Of a stretch of DNA of 64,000 bases, positions 1 through 64,000 are shown one piece after another. The stretch covers positions 46,190,001-46,254,000 of the forward strand of contig CM060733.1 of the NCBI GenBank assembly GCA_030704615.1, read 5' to 3'. Position 1 is the stretch's first letter, and the number at the start of each line of letters is the position of its first letter. Source of the DNA: Takakia lepidozioides. Lineage: Eukaryota; Plantae; Bryophyta. The notes beneath the pieces are model-generated. The model was not told where the DNA came from. It was given only the letters and a program-made list of their open reading frames with translations, and searched no databases. Position numbers and translations under genes: made by a program.

Positions 1-175
1 TGGTATGCTTTCAAGTAGTTTGGGAAAGAGAGGGAAGTTCATACCGCGCAAACACCTTTACTTCGTCTTCTTGAGAAGGATGGTTTGTGATCCAAAGCGA
101 GACTTCTTCATTCACCAAGCCACTATGAGTTTCAACGAAGTCAACGCACTTCTACAGCGGGATACAAGCCCATAG
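1..175 (+). pseudogene. 3' end of a SWIM zinc-finger protein remnant (probably transposon-derived), truncated by the window edge
   Basis: Frame 2 reads GMLSSSLGKRGKFIPRKHLYFVFLRRMVCDPKRDFFIHQATMSFNEVNALL...*. P(R)KHLYFV resembles the SWIM C-terminal PCKH motif with C>R (tgc>cgc). Confidence 0.5.
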
Positions 176-374
176 AAAGCATTCACTTGACACTCCAAAA
201 TCTGTGTTTTCCTTGACTACAACTTGTAATGGAATGACTGGTCAAGTCCAGTGTCTCTCAATGTATGTCGTCTAACATCTTTGCTATGCGTGGGTCAATG
301 CATTTATCGCATTGGTATTCTGTTTTCATTAGCAAGCACAAGAAACTACCTTCAGATAGACAGATGATCAAATC

Positions 375-606
375 AACCTCGTGTTAACACGAGGTTTACT
401 TGGAGTTTTCCAAATCCCCCTTGTGCCGACACAAGGTTGATTTTAGTTCTAAGAAAAGAACATCGTGTTAACACGAGGTTGATATGAAGTTCTCCGAATC
501 AACCTCGTGTTGACACGATGTTGATTTTAGTTCCAGGAAAACAACCTCGTGTTAACACAACGTTCATTTCAGTTCTAGGAAATGAAGCTCCTGTTAACAG
601 AAGGTT
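375..606. repeat. Tandem array of six 22-bp palindromes (consensus AACCTCGTGTTAACACGAGGTT) with an exact 42-bp period
   Basis: Units start at 375, 417, 459, 501, 543 and 585. Unit 1 is a perfect palindrome. The 20-bp linkers resemble each other (e.g. ttttagttctaagaaaag, ttttagttccaggaaaac). Confidence 0.9.
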
Positions 607-609
607 GAA

Positions 610-1794
610 CTCCAGGAAAGCCCGAAACCTCGAAATCATGGGACATGCTTGTTTCGTTCCTCACTCAGGTAAGCACATGTATCTTAACTGTTGTGTGAAT
701 AATTTTGCTTTGGCAACTTGTTCTAGCTTGTCGATGGGATTGATTTCCTGTTGGATCAAGATTGGGCTTGTGACACTGTCTCCTGTTTTTGGCTGTAGGT
801 CACAAAAAGGCCGGATTGGGTGAATGGAGTTCAGCAGGCATACGCGACTGACCTTGTGGTGCTGGACATTCCTGACGGTTTCCCTGTCCCTGATGTGTTG
901 CCTTCCAATTCAACCCCCACTTGGAACAAATCGGATTCTCGTTACTGGCAGTGGGCCTTCTCATTCAGCAACAAATTCTTTTATGACTCGGGGGCTCTTC
1001 TTCTCATGCAGTCAAAGGACATGTCGGCACGGAGAACTCTTTTCAGCTACATGAAAGCTTCCGGGTTTCGTGTCATCAAAACTTGGACATGCATCAACAC
1101 TTTGCCTCTTACGAAGGGCGAGTTCCCGGGGCAGAAAATGAGTTAATTCTTTTGAATTAAAGTTTAGTGGTTCTGATGTATATGTCAAAAGTTGGTTTTG
1201 TCTTTTGCCTCATGCTCTCTTCGTGATTGTTGACAGACTCGGGTGTTCGAAGCTTTGTGCCTGGTGAGGGTGCGTAAGGACACTCTTCCTCCTGGTATTG
1301 CTGAGTTCCAGTTGAGGGACCTTGCAGCTCACATTGACCCCACCTACGAGCCAATGGAGGATGATGTAATCTTCAGATACGTGGATTCGGGTCGAACCAC
1401 GAAAAGGTCGACTGGTGTCCCTTGGAGAGGTACACGGGAGAAATCCCCAGCTTTCATGCAGACTTTGGTGGAGACATGCAGCCGTCACGGTGGACGAGTG
1501 GTTGACTTGTCTATGGGAACAGGTGGGGCCCTGAACACTGTGTTTGAAATGTGGGCAGTGACCTTAGGGAAGCCTTGTTTTGATTTCTCGTTCATCTTCG
1601 ATTTGCAGGAGCATCTTTTCATGCGTGCAAAAGCGCCGGAAGGCACTTCTTCGGCATGGAGGCTGATACGGAGTTCTTTTCAGCGAGCTTCATCAGCTTG
1701 AGTTGGGCATTACTTCTGCCCCATCCACGGAGGGACTTCTTGAGAAGCCCGAAGCGCCTGACGAGGATCTCGACTCCGATTTTGAGTGTGAGTA
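610..1794 (+). pseudogene. Spliced beta-class N4-cytosine/N6-adenine DNA methyltransferase-like gene (N6_N4_Mtase family), probably disabled
   Basis: Exons ~610-668, 799-1137, 1237-1522 and 1609-~1794 join in phase. They give DLVVLDIPDG (motif IV position), then REKSPAFMQTLVETCSRHGGRVVDLSMGTG|ASFHACKSAGRHFFGMEADTEFF, matching the family pattern KP..L...I...S..G..VLDPF.GSG....A...GR.F.G.E. The intron-2 donor reads atgagt instead of gtgagt, and a 1-nt frameshift is likely in the T-run near 1680. Confidence 0.75.
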
Positions 1795-2574
1795 AGTTCG
1801 GCTCTAGTCGTGCAAAATATGTTGCATTTCATTGTGTCATTCCCGTTCGACAGATGGTTGCTTACATTATCTATTTCTGGATGATAACATCTACCACCAT
1901 TCCTCTTCTTGCTTTCCAGAGTTCGGCAGGCGTCATCGAATACGCAGACACCTTTCGGTTTCCAAGGATACTACATGTCCCCGAGTCCCCCTAGAGCTTA
2001 CCGCTTGCCGGTTTACGCGGAAGGTTGCGCACGGGTGTTGTCCCAACAAACAATGTATTCGCCTCTCCATGGGGGTCGCGGAGAAAAAAAACATCAAGGA
2101 GGGGCTGCTGTGTTCATAGATGATATTGCTGCAGACTCTAGAAGTAGTTCCTCTCCAATAGTTCTTGAGGTTCAAGTACCGAGACTTAATAAAATGTATT
2201 TTGGTTTTGCTTCCATCCCCAAACTGTTTTTCAAGATCTTCGCGCGTTCCCGTAAGTACAGTTAGGGATTGCCTAGGGTGGGTCTTCAGATTCCAGCATT
2301 GAAAAATGTTTGTGGGTTGGAATGAATGAACTACTTTGCAAAAAAAGGGATTTGCTGTTAATATTCAATTCTCTAGCGGGCGATCTCCTCATTCAAAAAT
2401 CATGTCCTCGATCCTAAACCATCCACAAACCTACCATTGTTCTCGGTCGGAAAGAATATTCATGTGGGGGCGATGAAAGGGACATAGGCGACAACTGATC
2501 CGCGATAATAGGGGGGGGGGGGGGGGGGGGAGCACGGAATTAGGACCTGCACACGTGGATGATTGCTGACGTGG

Positions 2575-2625
2575 CGTGAGCCTAGCCAGGCTCACAGGCT
2601 CACGCGCAAGCATTCCCCCTTAGTG
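2575..2625. mobile_element. Candidate right terminus of a CACTA-like DNA transposon carrying the MTase
   Basis: A subterminal inverted repeat (gcgtgagcct...aggctcacgc) is followed by cattcccccTTAGTG (reverse complement CACTAAGGGGG). The left end is outside the window, so the TIR pair and TSD cannot be confirmed. Confidence 0.4.
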
Positions 2626-3764
2626 TGTGGGCTTTTAATCCATTTCCTGGCTATTCTGTACTGAAAATGTGATCAAGTCCTGCCAACAAACTGCTCATGC
2701 AGTTATATAAAGTAAATCTTTTACTCCTAGTAAACTAAGCTCCAGTAACCTAGTGAACCTTTCTATCTCGATATGCATGGTGGTCCACCACCCGTCCTAA
2801 AACTGACCACGAGCTGCTTAAAACTACTTGAGTGGAGTGTAAACACTAATTTGCTGGCTTCCAACTGAACAAGATGAAACTCAAACGTGATCAGCAATCA
2901 TGACATGTGATCCCTTAACACTCTAACTGTTCGGATGTGTTCCCAAATATGACTTAATATTTTTTTCTAACTGTGCAGTAATATTTGAAACACGGACCGC
3001 CAATAATTATTAATTTATCCACTAAGTGATGTCATTATGATCGTCTCTAAGGTTAAAAGATTTACTGTAGTTACCATTCTGGCCCAGCTAGCACATGACC
3101 TAATCCAGACCCCTCATAATGAAAGCGCCTTTCAGAGTTCACATTTGGTTGGTTTTATGTATTTTTCTAGGGGTCCAATTTAGAAAGTGGTTCGAATTAA
3201 GTTTATTTACCTTACGTCGTAAGTAGCTGGTGTACATGGCCTGGTGGGCCTTGCAGGAGATGAAGGGAATCTTGAATAGAATTGAGGGGTGCGGTGGGGC
3301 TTTGTATTGGTCTGATAGCCCTTGAAGCTTTGTTAGCGTGGATATTATTCGAGTCTCCAAGCATGCGGACAGAACGATATTACAAGATTTAGGCTTTGCA
3401 TATACACAAATAATGTAGGCAAATAGTACGTTATCTATGGAGTGGGAACGCAGTTTGTAGCTAATAAGCTACCAAAGTTTGCATGGCCATATCCATTAGA
3501 GGATGGTTTAGGAATTAAAAAAGAGGGATATTATATAACCTACACAAGGATTTGAAGAAATAAACGTTGTGTAAGGGGGTAAGAAAAAAGATAGGTAGGA
3601 AGGTGACAACTATTAAATGGGGGATGGTTTAGACGCCAAATTGGGATAAGTAGAGTACATGTGTCAAGTGGTGGTTTGTAGGGGTGACACGTGCGGGACA
3701 ACCTAGAAAGGTCCTCCACCGCTTGACCAGGTGGGGCCGCTGCCTTGAGAGGGTAGAAAAGTAT

Positions 3765-3925
3765 GACACCTCCCGAAGGGGCGGTAATTTATGGTGTCGC
3801 TTCACCACAAGGGCTACTGCCTTCTAGCTGAAAGGTAGACACCATCATGACAAGCCAGACCGTGGTTTGAACCCACAACCACATCCAACATGGTATGTGT
3901 CCATTACCACCGGGCTACATGCTGG
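3765..3925 (-). mobile_element. tRNA-derived SINE, family A, copy 1
   Basis: Minus strand has an A-box-like TAGCCCGGTGG and B-box GGGTTCAAACC. Highly similar copy at 43942-44103. Confidence 0.7.
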
Positions 3926-3974
3926 TTGTTATGAGAGGGTATCTAAAGGAGAGAAGGCTCTTTTCCCCCTCTTT

Positions 3975-4577
3975 GGTCTGGTATGGGTATTAGACCCGAG
4001 CATCAACCTGGTATCAGGACCAGACCAGCCTAGTCTTTAAGTTCTACATACTAGGTCATATACCAGACCTAGGCTGGTATCCCTTTTCTCATACAGCCAC
4101 AATACCAGTACCCCCACCGTCTTCCTCATTTACACTGGTATGTGTACTAAAATAATTTATGTGTACATACATGTATTTATTTATATTGATTTTATGTTTA
4201 TTGTATTTGATTGCACTTGATATTTGATAAATTTATAAGTCAAGATGGTTTTAAAAAAAAAAAAAACGAACAGGGGACAGAGGCCACTGGGAAACTTTAT
4301 TATAAGATTATTTTGGGGAAAAAAATTAAAACCCCTGATACACCATGAGGCACACACACCATATTCAGTGAATGAATGGGGAACCAGCTCCTCAAAGATG
4401 GGTTTGGAATGATACCAGAATTGATATCTCATACTAGCTAGTATTGTGGTCATGATACTCATACTCATACCAGTATCTGGAAAGAATACATCCACCATTA
4501 TATAGTCCAGACTGGTATGAAAGTTTTGTGATGGGTATGGTACCGGTATGTCCTAAACCTGATATCAGTCCAACACT
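3975..4577. mobile_element. Non-autonomous hAT-like element (right end intact)
   Basis: Ends in ...ccaacactg followed by GTTGGTAC. ATACCAG/CTGGTAT subterminal repeats and internal similarity to 19161-19616 and 20570-21170. Confidence 0.55.
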
Positions 4578-4695
4578 GGTTGGTACCTACTTTAGTGGGC
4601 TTTGAACATACGGGCCCAAAGAAAGACGCAAACATGAACCATAGCTGTATTAATTAATCGAACAACTACTAAGCTGAATAAGCCCCCCCCGGATT

Positions 4696-5030
4696 GGCCG
4701 CTTTACACTGGGACCCAAGCCCAAGACCAAGTGAGAATGGAGCATTCCCATTGGCGGAGGCCTAAAAATTGGGCCCAACGGCTTTACACTAGGGCTCGAG
4801 CCCAAGAAAATGGAAGTGGGTCATTTGCCTACATGGCACCTACATGGCACAAGTTTTGGCGCCAACTTCTTGGGCCAGACCAAGAAAAAGGAAGCCTCCT
4901 AGAATGGAGACCCAACTCTGAGCTCTTGGGCCCAAGAAGTTTGGTGTTAAAAATAGACTATTTGAAGTTGGCCCAAGAGTGGTAGAAATTGGGCCCAAGA
5001 TTTCTTGGGCTTGGGCGTGTAAAGCGGCCC
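4696..5030. mobile_element. PIF/Harbinger-type MITE
   Basis: TIR GGCCGCTTTACAC (4696-4708) pairs with GTGTAAAGCGGCC(C) (5017-5030), followed by TTA. Many internal GGCCCAAG repeats. The left TSD is not intact. Confidence 0.6.
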
Positions 5031-6201
5031 TTAGAGGTGGTTATTTTACAAACGTTGTGCCAATACCTAGTGAGGGATATCAGAAATTAAAGATGGAGCA
5101 GTGATACATCCCAAGTGTTGGAGGAGATTGGGATTAATGGGTCGACATCTTTGAGTAAGAGAATTGAGAGTTCAATCACATCCATGACACAGAAAAAGCA
5201 TTGAACCGAGTTCTTCAGTATTGCAGAAATGGTGAGATGGTACCTCTATCTCCAGGCACTCTCCAAGTATCAGTCGTCAGCCAAATTCAGTGCAATGAGG
5301 TGCGTATCGATCACACCACAAGATTTGCCCGTGCCGCTCAAGTAAGGCACATTTGCAACCCTCTTTCTCCCTCCTGGTAGTAGTCATTGATGATTTAGTA
5401 GCAAGGGGTTGGTGTTGTGACTTGCTAATTTCTGGAGAAAGGAACAAAAGCAGGCGGTGCAATCATCACACTTTTTCTTTGACTGCCAAACTTCAACTCT
5501 GTTTTGATCACTAAGCAATCCTAATGAGAATCTAGAGGTACCTGTTCGTATTTGCAATGGGGTGGGTTTGATTTGTCATGTCTGCCAGCGGTCTTTGCTG
5601 AGCCGACAAAGCCTCCAAAGCCTCCTATTCATAGGTGACCTGACTCTCGTTCACACGAGCACTCAGCATCTGCAAGTAGTCAGATTTATACCGAGAGATG
5701 TGCTCAGGCTCGCGTTTCCAGCAAGACCAACACAAATAGCTTGTGTCCTTCAGGCAAATGTCAGAGGCTGGAGATGATCAACATTGAAGCCACGCTAGCT
5801 GGCTCTCAATGGTGTGAAGTAAGTTCATGCCATTATCAAGTGTGATTGCAGTAAGGCTGTAGAAACTTCTGTAATTTATGTTTGCATACATGCCTTTACT
5901 AGTGCTCTTCACGAGGTCTGGACAAGTTTCAGAAGCATTAGATAGACCTGCTTTTGTGTAGTAGGATGATGAAAAAACCAAGTAGTTGGCGCCTCCACAT
6001 CAAAATCATATCTGAGGACAAGAAGTTAATGGCAAACTACACTGCCAAAATTAAGAGACAACATGACAGAAGAGCAGTATGAACAGGAGTGTCAGATCCT
6101 CTTGAGAGTTTAGGGATTAGGGTTTAGAGGTATGTGGCCCAACACTTTTGAGTGCATGTAAAGATCGCGGAGTGAGAGCCCTAACATGAGCATTCTTCAC
6201 A

Positions 6202-6213
6202 TGGTATCAGAGC
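6202..6213 (+). mobile_element. LTR-retrotransposon primer-binding site (tRNA-iMet), preceded by a putative LTR end ...CA
   Basis: TGGTATCAGAGC immediately after ...ttcaca. Confidence 0.65.
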
Positions 6214-6249
6214 TAGAATGTATTACAGAACTCTAGAATATATCCAACT

Positions 6250-6900
6250 ATGGGGGCAAGTTTCTGGAATTCAACCAAGTTCACCAATTTGGTGCAGTGT
6301 ACAACTACATTCTGAACCGGTATTGAGCCCTCACAGCTCCTTTGCAAAAACCTACAATCCAGCAGAGCGCGGGAAAGCCACTTGCAGACAGAAAAGGAGT
6401 TTCTGAAGTCAAAGGAGCAATGACAGATAAACAGGAGAAGGTTGAAGCCTCCTTGGAGGTTGACCTGTCTGATGCAGTAATGGGCACAGCTTGCACACGA
6501 TTTCCCTGGATACTTGCACATTGGCCATCCCAGACCTGCACTCTTGAACCAGTGTGTTGCCCAGAAGTACATACAAGGGACGCCACATCGCTTGATTCAA
6601 TGACACCAATCCTTCAAAGGAGAAGGACGAGTTTGTGGAAAGCATACTTGTAGACCTGAGATGGCAGAGAAGTTAATTCGAGAGGGAAAGGCAATATGTT
6701 GCTGTCTCGGACTGGAGCAAATGCAGGAGGAGAGCTTTGACCCCATTGATTCTAGGTGCCAGAGCCAAAGCGTAAGGAGAATCTGCAGCTGTGGAAAGAG
6801 ATGGTGGCGTAGAGAGGAAACTCAAATGTGTTCGTGGGAAGCTTGACATGAGCAATTTCAATGAGCTTTGGTGACCTGGTCTATCATCCTTGTAATTCGG
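6250..6900 (+). pseudogene. Degraded fragment of cytosolic glutamyl-tRNA synthetase
   Basis: Across frameshifts: SLEVDLSDAVMGTACTRFP / GYLHIGH..ALLNQ / FNDTNPSKEKDEFVE / MAEKLIREGKA...EQMQEE. Class I HIGH motif, with many stops and deletions. Confidence 0.8.
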
Positions 6901-7219
6901 GGTAGGTAAGGGCCTTCGTGGTGGGGCTTCACGTCTACTCACCTTGAGCCGTGGGCTGAAAGACGTGAAGCCCACTAGTCACTGCGAATGGAAAACAGGT
7001 TTTTAGGTGTAAGCAGTCTTAACAAAGGCTGGAAACACGCAGAAACGAGAAGACAGGGATTGGAAACGCTGCCTTCTTGAGCGTTCACGGCGTCGATGTA
7101 CACGATGGAGCTCCAAGCCGAGAACACAATGGGCATTGTTGTTGATGATGCTTCAACCTGTTGATTGTTTGTATGATGATCGAAGGTTTTGAACACAAAT
7201 TGGTACTGTCGCTCTCAAA

Positions 7220-8978
7220 GCAGATGCAGATGATTGCATGTAGGATGGCAGCGTCGAGTCAAAAGTTTGGCGGACATGAGACTGGCAGCATGGTTAGCAG
7301 TTCCAGCACTAGTGAGGAGGTGATGGCGTATGCATGGCTGGCCAACTGAAACATGCACTTGACGTAATGAATGAAACAAGCATTCAGGCAGACTACAGTA
7401 TCTATGTCTGCCTCTTGCAAGGTTGCATCCAAAGGAAAGATCTGGCACAGGGAAAGCAGGTGCGATACAATGCCTGAAGAGATTCGCTTACATGCACTAT
7501 GATGATGGCAGGATATGCCAAGCAGGGTCGTGCTGAGGAGGTTTTGAAGGTATATGAACAAATGGAACAGGGAGGGGTCGGGCCCGACAGGGTCACTTTC
7601 ATCTGCGTTCTTAAAGCTTGTGCGAGCCTAACTCTCCTGGAAAAGGCCAAAGAGGTCCATGCTAAAATCATTAAAGCTGGACATGCGACATACATAAATT
7701 TGGAGAACAGCTTTGTTGACATGTATGCCAAATGCGGGAGCATGAAGGATGCGTATCAGGTGTTCGACAGTATGGTGAAACGGAATGTGATCACATGGAA
7801 TGCAGTGCTTACAGGGTATGTTAAGCATGGGTGTGGCCGAGAGGCTTTGAAGATCTATGAACAAATGCAACAAGGAGTGATGCCTGACAGGGTCACATTC
7901 ATCTGCATTCTGCAGGCGTGTGCCAGCCTGGGAGCCCTGGAAAAGGGCAAACAGGTCCATGCCGATATTATCAAAGCTGGAATCAGTGGGTCATATGTAA
8001 ACTTAGACACTGCCCTTGTTGACATGTATTCCAAATGTGGGGGCATGAAGCATGTGCGCGGAGTGTTTGTTTTAAATGAGATGTCGTCTCATGGAATTCC
8101 TGATTTCTGGGTAAGCTCAGCATGCGCGTGGTATAGAAGCTTTGAAGATCTTTGAGCTAATGCAAAGAAAAGGGACGACTCCCGACAGGGTGACATCATC
8201 TGCATTCTCAATGCGTGTGCCAGCCTAGGAGATCTGGATAAGGGCAAAAGAGGTCCATGCTCTCCTAATTAAAGCCGGAACTGTAATTTTGGGAATACCC
8301 TTGTTCATATGTATGCCAAATGCGGGAGCATGAAGGATGCGCGTGAAGTGTTTGACAAAATGCCCAAACGAGATGTGGTCTCATGGAATGCCATGATGGC
8401 AGGATATGCTCAGCATGGGTGTGGTAGAAAAGCTTTGAAGATCTATGAGCAAATGCAACAGGAAGCCATGGTGTCGGATAGGTTTACATTCACTTGCATT
8501 CTCAATGCATGTGCCAGTCTAGGAATGCTTGGAAGGGGCAAAGAGGTTCATGCTGACATCATCAGAACTTTTATTCCATCAGAGATTATTTTGGAGACTG
8601 CTCTTGTAGAAATGTATGCCAAATGTGGGAGCATGAAGATTGCACATGAAGTGTTTGAGAATATGGCTAAACGAGATGTGAGACAGCTCCCTTTGTTCCT
8701 CCTCGAAATCATGCAGTACAAAACGTATGTCAGGCATGTACCCTGCATCCTTCATCTTCCTTTGCCACCACAGTGAAAAGCTGGCCATTGCTTTTGGGCT
8801 CATAAACACGTCCCCTGGGACACAAATCCGCATCATCAAGAACCTCCGTGTGTGCGGTAACTGCCACACAGCCACCAAGAGCATTTCGAAGATTGTTGGA
8901 CGAGCAGTTGTTGTGTGGGATGCCAACCGCTTTCATCACTTCCAAGATAGTGTTTGTTCTTGTGAGGATTACTGGTGA
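7220..8978 (+). pseudogene. PLS-class PPR-DYW gene, pseudogenised (frameshifts, E-domain deletion, internal inversion)
   Basis: PLS motifs in ORFs 7499-8155 and 8309-8776. DYW tail [12 protein letters not shown]...CGNCH...CSCEDYW* ends at 8978. Segment 8680-8760 is DYW coding sequence in reverse orientation. Confidence 0.9.
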
Positions 8979-10105
8979 AATCAGTTATAGGTATGTGTGC
9001 GGCAGTTGAAAGGAACAGTATTTTCTTACACAAGGACTAACATTGAAAGTACCGGTTTGAGTATTTCTCTAGCTGCTACCCAGGAAAATTGGGATGTGTA
9101 TGTTTTACAAATGTCTTAAGGCAGCTAGGGTTCTCCTTGTGTGCATGTGAAGAAAGAAGGCACCTAGGCAAGTCGAGGCATTTCGGAGCTCTTCAACGGT
9201 TGTTATGCATGTGGAACATCCAGTTAAAAGAGGAAAGATGTGAGGTGAAGAAACAGTCACAAGCTGTGCGGTTCCTGTTGCACCTCTGCAACTGGAAACG
9301 CACAGCTTGTCATTGTTTCTTCACTTCACGTCTTTGATGAAAGGGCCACTGTCAACCTGCCCTGCTTTGATGGTGCTTGTGGAGCAGCGAAATGGCAGAG
9401 GCTAACCACCCCTCACTTATCTTCCAGCTGCTCATGGGCAACCCTTTGATCAGGTATTGGACCAAAACTTGCTATGGACTGAGTTCCCACTCTGGATGGC
9501 CTGTGTGTGGCATCCAGAATTGTTTCCCCTGTGAGATATGAAGTCAATGTTGTAGGGGCTTATTCTGTGCACGATACCAGTGTCTTATGAAATGAGATCC
9601 GTTTTGCCGGAGGACGAGGGGGTTGCTACTGTCTGTCCTACACAGTAAGCAGCCATTGTGTTTGTAAGAGCACGACACTACAAAATGGCTGTGAATGAAA
9701 GATGTTTGGTATTCACCTCAGAGTCCTTCCACAACTCATGACCTGCATGGGAAGGTCTTGGTAATGTGGGGCGAGCTGGGCCTGCTGGTACAAACAGGTC
9801 TTTTTGTTGCTGAAAAGGAAGCAGGCAGTCACTGTCTGGGTACTCCAATGAAAGACCTGGTGACTCCTCAACCTCAACAACACCCAATCCTTCAAAAAAC
9901 ACTAGCTCCACAATTGTATGGACTACGGTAGAGACAGACTAAACACTCATTCACATTGTCAGGTGTAACCCCTTCCTGTATCATTTGATCATAGATGTCA
10001 AGGGCCTCCTTACCACACCAAGGGGGGGGGGGGGAGTGACTGAGCAGCAGCACATGCTTCTCTCTTCTGCTTTTCTCCTGTTATTGATTGAAAAACTTAA
10101 GAAAC

Positions 10106-11441
10106 TTAAGAAGGAAATGCTTCCTGCCTCTTCTCTCGGAGCAAAACCCTCGCCCTGGAAGCTAGCCATTGCCTAGCTCTCTTTGAACAGAACGCCACCT
10201 GAATAAGTTGACCTTCTGCTGAGGGAAATGTCAGTAGCGATATCTGTTCCCCACTCCTAGGGATACCTAGAGGACCTATCACTCTGTCATAGTGGTGGTT
10301 GCAATATGCCGATGACGTATACAAGTTCTCCAAACAAAAGCTCTCCCACTCTTGATCTGCCTCTTCGAACCATAACATAGAAAACACTTTATGTCCCGGT
10401 GGGGCCACCTCTCCATGAAGGATTGCCGAAGGGATTGAGAACACTATGACACATATAGTGTCGCCATGAAAAGAGCCCGCATGCACATGCAAAGGGTGTT
10501 CGTATGCAAACTGCAATGAATTACTCAAATAAAATGCTGGATCTCCCGAAAAATCATTCGCTTTGCGAGGTGGCTGAATCACATACAAACAAAAGCTTTC
10601 CCAAGATGCACTCCGGAATCCATGGTATAATGTTACCTCTCCCTCATATGCAGAAATTGGATCATAGAAATATGATGAAAATACGGAAAGGGCCTTCAAT
10701 CTAAACTCTTCGGATCTGTCCTTAATAGTGACTCAGTGATTAGGCTGTCCTTTAGTCGGGGTATGAAAAGCAGAAAGTTGGATATCAATGGTTTGCAAAG
10801 TTTGAAACAAATGAATGTTAGGATTCAAGGATGGACCTGAGGGGCAACGTCCTCCACCTCTGCCCCTTCTACCCCTTCGACCCCTCTACCCCTCCCACCT
10901 TGATTAAAACCACTACTTTGTGGCAATCCAGATGTAGACACATGCCCAACTGATCGGGTTTGACCCCTAGACACAATAATCCACCCTTCTTCATCTGCGT
11001 CTGTGTGGAGGAAATGGCTAACGAAGAGACTAAAATGACGCTCTCGTAAATCTCTAACCACTCTCAACCCCAATGCGGTGTAGCCACCATAGAGAAAAAA
11101 CTGAGCCCCCAATGCTGAGTCATGCATGGCAGCTAACTTGTCTAGGACATCTCTCACAACCTCTCTGAAAAATAGCGTTGTAAAAAACATGTCAAATCCT
11201 ATGAGCACAAACTAAAGGATAGTGCCGCATCATCTCGACGCATGTCATCCTTAGGAAAGTGCCATATAGTGTAAGACGGCGGAGGGTCTTTTAAAAGATT
11301 ATCATACTCTTGGGCAACCCCAAGAGAATGACAATCTATGTCTGTGTCTGGGCATGGACGTGACTGTAGCAAATCAGAGTGCCTGTTTTGAGTAGGAAAA
11401 CCAGCCCCCTGCAGTAGACCAACTTCCACGCGTTGCTCCAT
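10106..11441 (-). pseudogene. DUF3990-like ADP-ribosyltransferase-fold gene, copy 1 (C-terminal domain ORF 10106-10699 open; N-terminal part broken)
   Basis: TLYHG...NDFSGDPAFYLSNS...EWESFCLEN...YDRVIGP...QVAFCSKRA follows the DUF3990 order LYHG / DFG.GFY / W..F...N / YD.V.GP / Q.AF.S. Probable ATG at 11441 (MEQRVEVG) and a TATA-like tatatata at ~11890. Stops and frameshifts upstream of 10700. Confidence 0.65.
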
Positions 11442-11898
11442 GCCTACCGAAGAAGTCGGCTGAAGAAGCAAAGTATGGAATGACTTGAATTACCAAGCGG
11501 TAGCAACAAAAGATCGCAAAGATGAGTCTGCTGACCTCTAGGCGTTGGTCTTCTAAGTCAACCTGTTCACAAATATCTCATTTGTCTCAACTTACAATTC
11601 CACAATCTTCAAGAAGGATGCACAAGTGCAAACTCTAGTACTACACAGAAAATTATGACAACACTACACAGAAAAATCTAGGACAACCGACAGAGAACTC
11701 TAGCAGTACACAGAAAAATCTGTGACAACCGACAGAAAACTAGAGAGCACTCTAGAACATAAAAAGTGAGAAAGAGTGAGCGAGGGTTGAAATTTGACAA
11801 GAATAGAGATGAAAGATTAAATTGGTTACTGAAAGTTCTCCACCCAACAATAAGACCACAACATGTTGTACCACCCTCCGAGCTCTCCCTATATATAG

Positions 11899-12288
11899 GT
11901 TAAAAGCAGGTGTGGCGGATTCTGCCATTTTTTCGGCCTAATTCTCAGGCAGAATCGGCCACCCAGGGCAGAATCGGCAGGGATGGCCGATTACGCACAG
12001 AGGATGGCAGACTTACCACCGAGGCCCATGTCATCAGCCATCAACGCACCCTCCTACCCCTGAGGCTCGCCCGTTTATATCCTCTTGGGGGCTCTGAATC
12101 TGAGCAATCGATATGGGATAATCGAACCTCAATCATATTGCGCCACGTAGCGGCGAGAATCCGACACACCTGCTTTTAACGCCAGTGAACGGGCCGCGTT
12201 GGCCGACTCTGCCCTGTGCGCGGCCATAGGGCTCGCCCAAAGGCAGCTTACAGGGCAAAATCGGCCAAACACGGCCCCTTCTCTAGTA
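11899..12288. mobile_element. Transposon terminal region: 25-bp inverted repeat pair bounded by TTAA, plus a GC-rich hairpin ending ...CTCTAGTA
   Basis: 11899-11923 matches the reverse complement of 12156-12180 at 24/25. Imperfect hairpin 12189-12279. GGCAGAATCGGC-like motifs recur in both orientations. Confidence 0.55.
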
Positions 12289-13639
12289 CTCAAAGTCTAT
12301 TCTAGCAATAGCTGAGATAACTATAGCATAACTGCATGTTTAACTTGAGTTATCTCCAACTGCTATTCTAGTACTCTGACTTGAGTCATTAATAACTTGA
12401 GGCTTATCTATTGTAACTTTGACCGACACATCACACTAACTCTGAGTAACAATAACTTTACGGAGTTGATTTCCAGCTTGCTTGAGTTTACATGACGCAG
12501 AAAAGTGTGGGAAAAAAAACTGGGAAAAGAACGGAACCGAGATGCCCGAGAAAAATGAGAAGCAAACTGGGGTTGGTAATCTGGCACAGAGAGAGAAGAC
12601 TCCACCCAAAGCCGGCGTAAGTAAGAGCCACTTCACCTCACGGCTAGTGCCCCCTCTCGGGGGTGGGCCCTTTCTAAAAGATGTCCATAGGACACTAGGA
12701 GCCTAGAGCAGCAAGGTACCTTGGATACCAAGAGCCAGATAAGGGTTAGATTCGAGTTTAGGTTTGTTAGTAATTATGGGTGTGAAGGAGCGGAGTTAGT
12801 AATAATGGCTGTGAGGGAGCGGAGTTAGTAATAATGGCTATGAAGGAGCGGAGGGCGGTCAGGTGTATTGCTTTGAGGTGTATTGCTTTGAAACATTGAG
12901 AGGATAGGGAGTTTAAAGTTAGTGTGTAGTGCATCGATACTGGCGTTATGCATGCCGCCTTCAGTGCCAGCACTGATAACCGTCAAAGGACCATTGACCC
13001 AGCCTTTCCGCGGAGCGCAAGGATAAGTGGCGCATATTTTAGCCGTTTGTCTAGCATTGAGTTAGCGGGGTTTCAATCATGGCAGTATGTGAACTCAATA
13101 AAGTGGATGGTAATCTGGCACATCCGCAACTGTCACCTGGATATCAATAGGAGAATGTTGAATCCACCGGTGCAGTCATTCCACATAGCTCTAGGGGCCT
13201 TGTTTCCGAACCTAATAAATTTTAGTACAGGTTCTTTTGTTTGTGAGACCATCAACTATGAAAGACTGAAATGCTTCATGTATTTTGAATTTTTTTTCCC
13301 ACACATCTTTTTGGTGGAATCAGGCTGCCTGAAAACTTTATCCTTCTTCTACCCAGCACTCATCTGATGAACACTGGCATCTTTGCTGCGGGATACGGAA
13401 GAGCGCTCCATGATGTTTCCTGTATCTCCCTCCAGGGATGCAATTGGCCCTTGTAAACGAGCTACATGTTGTAGCCAATTACCTCATTTTTTGTGGTTTA
13501 CACGCTTACAGCAGTGTTGGTCGGATGTAGACCCATCCGGATATCAGTGCTCTTGGTGTTTTTGTTTTTTTGAGCATTCTCTCTGCACACATAAGCTGTG
13601 GTTCAGCAGCTGTGTAAGTCCAATGGAACCCAAAGCGAC

Positions 13640-16600
13640 TTGCATGAATGTTGGTGAAAGCTCACTACCACCCCTCCGTAAAGGAACTTGGTGCTGTCGG
13701 ATTTTCGGGCTACTTTGGAGCACGGAGCAGAGTTCATATGAGTTTTGTAAAGATCCTTCACGATAGTGGGACAGCCGCAATCGCAAGGTGCGGCTTTTTC
13801 TTAATGTACGCTGTGAGAAGAAGTTTGTCCTTCCTGCAAATGTGGGGTTCTTTTCTCTTCCTGTTAGTATCATGATCTGGTTAATTTTCCTTGGTGGTTG
13901 GTTACAAGGTACTTGGGAGGATCAGATAACAGAGATGAGGCGCAGCTTTGGAATGATTACTTTCCAGACCCCAGTCAAAAATGGTGGGGCAATCGAGGCA
14001 AAAAGATGAATGCATGTTGGATTACAGAGAGAAGCAGATGCAATTCAGGTATAGAACTAGTGTGATAAGTAGGGTTGGGGTGTTTGCTGGAAGAGCTCTA
14101 CCCTGTCATTGTCAGCTGCTAGCAGCGAGGCAAGGATGTACGCATGATTTGTGCAGAGGCAGGGATAGCTGAAGGAGCAGGGATAGAGTGTTGGGTCCAG
14201 ATTCAACCAAGAGGGCTGGATTGCAAACACAAGATTACTTACGATTCCCTGTGGATCAATAGCTACAAGAAACCTGCATGGGTAGATGGTCAACTGGAAG
14301 CAGCAGCGGCAGCAGCACAATTGATAAAACCAGGCACTGCTAATGAAGGCACCTTCTTCAACACATTTCAGCCTGTTCTTCCCTCTTATCAGACTCATGA
14401 ATTTTGCAAGTTAGCTCATTGGATGGATCTATGGGGGTTTGGAGTGTTTGACTTGTGGCAGCAGGAAAGTATCCAAAATCAAATAACAGAGATGAGGAGA
14501 AACTTTGGAATGAATCCTTTTCCGACCCCAGTCAATGGTGGGACAATCGAGCCAAAAAGGTGAATGCCTGTTGGATTACAGAGAGAAGCAGATGCAGTTC
14601 AGATATGACACTAGTGTGATAAGTAGGGTTGGGGTGTTTGCTGGAAGAAGGCCGGATTTCAAGCACAAGATTACCTATGATTCCCTGTGGATCAATAGCT
14701 ACAAGAAACCTGCATGGGTAGATGGTCAACTGGAAGCAGCGGCGGCAGTGGCACAGCTGATAAAATCAGGCACCTCCACCATGACCACACCTTCTGACAG
14801 AGGACCAAGAGAGGGAGTCCATAATGCCTCTTCTGGGACTTCTGGGCATGTGAAGATGCTTTGTGAGGCAGGCAGACTGACAGAGGCTCTACAGACCTTA
14901 AACCAAGGAGGCATTTCAGCAGATTCAGAGACGTATGTCTGTCTCTTGCATACGTGCATCAAGACGAAAGGCCTGGAAGCTGGAAAGCAGGTACATGCTC
15001 ACATTATCCATAGTGGATTCAAGCCAAACGTTTTTCTACACAACACCCTTGTCAACATGTATGTTAAGTGCGGGAGCATCATGGATGCTCACCAAGTGTT
15101 CAACAGAATGCCTCAACGATCTTTGATCACATGGAATATAATGTTGGCGCATGGGTGTGATACGAATGCTTTGGAGACCTATGACCAAATGATGCGGGAA
15201 GGGGTGAAGCCCAACCACATCACGTTTGTTTGCGTTTGCAATGCCTGTGCGAGCCTGGCAGCCCTGGAAAAGGGCAAAGAGGTCCATGGTGACATCGTCA
15301 AAGCTGGAATTGTACCAGATGTCATTCTGAACAGCACCCTTGTGGACATGTATGCCAAATGTGGGTGCATCGAGGATGCAAAGGCAGTGTTCGACAATAT
15401 GGCTGAATGAAATGTGGTATAGTGGAGCACGATGATCGCAGGATATGCACAGCAGGGGCGCGGGATGGAGGCTTTGGAGACCTATGAGCAAATGCTGCAG
15501 GAAGGGGTGAAGCCCAACCGCATCACATTTGTTTGCGTTTGCAGTGCGTGTGCCATCTGGTAGCTCTGGAAAAGGGCAAAGAGATCAATGGTGACATCGT
15601 CAAAGCTGGAATTGTATCTCATTCTGAACACTGCCCTGGTGGACATGTATGCCAATGTGGGAGCATGGAGGATGCAAAGGGAGTGTTCAACAATATGCCT
15701 GAACTAGATGTGGTGTCATGGAATGAAATGATTGCAGGATATGCCCAGCATGGTTGTCATAGGGAGGCCCTGCAACTATTTGAAGGAATGCAAAAGAAAG
15801 GCTTGAAGCCGAACAGTATCACCTTTACACGTGTTCTCTCTGCGTGCAGCCACACTGGCCTACTGGATGAAGGAAGATGCTACTTTGATTCCCTGAGTCA
15901 AGATAATGGTGTCTCTCCAACAGTAAAGCACTTTGGCTGCATGGTGGACCTTCTTGGACGTGCGGGGCGATTGGATGAGGCCGAGGACCTCATTAGAAAA
16001 ATGCCAATGAAGCCAAATGCTATGGTTTGGAGGGCCTTGCTCGGTGCCTGCAGAATCCATGGCAATGTGGAGATGGCTGAACGTGCGGCAACATTTATGC
16101 TCAAGTGGGATGAACAGGATGCTGCGACTTATGTGTTGCTATCAAACATCTATGCTGCAGCTGGCAGGTGGGATGATAGTGCAAAGGTGAGAAAAATGAT
16201 GAAGGTGAGAGGGGTTAGAAAGGAGCCCGGTTACTGCTGCATTGAGGTTGGCAAGAAGGTGCACACCATTGTGGTAGATGACAAATTGCATCCCAAAATG
16301 AAGGAAATCCATGCTGAGCTGAGAAGATTGTCTGGGCAGATGAAGGAGGCGGGGTATGTGCCTGACACACGCTTTGTATTGCATGATGTTGGGGAGGAGC
16401 AAAAGGAGTTTTCTCTTTGCCACCACAGTGAGAAGCTGGCCATTGCTTTTGGGCTGATCAGCACACCCCATAGGACGCCTCTCCGTCTCATCAAGAATCT
16501 TCGGGTGTGTGGTGACTGCCACACCTCCACCAAATTCATCGCAAAGATTGTTGGTCGAGCAATTGTTGTACGGGACGCTAACCGCTTTCACCACTTTGAA

Positions 16601-16800
16601 GATGGATTTTGTTCTTGTGGGGATTACTGGTGAAAAGATGTTTTTTCTGGAAAGGTGCAAGTGTCTTGCTTCATTCATTGAACTGTGTAGCTACTCAGTC
16701 AATCCACCATTTCCTGAGAATATTGCATTTCCTGTAGCAAATCCACAGGAAATGATAGTGGGGTCTACCCAGCATAGGTGGGATGTCAGCCCATAATTAT
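13640..16800 (+). repeat. Left arm of a large inverted segmental duplication (partner ~39255-43270)
   Basis: Upstream blocks (e.g. KILH..GT.AIARCGF; EGTFFNTFQPVLPSYQ), the PPR gene and 3' flank 16634-16800 all match the reverse complement of the partner. There is also an internal tandem duplication, ~13920-14340 vs ~14470-14770. Confidence 0.85.
14535..16633 (+). pseudogene. PLS-class PPR-DYW gene with premature stops and frameshifts; the P2-L2-S2-E-DYW portion is still an open frame
   Basis: ORF 14535-15410 ends at TGA (CGA in the paralog), with another TAG near 15420 and frameshifts at ~15540-15660. ORF to 16633 keeps the PG box, HSEKLA, CGDCH and terminal DYW. Confidence 0.9.
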
Positions 16801-19160
16801 ACTTGACTGAAGGAGTGATTTTGACCGACTCTGGTGATAGCGGAAGAAAATCAGAGTGCTGTCCCAATTCTGGTGTGGGTGGTGGATCTTCTCCAAAGCT
16901 TGAAGATGCAAGTGCATACGGTTTGTAATGAGCTTGATTAGAGGGGCACTCCTGTGCACAAGTTTGTTGAGCATCTTTAAATTTAGACATGTTTGTATGT
17001 TTCTCTTCTGCTGCTTCAGATAGAGCCCTTGACTAACTTGCCTGGATGTTGTCGAAAGCTAGCCTTAACCTACCAGGATCCCATCCCATGGTGGCCGCTT
17101 GAAAGTTCATATAGTCATTGTAATGGTATTTGGGTGTTCTGTTGTTGATTGATGCGGCTTTACTCCCTCACACTGTAACATCGGTTTGTGCATGTTGGAG
17201 TTCAAGGTTGGGGGGACAAAGTCCACCTACTCCACCCACTTCAGAGCACAATTGCCAAGTTCGAGACCAGATTTGGGAGCATGTATGAAACAATTGTGCA
17301 TAGTTTCATGCAACAATCGGCGATACTGCTACTGTACATGGAAGCAGGTGCTGATCGCTGGCTTAACGCCCAGTATTCTCAATGACTACTTGAGCTGCCT
17401 ATCTCAAAAAGCCCTCCTAAAATCCACTTCATCAAGAAAAGTGAACGTCCTTTTCTCTTGTCCCAGTAACCGCAGACATTTCAACTTTGAACCCAAAAAT
17501 TACTAATGGGCGAAGCTCTTGTTCCATCATGTCGGTGCAAGTAATATTGATGAACTTAACCAAACTATGGGATATGTGAAGAGCGAGAGGAAGATATACT
17601 TGTTGTTGGGCGTTGTCATCACAAGGACCCACTCTGTCTTGTAGTGAGACGTGGTGCAATGCTCAACTGTCATGCCAAAGGTGGGATTCTCGTTTCCTGA
17701 GTAGGGCATGGAAATTTTGGTGGAAAGTAGTAGGCAGATAGGATAGTAGGTAGAGAACTCTTGGGATTCTCAACTCATCACTAGCCTTTCATCCAAACAC
17801 TATTCGAACCCTGGAAGATCAGTTGAAAGTCTGCTCAAGTTTTGAGACAACATTTTGAGAATACCATAAAAGCTTCATATAAAAGACCCACATGAGGTGA
17901 TTGTCCAAGAGATAACAAGAACCTCTAAGTAGAGAAGAAGTACAGCCCCATGAATAAACAAATGGAATGTGAAGACAAAAAGCAAATCAAACCAATCTAA
18001 CAAGACAGACAAGAGAAAAGAAGGTTGGTTAGAAAGAGGTGGCATGGGAGGCCAGAGGAAGCTGCCCTTTTTTTGCTGTACGATGAGCACAGGATGTCGG
18101 CCCGGCCCGAGTAGCTAAGAGTTGTTTCACCTTTTGTCGGGAGTGGGCCCTATAAATTCCAAAACAAACCAATTTTAGCAAGGGTGGGAGATGGTGAGTT
18201 TGCTTGAGTTTGAGTTTGTTATCGATAAATGGCAGTGAGAGAGCGTATGGCTGTGTGTGAGGTGGATTTGTTTTAGGCAGCTAGTGGAGGCAGGGGTGGA
18301 GGGAGTATTGGGAGATGTTGTGGGTATGAATGCCACCACCGACACCGCCCATGATGACGATGAAGGGGGCAATTTGTGTAGGGTGAGGCCATCGGACCGG
18401 GGGTTCCTGAAACTCGGGGTGGTTACGAGGCGGTTTTAGGAAGGGCCTCTGTCCTCGGGCTTCACCCTGCCTAAAGAAACAGAAATAGAAACAACAAGGA
18501 TTTTGCATTTCGATACCTGCGATTCTCTTGATCGGACTGCTCACAAGAGGGAAGCACCTTACGCGACAGGAAGCGGTGGGCATTGGGTGCCTGTTTTGTA
18601 ATTTTATTCTGAGATGAAAGCTGTCTTTCCCTTGTCTTCTTCCGCCACTTGCACTTGGTTATATCCACTGAAGCCATCCATGATTCTCGTGTGCCTAATT
18701 CTAAAACATTATAGCATGAAGATGCCTAATGTGAGAAATGGTTTTCAAAACGTGCCTAATTTGCTGATTGATTGAATTTATTATTAGGCACAAAATGCCT
18801 AAACAGTTGTCCAGGGTTTGATAATGGCCACCGGTTACTGTTATCTTCATGTTAACAACTAGATTAAAGATAGGGTTGGGTGAGATGGCATAAGTGGGTT
18901 GGAAACACTGTTGGGCGGATATAGAGCCATCATGATATCAAGGTAGTGAGAACCGGAATTGGATTAGATACCGATGGATAAGAGAGAAAGAAAGAAAGAA
19001 AGATTATATACCTATTGTAATACCCAATCAAACATCCATCAATACCCGGTTCATATCCGCCCCCAAAATAATAAGCAGCTGCATACCTAGACGTGTCATT
19101 GTCAGGTTGAAACCAACTATATATATATATATATATATATATCCCAATGATCATTGAGAC

Positions 19161-19616
19161 CAATGTTGTATTGGTATCAGTTTTACGACATACCAGACTG
19201 GTCCTGGTAGGAGACGTATCGCAAAACTTTCATACCAGTCTGGTCCATATAATAATAGATGTATATTTTTCCAGATATTAGTATGAGTATCCTGACCACA
19301 ATACCAGCTGGTATGAGATATCAATTCTGGTATCATTCCAAAGCCATCATTGAATAACAAGTTTATCAAATAGCAAGTATCAAGTGAAAACAAATATAGA
19401 AATAAATATACATAAGTAGTATAGTATACACACCAAAGTAAATGAGGAAAAGGGGGGGGGGGGGTCCTGGTATTGTGGCTGGTATGAAAAAACTGATAAC
19501 AGCCTGGTACTGGTATATGACCAAGTATTCTCCCAAATTATACCGTGTGGTATCTAATACCAGTGCATATACCTGTGCACATACCAGGCAATATCCTATA
19601 TACCGGTACAAAATTG
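19161..19616. mobile_element. Non-autonomous hAT-like element
   Basis: Termini CAATGTTGTATTGGTA and TACCGGTACAAAATTG. 8-bp TSD ATTGAGAC (19153-19160) / GTTGAGAC (19617-19624), 7/8 identical. Confidence 0.75.
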
Positions 19617-20143
19617 GTTGAGACCTGAGGGTGATCCTGCTGGCATGTGATGGAATGTCATTTGGCTAGGAATTACGCAAACTGATCACTCAGTCAGTCA
19701 GCTGAATTAGCTTGAATGGCTTGCTTCTCTTCCCTCCCTGCTTTGTCCTTTCCCAGTTTTGGGGTTTTTCTCTCCTATGTTCAAATACCTCACGTTTCTG
19801 TAAATTTATTAATGGGATAGTAGCTTCTCTATTTTAAGCCTTCACAACTTCCCCCAAGTTATTTTTTCCTCAGCTTTTCCATCTTTATACAGTTTCCAAG
19901 GCCTTTGTCTCCCATATTTCAAAAACATTAAAAAAGAAAAACGAAGTCACACATCATTTTTTATTTTTTATAGTGGGTCATATTGCACATTTTTTCGTTG
20001 AAAGATGATTAAATAGAATAAAAACATCTGTTTGCGATGCCTTAGGCTCCCCTTACTACAATACAATCACCTATGATGAGTACATGCACTAATCCAACTA
20101 GTTATTAGTTTCAGTGTTAATAAGATATGCCCAACATATCATG

Positions 20144-20241
20144 GTTCCGATAGAGCCCACCCCTGAAGCATTACCCGCGTGGGGAAGAGGCTCTTATTTA
20201 CGCTAGCTTCGGCTGGCGTCATATATATATATGTATATGCC
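20144..20241 (+). mobile_element. ~95-bp retroposon-like element, copy 1
   Basis: 16-bp direct repeat TGCCCAACATATCATG at 20128-20143 and 20242-20257. 3' hairpin acgctagc-TTCG-gctggcgt followed by a (TA)n tail. Homologous to 23775-23869. Confidence 0.7.
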
Positions 20242-20569
20242 TGCCCAACATATCATGAATCATGTTCAAGTGCCTAAGCAATTGTCAATGTCTACGAGGA
20301 TGATTTTTGTCAAGATGACTTTTGCCTTAACTTATGGTGTCACTTCACTTTGAAGGACTACTTCGTTATGTGCACTTGAGCAGGTAGCCCATGCTTGGGT
20401 ATTTGCTCTGCATAATCTGGGTGATCTTAGGTTCAATCCTTCAAGTACATGTGCCTTCAACCGTCCTTTGGCCGCTCGATGGGCTGAGTGTTGAGCAGTA
20501 GGCTCAGTATTTCACTGGATGTTAAGCAAACCTTATTTTTATTTTTAATTTTGTTTGGAAGGTAAACAC

Positions 20570-21170
20570 CAATGTTGTATTGGTATGTCCATTTTGACAT
20601 ACCAGACTGGTCCTGGTAGGTCCAACTGGTAGGGCCCAGTGTAGGTTATAGGAGGGGTATGGATATTTCCAATTTTAGATAGGTACCTTGGTCCTAAGCA
20701 TGGGTACAAAAAACTCAAATGAGATAGCGGGGCGGATACAAAAGGTAAAAAAAAAATTGCAATCACACATACTCATGCAAACTAACTTGTACTGCTCATA
20801 AATTAGCGAAGGTCTTTGTATTGTAAGGCTGGATTGTAGCAAATGGGAGAAAAGCTGGATGCCATGACAAAAACTGAAGAAAAACCCTACACATTGTACC
20901 TTGCATGCCATACTTGTCCGCTGACCAATTTATGCCACAACTACTATCCCTCCTATCTCAAACACCCCTCATAGATACCATACCAATCACCTGGTGGAGC
21001 AATACTGCGGTTGCGAACCTGTACTGGTATGTGCCAGTCGAGTATGTAGTATGTACAAGGATATAGGTAAGGGTATGCCGAAACCAACCTGGCTGGTATG
21101 TCATGCAACCTATACATCTGGTGTGTGTAGAAGTTAACGTCTAGGGTTCCAAACATGCCCAACTACACTG
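20570..21170. mobile_element. Non-autonomous hAT-like element A
   Basis: Imperfect TIR CAATGTTGTATTGG / CCCAACTACACTG. Flanked by GTAAACAC at 20562-20569 and 21171-21178. Left end nearly identical to the 19161 element. Confidence 0.75.
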
Positions 21171-21178
21171 GTAAACAC

Positions 21179-22500
21179 CGGTGTTGTGCGGGTACCCGCC
21201 TATTGGAACCGGCGGTTCCGGTTCCTGGGAACCGGTATTGGAAACGGCGCCCAGGAACGGAACCGGGGGAGCAGGGACGAGCCGGTTCCAGAACCGGAAC
21301 CGGCGGGTATGGGTTTTTCCAGGAACCGGCTAGGAACCGGAACCGCCGGGTCAGTGGCAGTTCCGGATCCAGTTCCCATTTTTTTTTCCGCGATCTGTCG
21401 TCTCTCACCTCCAATCTGCGCGATCTGGGGGGTTGGTACCGTGTGAGCACAACCCGTGGTCATAGGGGTTAAATGTTTTCAAACCTCTGTCATAAGAATT
21501 ACATGTTAACAGGCATGGTGCATATGAGTACCTTCAGATTTATTTTCTCAGTGCGAAAATAACTTTTCTAGGGCTTAAACTGCCGATACCCGGACTGAAA
21601 ACCACGTTTTTTGTTTTTCTGGGGTATCCGGTTCGCGTAACGTGAGGAAACCCTACGCCTATAGGGTAGCATGTTTATCGTGTATAGGTGTTAATTGTTT
21701 CTTAAGTGATGTTGTGAGGGTATGTGAGCAGTTAAAAAAAAGTTTCGCAAAGTTTTTAGTTTCTCAATTCTAGTTTCGTTGGAGAATATTCAAAAGGCAT
21801 CTAGGGAATATCCTCAATATTCGCTTGTGCTCACGTGAGCATGCTCAAGCGCTACCCAACCTCCGCGATCTGCTGCAGTAGCGTGACTTCAGTGCGGGGA
21901 GGGAGCGGCGCCTCAGCAAGTGGGGGAGGCCGGGGGGAGGTAGCAGCGTAGGTAGCGGGGTTTTTTTTTTTTCGTCTTACACATTGTATTGTCTCTCGTG
22001 TTGGTGAGCTCTTCCATGAACGAGTTTTTGAACAGTGAGGAAGTCCTCTTAGATGACAACGAGGAGTTGATGGCAGAGGCCGAGTTGTTTGAGATAAAAT
22101 GATTTCTTTGTGTACTCTACACACATTGATTTATACTCGCTTACATTGCATTATTATTATTTCATAAATTTGTATATGAATGTTGTGTTGTTTCTTTTCA
22201 ACATGGTCAAAATATTTGATATAACTAATGGGGATTCACAAATCATTTTCAGATTTATAAAAAGCAAATCAAATATAATATATATTCAAAAATAGAGAAC
22301 TGCAACCGGAAATTGGAACCGGCGGTTCCTTCCCAAAAAATACCCGGAACCGGAACTGGAATCTGCTCATGAATTTTGGAACCGGAACCGGAATCACTTC
22401 ATAAAAAAGAACCGGATCCGGAACCGGAACCGCCTCTTTAAATATACCAATGAACCGGAACCGGAGGTTCCTTCAATATGGCAAGAACCGCACAACACTG
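21179..22500. mobile_element. Non-autonomous hAT-like element B
   Basis: TIR CGGTGTTGTGCGG / CCGCACAACACTG. Dense GGAACCGG subterminal repeats at both ends. Perfect 8-bp TSD GTAAACAC (21171-21178, 22501-22508). Confidence 0.9.
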
Positions 22501-23774
22501 GTAAACACCTTACAACGGCCGTAACTAGGGCAATGTGGGGAGGGTTAAGTAACTCTTGATCCAATACCCCTTTTTTCTCAACAAAGCTTAAAGAGCCAAC
22601 GCTGCCTGATTCCGACGAAAGTACTGTCACATCGTCTACATTAAATTCTCACATTATTCTTTTTGTTTTCTCCAGAAAATATATTTCAAATCAAAATGAA
22701 ATAAACATTGAATTTTGGGAGAATTTGAACATCGTTCTCGGAAGTTGTCAATAGTGCGGAGCAACAAACAACCCTGGTAGAATAAAACTGTAAAACATAG
22801 GGCGGTAGCGAAAAAAATGGTGGGTAGCTTGGTTGGGTGCATGATTGATAGTGTTATGGTGTGGAGTTCAAATCTCAGAGGAGATGTGCTCCAATTATTG
22901 AATGATCTTAAGAAGACAACATAACATTTTTGGATCTGAAAAAAAATTCTAAGTCCACTGAAGCGGATCTCTACTCCCATGGGGCCTGTTCCCGCATATA
23001 TATCGCTCCCCTGCTTCTGCTCCTGTTCCGTGTGCCTACTACTCCTCTGTCACTTCTCCGTGCTCCATCGGAAGGAGGGAGCTGGGTCCAAGAACATGCG
23101 AGCGGGGAGCGCTAACAAGGGAGCAGTAACACAGGGGAGCAGGGAGCAATAACAGGGGCATAACAAAAGAGAGCAATAGTAGGGAGCATTGGAGCAGGAA
23201 CAAGGGAGTCACTAAGCTAGAGCAAAGGAGCCGGAGTGGGAACTTGCGGCGGACAGGGGTGGGGATTTGACCGCAGACCTCTCCAGCTAGCACGGGTGAT
23301 GGTGCCGGCCGGCAAGGCTCCATGCACGCTTTTCCTATGTCTAGTGCAAACTGCAAACCGTATTTGAGTGGGCTGGGTTGTGTGAAGCCCAAATTCGGCA
23401 AATTGGGTTTGATTGCTTGAGGGTTAAAGTTCAAAATCTTGAGGGTTTAACTGGATTTTTGGTCTTCGAACACATGTAGGAAAAAATATATCCGGATGAC
23501 CATATGCTTACTGATATCATACTTCTCACACTTTCAATTAAGTTGTCATAGTTTTTGGCATACGGCCAATACAAAAAATTCACATTCATTCCAAAGTGCA
23601 CAATCGCCGAGTTAGCCTCCAAATGGGCACCTTTTTCCCAAACCAGGAATCGATGGCCGCAGTAGGTTGATATAAGATTAAATCCATTCAATTGAGACCT
23701 CTTCCTTCCAAAAGCCCGGCATTGGATTCCATTCGCATTTGCATTCAGATCAAGTTGTTGTTGTTTTTGTTGTC

Positions 23775-23869
23775 AATAGAGCCCACCTCCGAAAGCAGGC
23801 AGTACCCACAACCCACAACAAGAAGAGGCTCTTATTTATGCTAACTTCGGTTGGCGTCATATACATATA
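23775..23869 (+). mobile_element. ~95-bp retroposon-like element, copy 2
   Basis: Same start ATAGAGCCCAC, TTCG hairpin and TA-rich tail as copy 1. 8-bp direct repeat TTGTTGTC at 23767-23774 and 23870-23877. Confidence 0.65.
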
Positions 23870-25637
23870 TTGTTGTCGCCATCGTCTGCTCCGGGTCCGA
23901 TTGGTTAATCCATAGATTGATTGAAACTTGAAAGGTTATTTGTATATACCCCACCCTCACCCCTCATGCATCATTCTGCTCATACTACACGGACACACAC
24001 ACACACGTAAGAACTACAAAGGCTGCTGTGAAGACGATGAGGAGCAGTGATGTTGCTTGTTGATGCTCAAGAGAGCAACCGCCCAAAAAGCTTGTCCTCA
24101 TCTCTCACACTGGAATGATGGGCTGCAGCCATGGCCGGTGTGGGATGCGCTGCGAGCTGTCTGTGACAGAGTGCTGGAAAGCCTGCTGCCCAAGTCAACA
24201 GCCATGCGCGACACAGCTTCACAAGCATGTGGGTGTATATAAGTTAGCCTGATGATGTACTTACAGTGATCTACCCTCTGCCCGAATAGCATCTTGCAGG
24301 CAGAATTATTCATGTACGAGAAGGAGGCCTCCAATCTCCAGTACAAAATCTGGGTCTCGCACAAACAAACAAGTTGGGGTACGCTCCACTGGCTGTCTGT
24401 AGGTACCGATATCGATGATTCCATATCTACCTGCTTGCCGCCGATGTGTGAGTGTGGCACCTTCAAAGTTCAAATTGCAATCACGTGGGGAGATGAGTGC
24501 GAGGCACTGGTACCAGACACGATTTTGGGCAACCGCCAGTGTGTGAGATAGCGGCGCCTGCCACTAACGGTCTGGCAGCATCCCGGGCTATCTGCAGCTC
24601 TGTCCAGTGTGGACATCATGTACTATCTGGCCAGGCCAACACTCAGATGCGTGCCTCGGACCTCCCCCAGTAGATGTCTGATTCTATTCATCTTAACTTA
24701 TCGGTACTTCTGGCATCTTTACCTCTATCAACATTGAATGCGATTCAATCACTCAATCATTTATAGACAATGGTAATGAAAAACCATGATCTTATAATAG
24801 CAAACTGGCAAGCCTTAATGGCAGACTTGGTTTCTTCCAGCAATAGCCTATGATGTCATCTACCCCTCAGTTCGCAGGGCCCGCATGCATTGAGCGCTTG
24901 CTATCCCATTCAACAACACCCAGGTTGTATATAAGAAGCTATCCTGCAATCTGGGGGCACATACAAATCTGGTGATGACTTGGAATAGAAAACTCGTGAC
25001 CAATCCACCACCCACCTTTCACGGAGTGATTACGACATATGAGCGTAGTATGCATGAAGGAGTAGGGGAATTAAAAAAGGCTTGCGTTTAAGTTTAGTAC
25101 ATACGCTAGTTGTTAGGCTGTGATGCAGGTCCGAGGAAGGTGTTTTGAGGTGGGTACAGTACAGACTACAGACTGTAGAAAAAATCGGAGTTTGGAAGAG
25201 GCGTATGCAGATGGCTCCCATGCACGACGGGATTGTATATCGGGATGTGAACCTCATGACCCCATCTTTCCTCTTCTCAGAGCGCCGCCTTCCAGCGCGA
25301 TTGCCTTAAATCCACAGTAGCTGGCCAGTGGAGAGAATGTTGCAGGGCCTTAATGTAGGCTAGATGGATAGAAAGTTCAAGTCACATCTGTGGCTTTCAC
25401 TGCGGACGCTCTCTCTCTGTGCAGAGCAAGCAGAGAAAGTCCGAGGTACATCTCTTTGCGGTTTCTTCTTGAATGATTCCGAGCACGGTTCTGGTGCTAG
25501 CAATCCATCTGCGGCCTGTAGCAGGTCCAAGGGGAGCAATGCAGCAATTGAAATGGTGGGCGCACTGCCTGGTACTGCGCACAGTGCCACAGTCGTTCCT
25601 GACCCGGGAATCGCCCATCCGGCCTCAGGAGGTCGGC

Positions 25638-28600
25638 ATGGAGGAATTACCGCTGCGCCCATCCCTGCCCCACCATCCCAGCACGCCTCCCTTGTCCTGC
25701 AAAGCGTACTCAAATGGCATTTTCGTCGTGCTGGGTGCGTTGATGCTGGGTGTACTCGTCACGCTGGTGAACAGTCTTGTAGCAACCTGGCCCGGGGTAG
25801 CCAGCGTAAGTTTGCATTCTATCTCGACTTCTGCCTGAGCTGCTGAGAGTGCCTGCATCTTTTGGAATGCAAAATGTCTGCAGTTTTGGAAAGCACCAGT
25901 GTCACCTTTACTGAATGGCCTGCTGTGTCCTCCTTTCCTGTAGCACCCATGCAAGTACCTCGTATCTTTGCGCCTCAGATTGCAAATGTATGAAATTGGG
26001 AGAAAGCTTTACCATTCCCAATCTGTCGGACTCGGGAGAGGTGGTAGCCATGCGACGCAAGGCCGATGTAGTGGAGTACGTGGGCTCCATAACCATTTTT
26101 GTATCGCGCTGGTGTGTATCTACAGGAGCACCATTGGCAGCGAGCATTCGTGGAAATATTGAGCAACACGAGCATCAGAGACCACCTCCGTCATCTCACC
26201 AAGGAGCCCCATGTTGCCGGCACGCCCGAGGATTTCGCATCGGCTCACTATGTGTTATCGACGTTCGAGGCATATGGGCTTCCTGCTCACTACACAGACT
26301 ATGATGTGCTCCTGTCCTTCCCTCTTCACCGCTCTCTTGTTCTCAGCAGCCCCAATGTAGAGCCCATTCAGCTGTCCTTGCAAGAGAAGCCCGTGGCGGT
26401 TGAGTCTTACAGTAGTAATCCAAGGGTAGTGCCAGCGTTTCATGGGTATGCGCCTTCCGGAAATGTGAGCGCAGAGGTAGTGTATGCCAACTACGGAAGT
26501 GAGGATGACTTCCGGACTCTTGCAGCTCTGGAGATCGACGTGAAAGGTGCAATTGTGATTGCGAGGTACGCACAAGTCTACCGAGGAGCCATTGTTGAGA
26601 ATGCTGCCAAGGCTGGGGCAGTGGCTGTTATCGTGTACTCGGACCCGCAAGATTATGGAGCTAATCAGACCCAAGGGTTCTACCCAGATTCGCGGTGGCT
26701 GCCCCCCAGCGGCACCCAGCGTGGGTCTGTGTTTCGTGGAGTAGGTGACCCCTTGACGCCGGGCTGGCCTAGCACCACCATTGCTGAGAGGTTGGCGGTT
26801 TCCAATCCCCACACGATGCTGCCCACTATTCCGTCACTGCCCATTTCAGCCGAGGATGCTCTACCCATTCTAGCGTCTCTTGATGGTCCTGTTGCCCCTT
26901 CTGGATGGCATGGAGCTCTTGATTTGCCTGCGTACAAGCTTGGCAGAGGGCCTGGAGTGTTGAATCTCTCTTACTTGGTAGGTGATCTTGTTTTTGATGT
27001 CTCCCGGCTTCTTCTGGGTTTGGTAAGCCGCGGATTGTGGTGACAGGAGCAATCGGGAAACAGTTTGTTTCATTCCCTCTTTCACCTCCGTGCTTGTGTG
27101 GTAGATCAGCTCGATCTTATTGAAATTTTGGCTTTAGATCTCAATATGGTGTAGCCTTTTCTGACGAACTACTGCGCAAGCTGCTACAGTGCTGAAGAGC
27201 GAATTTGGTTGGGTGTCTTGGCAGGCAAACCTGACGGTGATGCCCATCCGCAATGTGTTTGCTGTCATCAAGGGGGCAGAAGAGCCAGACAGGTATTGCT
27301 TTTGTACTCTCCCCTGGTTTCATGTGGTGGGACTTGGTGGTAGTGTTAAAATATCGTGATGGTTTCTGGTTTGTTTTGCACATCCCCAAACTCCATTTTT
27401 GAGACACTGCCCAAGGTACTTCAGTTTGTTTTGGTCGTCTGAATTCAACTTCCAGCACATGGTGCCAGAGGAGTTTTACCTTCTTCATTGTAATGTATTC
27501 AAATATAGTTTTGTAATCCTCCACGCCTGAGCTAACATTTTGGAACTCAAAGAGCTCTATGTGTAAACTCATGAATGTTAAAGTGCAGAATGTGGGTATA
27601 ATTAGGTTATGTCTGTCTAATTGCACAGTTTTGAATACTACTGTCCACAGATCTTGAGATGGTGACCTTTATTGTAGTCAGGTTGTCTTAAATTTCAAAT
27701 TGTAGATGCTGAAGATTTCAGTGTGTGCACTCTATGTGAATTTGGGGTCATGTTGCGAACTGCACATATCCCACAGATCCAATTCTTACTTCTACTTTTG
27801 ATTTGTTTGACACAGCTCAATTTTGTTTGATTTCTTAACTGGCCCCTAATGTTTGGTGATAAAGCCCTAGTTTGTCTTTTTCTCTTGTAACTCTATAGTA
27901 AAATTATCAGATGGAGGAGGGTCCTCTAAGATCAGGTGAAGTGGTTTATGCAAGAAAGCCTGACTAGTGGAAGGAGTTGATGGCTCTTGCAGCTGATATG
28001 CTTCAGGAAATCAACACAATGCAGTATAGTTTACCTTTGGCCGAAACTCACATTTGTGCCATTTACTGCAATGCTGAGGCCTGATATATGTTCTGTTTCA
28101 CTTGGGGTTGGTTAGGTATGTGCTTCTGGGGAATCATCGGGATGCCTGGACATTTGGGGCAGTGGATCCTAGCAGCGGTACAGCGGCTCTCCTTGAGGTC
28201 TCCCACTTGACATACTGTGTTCTTACTCGCTTGTGTGGGAACTCACACTTGTCTTTGATGGCAGCATGCAGTTTGTCCTTTCTTTTGCCCTTCTCTAAAA
28301 ATCATTTCTACGGCAAACAAGGTGTTACTAGTACATTCTCTGAAAATTAATGTCAGGTGTTTGGATGAGATGTTTAGTGTGTATATCGTCCTTGAAACTT
28401 GGTTCACAAATGTAGTCAATGGCCTTTGTGCTCTTCTGGGGATGAGGGGATGATTCACTTTTCAGTTTGCTCTGTGGATTGACACCTTGAGAGGTTGTAG
28501 TAGAGCTGAAAGCAAAACACTCACCAAAACACTCTTTCAGGCTGTCATCCAGGCGTGATAGCTTCACTATTTTCATCATGCTTGGGCCTTGGTCTCTGTA

Positions 28601-31600
28601 GTTCTCATAGCATCATCACCTTCAATATGCTTGCGCCCTGGTCTTTGCGATCAATTGGCCCTTGACTCATCAGATCAGTAATGCAGCTAGGTTACTTTGT
28701 TGGCAGCTAGCAAGAGGGCTGGGAAAGCTTGTAAGAAAGGGCTGGAAACCACGACGAAGCATCATATTATGCAGTTGGGATGCCGAAGAGTATGGCCTGG
28801 TTTGTTCTTCACCTTCTTTTGGTGCCTCCCTCTTACCATGAATGGGGGGCTATGCTTTCAGAGAGGTGGCTATTTTGGATACCAACTGCAGAGGTTATCA
28901 GTATGAAATTTGCTGAATAAGATGTGGGAAGCTGGTGCCCGAAACAAGGAGCAAGGGTATTATCTCAGCTGCAAGTTTGTACTGGAGAGAATGAATGTGA
29001 AGTTACAGCTAGAGGGTGTGAAATTGAGTTGGTGCAGGTGGGGTCAACAGAGTGGGTGGAGCAGAATGTTGACATACTGGGTGCAAGTGCAGTTGCATAT
29101 CTAAATGTTGACTGTGCCGTGGCTGGCCCTGACTTCTTTGTAGCATCCTCACCCCAACTAGATGGCCTTCTGCAGGACATCACCAAGGAGGTCAGCTATT
29201 CGTCTTTTTTTACATGCGTTCCCCTGCATCAGTTTCCAGGCAGTTCCCAAGTCTTCTGTGTTTTAGCATGGTTCTTGGAGAGGGCTGATGTGTTCTGATT
29301 GGCAGGTGAAGGATCCAGACTCAGAGGGGCGTACTGTGTATGATACCTGGGTGGCTTCCAGCAAGGGATCTACTCCTGCTGTATGTAACTGCAAGTAATC
29401 CTTGCCCAGTTTTATTCTATAGCTGCCGATTGTGGACCCACTACAGAGTCTTGCCTCTCATAACTTTTTAGTGGATTTAAAGAATGAAATGGGTGGGAGT
29501 GCGTGCACAGGTTAGTTGTCAACTTACAGATATCCAAGCAGTCAATAAGCTTCTCCATGGGAATAGATTACCACTGCACACACTTCCCATAATTAGTGTT
29601 ATGGATAGCAGCATGAGTGCTCGATGTTGTAAGGTATTTGTGGCTTGATGCCAGTTAGCTTCATGGTGGCTGAGGCTTGATCACTGTCCCTGTTTGTGGG
29701 CTGAGGACCACCCCCCTCCAACACAACAAGCATGGTAAGAAATAGTAAGAAATTTATGGTGTGCAGATTGACAGGTTAGGTGGTGGGGGTTCCGACTTTG
29801 CAGCCTTTCTGCAGCATGCAGGCGTGCCAGCCATGGATCTCTATTTTGGTGATGGTTAGTTCTCTCATCCCTGGACTCTTTGGAAACGTGTATCTTTAGT
29901 GTGGCTGTTGATTGAGAGGGATGCCAGATCTGTGCTGGAGATGCTGCTAGTATCCAGATGATAGGATGTTACTTGAGACCTGGCTCAGGGTTCTATGTCC
30001 AGGGCAAGGCACTGTGTTCAGATTGGATGAGGGTCTAGTTTCCGTGGCAGGAGGCAGCTCTTTTTTGAAGTACCCATGGGTGGGATGCATGGTGTAGGGG
30101 AAGACAAAAGAGAGCAATGTTTTGTTGGCTATAAACTGCTTGTTTGCAAATCGGAGATATGTGAGGCTCTCAAGGGTGAAACTGAATTCAAGCTTAATAG
30201 TTGGATGGAAATGGTGTAACACATGTCTCACTCCATCTCACTTCAATTGACAGACTACCCAGTGTATCACTCTTTGTACGACAACTTCTATTGGATGGAG
30301 AAATTTGGAGACCCACTATTCCAACGCCATCTAGCTGGTATTACAGAACTCAAGTGGTTTTTGGTTGTGTGACTTGTTGATGGTGCCTGATGAAGTAGGA
30401 TAGGTGCTGCTGATGGAAGTATACTGTGTACTCAGGGCTCTTGAGAAAGGGTGCTGAAAAGATTTAATGCGCTGTACAACACTACAGAGGCGAGGTGTCT
30501 CTAAGGGCTGTTTTAGTAGCCACGTCAATTGATTTAGTAGCCACCAAGTTCCTCCTAGGTGTAAGCCGACATGGTTATAAAGCATTGTGCATGCGTGTGT
30601 TGAGCTTGTGTAGTGCTGACTGGTGCATTTTGTGCAGTGACATCACTATGGGGTCTGATAGCAATGCGGCTAGCTAATGATGCTATGTTGCCCCTGGACC
30701 ACCTTGCATATGCAACTGAGCTCCAGGTAATGTTTAGCCACGCTTCAATTGGAACTGTGCAAGAGTTTTGAGTGTGTCAGGTTGCATTTTGTCTTGGATT
30801 GTTCCGGAGTTGTAACTGCTCTCCTTCAGTGCTAGAATTTATGAAAGAAAACTGGGACGTTGATTTTTCTTCTAATGAACCGCTTCTCAGCTTGAAGGGG
30901 TATGGCCACGTCTAATACTGGGTACTGTATGTGGCCAGATGTATGCGAAGGCAACAGAAAAAGAATTGATCGCTGCCAAGGCTCCCGAGTATGTATCAAC
31001 TTCCCCACTTTTTTCAGCTATCACAGAATTCAGACGGGCTGCCCTTCACATGCGGCATGAGTTGCAGGTAGCTTCGTCACTTTATTGCCAATTTGTGATT
31101 GTCCTCATCTTCTGTGCATGCAATTTTCTCAGGCAAGCAAGAAGAAGATTGGTCATGTAATGTGCGGTTGAGAGTTCTCACGCACAGGTTCTGGGCTCCC
31201 ATGTATTTGGGGTCCACTGGCATTCAGAGGCGCTTTCTGGTTGCTAAAAGTCTGCTTTGTTGCTATTCCAGTGGGATTGCAATTCTTCTGAAGGGTTTTG
31301 CTCAATTGTATGGATATGTAAAAGCAACACGAGGAAAAGTCCGTCTGTAAGCTATTCCCTGATACCATGATTCTCAATCAATGGTAGTTTCTTCACATCG
31401 AGATCTGCAAGAATATCCATTTAGTGCAACATAAGGTGGCAGTGCCATGCATGCTGATGCGTGGTAGCAACTGGATGGAGAGAGTGCAGGCTCTATCTGA
31501 GGTGCAGCAGGCCTCAATGCCGTACATGCTGCAGAGACAAAGGGAGCTAAACAACCGGCTACTGATGGTGGAGCATGCATTCCTGGATAGTGAGGGACTC

Positions 31601-32180
31601 AATGGAAAGCCTTGGTACAAGCATCTGGTAAGCCTCAGAGTATTCACACCAAATAATGAGGTGAAGCGTTCTGTTGGTCTGATGGACAGACTTTGGGAGG
31701 AAGTGATTCCCTGTTAAGTAAAACTTAGATGGACCTGAACCTCACAACAGCAACAGAATCTTTTCAATGAAAGCTCAAAGTTAATTGTGCTTGCTTTACA
31801 TTAGCCGGAGATCTGGATAGTCTTTGCGTGGAATAGAGCTGCATATTTCTTACACAGTTTGCAGGATTGTAACTTTCTCCTGACTAGTGATGATAAATGA
31901 GTGCAGGTGTTGAGGTGTAGGTATAAAAGTGAGAGCTTGTTGGTGAGGTGGGCTTGTTCAGATCACAAGAGAATCTGGATGGTTGCAGATATTTGGTCCA
32001 GTTACGAACAAACATTATGGCTCGTCATCATTTCCGGGCATCTTGAATTCAATGACAAAAATTACGGCAGAAAGCATTGATGATGCAGGGCAGCAGTGGG
32101 AAGCAGTTCAACATGAGATATGGCGCGTTTCCCGGGTTATTGTACGTGCAGCCCGGGTCTTACATGGCTCCCTGACATAG
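25638..32180 (+). CDS. Glutamate carboxypeptidase II-like protein (AMP1/LAMP1 family, peptidase M28), ~13 exons
   Basis: Exons ~25638-25805 (TM anchor [15 protein letters not shown]), 26126-26977 (PA domain; [20 protein letters not shown]), 27225-27292, 28116-28197 (GNHRDAW), 28707-28799 (WDAEEYGL), 29038-29190 (YLNVD), 29306-29380, 29768-29855 (GGGSDF), 30254-30337 (YHSLYD), 30638-30726, 30939-31067, ~31426-31627 and ~31989-32180. GT-AG boundaries. Confidence 0.93.
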
Positions 32181-33806
32181 CATCTGATGACCTATTTCTT
32201 CCAGCCCAAAGCCCGAGTTAAGCATGTTTGAGGACCTTGGATGGAAGTAGCAGGCAAGCCCTTCTGTCTTGATGCAATTTTGATCTTGGTTAATTCCTGT
32301 CAAACGGGAAGAGGATTGTGAATGGGCATTGCTTTCCCCGGGTTGTACTCAGTTTTTGGCAACATTTCAATTCATATCATGCAACAAGCACAAGAATGGA
32401 AAGATAGCGAGGATCAAGTGGGCAAAACTGTTGCACCCCTGTATATCATAGAACTTTTGAGACAGAGACAAGTAAAGCAAAAGCCAGAGTGTACCAGACA
32501 CGCATGAGCAGTGTGTTATGGCAGCGGCAGGTAGGGCTTTCAGAGTAGCTGTCCCTGTACACTATCTTTGGATTAAAGTTTTTCACAACCAAATCCCAGA
32601 GGTCTATTGAATAACCCCTCCAATGCAGCTGATGTTAAGCCGTGTGCTTGGCTTTGTGTTGTGTTGTGAGATGATATCATTATGCATGTTGTTGAGTGCA
32701 ATGGGAGAGAGGTCTTCCCCAACTACGGGGCTCGCAGAATAATTGATGGTTTAACAGTCCTTGCGTTCTCTTCCTCTGCTTATACCTCTCAGTTACCAGT
32801 CTCTTCTAGCAACTAAGCTGCAGTCAACCAGCGTATTCTGGAACTCTGCACCTTATGCCATGAGAGCAGATCCCCCTACTGTTACTAATGACATTCTTTG
32901 TATGGTGATTCTGAAGACAAGAATACCATGGAAACTGCAATTTTCAAGTTCCCTTGCTGAAGCTTAGTGCATATCCACTCTTCAGCAATGGCAGGGCCAA
33001 TAACTGGCTGGTGCCAGACATTTAGGGTCAACAACACTGTAGTTTTCAAAGAATCTACCCTGTTGAAGGAGGCATAGAAGAAGTGTTTTGTGATTTAACT
33101 TTGCTTTAATTTTCTTTTTGGTAAAAGAGAACAGAGGCTGTGTGAAATCGATAGGAATAATGTAAGAACTTTGCCAGCATGCTCTCGGTATAGGTGTCAA
33201 ATCTTCCGCACCCCTCTTATCCCGGGCTCACTAAAGATTTTAGAATGCTAATGGCTGTTGTGTTACACCGAGTAGCTGCTGATAAGGTGCTGGTAGACAG
33301 ATGCAGGGTACTATTTCTGTTGGATTGCTTAGTCCATATCCTCTCTCTATCATACCACTTGAGAACGCAAACTGGAACAAGGACCATACCATTGACTTGA
33401 GACTGAGCCATGTGAGCAGCAGTTTGTATACCGTTTGCCACTATAAATGTGGCCTCAATTGAATTGTGTGATACCTTTCATCCATGAGTTAGACTTGAGG
33501 AGATTGCCCCTAGATGCCAAAGTCTGTTCTCTTTTACGAGAACTCGAGAAATTGGTAATAGAGAATAGCACACATAAACATGTAGAGTCACAAAAGATGT
33601 CCTTCTCTCTCATGGCATGTGGCGGTATGATAGAAAATCAGAATACCGATCTTCAAACAGCCCTCAAAGTGCTAAAAATAAGAGATGAAACTGCTGTCGA
33701 CATGGTAGATCATCAAGTCAGGCAGGCACCCATGCATGTCTACACTTATCTGCTCAGCCTGAATTAAGCTCCCAGGACCAGCATTGCTCAGGTGTACAGA
33801 GAAAGA

Positions 33807-35926
33807 CTAGTCCTCGGAAGGGCTGGGACTCCCATCTTCAAAAGGAGATATTTGCTTCTTGACTGGACTTTCCTCGTAAATATAGACTCCTGGACTGTCG
33901 TTGAGGTTCACGTCACGTATAGGTGAGCTTTGACTATCATCCAGAGGTGACAGGCTCCGACTAGCACACACAGGACTATGACTAGGGCTTGTACCATTGC
34001 CGAGGATGCTGCCAGACCGGTTGCGCTCTGCTTTGAGCAGAGGGCTGTGAGTCAAGCTCCTGCTTTTGCTTTGGGTTGATCTCTTCCACAGTTCCTCTTT
34101 TACTGGGCTATAACTCCCCCTTCTTGCTGGGGACCGGCTGCTCAATCCAGGCAAAAATACACAAAATGTAAATCGGATTGTGATCTTATACCTCTTAACC
34201 GAAGGTCACTCAAATATGGTAATTCAGGAACTGCAGCATTTGCAACTAAATTACCACAATTAAGTATCAAGTGTGGAAGGACAGACCTGTAGCTCTGACT
34301 TCTGCTGCGAGAAAGGCATTTGTGACTTCTGCTGTGACCTCTAGGAGATCGTGACCGTGAGCGCGATGGACTGCCATCATAAAGTATCAGAACTTCAGTC
34401 GTTTGTCACAAGTTTGCATCCATTAGTGAAGTACGCTGTAACAAAAAAGCTCTAAGCACTGAAACCCATGGACATATACCTGCTGGTTGGCTTGGGACTG
34501 TTGCGGCAGTTGCGTTCTATGTGCCCACGTTGGCCACACCGGTAGCATTTGTTCCTCCAGTCCCCAGCTTTACAGTCTCGAGCCCAATGGCCATCATTGC
34601 CACAGTTGTAGCAGCGCCCTGTTCCAGGTGGTGGACCTCTTCCCAGGTATTCACGGGCCCCACCAGGACCTCGAGGCCCCTGTATTCCACGCATAAATAT
34701 CAGATATTGTGTGAAACCTGTTGATATTTAGAAATGGACATCAAATTTAACACAACTGTCTGTTTCCAGCTGCTGATTCATAGAAGCAGAATCCTGGCGA
34801 GAGTGTATCACCATGTACATCGAAGAATTATAACTGTTCCATAACGTGCACTCACCTTCCTTGCAAACTCGACTATAAGACGGTTGCCATCAAAATCTTT
34901 GCCGTTCACGTAATGCCTTGCATCATCAGCATCCCGAGCATCAGTAAACTCCTGCAAATACCAACAGCTACTACCAGTTGAGGGAATAGGAACCTCCTCC
35001 ATTAAGTTTTGCAAGGCAGTAACATGACAATCACTGTGATAGACACTAATCAAAATTTTCCCTTTGCAATCGTCAGAACTCTCCACACTGCACCCAGACC
35101 AGTGACGGTGAGATGTCTCAAAGAAGCCACTAAATAGCATAATACATCAGAGTAAGCAAGACATCAGGCATGGTTTAAACTAAGTAGTGTCCTTATGAAG
35201 GATATGACAGCAACATAACAAATCTTGAGTTAAAAAGAGATAGTACACACAACGAAAGCGAAGTCGTGCTTCACATCCACGTCTCGAATTCTGCGGAAAG
35301 GTGCGTCAAAAAAGAGCAGCGCACCACGTCAAGGCATGACACGAGACACTGCGTGTCAGTGGAATCACACACCATTTTCCTTCCAACCTCGCCATTCCAT
35401 GTACGTATGTAGGCCCATTTACACAAACACAGATGCACGCCTACGATGCGCCTGTCTCCCATTTTACCTTCACGAGCATGGGCCACCAATGCCACTCTCT
35501 CACCATAGACCTCCAGGCTAGGCGAGAGCCCACCAACCTTCAACAACATCATGCAATATAATTCTTAGCCCTACCCACATCAGCCTTGGGTGGCCCTCAG
35601 AGATAGAACCCCTCATGTCTAAACACTAGCAACGACTATATCTGCGCAGATCCTCCATTACACCTTGCCGACTGTGCAACTGCAGAACTTCCAGTAAGAC
35701 ATTTAGCAACATGGAATATCATGCATAACTCGTAAGCAGGGCGAGGCGCATCCTACCTTCCATACTTGGCGAAAAGATCCTCCAAATCACGAGTCCTTGT
35801 TCGGGTCGACAGGCGACCTACATACAAACGTGTTGCACCCTCATCTCGATCATTGCGTTCACCTCGGTCACCTCTAAAGTCGCGTCGGTCGCCTCGATAA
35901 TCACCTCGATAATCAAGACGAGACAT
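33807..35926 (-). CDS. RS2Z: SR splicing factor of the plant RS2Z subfamily (RRM, two CCHC zinc knuckles, RS/SP-rich tail)
   Basis: ATG at 35926, MSRLDYRGD...[25 protein letters not shown]; exon [13 protein letters not shown]; [32 protein letters not shown]; [14 protein letters not shown] and [14 protein letters not shown]; SP-rich C-terminus. Confidence 0.92.
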
Positions 35927-36969
35927 CCTGACCAGCTTCACCACGTCGTCTAGTGTAACAGAGCAAAACCAGAACAATTATGTAAGCACATTAAGAAGTA
36001 CAGACTGTCGTTCAACAATCTCACCCATCAAAAGCTTTGCCTCCTCAATATGGAACGTCCTCAAACCAACACATTTGAGGCAAGATATGATACTTCTATC
36101 AGAGCTGCAAGACATTATGCTCTCCATGCACGTACGGCCATTGGCAGGGTAGACCAAACTCAACCTGAACAAGGCCTCCGATGGATACACATTCTTGCTA
36201 CTACTACCTTATGACAAGTTAAATTCACGAAGTTCGAATAGCTTGCTCAGAACAATGCAACAGCATCTGTTCAGTTCACGGCAAAGGCCATCCTGTCACT
36301 TTCCTCCTCCACAAATTCACAAAATTCCAGATATCTACACAACTGACTAGGCCCAAGCAATTTGCGGCCAACACAGTCAAAATCCCGCAGGTCGCATCCA
36401 GATGCATCCCACTCTTACGAATTTCAATGTAATTTGATCGGTTTTCCCGTCAACTACCATCGTCTGTGCCTCGACTACACTTCACTCATGCTGCTGCCTC
36501 CTTACATGCTGCTCAATTGAGCCCTAAATGACTCTCGATCGACACTCTCTCCTATCCCACACTAAGCCAAGATCACATCCACATCCCCGCAACATGTCGA
36601 CGACTCACCTGACGCACTGCACTCGAATTGTTGAGAAGCGAGGCCGATGCAAAGCAGCTCCAGCAACAAGGCCGCCATAGCCCCGAGCTTGCTTCCTGCA
36701 ACTGCCCGCCTCGCATCTCCACCGTCCAAACGTGGGCATCCAACGACCTTCGGTCATTTTCGGGGAACAAAGAGAAAAACAGTTGAGTTGTGGCATTTCT
36801 AGTTACCTGCCATTGATCACCTATCCATCCATCCATCCACCTATCTCTCTACGTAATTATCATCCATCCATCAGCAAGTTCATCCATCCATGACGATCCC
36901 CCAACCCTAACCCTATTTTTTGGTGCTCCCTCTCGAGTCTGCATTCGAAGGGACAGAAGTTAGAGAGCT

Positions 36970-37928
36970 ATGGAGGCAGGCGATCTGGAGGGGCTTGAGG
37001 AGGCGGACCAGCAACGCATGTTGACTATGATCGATCACCTGCAAGTCCGTGACAGGTCCCTTCCCTCCGCATTCTGCTTTTGTCCTGGCTAGAAATTCTT
37101 CTCGAGTTGTAGGAATATGAAATTGCGAGTTGACGGTTCGGCCCTCCCATTGATTGCTATGCAGTAGATCAGTAGAGCCGTCTGTATGAGAATTCATGTG
37201 TGGTTCGGGTGGGTTCTCGTTGATTTCTCACACTTCTGTCTGTTCTATCAAGTTACAGTTCCGACTCCTGGCTGAATCCTCTCCCACGCTTTCCGTTTAC
37301 TGAGCCACGCCTCTTAGAGCAGCCCGGTGCCGCGCACTTGTAATTAGCTTACAGGTATTAGAGATCTTAGTTGGTTTTCCCTCTTATCAAGAACTAGGCC
37401 GTGGGCCCTTGCTTGTACAAACGAAGTTTTTGAAATTTCTGTGAATAGAGTTCAAGCAAAAGCACAAGCAACAGCACGTCTGAACTGGCTGGATTTCTGT
37501 CACGATTGAGACTGAAGAGAGAGAGAATCATAATAAGTATCTGTCTGACGCTAATGCGTTGAAGCTAGTGTTTTGACTAGACATTGCTGAATTGTAATGG
37601 TAACTAAGCAGTGCAGTCGACTTAACGTTTTGTGGTGGAGGAGCAAAATTTGCGGGTTTCTTTTTTTTCCTCTCGGTTGGGGCTCTGGACGGAGACATGC
37701 TTATGTATGTTGGTGATGGGGGTTGTCATTGGGGGAGGCAGCTTGAAGATGTACAATTCACTGGTAGAGAGATGCTTCTGTAATTGTGTGGAGAATTTCC
37801 GAAGGAAGAGTCTGGACAAACAAGAGGAGACCTGTGTACGGAGATGTGCTGAAAAGTACTTGAAGCATTCCATGCGCGTCAGTATGCGCTTTGCAGAGCT
37901 CAACCAGGCCAGCCCTACCCCTGATTAG
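36970..37928 (+). CDS. TIM9: Mitochondrial import inner membrane translocase subunit Tim9 (2 exons: 36970-37055, 37742-37928)
   Basis: MEAGDLEGLEEADQQRMLTMIDHLQVRDS|LKMYNSLVERCFCNCVENFRRKSLDKQEETCVRRCAEKYLKHSMRVSMRFAELNQ, with a twin CX3C motif. Confidence 0.93.
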
Positions 37929-39254
37929 GTGAAGGCAGTGTACGATATTTGACACATTCCCCCATGCTGAGGATATGAATGTTGTCTGGTGCAGTAGCGG
38001 CACACATTGCCATTGCAAATCCTAAGGATGTGTGCTAGTGCACTAGAAAAACTTGGATGCATACCTTACTATCTTCCACCTGAGATCCTAACTAGATCCT
38101 AATTAATGAATGGTGCATTGTTATGATGCACTAGAGGCCAGCAAGGGAACCAGTGAGGTGGGAATAGGTATGTCATCCAGCAAGTAATTCTTTTTATGCT
38201 GTCCTGACTAATGCAAACAAATCTTTGAGATTCTACTGTGGCAGTCTATACGATGTCCTTAAGAATCTGTTGTTGCATGATGTTGGAATGCATGCCAGGT
38301 TGCTTTGTGAGGATTGCAAGGGCTGTCTTTGCATCCTTGCTGAGCTTATAGTGAAGAAAGCACAAAGCTGTTGTTATAGTATTCGTGATGGGCTGTCTCT
38401 TGGCATTGACCCCAATCTTTATCAAAATAAACCACCTGATGACTCCACTTAAACCCACTATTATATAAAGTTGATATTCATGATTGCCATTGCAAGGTGA
38501 CAGAGAGTACACACAACACACCACCACCTGAGCCCTGCTCCCATTGAAGTACATCTCTTGTGAGATCTCATTCCCTATTTCTTGATCTTTGTCCTAAGGC
38601 TCTATACACACCAACTTTCGTCCCTATGATAATTACACATGTTGAGACTAAGACCGGTACCAAGAAAGTGAAATTGAGGTGTTTAGTGTTTACCTACATG
38701 GTACTTGCATATCTTCTTAGAGAATTTAGCAGTGTTGGGACTAGGCATATAGCCTATACCATTGTGGCTTTAGTTGAGCGATCACTGCTGCTATCTTGTC
38801 CTATGTGCTCATAAGAAAGAAGATGGCAGATGTTTCCACGAGTCTTTTGCTTGCAAACGTGATTGCAATTGAGGCTAATGCCCCCTGAATCCTGATCTTC
38901 CACAATATGGGAAAGCTTCCATGTGCAGCAAAAAACCCAGAATGTTCAAGACATCAATCATGTCTATCTTGCATGGTTCAATGTTGAAGTCCTGCAGGTG
39001 ACTGCTCTGGGCAGTGCCGTGGCTTTGCATTTGCTTGCAAGAGCCCAAATGAAAATCTGCGTGTACAGATAAATGTCCGACCCACGAATTCACCATATTT
39101 TTGTAGATTGTTCTGGTCGAAAAATGTCCTGTGTTTAGTAGGGTGTTTACAGCACTTGCTAACACTTAAAACCGTCAGCTGTAACTGCCATATAGTGAGC
39201 ACTGTATGAAGCAGCACTGATCCCATCTTCACTCATTCCCTGCTTTAGTCAGAC

Positions 39255-42200
39255 GCAATTGTGGGCTGACCTCCCACCTACGCTGGGTAGACCCCACTAC
39301 CATTTCTTGAGGATATGCCACAGGAAATGCCCTCAACAGTACATCATGGTCAATATTCTAAGGAAATGGTGGATGGAGTGAGTAGCTACACAGATCAAAG
39401 ACTGAAGCAAGACACTCAACCCTTTCCAGAAAAACATCATTTTACCAGTAATCCCAACAATCGCTCGACCAACAAGCATTGAGATGAACTTGGTGGAGGT
39501 GTGGCAGTCACCACACACCCAAAGATTCTTGATGACACGGCGTCCTAGGGGCCGTGCTAATCAGCCCAAAACCAATGGCCAGATTCTCACTGTGGTGGCC
39601 AAGAGAAAATTCCTTTTGCTCCTCCCCCACATTATGCGTGTGTCAGGCACATACCCTGCATCCTTCATCTGCCCAGACAACCTTCTCAGCTCAGCATGGA
39701 CTTCCTGAAACTTGGGATGCAACTTGTCATCTACAATAAAACTGTGCACCCTGTTGCCGACCTCAATGCAGCAGCGACCTGGATCCTTTCCACCCCTCTG
39801 AGCTCCATCATTTTTCTCACCTTCGCACCATCATCCCACCTGCCAGCTGCAGCATAGATGTTTGATAGCAACACATAAGTCGCAGCGTCCTGTTCATCCC
39901 ATTTGAGAATAGATGTTGCCGCACGTTCAGCCATCTCCACATTGCAATGGATTCTGCAGGCACCGAGCAAGGCCCTCCAAACCATAGCATCTGGTTTCAT
40001 TGGCATTTTGTTAATGAAGTCCTCTGCCTCATCCAATAGCCCCGCACGGCCAAGAAGGTCCACCATGGAGACAAAGTGCTGCACTGCTGGAGTGATGCCA
40101 TGATCTTGACTCAGGGCGTCGAAGTAGTATTTGCCTTCATCCACGAGGCCAGCATGGCTACAGGCAGAGAGAACACACAGAAAAGTGATACTGTCCAGCT
40201 TCAAGCCTTCCATTTGCATCTCTTCCAATAGTTGCAGGGCCTCCATATCATAACCATGCTGGGCATATCCTGCGATCATTGAGTTCCAGGACACCACATC
40301 TCGTTTGGCCATATGGTTGAACACTCCCTTTGCATCCTCGATGCTCCCACATTTGGAATACATGTCCACGAGGGTATTGTTCAGAATGACATCTGGTACA
40401 ATCCCAGCTTTGATGATGTCACCATGGACCTCTTTGCCCTTTTCCAGGGCTGCCAGGCTCGCACACGAATTGCAAACGCAAATAAATGTGACTTGGTCGG
40501 GCTTGACCCCTTCCTGCATCATTTGCTGGTAGGTCTCCAAAGCCTCCATCCTGCGCCCCTGCTGTGCATATCCTGCAATCATCACATTCCACGACACCAC
40601 ATCTCGTTCAGCCATATTGTCGAACACTACCTTTGCATCCTCAATGCAGCCACATTTGGCATACATGTCCACAAGGGTACTGTTCAGATTGACATCTGGT
40701 ACAATTCCAGCCTTGACGATGTGACCATGGACCTCTTTACCCTTCTCCAGGGCTGCCAGGCTTGCACACGCATTGCAGACGGAAACAAACGTAATGCAGT
40801 TGGGCTTCACTCTTTCCTGCATCATTTGCTCATAGGACTTCAAAGCCTCCATCCCACACCCATGCTGTGCATATCCTGCGATCATTGAGTTCCACGACAC
40901 CGCGTCTCGTAAGGCCATGTGGTTGAACACTCCCTTTGCATCTTCAATGCTCCCACATTTGGCATACATGTCCACAAGGGTATTGTTCAGAATGACATCT
41001 GGTATAATTCCAGCTTTGATCATGTCACCATGGACCTCTCTGCCCTTTTCCAGGGCTGCCAAGCTCGCACATGCATTGCAAACGCAAACGAACGTGATGT
41101 GGTTGGGCCTCACTCCTTCCTGCATCATTTGCTCATAGGTCTTCAAAGCCTCCATCCCACACCCATGCTGCACATATCCTGCAATCATAGCACTCCAGGA
41201 CACCACATTCCGTTCAGCCATATGGTTGAACACTTCCTTTGCATTCTTGAAGCAGCCACATTTGGCATACATGTCCACAAGGGTATTGTTCAGAATGACA
41301 TCTGGTACAATACCAGCTTTGACAATGTCACCATGGACCTCTTTGCCCTTTTCCAGGGCTGCAAGGCTCGCACACGCATTGCAAATGCAAACAAATGTGA
41401 CATGGTCAGGCTTCACCCCTTCCCTCGCCATTTGTTCATAAATCTCCAAAGCCTCCATCCCACACCCATGCTGGGCATATCCTGTGATCATTGCGTTCCA
41501 TGACACCACATCTCGTTCGGCCATATTGTCAAACACTCCCTTTGCATCCATGATGCTCCCGCCTTTGGCATACATTTTCATAAGCGCAGTGTTCAGAATG
41601 ACATCTGGTACAATTCCAGCTTTGATGATGTCACGATGGACCTCTTTGCCTTTTTCCAGGGCTCCCAGGCTCGCGCACGCATTGCTAACGCAAACGAACG
41701 TGATGTGGTTGGGCTTCACACCTCCCCCTATCATTTGCTCATATGTCTCCAAGGCATTCTTACCACATCCATGCATGTTAAATCCCGCCATCATAATATT
41801 CCACGAGATCAAACTGCGTTGAGGCATTTTGTTGAACACTTTGTGAGCATCAAGGATGCTCCCGCACTTGACATACATGTTCACAAGGGTGTTGTGTAGA
41901 AAAACGTTTGGTTTGAATCCACTTTGGATAATGTGAGCATGCACCTGCTTTCCAGATTCCAGGCCTTTCATATTGATGCACTTACGCAAGAGACACACAT
42001 AAGTATCTGAATCTGCTGAAATGCCTCCTTGGTTTAAAGTCTGTAAAGTGTCTTTGAGTTGCCCTGCCTCACATAGCATCCTCACATGCCCAGAAGTGCC
42101 AGAAGTCGCATTGTGGACTCCCTCTCTTGGTCCTCTTTTGGAAGCTGTGGTCATGGTTGAGGTGCCTGATTTTATCAACTGTGCCGCCGCCACTGCTTCC

Positions 42201-43270
42201 AGTTGACTATCTACCCATGCAGGTTTCTTGTTGCTATCGACCCACAGGGAATCATAGGTAGTTTTGTGCTTGAAATCCGGCCCTCTTGAATGAATCTGGA
42301 CCCAAACTCTATCCCTGCTCCCTCAGCTATTCCTGCCGCTGCACAATGCATAGATCCTTGCCAGCAGCTGACAACGACAGCCTAGATTTGTTCTAGCAAA
42401 CACCCCAACCCTACCTATCACACACTAGTTCCTATGCCGAATTGCTCCCAAGACCTTAAAAATGAGAGGATGACTATTTCCAAGAAAGCTCTGATGCCTG
42501 TTGTTGTCTAATCTAACAGGCATTCACCTTTTTGTCTCGATTGTCCCACCATTGGTTGGTGTTTGAAAAATATTCCTTCCAAAGCTTCTCCTCATCTCTG
42601 TTATCTGTCTTTGGATACTTTCCTGTTGCCACATCGGCAGTAACATGTCAAAATCAATCCAAACCGCCATATAGATCCACCCAGCGAGCTACCTTGCAAA
42701 AGTCAACCTGGAAAATTAGGGACAACACTGATAAGAAGGCAACACAGGCTGAAATGTGTTGAAGAAGGTGCCCTCACCACATTGTCCTTGACCTTGTGTC
42801 ATGAAAGCAGCTAGCTTCTCTTTCACCCACGGAGAATTCAACCGACCATCAACCCAAAAGGACCTCTTGTGTGTGCTGCTTGTGTCTGTAGTCAGGTGAT
42901 CTCGGATTGGTCTGTGAGAACCACCACGGTGCAGCCGAGCAGCCAGAGACTTGAGCATGGCCTCCTAAGACCAAGCTGACCCTCCCAAGTACCTTGTACA
43001 CACCAGGAAGAATAGCAAATCATATTACTGACAGGAAGAGCCCACATTCTCGGAACAGACGAACTCCGTCACATCCAACATGAAAGAAAGCCACACCTTG
43101 CGATTGCGGTTGTCCCACCATTGTGAAGGATCTTTAAAAACCTCATGCCGCCGCTGCTCCATGCTCCACGGTAGATCTTCGTGTCCAGAAATCCGACAGC
43201 ATCAGCATTTTTGAGAAGTTCCTTTAGGGAGGAGTGCTGATGAGCTTTCAACAACATTGATACAAGTCAC
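39255..43270 (-). repeat. Right arm of the inverted segmental duplication (partner 13640-16800)
   Basis: Shared upstream blocks, PPR N-terminus (TSTMTT.S.RGPREGVHNA.SGTSGHV.MLCEAG) and 3' flank. Confidence 0.85.
39445..42193 (-). pseudogene. PLS-class PPR gene with an intact PLS-E array (ORF 39731-42193) but a frameshifted, eroded DYW domain
   Basis: 820-aa ORF of near-identical PLS triplets with a 303-bp period. Frameshift just before the PG box (~39790). Broken DYW remnants (HSE.., CGDCHTSTKFI, DYW) at 39445-39760. A 1-nt deletion at ~42305 relative to the 14.1-kb copy disrupts the N-terminal leader. Confidence 0.85.
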
Positions 43271-43941
43271 TTTGTGCTCCATTGCTGCTACTGTCCGTAG
43301 CTGTGGTTGTTCTTCCTGAGTAGGGCATGAAAGTAGGATGCACGAGGTCCAATCCAATCCACACAATATGATCATACAAGAGTTCAGTCAAACTCCCTCC
43401 GACTCCTCCACATCCTACAGGAAGCGAGCTCACCATGTCAAGGCTGCTGTCGCACCATTGTGAACGATCGTTAAAGAATCCCTGCCGGCGCTGTTCCATG
43501 CTCCAGCGTCCACCTATGCACCAGATACACCAATTATCGGCCTTGTCTCACGATCCCTCTGCGCATTGCCAATTGGGATGCCGCTTTCAGCTCCACAGCC
43601 CAGCCCTTCAATCCTTCAAAGCTTCAATCCTTAACCCCTGCAATCCTGAAAGCCTTGCTGCCCAAAATTATCTGGATATGATCTGTTCTTTTTCTGGTAT
43701 TCTCGAAAGGTTCTGTGTATTGCGTTTAAGTTGTATGCTGCGCGAGTTGCATGAGCTCTGCGATGTAGACAGGGATGGAATCGTGTTTTGGGCATCAATC
43801 CGCAAACTTTCAAGTGCACACTGCACACCAGGGGATTAGATCTTGTGGGTTATATGGCTGGCTTTCCACAACATTCCTGCAAGTTAGTCGAGGGCTCTAT
43901 CTGAAGCAGCACCACCAGAAACGTACAAATAAATAAATATA

Positions 43942-44103
43942 GACGCCTCCCCAGGGGAGCGTAACTTATAGTGTCTCTTCACCACAAGGGCTACTGCCTT
44001 CCAGCTCCAAGGTGGACACCTTCATGACACACCAGACTGTGGTTTGAACCCACAACCACATCCATCATGGTATGTGCCCATTACCACTGGGCTACATGCT
44101 GGC
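43942..44103 (-). mobile_element. tRNA-derived SINE, family A, copy 2
   Basis: A-box TAGCCCAGTGG and B-box GGGTTCAAACC on the minus strand; homologous to 3765-3925. Confidence 0.7.
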
Positions 44104-44364
44104 CTAGCGTCATGCAGTGCAGCCCAAAGATGCTCTTCTGAAGGAGCAAACAAGAAATGAGGGAGGAACTGTGACAGAATGTTTCATTCACACCTAAAAA
44201 GTAGGCTAGATGCCTGAGGAAATTGGCGGCTAAAAGGGTAATTGTAAGCCTTAGTGCATAGAAGTAGAATGTTATTTTGCTAACGGCTGCAAGTAGTGCA
44301 ATTAAAGATGATAGCGACTGCTCACAATTCAGGCCCTTGAGGAGGGGGAAAAATTAACCCCCTT

Positions 44365-44516
44365 TCAGATAAGCCATTAGGTACACAGGTGGGAACATCA
44401 CCGCCAGACCAACCGGTCACGAACAATCCATGCACCAGGCAGGGCAGCGGGTTTGAACCCCGAACCACCTGGGCGACACACTGTGCACTTATCAGCTGAG
44501 CTACCAGCTGAGATGC
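44365..44516 (-). mobile_element. tRNA-derived SINE-like element, different family
   Basis: Minus strand has GGTAGCTCAGCTGAT (A-box-like) and GGGTTCAAACCC (B-box). No second copy in the window. Confidence 0.5.
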
Positions 44517-46104
44517 CTCCTCCTTATTCTAAAGAGGAGACTACGCATCAGTGGCTAAGCAACGCTAAGCAACTATTGTGCCTTCCCAAGGGTCACCTCA
44601 TCTGCTTTGCTGAAAACTACTTCATGTGCCTCCAGGTAGCATCTCCCTTACATAACATCTCTCTTATAGAACAATTTATGAAGAATAAATTGATGATTTT
44701 CTCAAGTTTATTATGGATGAAAGTACATTTTACTATAAGTTCAGAAAGAGGAGCCATACGCGACTAGCCGCTTGTTTTACCATGGAATGGAAATCACTTT
44801 TTAACTATCAATTTTATTCATTGTTTTTTGCTTTCTTATCTCTCTCCTTTCAACTTATGATGAAAGCCATGAATTTTGAGCAAGCAACCCAATGACTGGC
44901 AATAACACCATGCTACCATCAACCTCATAGACTCATGTACATCAAGAATCAGAAATGAAACCGGCCTAATTGAACAATATATTTCATAACCCCAGTCATT
45001 TCAATTCAAATATTTTATTAACAAATATTCCACCAAAAGAACTAGATTCCACCATGCCCACGAGTCTAGTACCGACGCGAGAGATTATCGATGAGAGAGT
45101 ATAATCGTCTCGGTAAGGATGAGTGGCTAAAGGACCTGGTGTTTAAGTAGAACATGTTGCATCCACCGAAGTTCATAGTTTTTTATTTAGTGAAGATCTT
45201 AATATTTTGCTAGTGGAGTTATAGAGAAGATCATCGGGCTCACATTTTGTTGTTATATACTGTTTAATTTGTACAACCTATATTTGAAGTTTCCTGAGTA
45301 AGAAAACGGAATGCCTCATTAGTTCCATTAAGACTCGTCTGTCTATTGTGCTCTCTCATTTTTAGTTCCCCAACCTTGTGTTGGGTTCGTGAAGGGAGGG
45401 ACCATGACATCCGACCTTTCAAGCAAAGACAAAGACCTTACTCACCTAGGGGCTAAATGGTTGAAGCGTAGTCGTGCTCGCAACTGCTAACCACATCTAG
45501 ACTTGTGCCCACAATGACAATGATTAATTCTTAGCAATCACCTCCTGATTGTTACACCACAACTGCTGATTATACTCTAGAGATCCTGATGCGACAAATT
45601 CTATGAAAACACAGCACATAATGCATCGAAATACATACCTCAAAGAAGAAAAAACAACAACCATGCAATGCATGCTTCTCATATTCACTATGTTACTTAT
45701 CCATTAGTATTTGAACAAAGACGTTCAAATGAAACATACTTGCATTGAGCATAGTATTGTAGCACCATCAATCTTGCAAATCACATATAGACCTCATCCG
45801 CTTTTATGTACAAAGTCCTGACATAGACTTTTCTTCATCTATATCACAGAGGTGGTGGAAGTTGCCACTGATATTTGTAGAAATGCATCCTCTCTCTTGG
45901 GAAGCAATTCACCAAAGTAGTTAATGTGTGATAAATAGAATCAACTTTGATAAAACATATCTAGGCTGTCAATCTTTGATATCCTTCATTTTACGGACTC
46001 AATTGTTCAAAAGCAAAAAAATCGATCTTTCACTAGTTGTAATCTTTTGATTGACACATCCCATTTCAAAGATGTGTTAAAGACCAAGACAATTTGAAAG
46101 GGTT

Positions 46105-46530
46105 ATGTCAGCATACCCCCAAACACAGAGTTTCCTCTTGACACTGAGGACAATGAAAATGCGTGCGCACCATACAAACCATATACATGCGCCTCCTTGT
46201 TGAGTGCAAGATCTGACGCACCACCCAATGGTACTTGGGATGTGTAAATGGACTTCATTTCCAAAGTGGTCCAATATCCTCTGTCAATTGTCATTGGATG
46301 GTCATGGCCAACTTAAATTGCAAGTGGCTCATGGGTTCCTTCCCCACCTGCCTCATGTGAGATGAATGAAGAATCCAGATATTCACCATAGATGTATCAA
46401 GTAAGAAGAAGTACATACGGTGCCACCACTTGTGTGTCTTCATCTACACGCTATAAACACATATCAAATTGATCTTGCACATCTACACCTCGCATATAAC
46501 TTTAATGGTATTGCAAGTGCATGGGAGAGA
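46105..46530 (-). mobile_element. piggyBac-like transposase C-terminal fragment (degraded)
   Basis: Minus-strand translation SYMRGVDVQDQ...KTHKWWHRMYFFLLDTSMVNIWIL...SHLQFKLA, then RRRMYMVC...HCPQC...LCLGVC. This is the third catalytic Asp region (GVD..DQ) plus the cysteine-rich domain. Confidence 0.8.
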
Positions 46531-46869
46531 AAAAGAATATAAACACAACAATTTTCCTTCATGGGTTCATTTGTCATGTGCTGACAGAGGCTGCGATTTA
46601 AGTTGTTGTTGACGACAGATTAATGCCTGCTTCCCTGTGCATGCTCATCCCTAAACCTTCTCAATGTCACAGGTGAGTTAGGCCTAGCAAGATGCCTAAC
46701 TTGACAACATATATAGAATTTTTTTGTCAAACCATATCACTGCAGTCAGATCTCTGTCCTCATGCATGTTCATCACCAAGTCTTTCCGCTTTTATTTTAT
46801 TTTAAAAAAAAAAAAATCTTGGACAGTGCTGATGGTAGCCCCCCTTCGCTTTTTCTTTCATGAGTTACC

Positions 46870-47728
46870 TTCTACTTTTCAATTGTTTCAAACGTTGCAA
46901 ACCATTGATATCCACCTTTCTGCTTTTCATACCCCGACTAAAGGACAATCTAATCATCGCCGAGTCACTATTAGGGACAGATCCGAAGAATTTAGGTTGA
47001 ACGCCCTTTCCGTATTTTCATCATATTCGCAGTAGAGAAAGGGCGTTGGGCTGCTCAGAGGATTCGCGCGCGTGTTTAGGCGTTTGTTGTTTTTCGTGTG
47101 TTTAGGTTGCGAGGTTCTCGATGTGTTCGGTGTAGGTGCGATTGGGCATTTGATGAGAGAGAAAGTGTGGTTTGTATCTAATCTGGACAGTTCTAACTCG
47201 CGCCTTCTGACACTGTAGATGACGAACATGTATTGTGGTTGCTTCTACAAAACGTATGGTGTTTTTCCTTCTGAAATGAATGACCTTTCGCCTTGCAAAT
47301 CTCACTCGGCCCTGGTGTGCCTCTGCGGGTGTCAGAGGACATGTCCATTTGGTATACTACGAAGAATAACAAGGTGCAAATTGCGAAGGGTAGGACTTGT
47401 TACCTTGCCCAGTATGATCCTGTCACTGAGATCGGGGTCGTCTTTCTTGGTACTTCATCTGGATTCTTAGGGGTGAATGCAAATAGATTCGTTCCTGTTT
47501 ATGGTGGGGCCGTAGACCAGCATGATCTTCCTTTGTCGGTGGATCCGAGTTCTACATATGAGGGAGAGATAACATTATATCACGGATGTCGGAGTGCATT
47601 TTGAGAAAGCTTTTGTCTGTATTGGATTGAGCGACTGAATTTTCAAGAGATCTAGCATTTAATTTGAGCAATTCGTTGCAGTTTGCATACAAACACTCTT
47701 TGCATGTGCGTGCGGACTCATTTCATTT
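46870..47728 (+). pseudogene. DUF3990-like ADP-ribosyltransferase-fold gene, copy 2 (different deletion derivative)
   Basis: 46870-47030 and 47540-47728 match the reverse complement of ~10670-10815 and ~10465-10665 (YEGEITLYHG.RSA). It carries ~510 bp absent from copy 1, but lacks the C-terminal half. Confidence 0.75.
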
Positions 47729-47746
47729 CATTCTGAGCCTGCAAGT

Positions 47747-48860
47747 TTGAATGACAAGCTGCCTCTTGAATCTGAAGGTACTGGTACCTTGACATCCCCT
47801 CTTACCAGTAACTTGCAGTTGAGAGAGAGAGATGATCCTTGCAGTCCTAGTCCTAAGAAGGGAAAATGTGTTGTTGTGGAGGACTCCGAACCTGGTTTGA
47901 GGCCTTCATTGAATTTCCAGAATGTTGGGCTCTCTCATGTGCCTGCAAAGAGAGTACATGCAGCTAGCACATCTGCTCGAAGGTATGAATCGCGTCTGAT
48001 CAGACCTGCCATGCCTGTTAGAGTCAAACAATATGTGCTTTTTGGTGAGTTAGAAGAATGGGTGGATCCAGCCTCAGATTGGTATTATGGGGAGATTGTT
48101 GAGACTTGGGTTCATGTGCCTTCACGCCAGAAAATGGTAGAGGCTGACTTTGGCCCTTTGCTTGGTTTGAGGACACTTGACTTTGGGCAGTGTGATTTGC
48201 TTGGGCTGCCCACTGGTGCTTTGTTTGGGGAGGGCACGGCTGGAAAGAGGCAAGGGCCATTTGAGCAAAATAGTAGAGGGGATTTGTGCTCACAACACTT
48301 GATGGATGAAATTGACATTCCCGAGTTTGATGGTGATGAGGACTATACTGATGATCCTACAGCCTATGAGGGGGACACCGATGATGAAGACAAATGGAAT
48401 TGGCATGGGGAAATTGATGATGATACTATGTTGGGTGAGTTGGGAATCTATGATGAGGTTGTGGATTTGGATACCCTTCAGTTTAGAGATCTCTTCAAAA
48501 ACATCAATTGGCAGTCAACTGACACTTTGGTTGGAAACCCAGGTCAATTTGTTGGTCCTGTTCCTGGCCCAACTTTGCCAAGCACTTTTAGGAGCCACTT
48601 GCTCTCTTAGTTCGACCTTTTCTTCCCACGACCGAATCTGGTCCGTATAAACAACTCCCACAAAACCTTAGGAGATGTAAAGAAGTTATCAATGACCAAT
48701 GTGTGATCCACATGGAAGAATGCCAAGTATTCACATGGTTGAGCGCTCTCATTTACGCCGCAGATGCATTGTTTGTAGTCAGAGGTGTCGCACATTTTGT
48801 GGCCCTTGTGCCAATCGTTTTATGTGCCAAACAACTGTTTTCGGAGAGTTCATTGTAGGC
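47747..48860 (+). mobile_element. Internally deleted piggyBac-like transposase (N-terminal region plus C-terminal cysteine-rich domain)
   Basis: Acidic N-terminal tract, then FVGPVPGPT...LS*FDLFFP (piggyBac-type N-terminal motif), joined to RRRCIVCSQRCRTFCGPCANRFMC..NCFRRVH. The catalytic core is missing. Confidence 0.65.
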
Positions 48861-49086
48861 ATCGATAGGGTTCAATATAGATATCAATTTTGGTAGTGGC
48901 TACTGGCTACAACAACTCTTGACATTAGTGGACTTTGATGGTGTTTTAGTTTTTGGATATTGACATGTAGTTGTGGGGGGATGACAAGGTGGTGGGGTAA
49001 TAGAGACATGTGCTTAGTTTTGCGCCTTGGCATGGCATGGGGCAGGGGGCTGACTTATTGACATGACAGTTTGAAAATGCTACTGC

Positions 49087-49419
49087 GACTAGTCCAGGGG
49101 AAGTCACTTCCATTTTTTCCAAATGGCGTGCAAAAAAATATAGGGTAACATATATTCTTTGAAACAATATTTTTAGAAATAAAATTGGATGTCCTTATTT
49201 GTGGATACCGGATTTAAATAAAAATAGGGTTATGAATATATGCTTACTGTCAAATAAATAAAAAATAGCATGCTAGATAATTGTGTATATTACAAAATTA
49301 AATAATTATAGGGTGGATGAAAAAGGGGAAAAAAAAAAGTAATTCCCCCATAGAAAATACCTGTTTATCGCACGTGATTCCCTAAACTATATAGGGAGTG
49401 ACTTCCCCGAGTGACTAGT
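49087..49419. repeat. Imperfect subterminal inverted repeat downstream of the transposase remnant
   Basis: ACTAGTCCAGGGGAAGTCACTTCC (49088-49111) vs GGGAGTGACTTCCCCGAGTGACTAGT (49394-49419), with an AT-rich spacer. Confidence 0.6.
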
Positions 49420-49695
49420 ATCAATGGCCAATCACTAACATTTAGGATCACTAATAGTAGATAGAGGGGGGGCGGGGGGTTTGAAAGGGGGAGAGGGGGG
49501 GCTGTTTGGATAGTAGTGGTGGGAAATAGGGGGGGTGGGGGGGGGGTGTTTCGGAGGGGGAGATGGGGGCTGTGGGATGGTAGTGGTGGGGAATAGGGGG
49601 TGGGGGGGGGGGGCGGGCTCGGCTACGACGGGCAGCTCAGTTACCAGGTTCAATCCCCATCCGAGTCTGGGCTGTAGGGGAGATATGTTGTATCC

Positions 49696-49911
49696 TGAAA
49701 CATCAATGACTAAGTTCAGTAAGTGGCTGAACTAGTGTTTGATTTGAATACATTTAGCAAGTTCAAGATCCCCTTGAATTGTTGTGTCATTGCTTTTGTA
49801 CATTTGCTGGGATTCATACCATGAAACATATATGACTAAGTTCAGTACCTGGCTGAACTAGTGTTTGATATGAATACATTGAGACAGTTCAAGATCCCCT
49901 TGAATTGTTGT
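49696..49911. repeat. Direct duplication of a ~90-bp unit, ~126-bp period
   Basis: tgaaacat..atgactaagttcagta..tggctgaactagtgtttga...agttcaagatccccttgaattgttgt occurs twice. Confidence 0.8.
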
Positions 49912-51480
49912 ATCTTTCCTTTTGCACAATTTTCAACCCATTTATATCTTAGCAGAAGCAGTGAGAACAAAGACACTATGAAGGACACTGAAATTTTCAG
50001 AGGGTACTCCACTCTTCACAGAAAATAAATGAGTAGAAAAATTCAACCACATGTTGAGAGCACACAAAGGACTTGGAAAAAATTCACATGGCAATTTGGC
50101 AAGCACATGACATACATTTTGGACTTAGAGAATTTTCAAATTCAAAGTTTTGAAAATGCCTACCCTTCTGGTGAAGGGTAGGCCGTAGCTATGTGGGGTG
50201 GGACCACCTGAAATGAGGGGTGGCCGAACCTAGACTGGGGGTTTCACCGGATTGAGGGTGGAGTGGAACCCTATGAAAGGAGGGGCCGGGTGGGCCATAG
50301 GAGCCTGAAACCCAATAAGCTGCTGGGCTATGGCGCCAAATTTCATAGGCGTACAAGCTATGTGTACCATATGAAGGCCCGGGCAGGGAACCCATAACCC
50401 TATGTCCTACTTTGATTGGTCCCAGATTTTATTTGGGACTTCTTATGGATGCCAACAACACTTCCACCAGAGGGATTAGGAATTGAACGGCTCAATTGTC
50501 TTGCAGGAGTTTTGTCTGAACTTTGTGCAGACATCCAACGCAATTCAAGAGGAGCGGAGGCCATCTACGAGGCATTCAGGAACACCTGGAAAGTGGGGGA
50601 GTGGCTTCAATTCCATTCCTCGCTCCTCTGCGCATGCTGCCCTTTGGGTATTTTGGAAACCATATTTTGTCCTGCCCAAAGAAAAAGGATAAATTTGACC
50701 CCCCCTTCACTACAAAGGAGCCCAGTGGGAAACATACCAGAAAAAACTGAAAATTTCAGGGAATGCGTGTTATCAGCTAGGGAACTGAATTCCCGAGCCT
50801 CTCTAAGCTTAAGGGTTACCACGAGCGAGACTAAACTGGAGACATGGTGTCACATAACATAAGATAGATCAACCTCAATCTAAACCCTAAACCCTAGACT
50901 CTAAATCCTAAATCCCAATTCCTAAGCTCTGTCGTTTGCATCATATCGTCACTTGACTGAGTCCAGCTGAGTGATCTTGATCCCGCATGGATTGGAATCG
51001 GCCAATCTGAGGAGTAGAGTGAAGTTCAGCCTTAATTCCTTCAAGTGTTCAACTTACAGGGCTTTGAATTTCTCATTTAGCTCCTGTGCAGTAGGTTCGA
51101 TGGTTTTGTGGGTCGTCAAATCGTCGTTAGCTCCTGGCCCCATTCCTCTGCTTGGGTTCTCTTGCAACAGGTTTCTTAGCAAGCATAGTCAGTGTAATGG
51201 GGATTTCAGAGGACAAATCTGTATGACATGCAAGAGTTTGTAAGAGTTTCCAAGGAAGCACGTCTTCCGTTGAATCCTTAAGCAGTAGAGCTGGTTTTGA
51301 AAGGAGATTGATCAGAATCCAAATGTGGAACTTTGCACTCACGTGCTCCAGATGGCTCCTGAGACAATGTCACGTTATACTGCTGCCTTCATCACCCCGT
51401 GCATATTTTGATTTACGTGGCTTTTGTAGTCTGTGATAAGGAGGAAAGAGAAAGAGAAAAGGTACAGTACAAGGTTACAT

Positions 51481-54400
51481 ATGGCTCTGTATCACAGGCG
51501 GCTGCTGCTACCAGCCTGCGCTCACTGCTGCTGTGCCATTCCGGTATCTCTCTCACATTCCCGGAACTGGACCTCTGTTTCCTATTGCTTTTCTCCGTCT
51601 GTTCCACCGATCACTAATCCCTTGTGCACAAGACCCACCAGTGTAGCAATTTCATGGAAAGACTCGATTTCAATCAGGGCCCTGGGTCTTGTGTTCATTA
51701 AGAGGTTTAGTAGTAGGGCAAAAAGCAGGGTTGAGATAGCGAAGGCCCGTTTGTCGGAGGTAGTGTTCACAACTCAGGAATCAGGGTTAGCTTTACCAGA
51801 TATAGCCACTCCATCTGTAGAAGGAGATGTGAGGGATGCGAAAAGTGCGAAGACGCTACCAGGATCAAACATCGTTTTGAGGGGTCCGGAGGACGGCCGC
51901 CATGCCCAAGTGAAGCAAGCAGAGTTCATTAAGAGCAGCAGCAAGGAATCAGAGTGTCCTTATGATGGCCTCCCTGAAATTGCATTAGTGGGGCGCTCCA
52001 ATGTGGGGAAATCCTCGCTTATCAACGTTATGGTCCACCGCAAAGAGCTTGCTCAGACGTCGAAGAAACCTGGTATGTTTTGACTTGCGTTTCTGGAGTG
52101 TCTCCCTCGTGCCTATCTTGTCTTCAACGCCATGCTTGCATAGTACAATTTGGATACCAGTCCCTCAGTCAACATTGATTCCCCTGTAAAAGGACTCATA
52201 TAGGGCGAGTATCATATCCTTGTACATGAAAACCACTTCACTATCTGCTCTGGCCGGGTTAGTTTTCCCCACGCTCTCAACTGCAAGCCAAAGCTAACCA
52301 TCACAGAGAACACAGTCAATGTGAACAGTACACTCTCTCCATTTCCCTTGGATGACCAACTCTTCCTGATCTAGTGTGTGTTTGCATGCAAATGGGAAGC
52401 TTCAGCAGCAGGCGGAGACATGCCACCCAGGCAGCACAAAGGCCAACAGGAACTAAAAAATAGACCTCAAAAGGATTTTCTTCTCTTAAGCCCACAACCT
52501 ATAATTCATCTTGGTGCTCATGCTATGATCATAAATCACATATATGATCTGCACAACTACTACAGTTAGGCCCAGTAGTCTCATTTGATTACTGCCACTA
52601 CCCTAGTTGCTGCACGCTCGTTCTGAAAAGGCATAGGACTCCTGGTTGTGATTTGGAATAGGATGTTAAATTTAAGCCTTTGAGAGGCAGAGAGCGTGTC
52701 ACATGAGAGACAGAGAGGCATTTCATGTGCAGGTAAAACTCAGCTTATTAATCACTTCCGCATCAACAACAACTGGTATTTGGTGGATTTGCCGGGTTAT
52801 GGGTAAGTTTTCACAGCACCTCTGAAATTTTCCTGGTAGAATCTGCAGGATGAGAGAGAGGGAGAGAGGATTTTGTGTCGGTCCTGCAAACTCGCTGGTT
52901 TTGTTGTGAAGTTCATTCACATTGTCACTATGATTGCCCCAGGTAGGTTTGGTTCTTTTTTGGTCAACAAAACAACTTTTAGCATAAGATGCAATCCAAA
53001 GAAACTCATTCACATAGGTAATTACATGATTAGCTGGTTATGGGGTTTCACTCACCAGGATACACTCAACCCATAATTGCCATAGTGCTGTGGTGCAACT
53101 GGTGATAACCCAGTTCAGCACAATTGATTGTTTGTGCCTTAACGAGCTGGAATACATCGTACTTTGTGACTTTAATTCCACACTGATGCTCTATCCTCTC
53201 AATCCGACACTGACAACGGGGCTGTGAAGGCACTGCCAGGTCCAGTGAGTGAAAGGGTTCAGTGTGGGAGAGAGCAGGAGATATGCTATTGAGCTATTGT
53301 GGTGGTGTAGTCAGCTAGTCTGGTTCGGCTGGCTCTGCAAGAACCTGTAATGATCAATTGAAGGAATGGGAGGTTTGGTATTAGGGTCTGGGAATATGCA
53401 AAGGGGTTGTCTGGAACAATTTGTGGATCTTGTAACAAGGGACCCAGAGGTCAAGACACACCATGCTTGTGTGATCCTCGGTACAAATTTGCATAGTTTC
53501 ATGTGTGTGAGGTTACCACATGTGGCACGAAGGGGAGCCACCTGGTAAACTTTGCCTTTTGAGGCCTTTTGAGCCCAGGAGGCCCATTCCTCCTGATAGT
53601 GAGATATCAGCAAGTGGGAATCAGTGTTACCCTCAAACATCTAAACTGGCCCAACCTTCTGGATGACAGTCTTGCCTTATTAGCTCACATTTGGGCTGCG
53701 TCACAATGTACAAATGTACCTGAATACAAACGCTAGCCTTACCGATTCAGTTTTGTGTCATGTTCCTATGGCTCATCCTTGATTGTTGTACCTTGCTGAC
53801 CTAGGTGATTGAAAAAGGCTTGAACTTGGGTGAGAGCTTTTAGTCTTCTTTGTGTGTTGACTGGGAGGGTTGGTTCTGGCAGGTATGCTAAGGCTCCTAC
53901 AACTATCCGCACTGACTGGAATGCATTCACAAAAGATTACTTCCTGCAGCGGAAGACATTGGTGACTGTTCTACTGCTGGTGGATGCCAGCATCCCGCCA
54001 CAACAGATTGACCTCGACTGTGTCAATTGGCTCGGACGCAACAAAGTAAGATTTTCTTTGTGTTTACTTAGGTCTAAGACACACTACGCCAGCAACCGTG
54101 AAGCAATGATCCGATGAACATTTACCCATGTCTAGACAAATGTATAACAACGACAGTCCTCAAATGTCACTCTTTTGCTCATGTCAACTCTTTTAAGAGT
54201 GCATGTTGTAGTTTTAAACAATATTCACACCATCGGCTGCTTTGATCACGGGTTGAAGTTGACATGGGGACTGACATACTGTTCTGTGTTGGTATATAGA
54301 TTCCAGTGACCGTTGTCTTCACCAAGTGTGACAGGAAGAAAAAGAAGAAGAATGGGGGTCAAAAGCCTGAGGAAAATATACACGAGTTTCTTGAGAAGCT

Positions 54401-54515
54401 AAAAGCATGCTATGCTGAGGCACCTCCATGGATTATGACCAGCTCAACCACGGGCCAAGGGAGGGATGAACTCATGCGTCACCTGGCCCAGTTGAGATTA
54501 TATTGGAACAGTTAG
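51481..54515 (+). CDS. EngB/YihA/YsxC-family ribosome-biogenesis GTPase, organellar (similar to Arabidopsis EMB2001 type); exons 51481-52072, 52733-52802, 53883-54045, 54300-54515
   Basis: G1 [10 protein letters not shown]2 TSKKPGKTQ, G3 DLPGYG, G4 TKCD. N-terminal transit-like extension. In-phase GT-AG introns. Confidence 0.93.
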
Positions 54516-55727
54516 GCAGCGTGAGAGTGGCTTGTGTAGCTCAAGTGTTGGACATTTTGGACATAGTGATTGCCTCGAGTAAGTTATGATGCTCCTTCCA
54601 TCACCATCAGTCTAGAGAAAGACCTCAACCAAATATTCTTGTGGGAAACCTTTGACCTAATCAGGTGGGGAGGTAAGACAAACTGGAGACAGAGAAGGGG
54701 AAACCTGAACCTGTTGAGATGTGCTACATGGACAGAATGCTCGAGTGTCTTGGTGACCAGAGTAGTTCAATCACAATGTTATTCAGAAAACTGCAATTCC
54801 TTGCTCCAGATTAATCACTATTTTGTTCTGCCTGCAGTGCAGCTCCTTGGCACTTGGGTGTGATGCCAAGAACTTTAGTCATTGAACTAATGGACCTTTA
54901 GGTGGCCAGCACTATCTGTTAGAAACAAATAGCATTTTAACATGATAGTCAAAAGTCTGTGGATATCATGCTTGTGTGGTGGCTAGACAACCTGTATCAA
55001 CACTCAATATTGCTCTCATCAAACCGTGAATAGTGCATATTCACTGATACAATTTTATAGTCTGGAAGATGCTTGCAAATGTGACTTTTGTATCATCAAT
55101 ATTGCAAGGGTATACTCAATTGATCACAAAGCAAACACAACAATTTCAAACAAAGTGTTGATAGGGGCAAAACATGGATACACCACAGTGGACTCCAATC
55201 CTCTTCCTGTGTACAAATGAGATTGTGGTTGCCATCGGGAACTCATGGACCATCCACTGTTACAGCAGGGCATGTAATCTTTGCACCCTGACCATCCCAT
55301 GGATCTGATACATAGTGAAAGGGAGCACAAAGGGGCAGCAATGGTTGAAGCCTGTTCCAATGAAGTGAGATGTTGCAGGGGTGCATGTGCTCATAGTTTG
55401 ATGTGCACATTGACAATGATATGCTCTTGGAGACCACTCCAACCCATACTTGTCCTCCATGGATCCTCAATAGTAAATATATAACCCTCCTAGAGCAGTT
55501 GTGGTGTTCTCAAAAAACAGGGTATGAAAATGAACACAAAACAGCCACCCCATCTGCATAGCTGGCGAAAGTTTATTTACAGGAAGATGGACAGTTCATA
55601 GAAGAGCAGGAATTAGCAATCCAGACATTGCAAGAATGCGGCGTAAAATTGAGGGAAAGAGAAATAAATGAAGTAATTTCTTTGGTTCACTTACCTGTTG
55701 GAATTTTGGCTGATGCCATTGAAACAC

Positions 55728-58700
55728 CTAAATATCATACACCATCCCGACTTCAAGGAAATCTGAGGGTGGAATCTTCATTGTTGTCATGGTTGACCGA
55801 CAGATACTCTGTAGAAACATGTAAAGTTTTCCTACCACAATACGCTCAATCAAGGGTGTATGTTCGCCGACTTTCAAATCGGTTCTCCCAAGCACATAAA
55901 CCGCCCCATCATCTTTTGCTCTCTTCAAGTCTGCAACCTCAACAGATATGGCCTGCCCCACTTCATCTTCAGGGCTCTCAAGAAAAAACTTGTTACCCGC
56001 GATATGCTCACTCAAGGATTCAAAAACCTGTCATGAATTTCTGGGTCTTTAAAATGCGGTATCTGTTGAGGCTGACTAACTTTGATCTTGGTAAGTAGGG
56101 TAAGAAGGCTGATTGATATCCACCTAACATATTTGCCCACAGTTTTCTATCAACCTGGGGTCATCCACCTGTGATGCCCATTTCTGACATGGCATTGCAA
56201 GGTAGAAGGCCAGTAGGAGGGCGAATGGTGGCCTCACTTTAGATCCCCTTGGATATGAATTGTTTTGACCACTAAGATTTTGACCACTCCAGGTTGGGGC
56301 CATCTCTCCGACACTACGGTGCAATGGCCTACTCACGGTTGGGATAGTAGTGCACATAGTACCAACTACTCAACAAACCAAAAGTAGTTACAATGCAGCC
56401 CCTGAGACATCCTAACTAAGAACGTACGATGTTGTCAAACCAGCTCAGCATTTTCACTTCAAAAATATTCATGGATAAAGAGGCTTGGGAGGAGGGGACA
56501 CAAAATGGGCACCTGCTCCAAAAATTCATTGCCCTCCACGTTTATTGTATCCATGTAGCCATAGCGTGCCACGCACCGATAAACCCCTTTGAACCCTACC
56601 CTACCCACCAGAAATCGCTCGGCTGGCAACACAGTCTTCACTGGAACATACCGAATCGTAGTGAAAATCAGCACCTCATGCAGTGCCCGCACATTGCGCA
56701 CATAATGGCTTACGATTGGGGGCACCCCATGTACCAAATCAGTGTAGAAAAAGCAAATTCCAGGGACCCGGAAATTTCCAAAACGGGTTAGCAGGGCACC
56801 CAAGGTTTGCTTGCTGATCCTGTGTTTCATTTCATATTCAAACTTCTTTTGACGCCCATAGTTCCACGTCGCCATGATTATTGTGACAACTATGGCGATG
56901 AGGAAAGGGACCCACCCCCCCTGGGGCACTTTCATCATCACAGCTGTCATGTATGTTCCCTCCAAGGCCATGAAGACAAGGAAGAAGATCATTACGAGAG
57001 GCCATGGGGTGTTCCAGATTACGAGCATGACAATCGTCATCAAGCATGTTGTTATTATCATCACCCATATCACTGCCACCCCTGCAGCATTCCAAACATT
57101 TGCTAATATCAGCTCTTTTGGTGGTACGCACATGGAAACGAATTGATAACTAAAGGTCAATGACAAGCCTGTCTGCCAGGACAACTACAAAGCACTCTTC
57201 AAGAACAGCCCTGAAGGTCTTTCAAGACTCCCATTTATCCAGTAGAAAGAGGGACATTGAGCCTTTGTTTCATACTCCAAAGCACATTATAAATCTGATG
57301 TTGCCCAACCACACGATGTGCTTGGCTTTGGAGAATCCCCAACCCAAATGGTTCATAACACATGTTCATTTTTGAGTGTAAGTCGTTGGTCAACCGCTGC
57401 CCTTCTCCTGAGAGGTACTTATATAGTTCTGATTCGGCAGACACAAATGTGGCCTGCCAATCACAGCATGCCTCAATGTTACTAAAGAGTGGTAGGCTTA
57501 ATGAACAAAATGCTCCAACTGCTTCTACAATCCTACCTGGAAAACCTCGAGTTACTGAGGTTGAAACTTCAGGAAACATTGAAGGTTTGAGTAGAAAGCC
57601 TTAGCGGCAAAACTCCATATGTGAAGGCATCGTAATAAAATGGTCTGTCAATGTAGTAACACTCAGTTCTTTACCTCAGAGCTTACCAAAAGCATTGCCG
57701 ATGTCAGTTGAAGTTTGAAATCCAAAGACCACCGCAATGCAGAGAACCATCAGACAGTAATTCACTTCAGGTGAGTAGACCTGTCCCTCTTGGTCCTCAG
57801 ATGTGTGCACCACCTTCACACGCGGGAAATAGTCAAGGGCCACAGACTGCTTGATGATTGAGAATGTGGCAGAGATGAGGCCTTGGCTTGCGACTATGGC
57901 TGCCAATGTTGAGATGACAAACATTGGCCAGAAAACAGGTTGAGGCACCATTTTAAAGAATCCCTGGAGATGGTCCTCAGGATTCATTATGAGGTAAGCC
58001 GTTTGCCCTGCATAAGTGACGAGCACTGATGGGTACACCACCACAGAAAATGCAATCTGCCATCCACAAGTCGAGAAGGTAATCTTAAACGATACAGGAA
58101 CTATCACTTCAAACAGAAAGAGATAATGTACTCATGAGACATTGTTTGCCGTAGCTTTGTGGCCATAGACCCAGTTTTTGCGCAGTTTCAGAGAGAGGGA
58201 AGAAGTAGAATAATTAGAAACTTATTCCTTCAAATGGGAGGCACAGAGACACAATGGGACACAGTAAAACAAAAGAGCAAGAAAAAAACATCCAAAGGAG
58301 GGCCAAAGGGACACAAGTATAGAGAGAGAAACTAAACTTATAACATTCACAGAGGCCCTCAGGGCCATGGGACTAGTTCTGTGTGTGTGAGAGAGGGAAC
58401 AGCACAAGGGGTACTGAGGGTCTATGGGGCAAATTCAACAACAAGAAGCCACCTCAGAACATCACATAGATGCCTGAGGCAGTTAGGCTCATGCTGACAG
58501 GACAGATTCTAGCCTCTCGCAGACGTTTTACTCCATGTCCCATCACAAATCTGCAGGTTCTAAGTACAGACTCTGAAGAGAAAGGGGAAAAAAAAATGCT
58601 TTACTACGTCCTGTGAGGGCCACCATGGGCAGAGAGAATGGGCATGTCACACTTCTACCTCGGATAATATAGAACTATCAGGTGTACAGGTCTTCATTAG

Positions 58701-61700
58701 AGGGGATAACAGTGCGAACTGCAAATCCCTATCCATGGGGACGGAGACTCTTAACCCATGCAGAAGCTAGTGACTGGCTCGGACGGTGTTGGAGAGACAC
58801 TTGCTTCAGCTGGATGTTCTAGCTGTGTGCAGCTTTGTTTATTATGTGCACTCTTGTCCCTTAAGCTTTGGGCTTCATGTGGGCGTCATGAAGTCACATC
58901 ATTGTTTCTTTCTCTTTTCTTGTTCTATGATGGGCATCCTGTGCACCTGATAAGTTTCTTCGTAGTTTGTCCCAACTTTTCCAGTGAAGCTTGGTCAGAA
59001 GAAAATGTTAAGTCACTTCCACTTTTGGAAGTCTAGGTATTGTGCCCACCTGAATGGAAAGCCTGTTGAAGTGACCCAAATCTGCAAACATGGCCTCTGA
59101 CCCTGTTCCCAAGGAAAATTAAATGTTAACCGCTTTATAATTGAATCCTTTGAGGGGATGACAACTGCATGGCTGGGATCTGAGGTCCCAAAACTGACCC
59201 TGCAACATCTGATTAGTAATAGCTCTGTGTCTCTCTCTTGCTTAAGTTGTAATCCATGGGAAGATTTAAGCTTCTCCATGTTGACATGACCAGGTTTGGG
59301 TCAAGCATGTGGGACAGTAAGCCCAAGCATACCATTACAGGCCTAAACTTATCAAGTTTTCACTTGTGACTGGCTGGGGTCTTGTGCAGTGCACCATAAG
59401 CAAATGCTTGGGGGGAGCCTTTCAGAGGAGGCAATGAAAGGCTAAAGACTTCTCTCGTGAAGGAGGTCACACTATTTTATCAAGTCTTCCCTATTTCACG
59501 GTCTTTCTCCTCTCTTGCTCTGGTTCCTCCCACAGCCCAAACACAAATTCAGCACAACAGGTTTACCACAGTTAGGAACTCAGATATCCAACTGGATTCT
59601 ACTCGACTCTGCGTGGGACCTTGCAAGTTCAGCTTTCTCACGAGACAATGTCATGCAACTAGCCAGTACTCATTGAAGATGTCAACAAGGATAGGCTCCC
59701 ACAGCAATCACGGTTTATACACATACTTTTAGGAATTGTATTGTAATACTTTCATTTAGCTTACTTTAAAAAGTTTTTCAAATCTTTCACAATATGTTGC
59801 CAGGTCCTAGTTCTGCCTGTCCTGGGTAATATTTCAAAAACAATGAAAGCCAGATGGCCTTAAACAATCATGTTGCCCATTTACACTATGAGGCCATTAT
59901 CCCAATGGTGGCGTAACATTTGGGGCCTACTTACAGGTAAATACTAGACCCAGATTGTACAGGACAGAAACAAAGAGGGATGGTGAAGGACAGACCTGTA
60001 ATACAAAGTATAATGCCACCCAGCATCACCCAGCCATCCTTCCCATTCTTGGCAAAAAAATGGTAGATGTACACTGGAGAAAATGCTTTGAATACAGATG
60101 GATAATGCTTTGCAATGTTGTAGCCCCCCATGATAGGGGTCGTGATCAACCAGGCTGCCATAATTGGGGAGTAGAGAAAGCTAACTTTGTGAGTTCCACA
60201 CTTTTGGATGAGGAAGAGCAAAACCAATATTATTGCTGACACCCATATTATCACCTCTGCACACATGTCCAGGAATTTGAGTGCATACAAAATGTCAAAC
60301 CCACATCAGTCTCGGAAACAAACCTTCAAACCTGATAAGAGTCATGCAATGTTCTATGGCCCCATTTAACATAACATTGATGTCCACACGTGGAAGAATG
60401 CATGCAGTCAATACTAAAGTAATAGAAAGATTGAAATGTTGGTTGAGTGGAAGTCCACTTTGACATGGAGTCCTGTGATAAAGCAACAACAAAGCAACCC
60501 AGAGACGATGCATCACATGTGGAGGGAGGCAAGATATTACCAGGCATGAACTTACCATTACTGACTGAAGGCACCATGGTCTGAATGCCGCCAATAGCTG
60601 ATAGTACTGCATCCGAGGCACAATCCATACAACATCTTCACACTGACAAATAAAAGCTATGTGAATGATGAAAGACAGAGGTGGTATTTTCCTATCATGA
60701 CTCCAGCTACTCCAAGAGGCTCATCAGCTAAGAAGTGGCATGTGGGTGCCTTGCCAGTGCCAGACTGATCCCCCACACGATGAGGTACAGGCAATCCTGG
60801 ACATCATAGTGTGCCTCCACTGATAATCCTAGCCCAGAAAATCTACAAATGGTTTGCAAAACATTGCAGCAGTCACCAAGAAGGCCTTGCAATGAAAGCT
60901 CTCAAAGTGTGCCGGGGTGGAAGCTGCATGTCCATGTGCAAAGTTGTGACATCTCATGCAAAGCCAAGTACACATTCTGGACTAAAGGGATAGTGCACAG
61001 TATTCATCAAAAGGTTATTGTCATAACTGTCAACACAGAGGATATTATATTAGAGTCTTTCAAATCAATGAGTCACAGCATACATGGCCCCACCTGAAAT
61101 AGCAGGGGTCAGCACACCATCCCCAAGTATCATGCACGTGCCGAGCATGACCACAAACAGAAGTATCTGTTGGGCTGCCTTACTGCCTTCCAAAAACTTC
61201 TTCACTCTGTTTTCCTTGGTGTCTTCCCAAGCCTTGTGAAAATGCGAGAGCTTGCTGTCTGAGATTGCAGTGCGGGTGCTAAGTTTTCTTGCACCCTGCC
61301 CTACGTTTGTGTGCTGGCATAGTAAGGAATACAGTGCAAATGTGCCGCCTGTGCAAATACAGTATCACTGTGAACTGTCAGAGCCAAACATTTAGTCAAC
61401 TCCAAGACCTCGACAAGTTAACATTAATGTAACAGCTGAAAGGTGACTACAATGTTTGGCAGTCTTGTTGTTCTAACAGGAGCACACTCAAACTTGACCT
61501 GGGCCACAGATGTGGCTGATTCTTTGCTAAGCTTTACCTAGCTCTAGATAGAGAGTGAGGTGAAAATGTAGAACCGTCATTCTTTGTTTCATCACGAGGA
61601 TTATGTTGTATCAATTCTCTTCCTTGAAGGTATATGTAGTCCTACCCGATCCTTCAAGAAACGTACAAAGAAAACATCATTTTCTGTACAGATAGACACA

Positions 61701-63240
61701 GCCGTGAATGCATCCATTAAATTTTGCTTGCTATATTCCAGTGTGGATGGAGCAGAAAGATTGACGAAGACATGAATGAATCCACTAGATTTTGCTTGCT
61801 GTCATAGTGTGGAAAATGGGGAGAGAGGGAGACACCTGAAACCATACTGCGTCACTACCAATGTGGAAGGCCGTCAAAAGAATATAATTCCACCTTCCTC
61901 AAGATAGTTCTTAAAGTCCTAATGAAATGAACCAGAACAGAAGAAGACAGATACGTATATACCTTCACCATGGTCATCAGCTTGAAGAACAATCCATGTG
62001 TACTTGAAAACCCCAATGAGAGTAAGTGTCCAGAAAACGAGGCTCAAGATCCCCAAATAGTCTCCCTCATTGGGCGAGACCACATTGATCGAAGGATACA
62101 CATATAGGGGCGATGTTCCAAGATCCCCATACACAATGCCAAGTGTCTGATAAGCAAAAACAAATGTTTGCCATTTTGTGTATTCCTGATTAATATGCAG
62201 AAGTTGCCATTCAGGTACAATCCCATAATCTATAAGCATCACCCAACCATTCTCTTTGTTTGTCTTTGTGCTGCCTTTGTTGACATGCAATGACAGGTTT
62301 TACTCAGCAATTATCCCTGGGATAACGTATCTCTCCTGCCACCCTTCTTCAGACGACGAAAAAAGTATACTACACCTAATGTTGACACCATATTATTGCA
62401 TCAATTGAGCAGGTCTTAACTTTGACCCCTCTTCTAAGAGGCTATGGCTATCACTCGGTCACACTCTTTACTTCGACAACAGGGTGACCACAGCCAAATG
62501 TGAAGAGATAGAATGTACTCGTTTTTCTTGTGGCCATAGACCCCACGCCCAGTTCTTCTGGCGGAACTGTGAATAGACAAAGATGTTCACAAAGGAGCGA
62601 TGCTCGATGTACTTGTTTCAGGAGTAATTTCCACAGGAACAAAACCCAACTTGGAAAGCAGTGAAAGGGGTAGGCATCCTGCCTCTCTATAAGGGACTGA
62701 CTAGCTTCTGTAGGACGCGGACTACCAACAGCCATGCACTGGCCTTCTATCTTGAGCCAAAAGACACAGCTTCCGGCCAGGATGTAACAGGACAATCCTT
62801 CGGCATTTAATTTACGTTACGAACTATTAGACAATGTGGATCGTCGCCAGCTGTGAGCAAGAATTACAGCAATCTCAGGCACGCTGGTGGTTTTAAAGCC
62901 ACAAATGGCTGAGAGGGGTTACTGTGACAGGATAGTATCCCGTCTGAGATATGAGCTCGACCCATTTCCAAACGCATATAGATTTCAAAGCACACCTTTG
63001 CTCAACTTTAGAGGCACCAAGATGGAATGTTCACAAACATCTCACCTGTTTGGGGGCCACAATCGGCGCCTTGAAGAACTTCTCGGAAATTGACCTGGAC
63101 CGCAAAAGTTCAGACTCGGATTGTTTGATGTCGGTATCTATCAACTTTGCAACCCGCCGTGAAGTGTTTTCCTCCAGACCTTTACCCGAGCTCCCTGCTA
63201 CGCTTTCAACTTTTGGGTGTTCCAATTCAATATCTCTGGC
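55728..63240 (-). CDS. KUP/HAK/KT potassium transporter (start codon uncertain)
   Basis: Exons encode [24 protein letters not shown]|[26 protein letters not shown]|[61 protein letters not shown] and LEVGMVYDI*. The N-terminal exon ~63046-63235 splices in phase (PKQ|EYT). Confidence 0.92.
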
Positions 63241-64000
63241 CAAGGTGGGCAACCGCCCGGGACCACCCCATACAAAGCACACAGTTTCAAGCGCAATTCA
63301 AGAGAGCAAAACAGAAGGCGATCAAATTTGTGGTGAGGGAGCTTATAAAGGAGCCATTCCAATCCCTCTGCCTGTGGGTCGTCAGAAATCCTAAAGTAGC
63401 GTTATATTGACAAGTGAAACTGCAGCAATCTCTTACTGTGTTCAGCTGCGATAACCAGGACATGATTGTTGCCTATACCATAACTTAGCACGTCAAGAAG
63501 TGCCACCGAAATCTCCTATTAATTTCTGGGCTTCATATTTTTGTGGCAGTGCGGGAGATAACTGCCGGACGCAGGATCAGAGAGATGTCAGATATCGATA
63601 AATGGAGATCGACATGACTCGCCCACGAAGCGACTGGGGGAAGAAAGAGAGCAAGAGGGCAATAGGGGAACTGCCTAACGACCACATTCATGAACTACTT
63701 ATCTACTAAGTACCAACACATCACAATGTTCTTGCGGCCTCATTCAGTACACTCCTGATCGAGAAAGAAACCCAGTTTTTGAGTCCTCATAATCTATATT
63801 CGAAGAATTGCTTACCTATACGACATGCAGTTATCTGATAAAATTACTTGGTAAGCTTTTATGTGCAACAATGCAGTGTGGCAGATTGATTGACAGAATT
63901 TGCGGGCACAAACAAGCAAAGATGCAATCTCACTCTTGGATTCGCACAGGGACAGGCGAAACATTGGTGTCTGCCATCCTGATCCGCAGCCGCCTTAGAA

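Follow-up and report, generated by a model that had tools for sequence, protein, structure and literature searches.

A broken copy of a eukaryotic gene with a predicted DUF3990-type ADP-ribosyltransferase domain in Takakia lepidozioides

The question raised by this locus of Takakia lepidozioides is what kind of gene lies there, whether it still works and how it came to be where it is. The window (the whole stretch of 64,000 nucleotides of contig CM060733.1 that we analyzed) contains a 197-amino acid (aa) open frame that a sequence-only reading had taken for a DUF3990-like gene of the ADP-ribosyltransferase (ART) fold, present twice in the window and carried by DNA transposons, possibly as a toxin/addiction module. 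The frame is indeed present at 10106–10699 on the minus strand (its TTG start is mechanical), and all the motifs listed for it occur in the same order: LYHG (residues 24–27), DF..FYLS (49–59), W..F...N (118–125), YDRVIGP (137–143) and QVAFCS (167–172). The gene to which it belongs is longer than the frame and is broken.

A three-part gene in four pieces

The 197-aa frame is the C-terminal domain of an intronless gene of ~445 codons that runs from 11441 to 10106 on the minus strand (copy 1). A profile of full-length homologs, searched against the six-frame translation of the window, recovered copy 1 as four collinear minus-strand pieces from ~11363 down to 10109; the pieces were searched separately, not as a joined reading. 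The outer coordinate proposed earlier for the gene (11441) holds as well, with a full-length profile match and an ATG at 11439–11441. The pieces are as follows:

11202–11441, minus strand: piece 1, starting at the ATG (11439–11441); first part of the N-terminal helical domain, with the 'PPPSYTIW' block; ends at a TAG (11199–11201)
10828–11211, minus strand: piece 2, in a different frame; remainder of the helical N-terminal domain, acidic stretch with a conserved tryptophan and start of the Gly/Arg-rich linker; ends at a TGA (10825–10827)
10736–10885, minus strand: piece 3, in the third frame; RGG-rich linker and conserved 'F.TP.KG' block; ends at an in-frame TGA (10733–10735)
10106–10732, minus strand: piece 4, in the frame of piece 3; predicted DUF3990-type ART-fold domain, comprising the 197-aa frame and 11 upstream codons; stop codon TAA (10106–10108)

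Two frameshifts and one in-frame stop break copy 1 ahead of the 197-aa frame. Pieces 1 and 2 are separated by the first frameshift, within ~11190–11223, and pieces 2 and 3 by the second, within ~10870–10885. Piece 1 gives a weak but collinear match to positions 18–66 of the full-length family profile. Piece 2 matches positions 78–191 (E 1.4e-9 in the whole six-frame window, 2.3e-12 against the four pieces alone) and can be aligned to the N-terminal domains of 15 homologs, and piece 3 matches positions 183–232 (E 1e-7 and 1.6e-10, respectively). Piece 4, which carries His26, Tyr57 and Gln167, matches positions 236–442 with an E value of 1.7e-63. At the site of the in-frame TGA, the second copy of the gene in the window (copy 2, described below) reads through. 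Copy 1 is a pseudogene and yields no three-part protein as it stands. The sequence-only reading had missed the breakage.

All three lesions are reproduced without difference in the short-read contigs of one DNA run, and over piece 2 the window and these contigs are identical, with zero differences. The run is probably the assembly's own sample, so an assembly or consensus error in the GGA-rich stretch of low complexity could be shared by both. DNA read depth across copy 1 is 24–33, which is the single-copy level (at 90% likeness) outside 10665–10806. Copy 1 is intron-free and has ordinary plant genes as neighbors on both sides. We also considered that the pseudogene had been inserted in a pentatricopeptide repeat (PPR) gene and rejected this, as only one isolated 28-codon PPR motif adjoins it. 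A methyltransferase-like gene lies ~8 kb from copy 1, and the analysis of copy 1 turned up no link to it.

Could the plant nevertheless make an active ART domain, the lesions being assembly errors or being bypassed by an alternative start or splicing? The ART frame runs through 208 codons with no stop and has kept 22 of 24 highly conserved positions, the His, Tyr and Gln among them, and one of the lesions falls in the GGA-rich stretch, which is prone to indel errors. Contigs matching 10994–11210 and 10242–10490 also occur in runs of uncertain kind; one of 217 bases is identical to 10994–11210 and comes from a run guessed to be RNA, so there may be weak transcription over this part of the gene. 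However, three separate lesions are all identical in the short-read contigs and the in-frame stop is located in unique sequence. Furthermore, the head of the ART frame has no ATG (the first methionine is residue 108), a glycine at position 40 that is invariant in 30 of 30 homologs has been replaced, and no contig from the two runs guessed to be RNA covers 10106–10732. With this evidence against it, we regard a functional locus as very improbable. The near-intact state of the ART domain implies either that the lesions are recent or that the C-terminal part is still in some use. Being a pseudogene, the locus in its present state cannot serve as a toxin or an addiction module. The broader proposal that DNA transposons in this region carry microbial-type modification enzymes therefore loses the support that it drew from a locus now dead.

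A divergent eukaryotic branch of DUF3990

A Pfam scan of the 197-aa frame returned DUF3990 (PF13151) as the only real match (20.9 bits, E 3.2e-4, profile positions 2–103 of 152), a score below the gathering threshold of 32.2 bits for this model. Searched independently, 17 of 31 members of the window's family match DUF3990 (E≤0.01, best 1.1e-7). Because the score of the frame falls short of the threshold while its relatives match, we place the window domain in a divergent branch of DUF3990 and not among model-level members. Alignment of the eukaryotic family to eight bacterial DUF3990 proteins, three of which scored 157–164 bits on PF13151, gave an hhalign probability of 98.6% (E 7.5e-16, 145 columns, query columns 25–188). 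By tblastn, the bacterial proteins and the family share 24–33% identity over 130–170 residues. The scans of the 197-aa frame against NCBIfam, PHROGs and PDB sequences produced nothing useful, and the family profile retrieved from PDB sequences only weak Tpt1 matches at the HGT strand (E 0.25).

The sequence-only reading had staked its case on an ART fold and on the conservation of the His and Tyr residues among homologs, and both were found. The AlphaFold model of the ART domain has a pLDDT of 88.5 and a pTM of 0.86, and ART-fold neighbors fill the top rows of the structure searches. In VIA-align, the first ~40 rows are all ART-fold proteins (Z 8.8 down to 4.6), headed by ParT (8.8), RhsP2 (7.6), a RES-type toxin (7.5), PARP1 (7.3) and diphtheria-toxin homologs (~7), followed by DarT and Tpt1; Z scores of 7–9 are middling on the tool's own scale. 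The best rows in Foldseek were PARP2, a RES toxin and ParT (best E 2.8e-3). A shape search of the ESM Atlas led to a cluster of bacterial DUF3990 proteins (TM 0.69/0.70, 164 residues, rmsd 2.8) and to an RHS-DUF3990 cluster (TM 0.61). Among 30 homologs, His26 is conserved in 97%, Tyr57 in 93% and Gln167 in 97%, and the window copy has kept all three. These residues align with H5, Y30 and Q143, which are invariant in the eight bacterial DUF3990 proteins. By alignment, the putative H-Y-Q signature is thus common to the eukaryotic family and bacterial DUF3990. On the strength of these comparisons and of the model, we assign the domain as a true but divergent DUF3990 with a predicted ART fold.

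Searched with phmmer against 1.84 billion representative proteins, the 197-aa frame had 77 matches at E≤1e-3 and 43 at E≤1e-10 (best 1.1e-41), well outside what chance would give. At least 18 relatives of 400 aa or longer are among the matches listed. The intact relatives (~400–500 aa) consist of a helical N-terminal domain of ~110 aa, an acidic stretch, a disordered linker rich in Arg and Gly (RGG-like) and closed by a conserved 'F.TPPKG' block, and the ART domain; eight full-length relatives of 441–500 aa each have the N-terminal domain, the RGG linker and the ART domain. Every motif listed for the 197-aa frame corresponds to a conserved block in both the eukaryotic family and bacterial DUF3990. 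All homologs with a named organism are fungal: Puccinia striiformis, P. coronata, Mycena metata, M. leptocephala and the chytrids Gaertneriomyces, Phlyctochytrium and Geranomyces. The matching Atlas clusters are assigned to Mucoromycota, Cnidaria and Ascomycota, and UniRef labels the Puccinia homologs 'PARP catalytic domain-containing protein'. DUF3990 thus includes a eukaryotic branch of considerable size, which sits below the Pfam threshold and in which the three-part architecture is fixed. The earlier label 'microbial-type' is misleading about the nearest relatives, which are eukaryotic three-part proteins of 400–500 aa, the named ones fungal.

The gene likewise has no introns in Puccinia, in one metagenome contig or in another eukaryote, and some Mycena genes have introns. 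The genes next to the homologs are ordinary ones in Mycena, in Puccinia and in a compact fungus-like contig. The Gaertneriomyces gene adjoins genes for a D5-type primase, an SprT-like protein and a ResIII helicase, a set that is virus-like or mobile-element-like. The family may thus behave as conflict genes do, a reading to which we give little weight: its distribution is patchy (fungi, other eukaryotes and a moss-like plant), most members lack introns, duplication and inactivation have recurred, and one chytrid copy stands beside virus-like replication genes.

Other searches added little to the family. A word-index protein search with the 197-aa frame gave no match; with the full-length alignment it gave only four proteins and was swamped by low-complexity RGG words, and with the ART domain of one metagenomic relative it gave only the self match. 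A metagenome scan with the family alignment found bacterial DUF3990 loci only. Some of its contigs come from human-gut metagenomes and bear bacterial DUF3791-DUF3990 cassettes. A literature search found no paper on the eukaryotic DUF3990 branch beyond a clan list of members.

The N-terminal domain is modeled as all-helical (pLDDT 87.7). It had no Pfam match in eight homologs, no Atlas feature match and no structural relative, with a best Foldseek E of 1.9 and a best VIA-align Z of 4.9. Bromodomain-like helical rows (Z ~4) were not considered meaningful. The possibility that the domain is a fused version of DUF3791, the bacterial partner protein, was rejected (hhalign 0.7%).

Origin of the two copies

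As the sequence-only reading had noticed, the gene occurs twice in the window. The second copy is truncated, broken and more decayed than the first:

46878–47027, plus strand: left part of copy 2; end of the linker and start of the predicted ART domain, 91% identical to 10669–10815 (blastn, alignment), profile positions 208–249; 5' side cut off
47028–47541, plus strand: interruption of ~515 bases, with no counterpart in copy 1 or in any of the protein homologs
47542–47740, plus strand: right part of copy 2; predicted ART domain from the 'YEGEITLYHG' to the 'HPLHV' block, 80% identical to 10466–10663, with an internal stop, a 13-base gap and a change of frame; 3' side cut off

The fragment at 46.9–47.7 kb is probably an older remnant of the family of copy 1. 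The two copies can be aligned only over 10466–10815, which is 350 bases of gene body, and their flanks differ. We rejected an intron or a MITE as the source of the ~515-base interruption, which has no GT-AG ends, terminal repeats or target site duplication (TSD).

The copies may derive from segmental duplication, retroposition or capture. In one reading, they could have been spread as cargo of a DNA transposon (e.g., piggyBac), with the ART-like gene acting as a toxin/addiction or modification module. Near copy 2, piggyBac-like blocks were seen by eye at 46291–46443 ('KWW...LLD', minus strand) and 48610–48795 ('DNFFTS', minus strand), and an acidic 287-aa frame (47747–48610, plus strand) directly follows the copy. 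A TTAA-flanked inverted-repeat element of 282 bases (11899–12180) also lies ~460 bases upstream of copy 1, and the family is multi-copy and decaying both in the Takakia window and in another eukaryote. Yet copy 1 is not enclosed by inverted repeats, even at a seed of 9 and a length of 14; between 8900 and 12600, the scan found only a local palindrome (9234–9335) and the upstream element at 11899–12180. The copies have no common flank, and copy 2 breaks off at either end without a TTAA or terminal repeat at the break. The Pfam search revealed no transposase in ten neighboring frames, and there is none near copy 1. Single-copy read depth at 90% likeness and the ordinary neighbors of the homologs in Mycena, Puccinia and the fungus-like contig also speak against a transposon, as do the three copies in another eukaryote, the flanks of which have no nucleotide similarity to each other. 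The claim of transposon cargo is not sustained by these results, and we consider it improbable. That both copies are processed retrocopies, made by a LINE from the mRNA of an intact parent elsewhere in the genome, would agree with the intronless gene and with the truncation of copy 2 on its 5' side. However, copy 1 has no A-run after its stop codon (10106), the general repeat scan showed no direct repeat flanking this copy, and copy 2 lacks its 3' part too. Furthermore, the absence of introns is no sign of retroposition, because the family is also intronless in the metagenome contig, Puccinia and the other eukaryote. Retroposition thus appears unlikely.

Somewhat more speaks for a foreign origin, in which the plant lineage acquired the family horizontally, either from a fungus itself or from a mobile element (a virus, for instance) of fungi or protists, and the gene has decayed since its arrival. 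All the organism-named homologs are fungal, the Atlas clusters point to Mucoromycota, Cnidaria and Ascomycota, the copies seen in the plant are all broken, and the Gaertneriomyces gene stands beside its virus-like or mobile-element-like set. On the other hand, the window sequence clusters in the tree with its nearest relatives, sequences of transcriptome or metagenome assemblies that could be from plants, and not with the named fungal ones, and the tree has no strongly supported grouping of the window sequence with any fungus. The two contigs that bear the closest relatives have nothing in common with the window outside the gene, and a scan of a viral contig collection with the clade motifs found no relative. 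The identity of the window frame to its best phmmer match is only 43–49%, so no recent donor is visible. A foreign origin is possible but, in our view, doubtful.

We consider it probable that copy 1 derives from a low-copy gene family of Takakia, as a full-length and intronless copy that was inactivated recently. Intact members of the family would be three-part DUF3990-type ART proteins; 'gene family of Takakia' here refers to broken copies, of which the window has two. The locus itself is a dead gene that does nothing for the plant, and the family is of greater interest. For annotation, the family profile and the map of breaks allow further remnants in Takakia to be read as one pseudogene family and not as separate findings of a 'foreign toxin'. 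More speculatively, and with little confidence, the H-Y-Q ARTs could be an undescribed, conflict-gene-like lineage in which the intact proteins are RNA- or DNA-targeting ADP-ribosylating enzymes, defensive or selfish, that move between distant hosts.

Predicted activity and comparison with known systems

By analogy with other ARTs, the intact protein would bind NAD+ through the His at the end of strand 1 and the Tyr on strand 2. Gln167, at the head of the penultimate core strand, would act where PARPs and diphtheria toxin have their catalytic Glu. The protein could then be a mono-ADP-ribosyltransferase (or an NAD+ glycohydrolase) of the H-Y-[EDQ] class. Its RGG linker suggests recruitment to a nucleic acid such as RNA, and this may be the substrate.

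Among the closest described counterparts are uncharacterized proteins of the same family as the window copy: POW03227.1 of Puccinia striiformis (UniRef100_A0A2S4V124), B0H16DRAFT_1589640 of Mycena metata and KAI9004201.1 of Gaertneriomyces semiglobifer. The Puccinia and Mycena proteins have the three-part architecture of the family and ART domains that are 25–40% identical to that of the window. The annotated Gaertneriomyces product (220 aa) is the C-terminal part only; the N-terminal domain is encoded further upstream without a change of frame, separated from it by an in-frame stop or a short intron. Unlike the broken window copy, the fungal homologs are intact annotated genes.

Bacterial DUF3990 (PF13151), which is either a stand-alone protein of ~160 aa or the C-terminal toxin domain of Rhs proteins, is end to end the same domain as that of the family. 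For example, it forms the C-terminal domain of the type VI secretion system protein Rhs5 of Serratia (PMC4524185). Pfam places DUF3990 in its ART clan, eukaryotic members included (PMC7955679). The bacterial and eukaryotic proteins have in common the blocks LYHG, FYL[ST], QA.E, EW..F...N, H.YDIVIGP and Q..F..T..A. The eukaryotic family differs in its additional helical N-terminal domain, its RGG linker and its longer loops (HPLH.H and LHGE..PP). A small DUF3791 gene lies directly upstream of bacterial DUF3990 in all 11 loci examined, whereas the window locus has no DUF3791 relative.

PARP1/2/3/4, tankyrase and the homologs of diphtheria toxin and exotoxin A belong to the same fold class (VIA-align Z 5.9–7.3). 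As in the family, the H-Y-E ARTs have the His on strand 1 and the Tyr on strand 2. In contrast to PARPs, the family has a Gln where the catalytic Glu would be, lacks their helical regulatory domain and gives no match to PARP models in Pfam. For these reasons, poly-ADP-ribosylation would not be expected.

The best solved structural neighbors of the window domain are ParT (6d0h, Z 8.8), the C-terminal domain of RhsP2 (7rt7, 7.6) and the RES-family 8gug (7.5), 9r35 (7.0) and 6fkg (6.4). Between 120 and 138 residues align across the domain at 8–11% identity, a likeness of fold alone that shows no function. These toxins differ from the window locus in that the latter has no immunity or antitoxin partner. 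RhsP2 provides a precedent for a nucleic-acid target, as it is reported to ADP-ribosylate the 2'-OH groups of structured RNA (PMC12340436). For VopU of Vibrio parahaemolyticus, an H-Y-Q triad (H7/Y39/Q141) is reported to be required for mono-ADP-ribosylation (bioRxiv 10.64898/2026.05.07.723553). The spacing of this triad is similar to that of H26/Y57/Q167; the comparison covers the three residues and their spacing. The VopU paper makes no mention of DUF3990. Given the H-Y-Q signature, the RGG linker and the RhsP2 and VopU precedents, the intact fungal proteins are candidates for enzymes that ADP-ribosylate nucleic acids or proteins in eukaryotes.

A broken ART gene on the minus strand

The DUF3990-like ADP-ribosyltransferase (ART) gene remnant at 11441–10106 (minus strand; copy 1) is a young pseudogene belonging to a three-part DUF3990-type ART branch that is eukaryotic, rich in fungal members, marked by an H-Y-Q signature and so far undescribed. 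Its C-terminal domain is a 197-codon minus-strand frame (the ART frame, 10106–10699) carrying, as the sequence-only reading had described, the motifs LYHG, DF..FYLS, W..F...N, YDRVIGP and QVAFCS in that order. A Pfam scan returned DUF3990 as the sole meaningful match (E = 3.2e-4; 20.9 bits, under the 32.2-bit cut-off), and no match was found in NCBIfam, PHROGs, PDB sequences or a word-index protein search. In a language-model search of the ESM Atlas, the frame adjoined eukaryotic clusters with DUF3990 in one third of their members. As the family scans did not settle what the protein is, we ran an exhaustive HMMER search, which retrieved 77 proteins at E <= 1e-3, of which 43 reached E <= 1e-10; the best E-value was 1.1e-41, and identities ranged from 35 to 49%. 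Thus, the frame is a real coding remnant and not a chance one.

Most of the long HMMER matches had the ART domain at the C-terminus of a protein of 400–500 amino acids. A full-length family profile built from the 18 matches of at least 400 amino acids aligned to the minus strand in four collinear pieces, each searched separately.

Pieces of copy 1 matched by the family profile (E-values against the whole six-frame window)
11202–11489, minus strand: piece 1, profile 18–66; weak match, contains the PPxSYTIW block
10828–11211, minus strand: piece 2, profile 78–191; E = 1.4e-9
10736–10885, minus strand: piece 3, profile 183–232; E = 1e-7
10109–10732, minus strand: piece 4, profile 236–442; E = 1.7e-63

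The pieces are spread over three reading frames. The first frameshift falls within ~11190–11223, with a TAG (11199–11201) closing the first frame, and the second within ~10870–10885, in the GGA-rich linker. There is also an in-frame TGA at 10733–10735, a place where a second, fragmentary copy (copy 2; 46878–47740, plus strand) is open. The ATG proposed earlier as the gene start is present (11439–11441). The collinear pieces and the lesions therefore identify copy 1 as a complete, intronless but broken copy, i.e., a pseudogene. Logan contigs of a DNA run (X1), probably from the same sample as the assembly, match 10024–10775, 10748–11068 and 11082–11700 with zero differences. Decay of the ART domain is slight: 22 of the 24 columns with at least 85% agreement among 30 homologs are kept, the exceptions being position 40, where Val replaces an otherwise invariant Gly, and position 49, where Asp replaces Glu. 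Two runs guessed to be RNA had no contigs over the ART frame; one of them contained a 217-base contig identical to 10994–11210. A 249-base contig on 10242–10490 came from one run of unstated kind.

Intact relatives of the gene

Full-length members begin with an N-terminal block of ~110 amino acids. An acidic region containing a conserved Trp comes next, then a linker rich in Gly and Arg whose end is F.TPPKG, and finally the ART domain. The N-domain was modeled as all-helical (pLDDT 87.7) and had no Pfam match, Atlas neighbor or structural relative. The named homologs are all from fungi: Puccinia striiformis, P. coronata, Mycena metata, M. leptocephala and the chytrids Gaertneriomyces, Phlyctochytrium and Geranomyces. 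P. striiformis has several paralog clusters, some named 'PARP catalytic domain-containing protein' by UniRef. The Gaertneriomyces semiglobifer homolog (GCA_025558075.1; contig L012, 1–10663) is longer than annotated, with the N-domain (9416–9826) and ART domain (9830–10660) in one frame and a stop or short intron between them. With a eukaryotic family and exclusively fungal named homologs, the description of the gene as microbial-type does not hold for the copy 1 locus.

In the family tree, copy 1 clusters with six sequences (support 90/90, under the tool's star threshold), which derive from Logan contigs of transcriptome-like character and from two metagenome assemblies. One of the six (P0003) is an intact, intronless gene for a 472-amino-acid protein on a eukaryotic metagenome contig. 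Furthermore, in the ENA assembly ERZ25073694 one eukaryote has at least three intronless copies that decayed separately (L001, L092 and L093), on long, gene-poor contigs (280–600 kb, GC 37–41%) whose flanks around the copies had no nucleotide similarity to each other. Hence, this plant is not the only genome in which several copies have died. Contigs of 1.6–1.9 kb containing this ART-family gene and nothing else turned up repeatedly, in several runs from two studies, suggesting expression of intact members somewhere.

Genomic setting and origin of the copies

The window is plant nuclear DNA with a GC content of ~45% throughout and no compositional island at the copy 1 locus. Other frames encode a PA-domain protein, a GTPase and a KUP/HAK-type potassium transporter, and there are three PPR loci.

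PPR genes or gene remnants, with E/DYW-type C-terminal ends detected by Pfam or through similarity
7328–8980: PPR gene or gene remnant
14535–16633: PPR gene or gene remnant
39456–42193: PPR gene or gene remnant

The interval from the broken PPR gene to copy 1 contains a near-perfect palindrome (9234–9335; 49-nt arms, 88% complementary, 4-nt spacing). Directly 3' of the copy 1 stop, a run of 13 C precedes a single 28-codon PPR motif (9934–10017, minus strand), which has a read depth of ~3000 versus 24 nearby because the motif is common to many PPR genes. A 29-nt unit is repeated three times in tandem at 12766–12853 (90% identical). Local duplications (13921–14094/14478–14648 and 14209–14337/14645–14773; 86–92% identical) involve the 5' end of the PPR gene at 14535 and the sequence immediately before it, suggesting that its promoter or first-exon region was duplicated.

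Copy 2, the only further copy found in the window by a six-frame profile search, is broken off at both sides; it contains a stop codon and a gap of 13 bases, and its frame changes. Its left part (46878–47027) is 91% identical to 10669–10815 and its right part (47542–47726) 80% identical to 10466–10663. The ~515 bases separating them are missing from copy 1 and all protein homologs and show neither intron ends nor terminal repeats nor a duplication. Between the copies (10466–10815 versus 46878–47726), identity drops from 91% over the linker and domain start to 80% over the next 200 bases, reflecting either uneven decay or a gene-conversion tract.

The sequence-only reading had taken the gene for live cargo of DNA transposons, a view that fails for the copy 1 locus, where the gene is broken, without bracketing repeats and without a common flank. 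A repeat scan found no inverted repeats bracketing copy 1, and the sole nearby element, a 282-base TTAA-flanked inverted-repeat unit (11899–12180), is wholly upstream of it. The flanks of the two copies have nothing in common, and DNA depth over copy 1 is single-copy, with one extra copy over 10665–10806 only. Copy 2 does lie, by eye, among piggyBac-like blocks (46291–46443, 48610–48795 and an acidic frame at 47747–48610), but Pfam detected no transposase in ten frames around it. The family has a patchy distribution and has given rise to pseudogenes repeatedly. In Gaertneriomyces, the genes immediately upstream of the homolog encode D5_N primase, SprT-like and ResIII/Herpes_ori_bp helicase domains, a combination characteristic of large DNA viruses or Polinton-like elements; against this, the neighbors in Mycena, Puccinia and a compact fungus-like contig are ordinary genes. 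On balance, carriage of the ART gene by a transposon is very improbable. Retroposition as the source of the copies is less remote but still unlikely, and a foreign origin of the family is doubtful, if slightly more plausible; both are compatible with the main reading of copy 1 as a pseudogene.

The 11899–12180 element is bounded by terminal inverted repeats of 25 nt that are 96% complementary and both begin at TTAA, and it contains inner short inverted repeats; its terminal repeat has no other occurrence in the window. It resembles a MITE that uses target sites of the piggyBac type and lies ~460 bases upstream of the copy 1 ATG, followed by a TATATATAG box at ~11887–11895. The piggyBac-like pieces seen by eye around copy 2 (46291–46443, minus; 47747–48610, plus; 48610–48896, both strands), none matched by Pfam, include 'KWW..LLD', 'DNFFTS', an acidic N-terminal-like 287-amino-acid frame and a Cys-rich tail. 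Because the two blocks at 48.6–48.9 kb overlap each other on opposite strands, they cannot both be genuine.

ART fold, H-Y-Q signature and bacterial DUF3990

The copy 1 locus is ordinary; the three-part ART family is of modest interest for biochemical work. A structure predicted from an alignment of the ART frame with the ART domains of 30 homologs (A1) had a pLDDT of 88.5 and a pTM of 0.86. The top Foldseek rows against the PDB were PARP2, an RES toxin and ParT (E = 3e-3 to 6e-3). Independently, VIA-align ranked ParT first (Z 8.8, 138 residues), then the RhsP2 toxin domain (7.6), an RES-type toxin (7.5) and PARP1 (7.3), followed by diphtheria-toxin homologs (~7), exotoxin A, DarT and Tpt1. 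A single Z of 7–9 is middling by VIA-align's own calibration, and the weight is carried by the uniformity of the list: down to Z 4.6, essentially all rows are ART folds. An Atlas shape search matched a bacterial DUF3990 cluster (TM 0.69/0.70, 164 residues, rmsd 2.8), an RHS-DUF3990 cluster (TM 0.61) and a 452-amino-acid Ascomycota cluster (0.71).

Pfam DUF3990 was matched independently by 17 of the 31 aligned domains (best, 1.1e-7). A metagenome scan gave bacterial relatives, eight of which (~160 amino acids) were aligned (A5); the three scanned scored 157–164 bits against PF13151. Alignment of A1 to A5 with hhalign covered the entire domain (98.6% probability, E = 7.5e-16, 145 columns), with corresponding blocks LYHG, FYL, QA.E, EW..F...N, H.YDIVIGP and Q..F.T..A. 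H5, Y30 and Q143 are invariant in the eight bacterial proteins, and the eukaryotic set keeps H26 in 97%, Y57 in 93% and Q167 in 97%. The ART fold and the conserved His and Tyr proposed from the sequence are thus both borne out. In the model, strand 1 ends with His26, strand 2 contains Tyr57, and Gln167 is at the head of the strand that precedes the final helix and strand. The catalytic Glu of PARPs and diphtheria toxin sits at the position that, from the order of secondary-structure elements, Gln167 would occupy.

In all 11 bacterial metagenome loci examined (L013, L014, L015, L016, L018, L019, L024, L031, L048, L063 and L079), a small DUF3791 gene (74–87 amino acids) precedes the DUF3990 gene on the same strand and abuts or overlaps it, and in L013 and L014 an extra 72-amino-acid frame follows. 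This conserved cassette resembles a toxin-antitoxin or toxin-immunity pair. The eukaryotic N-domain is unrelated to DUF3791. DUF3990 belongs to the Pfam ART clan, where it is listed among the families with eukaryotic members (PMC7955679), and forms the C-terminal domain of the Serratia Rhs5 protein (PMC4524185). The H-Y-Q spacing of the ART domain resembles that of VopU, whose H-Y-Q triad is reported to be required for mono-ADP-ribosylation (bioRxiv 10.64898/2026.05.07.723553).
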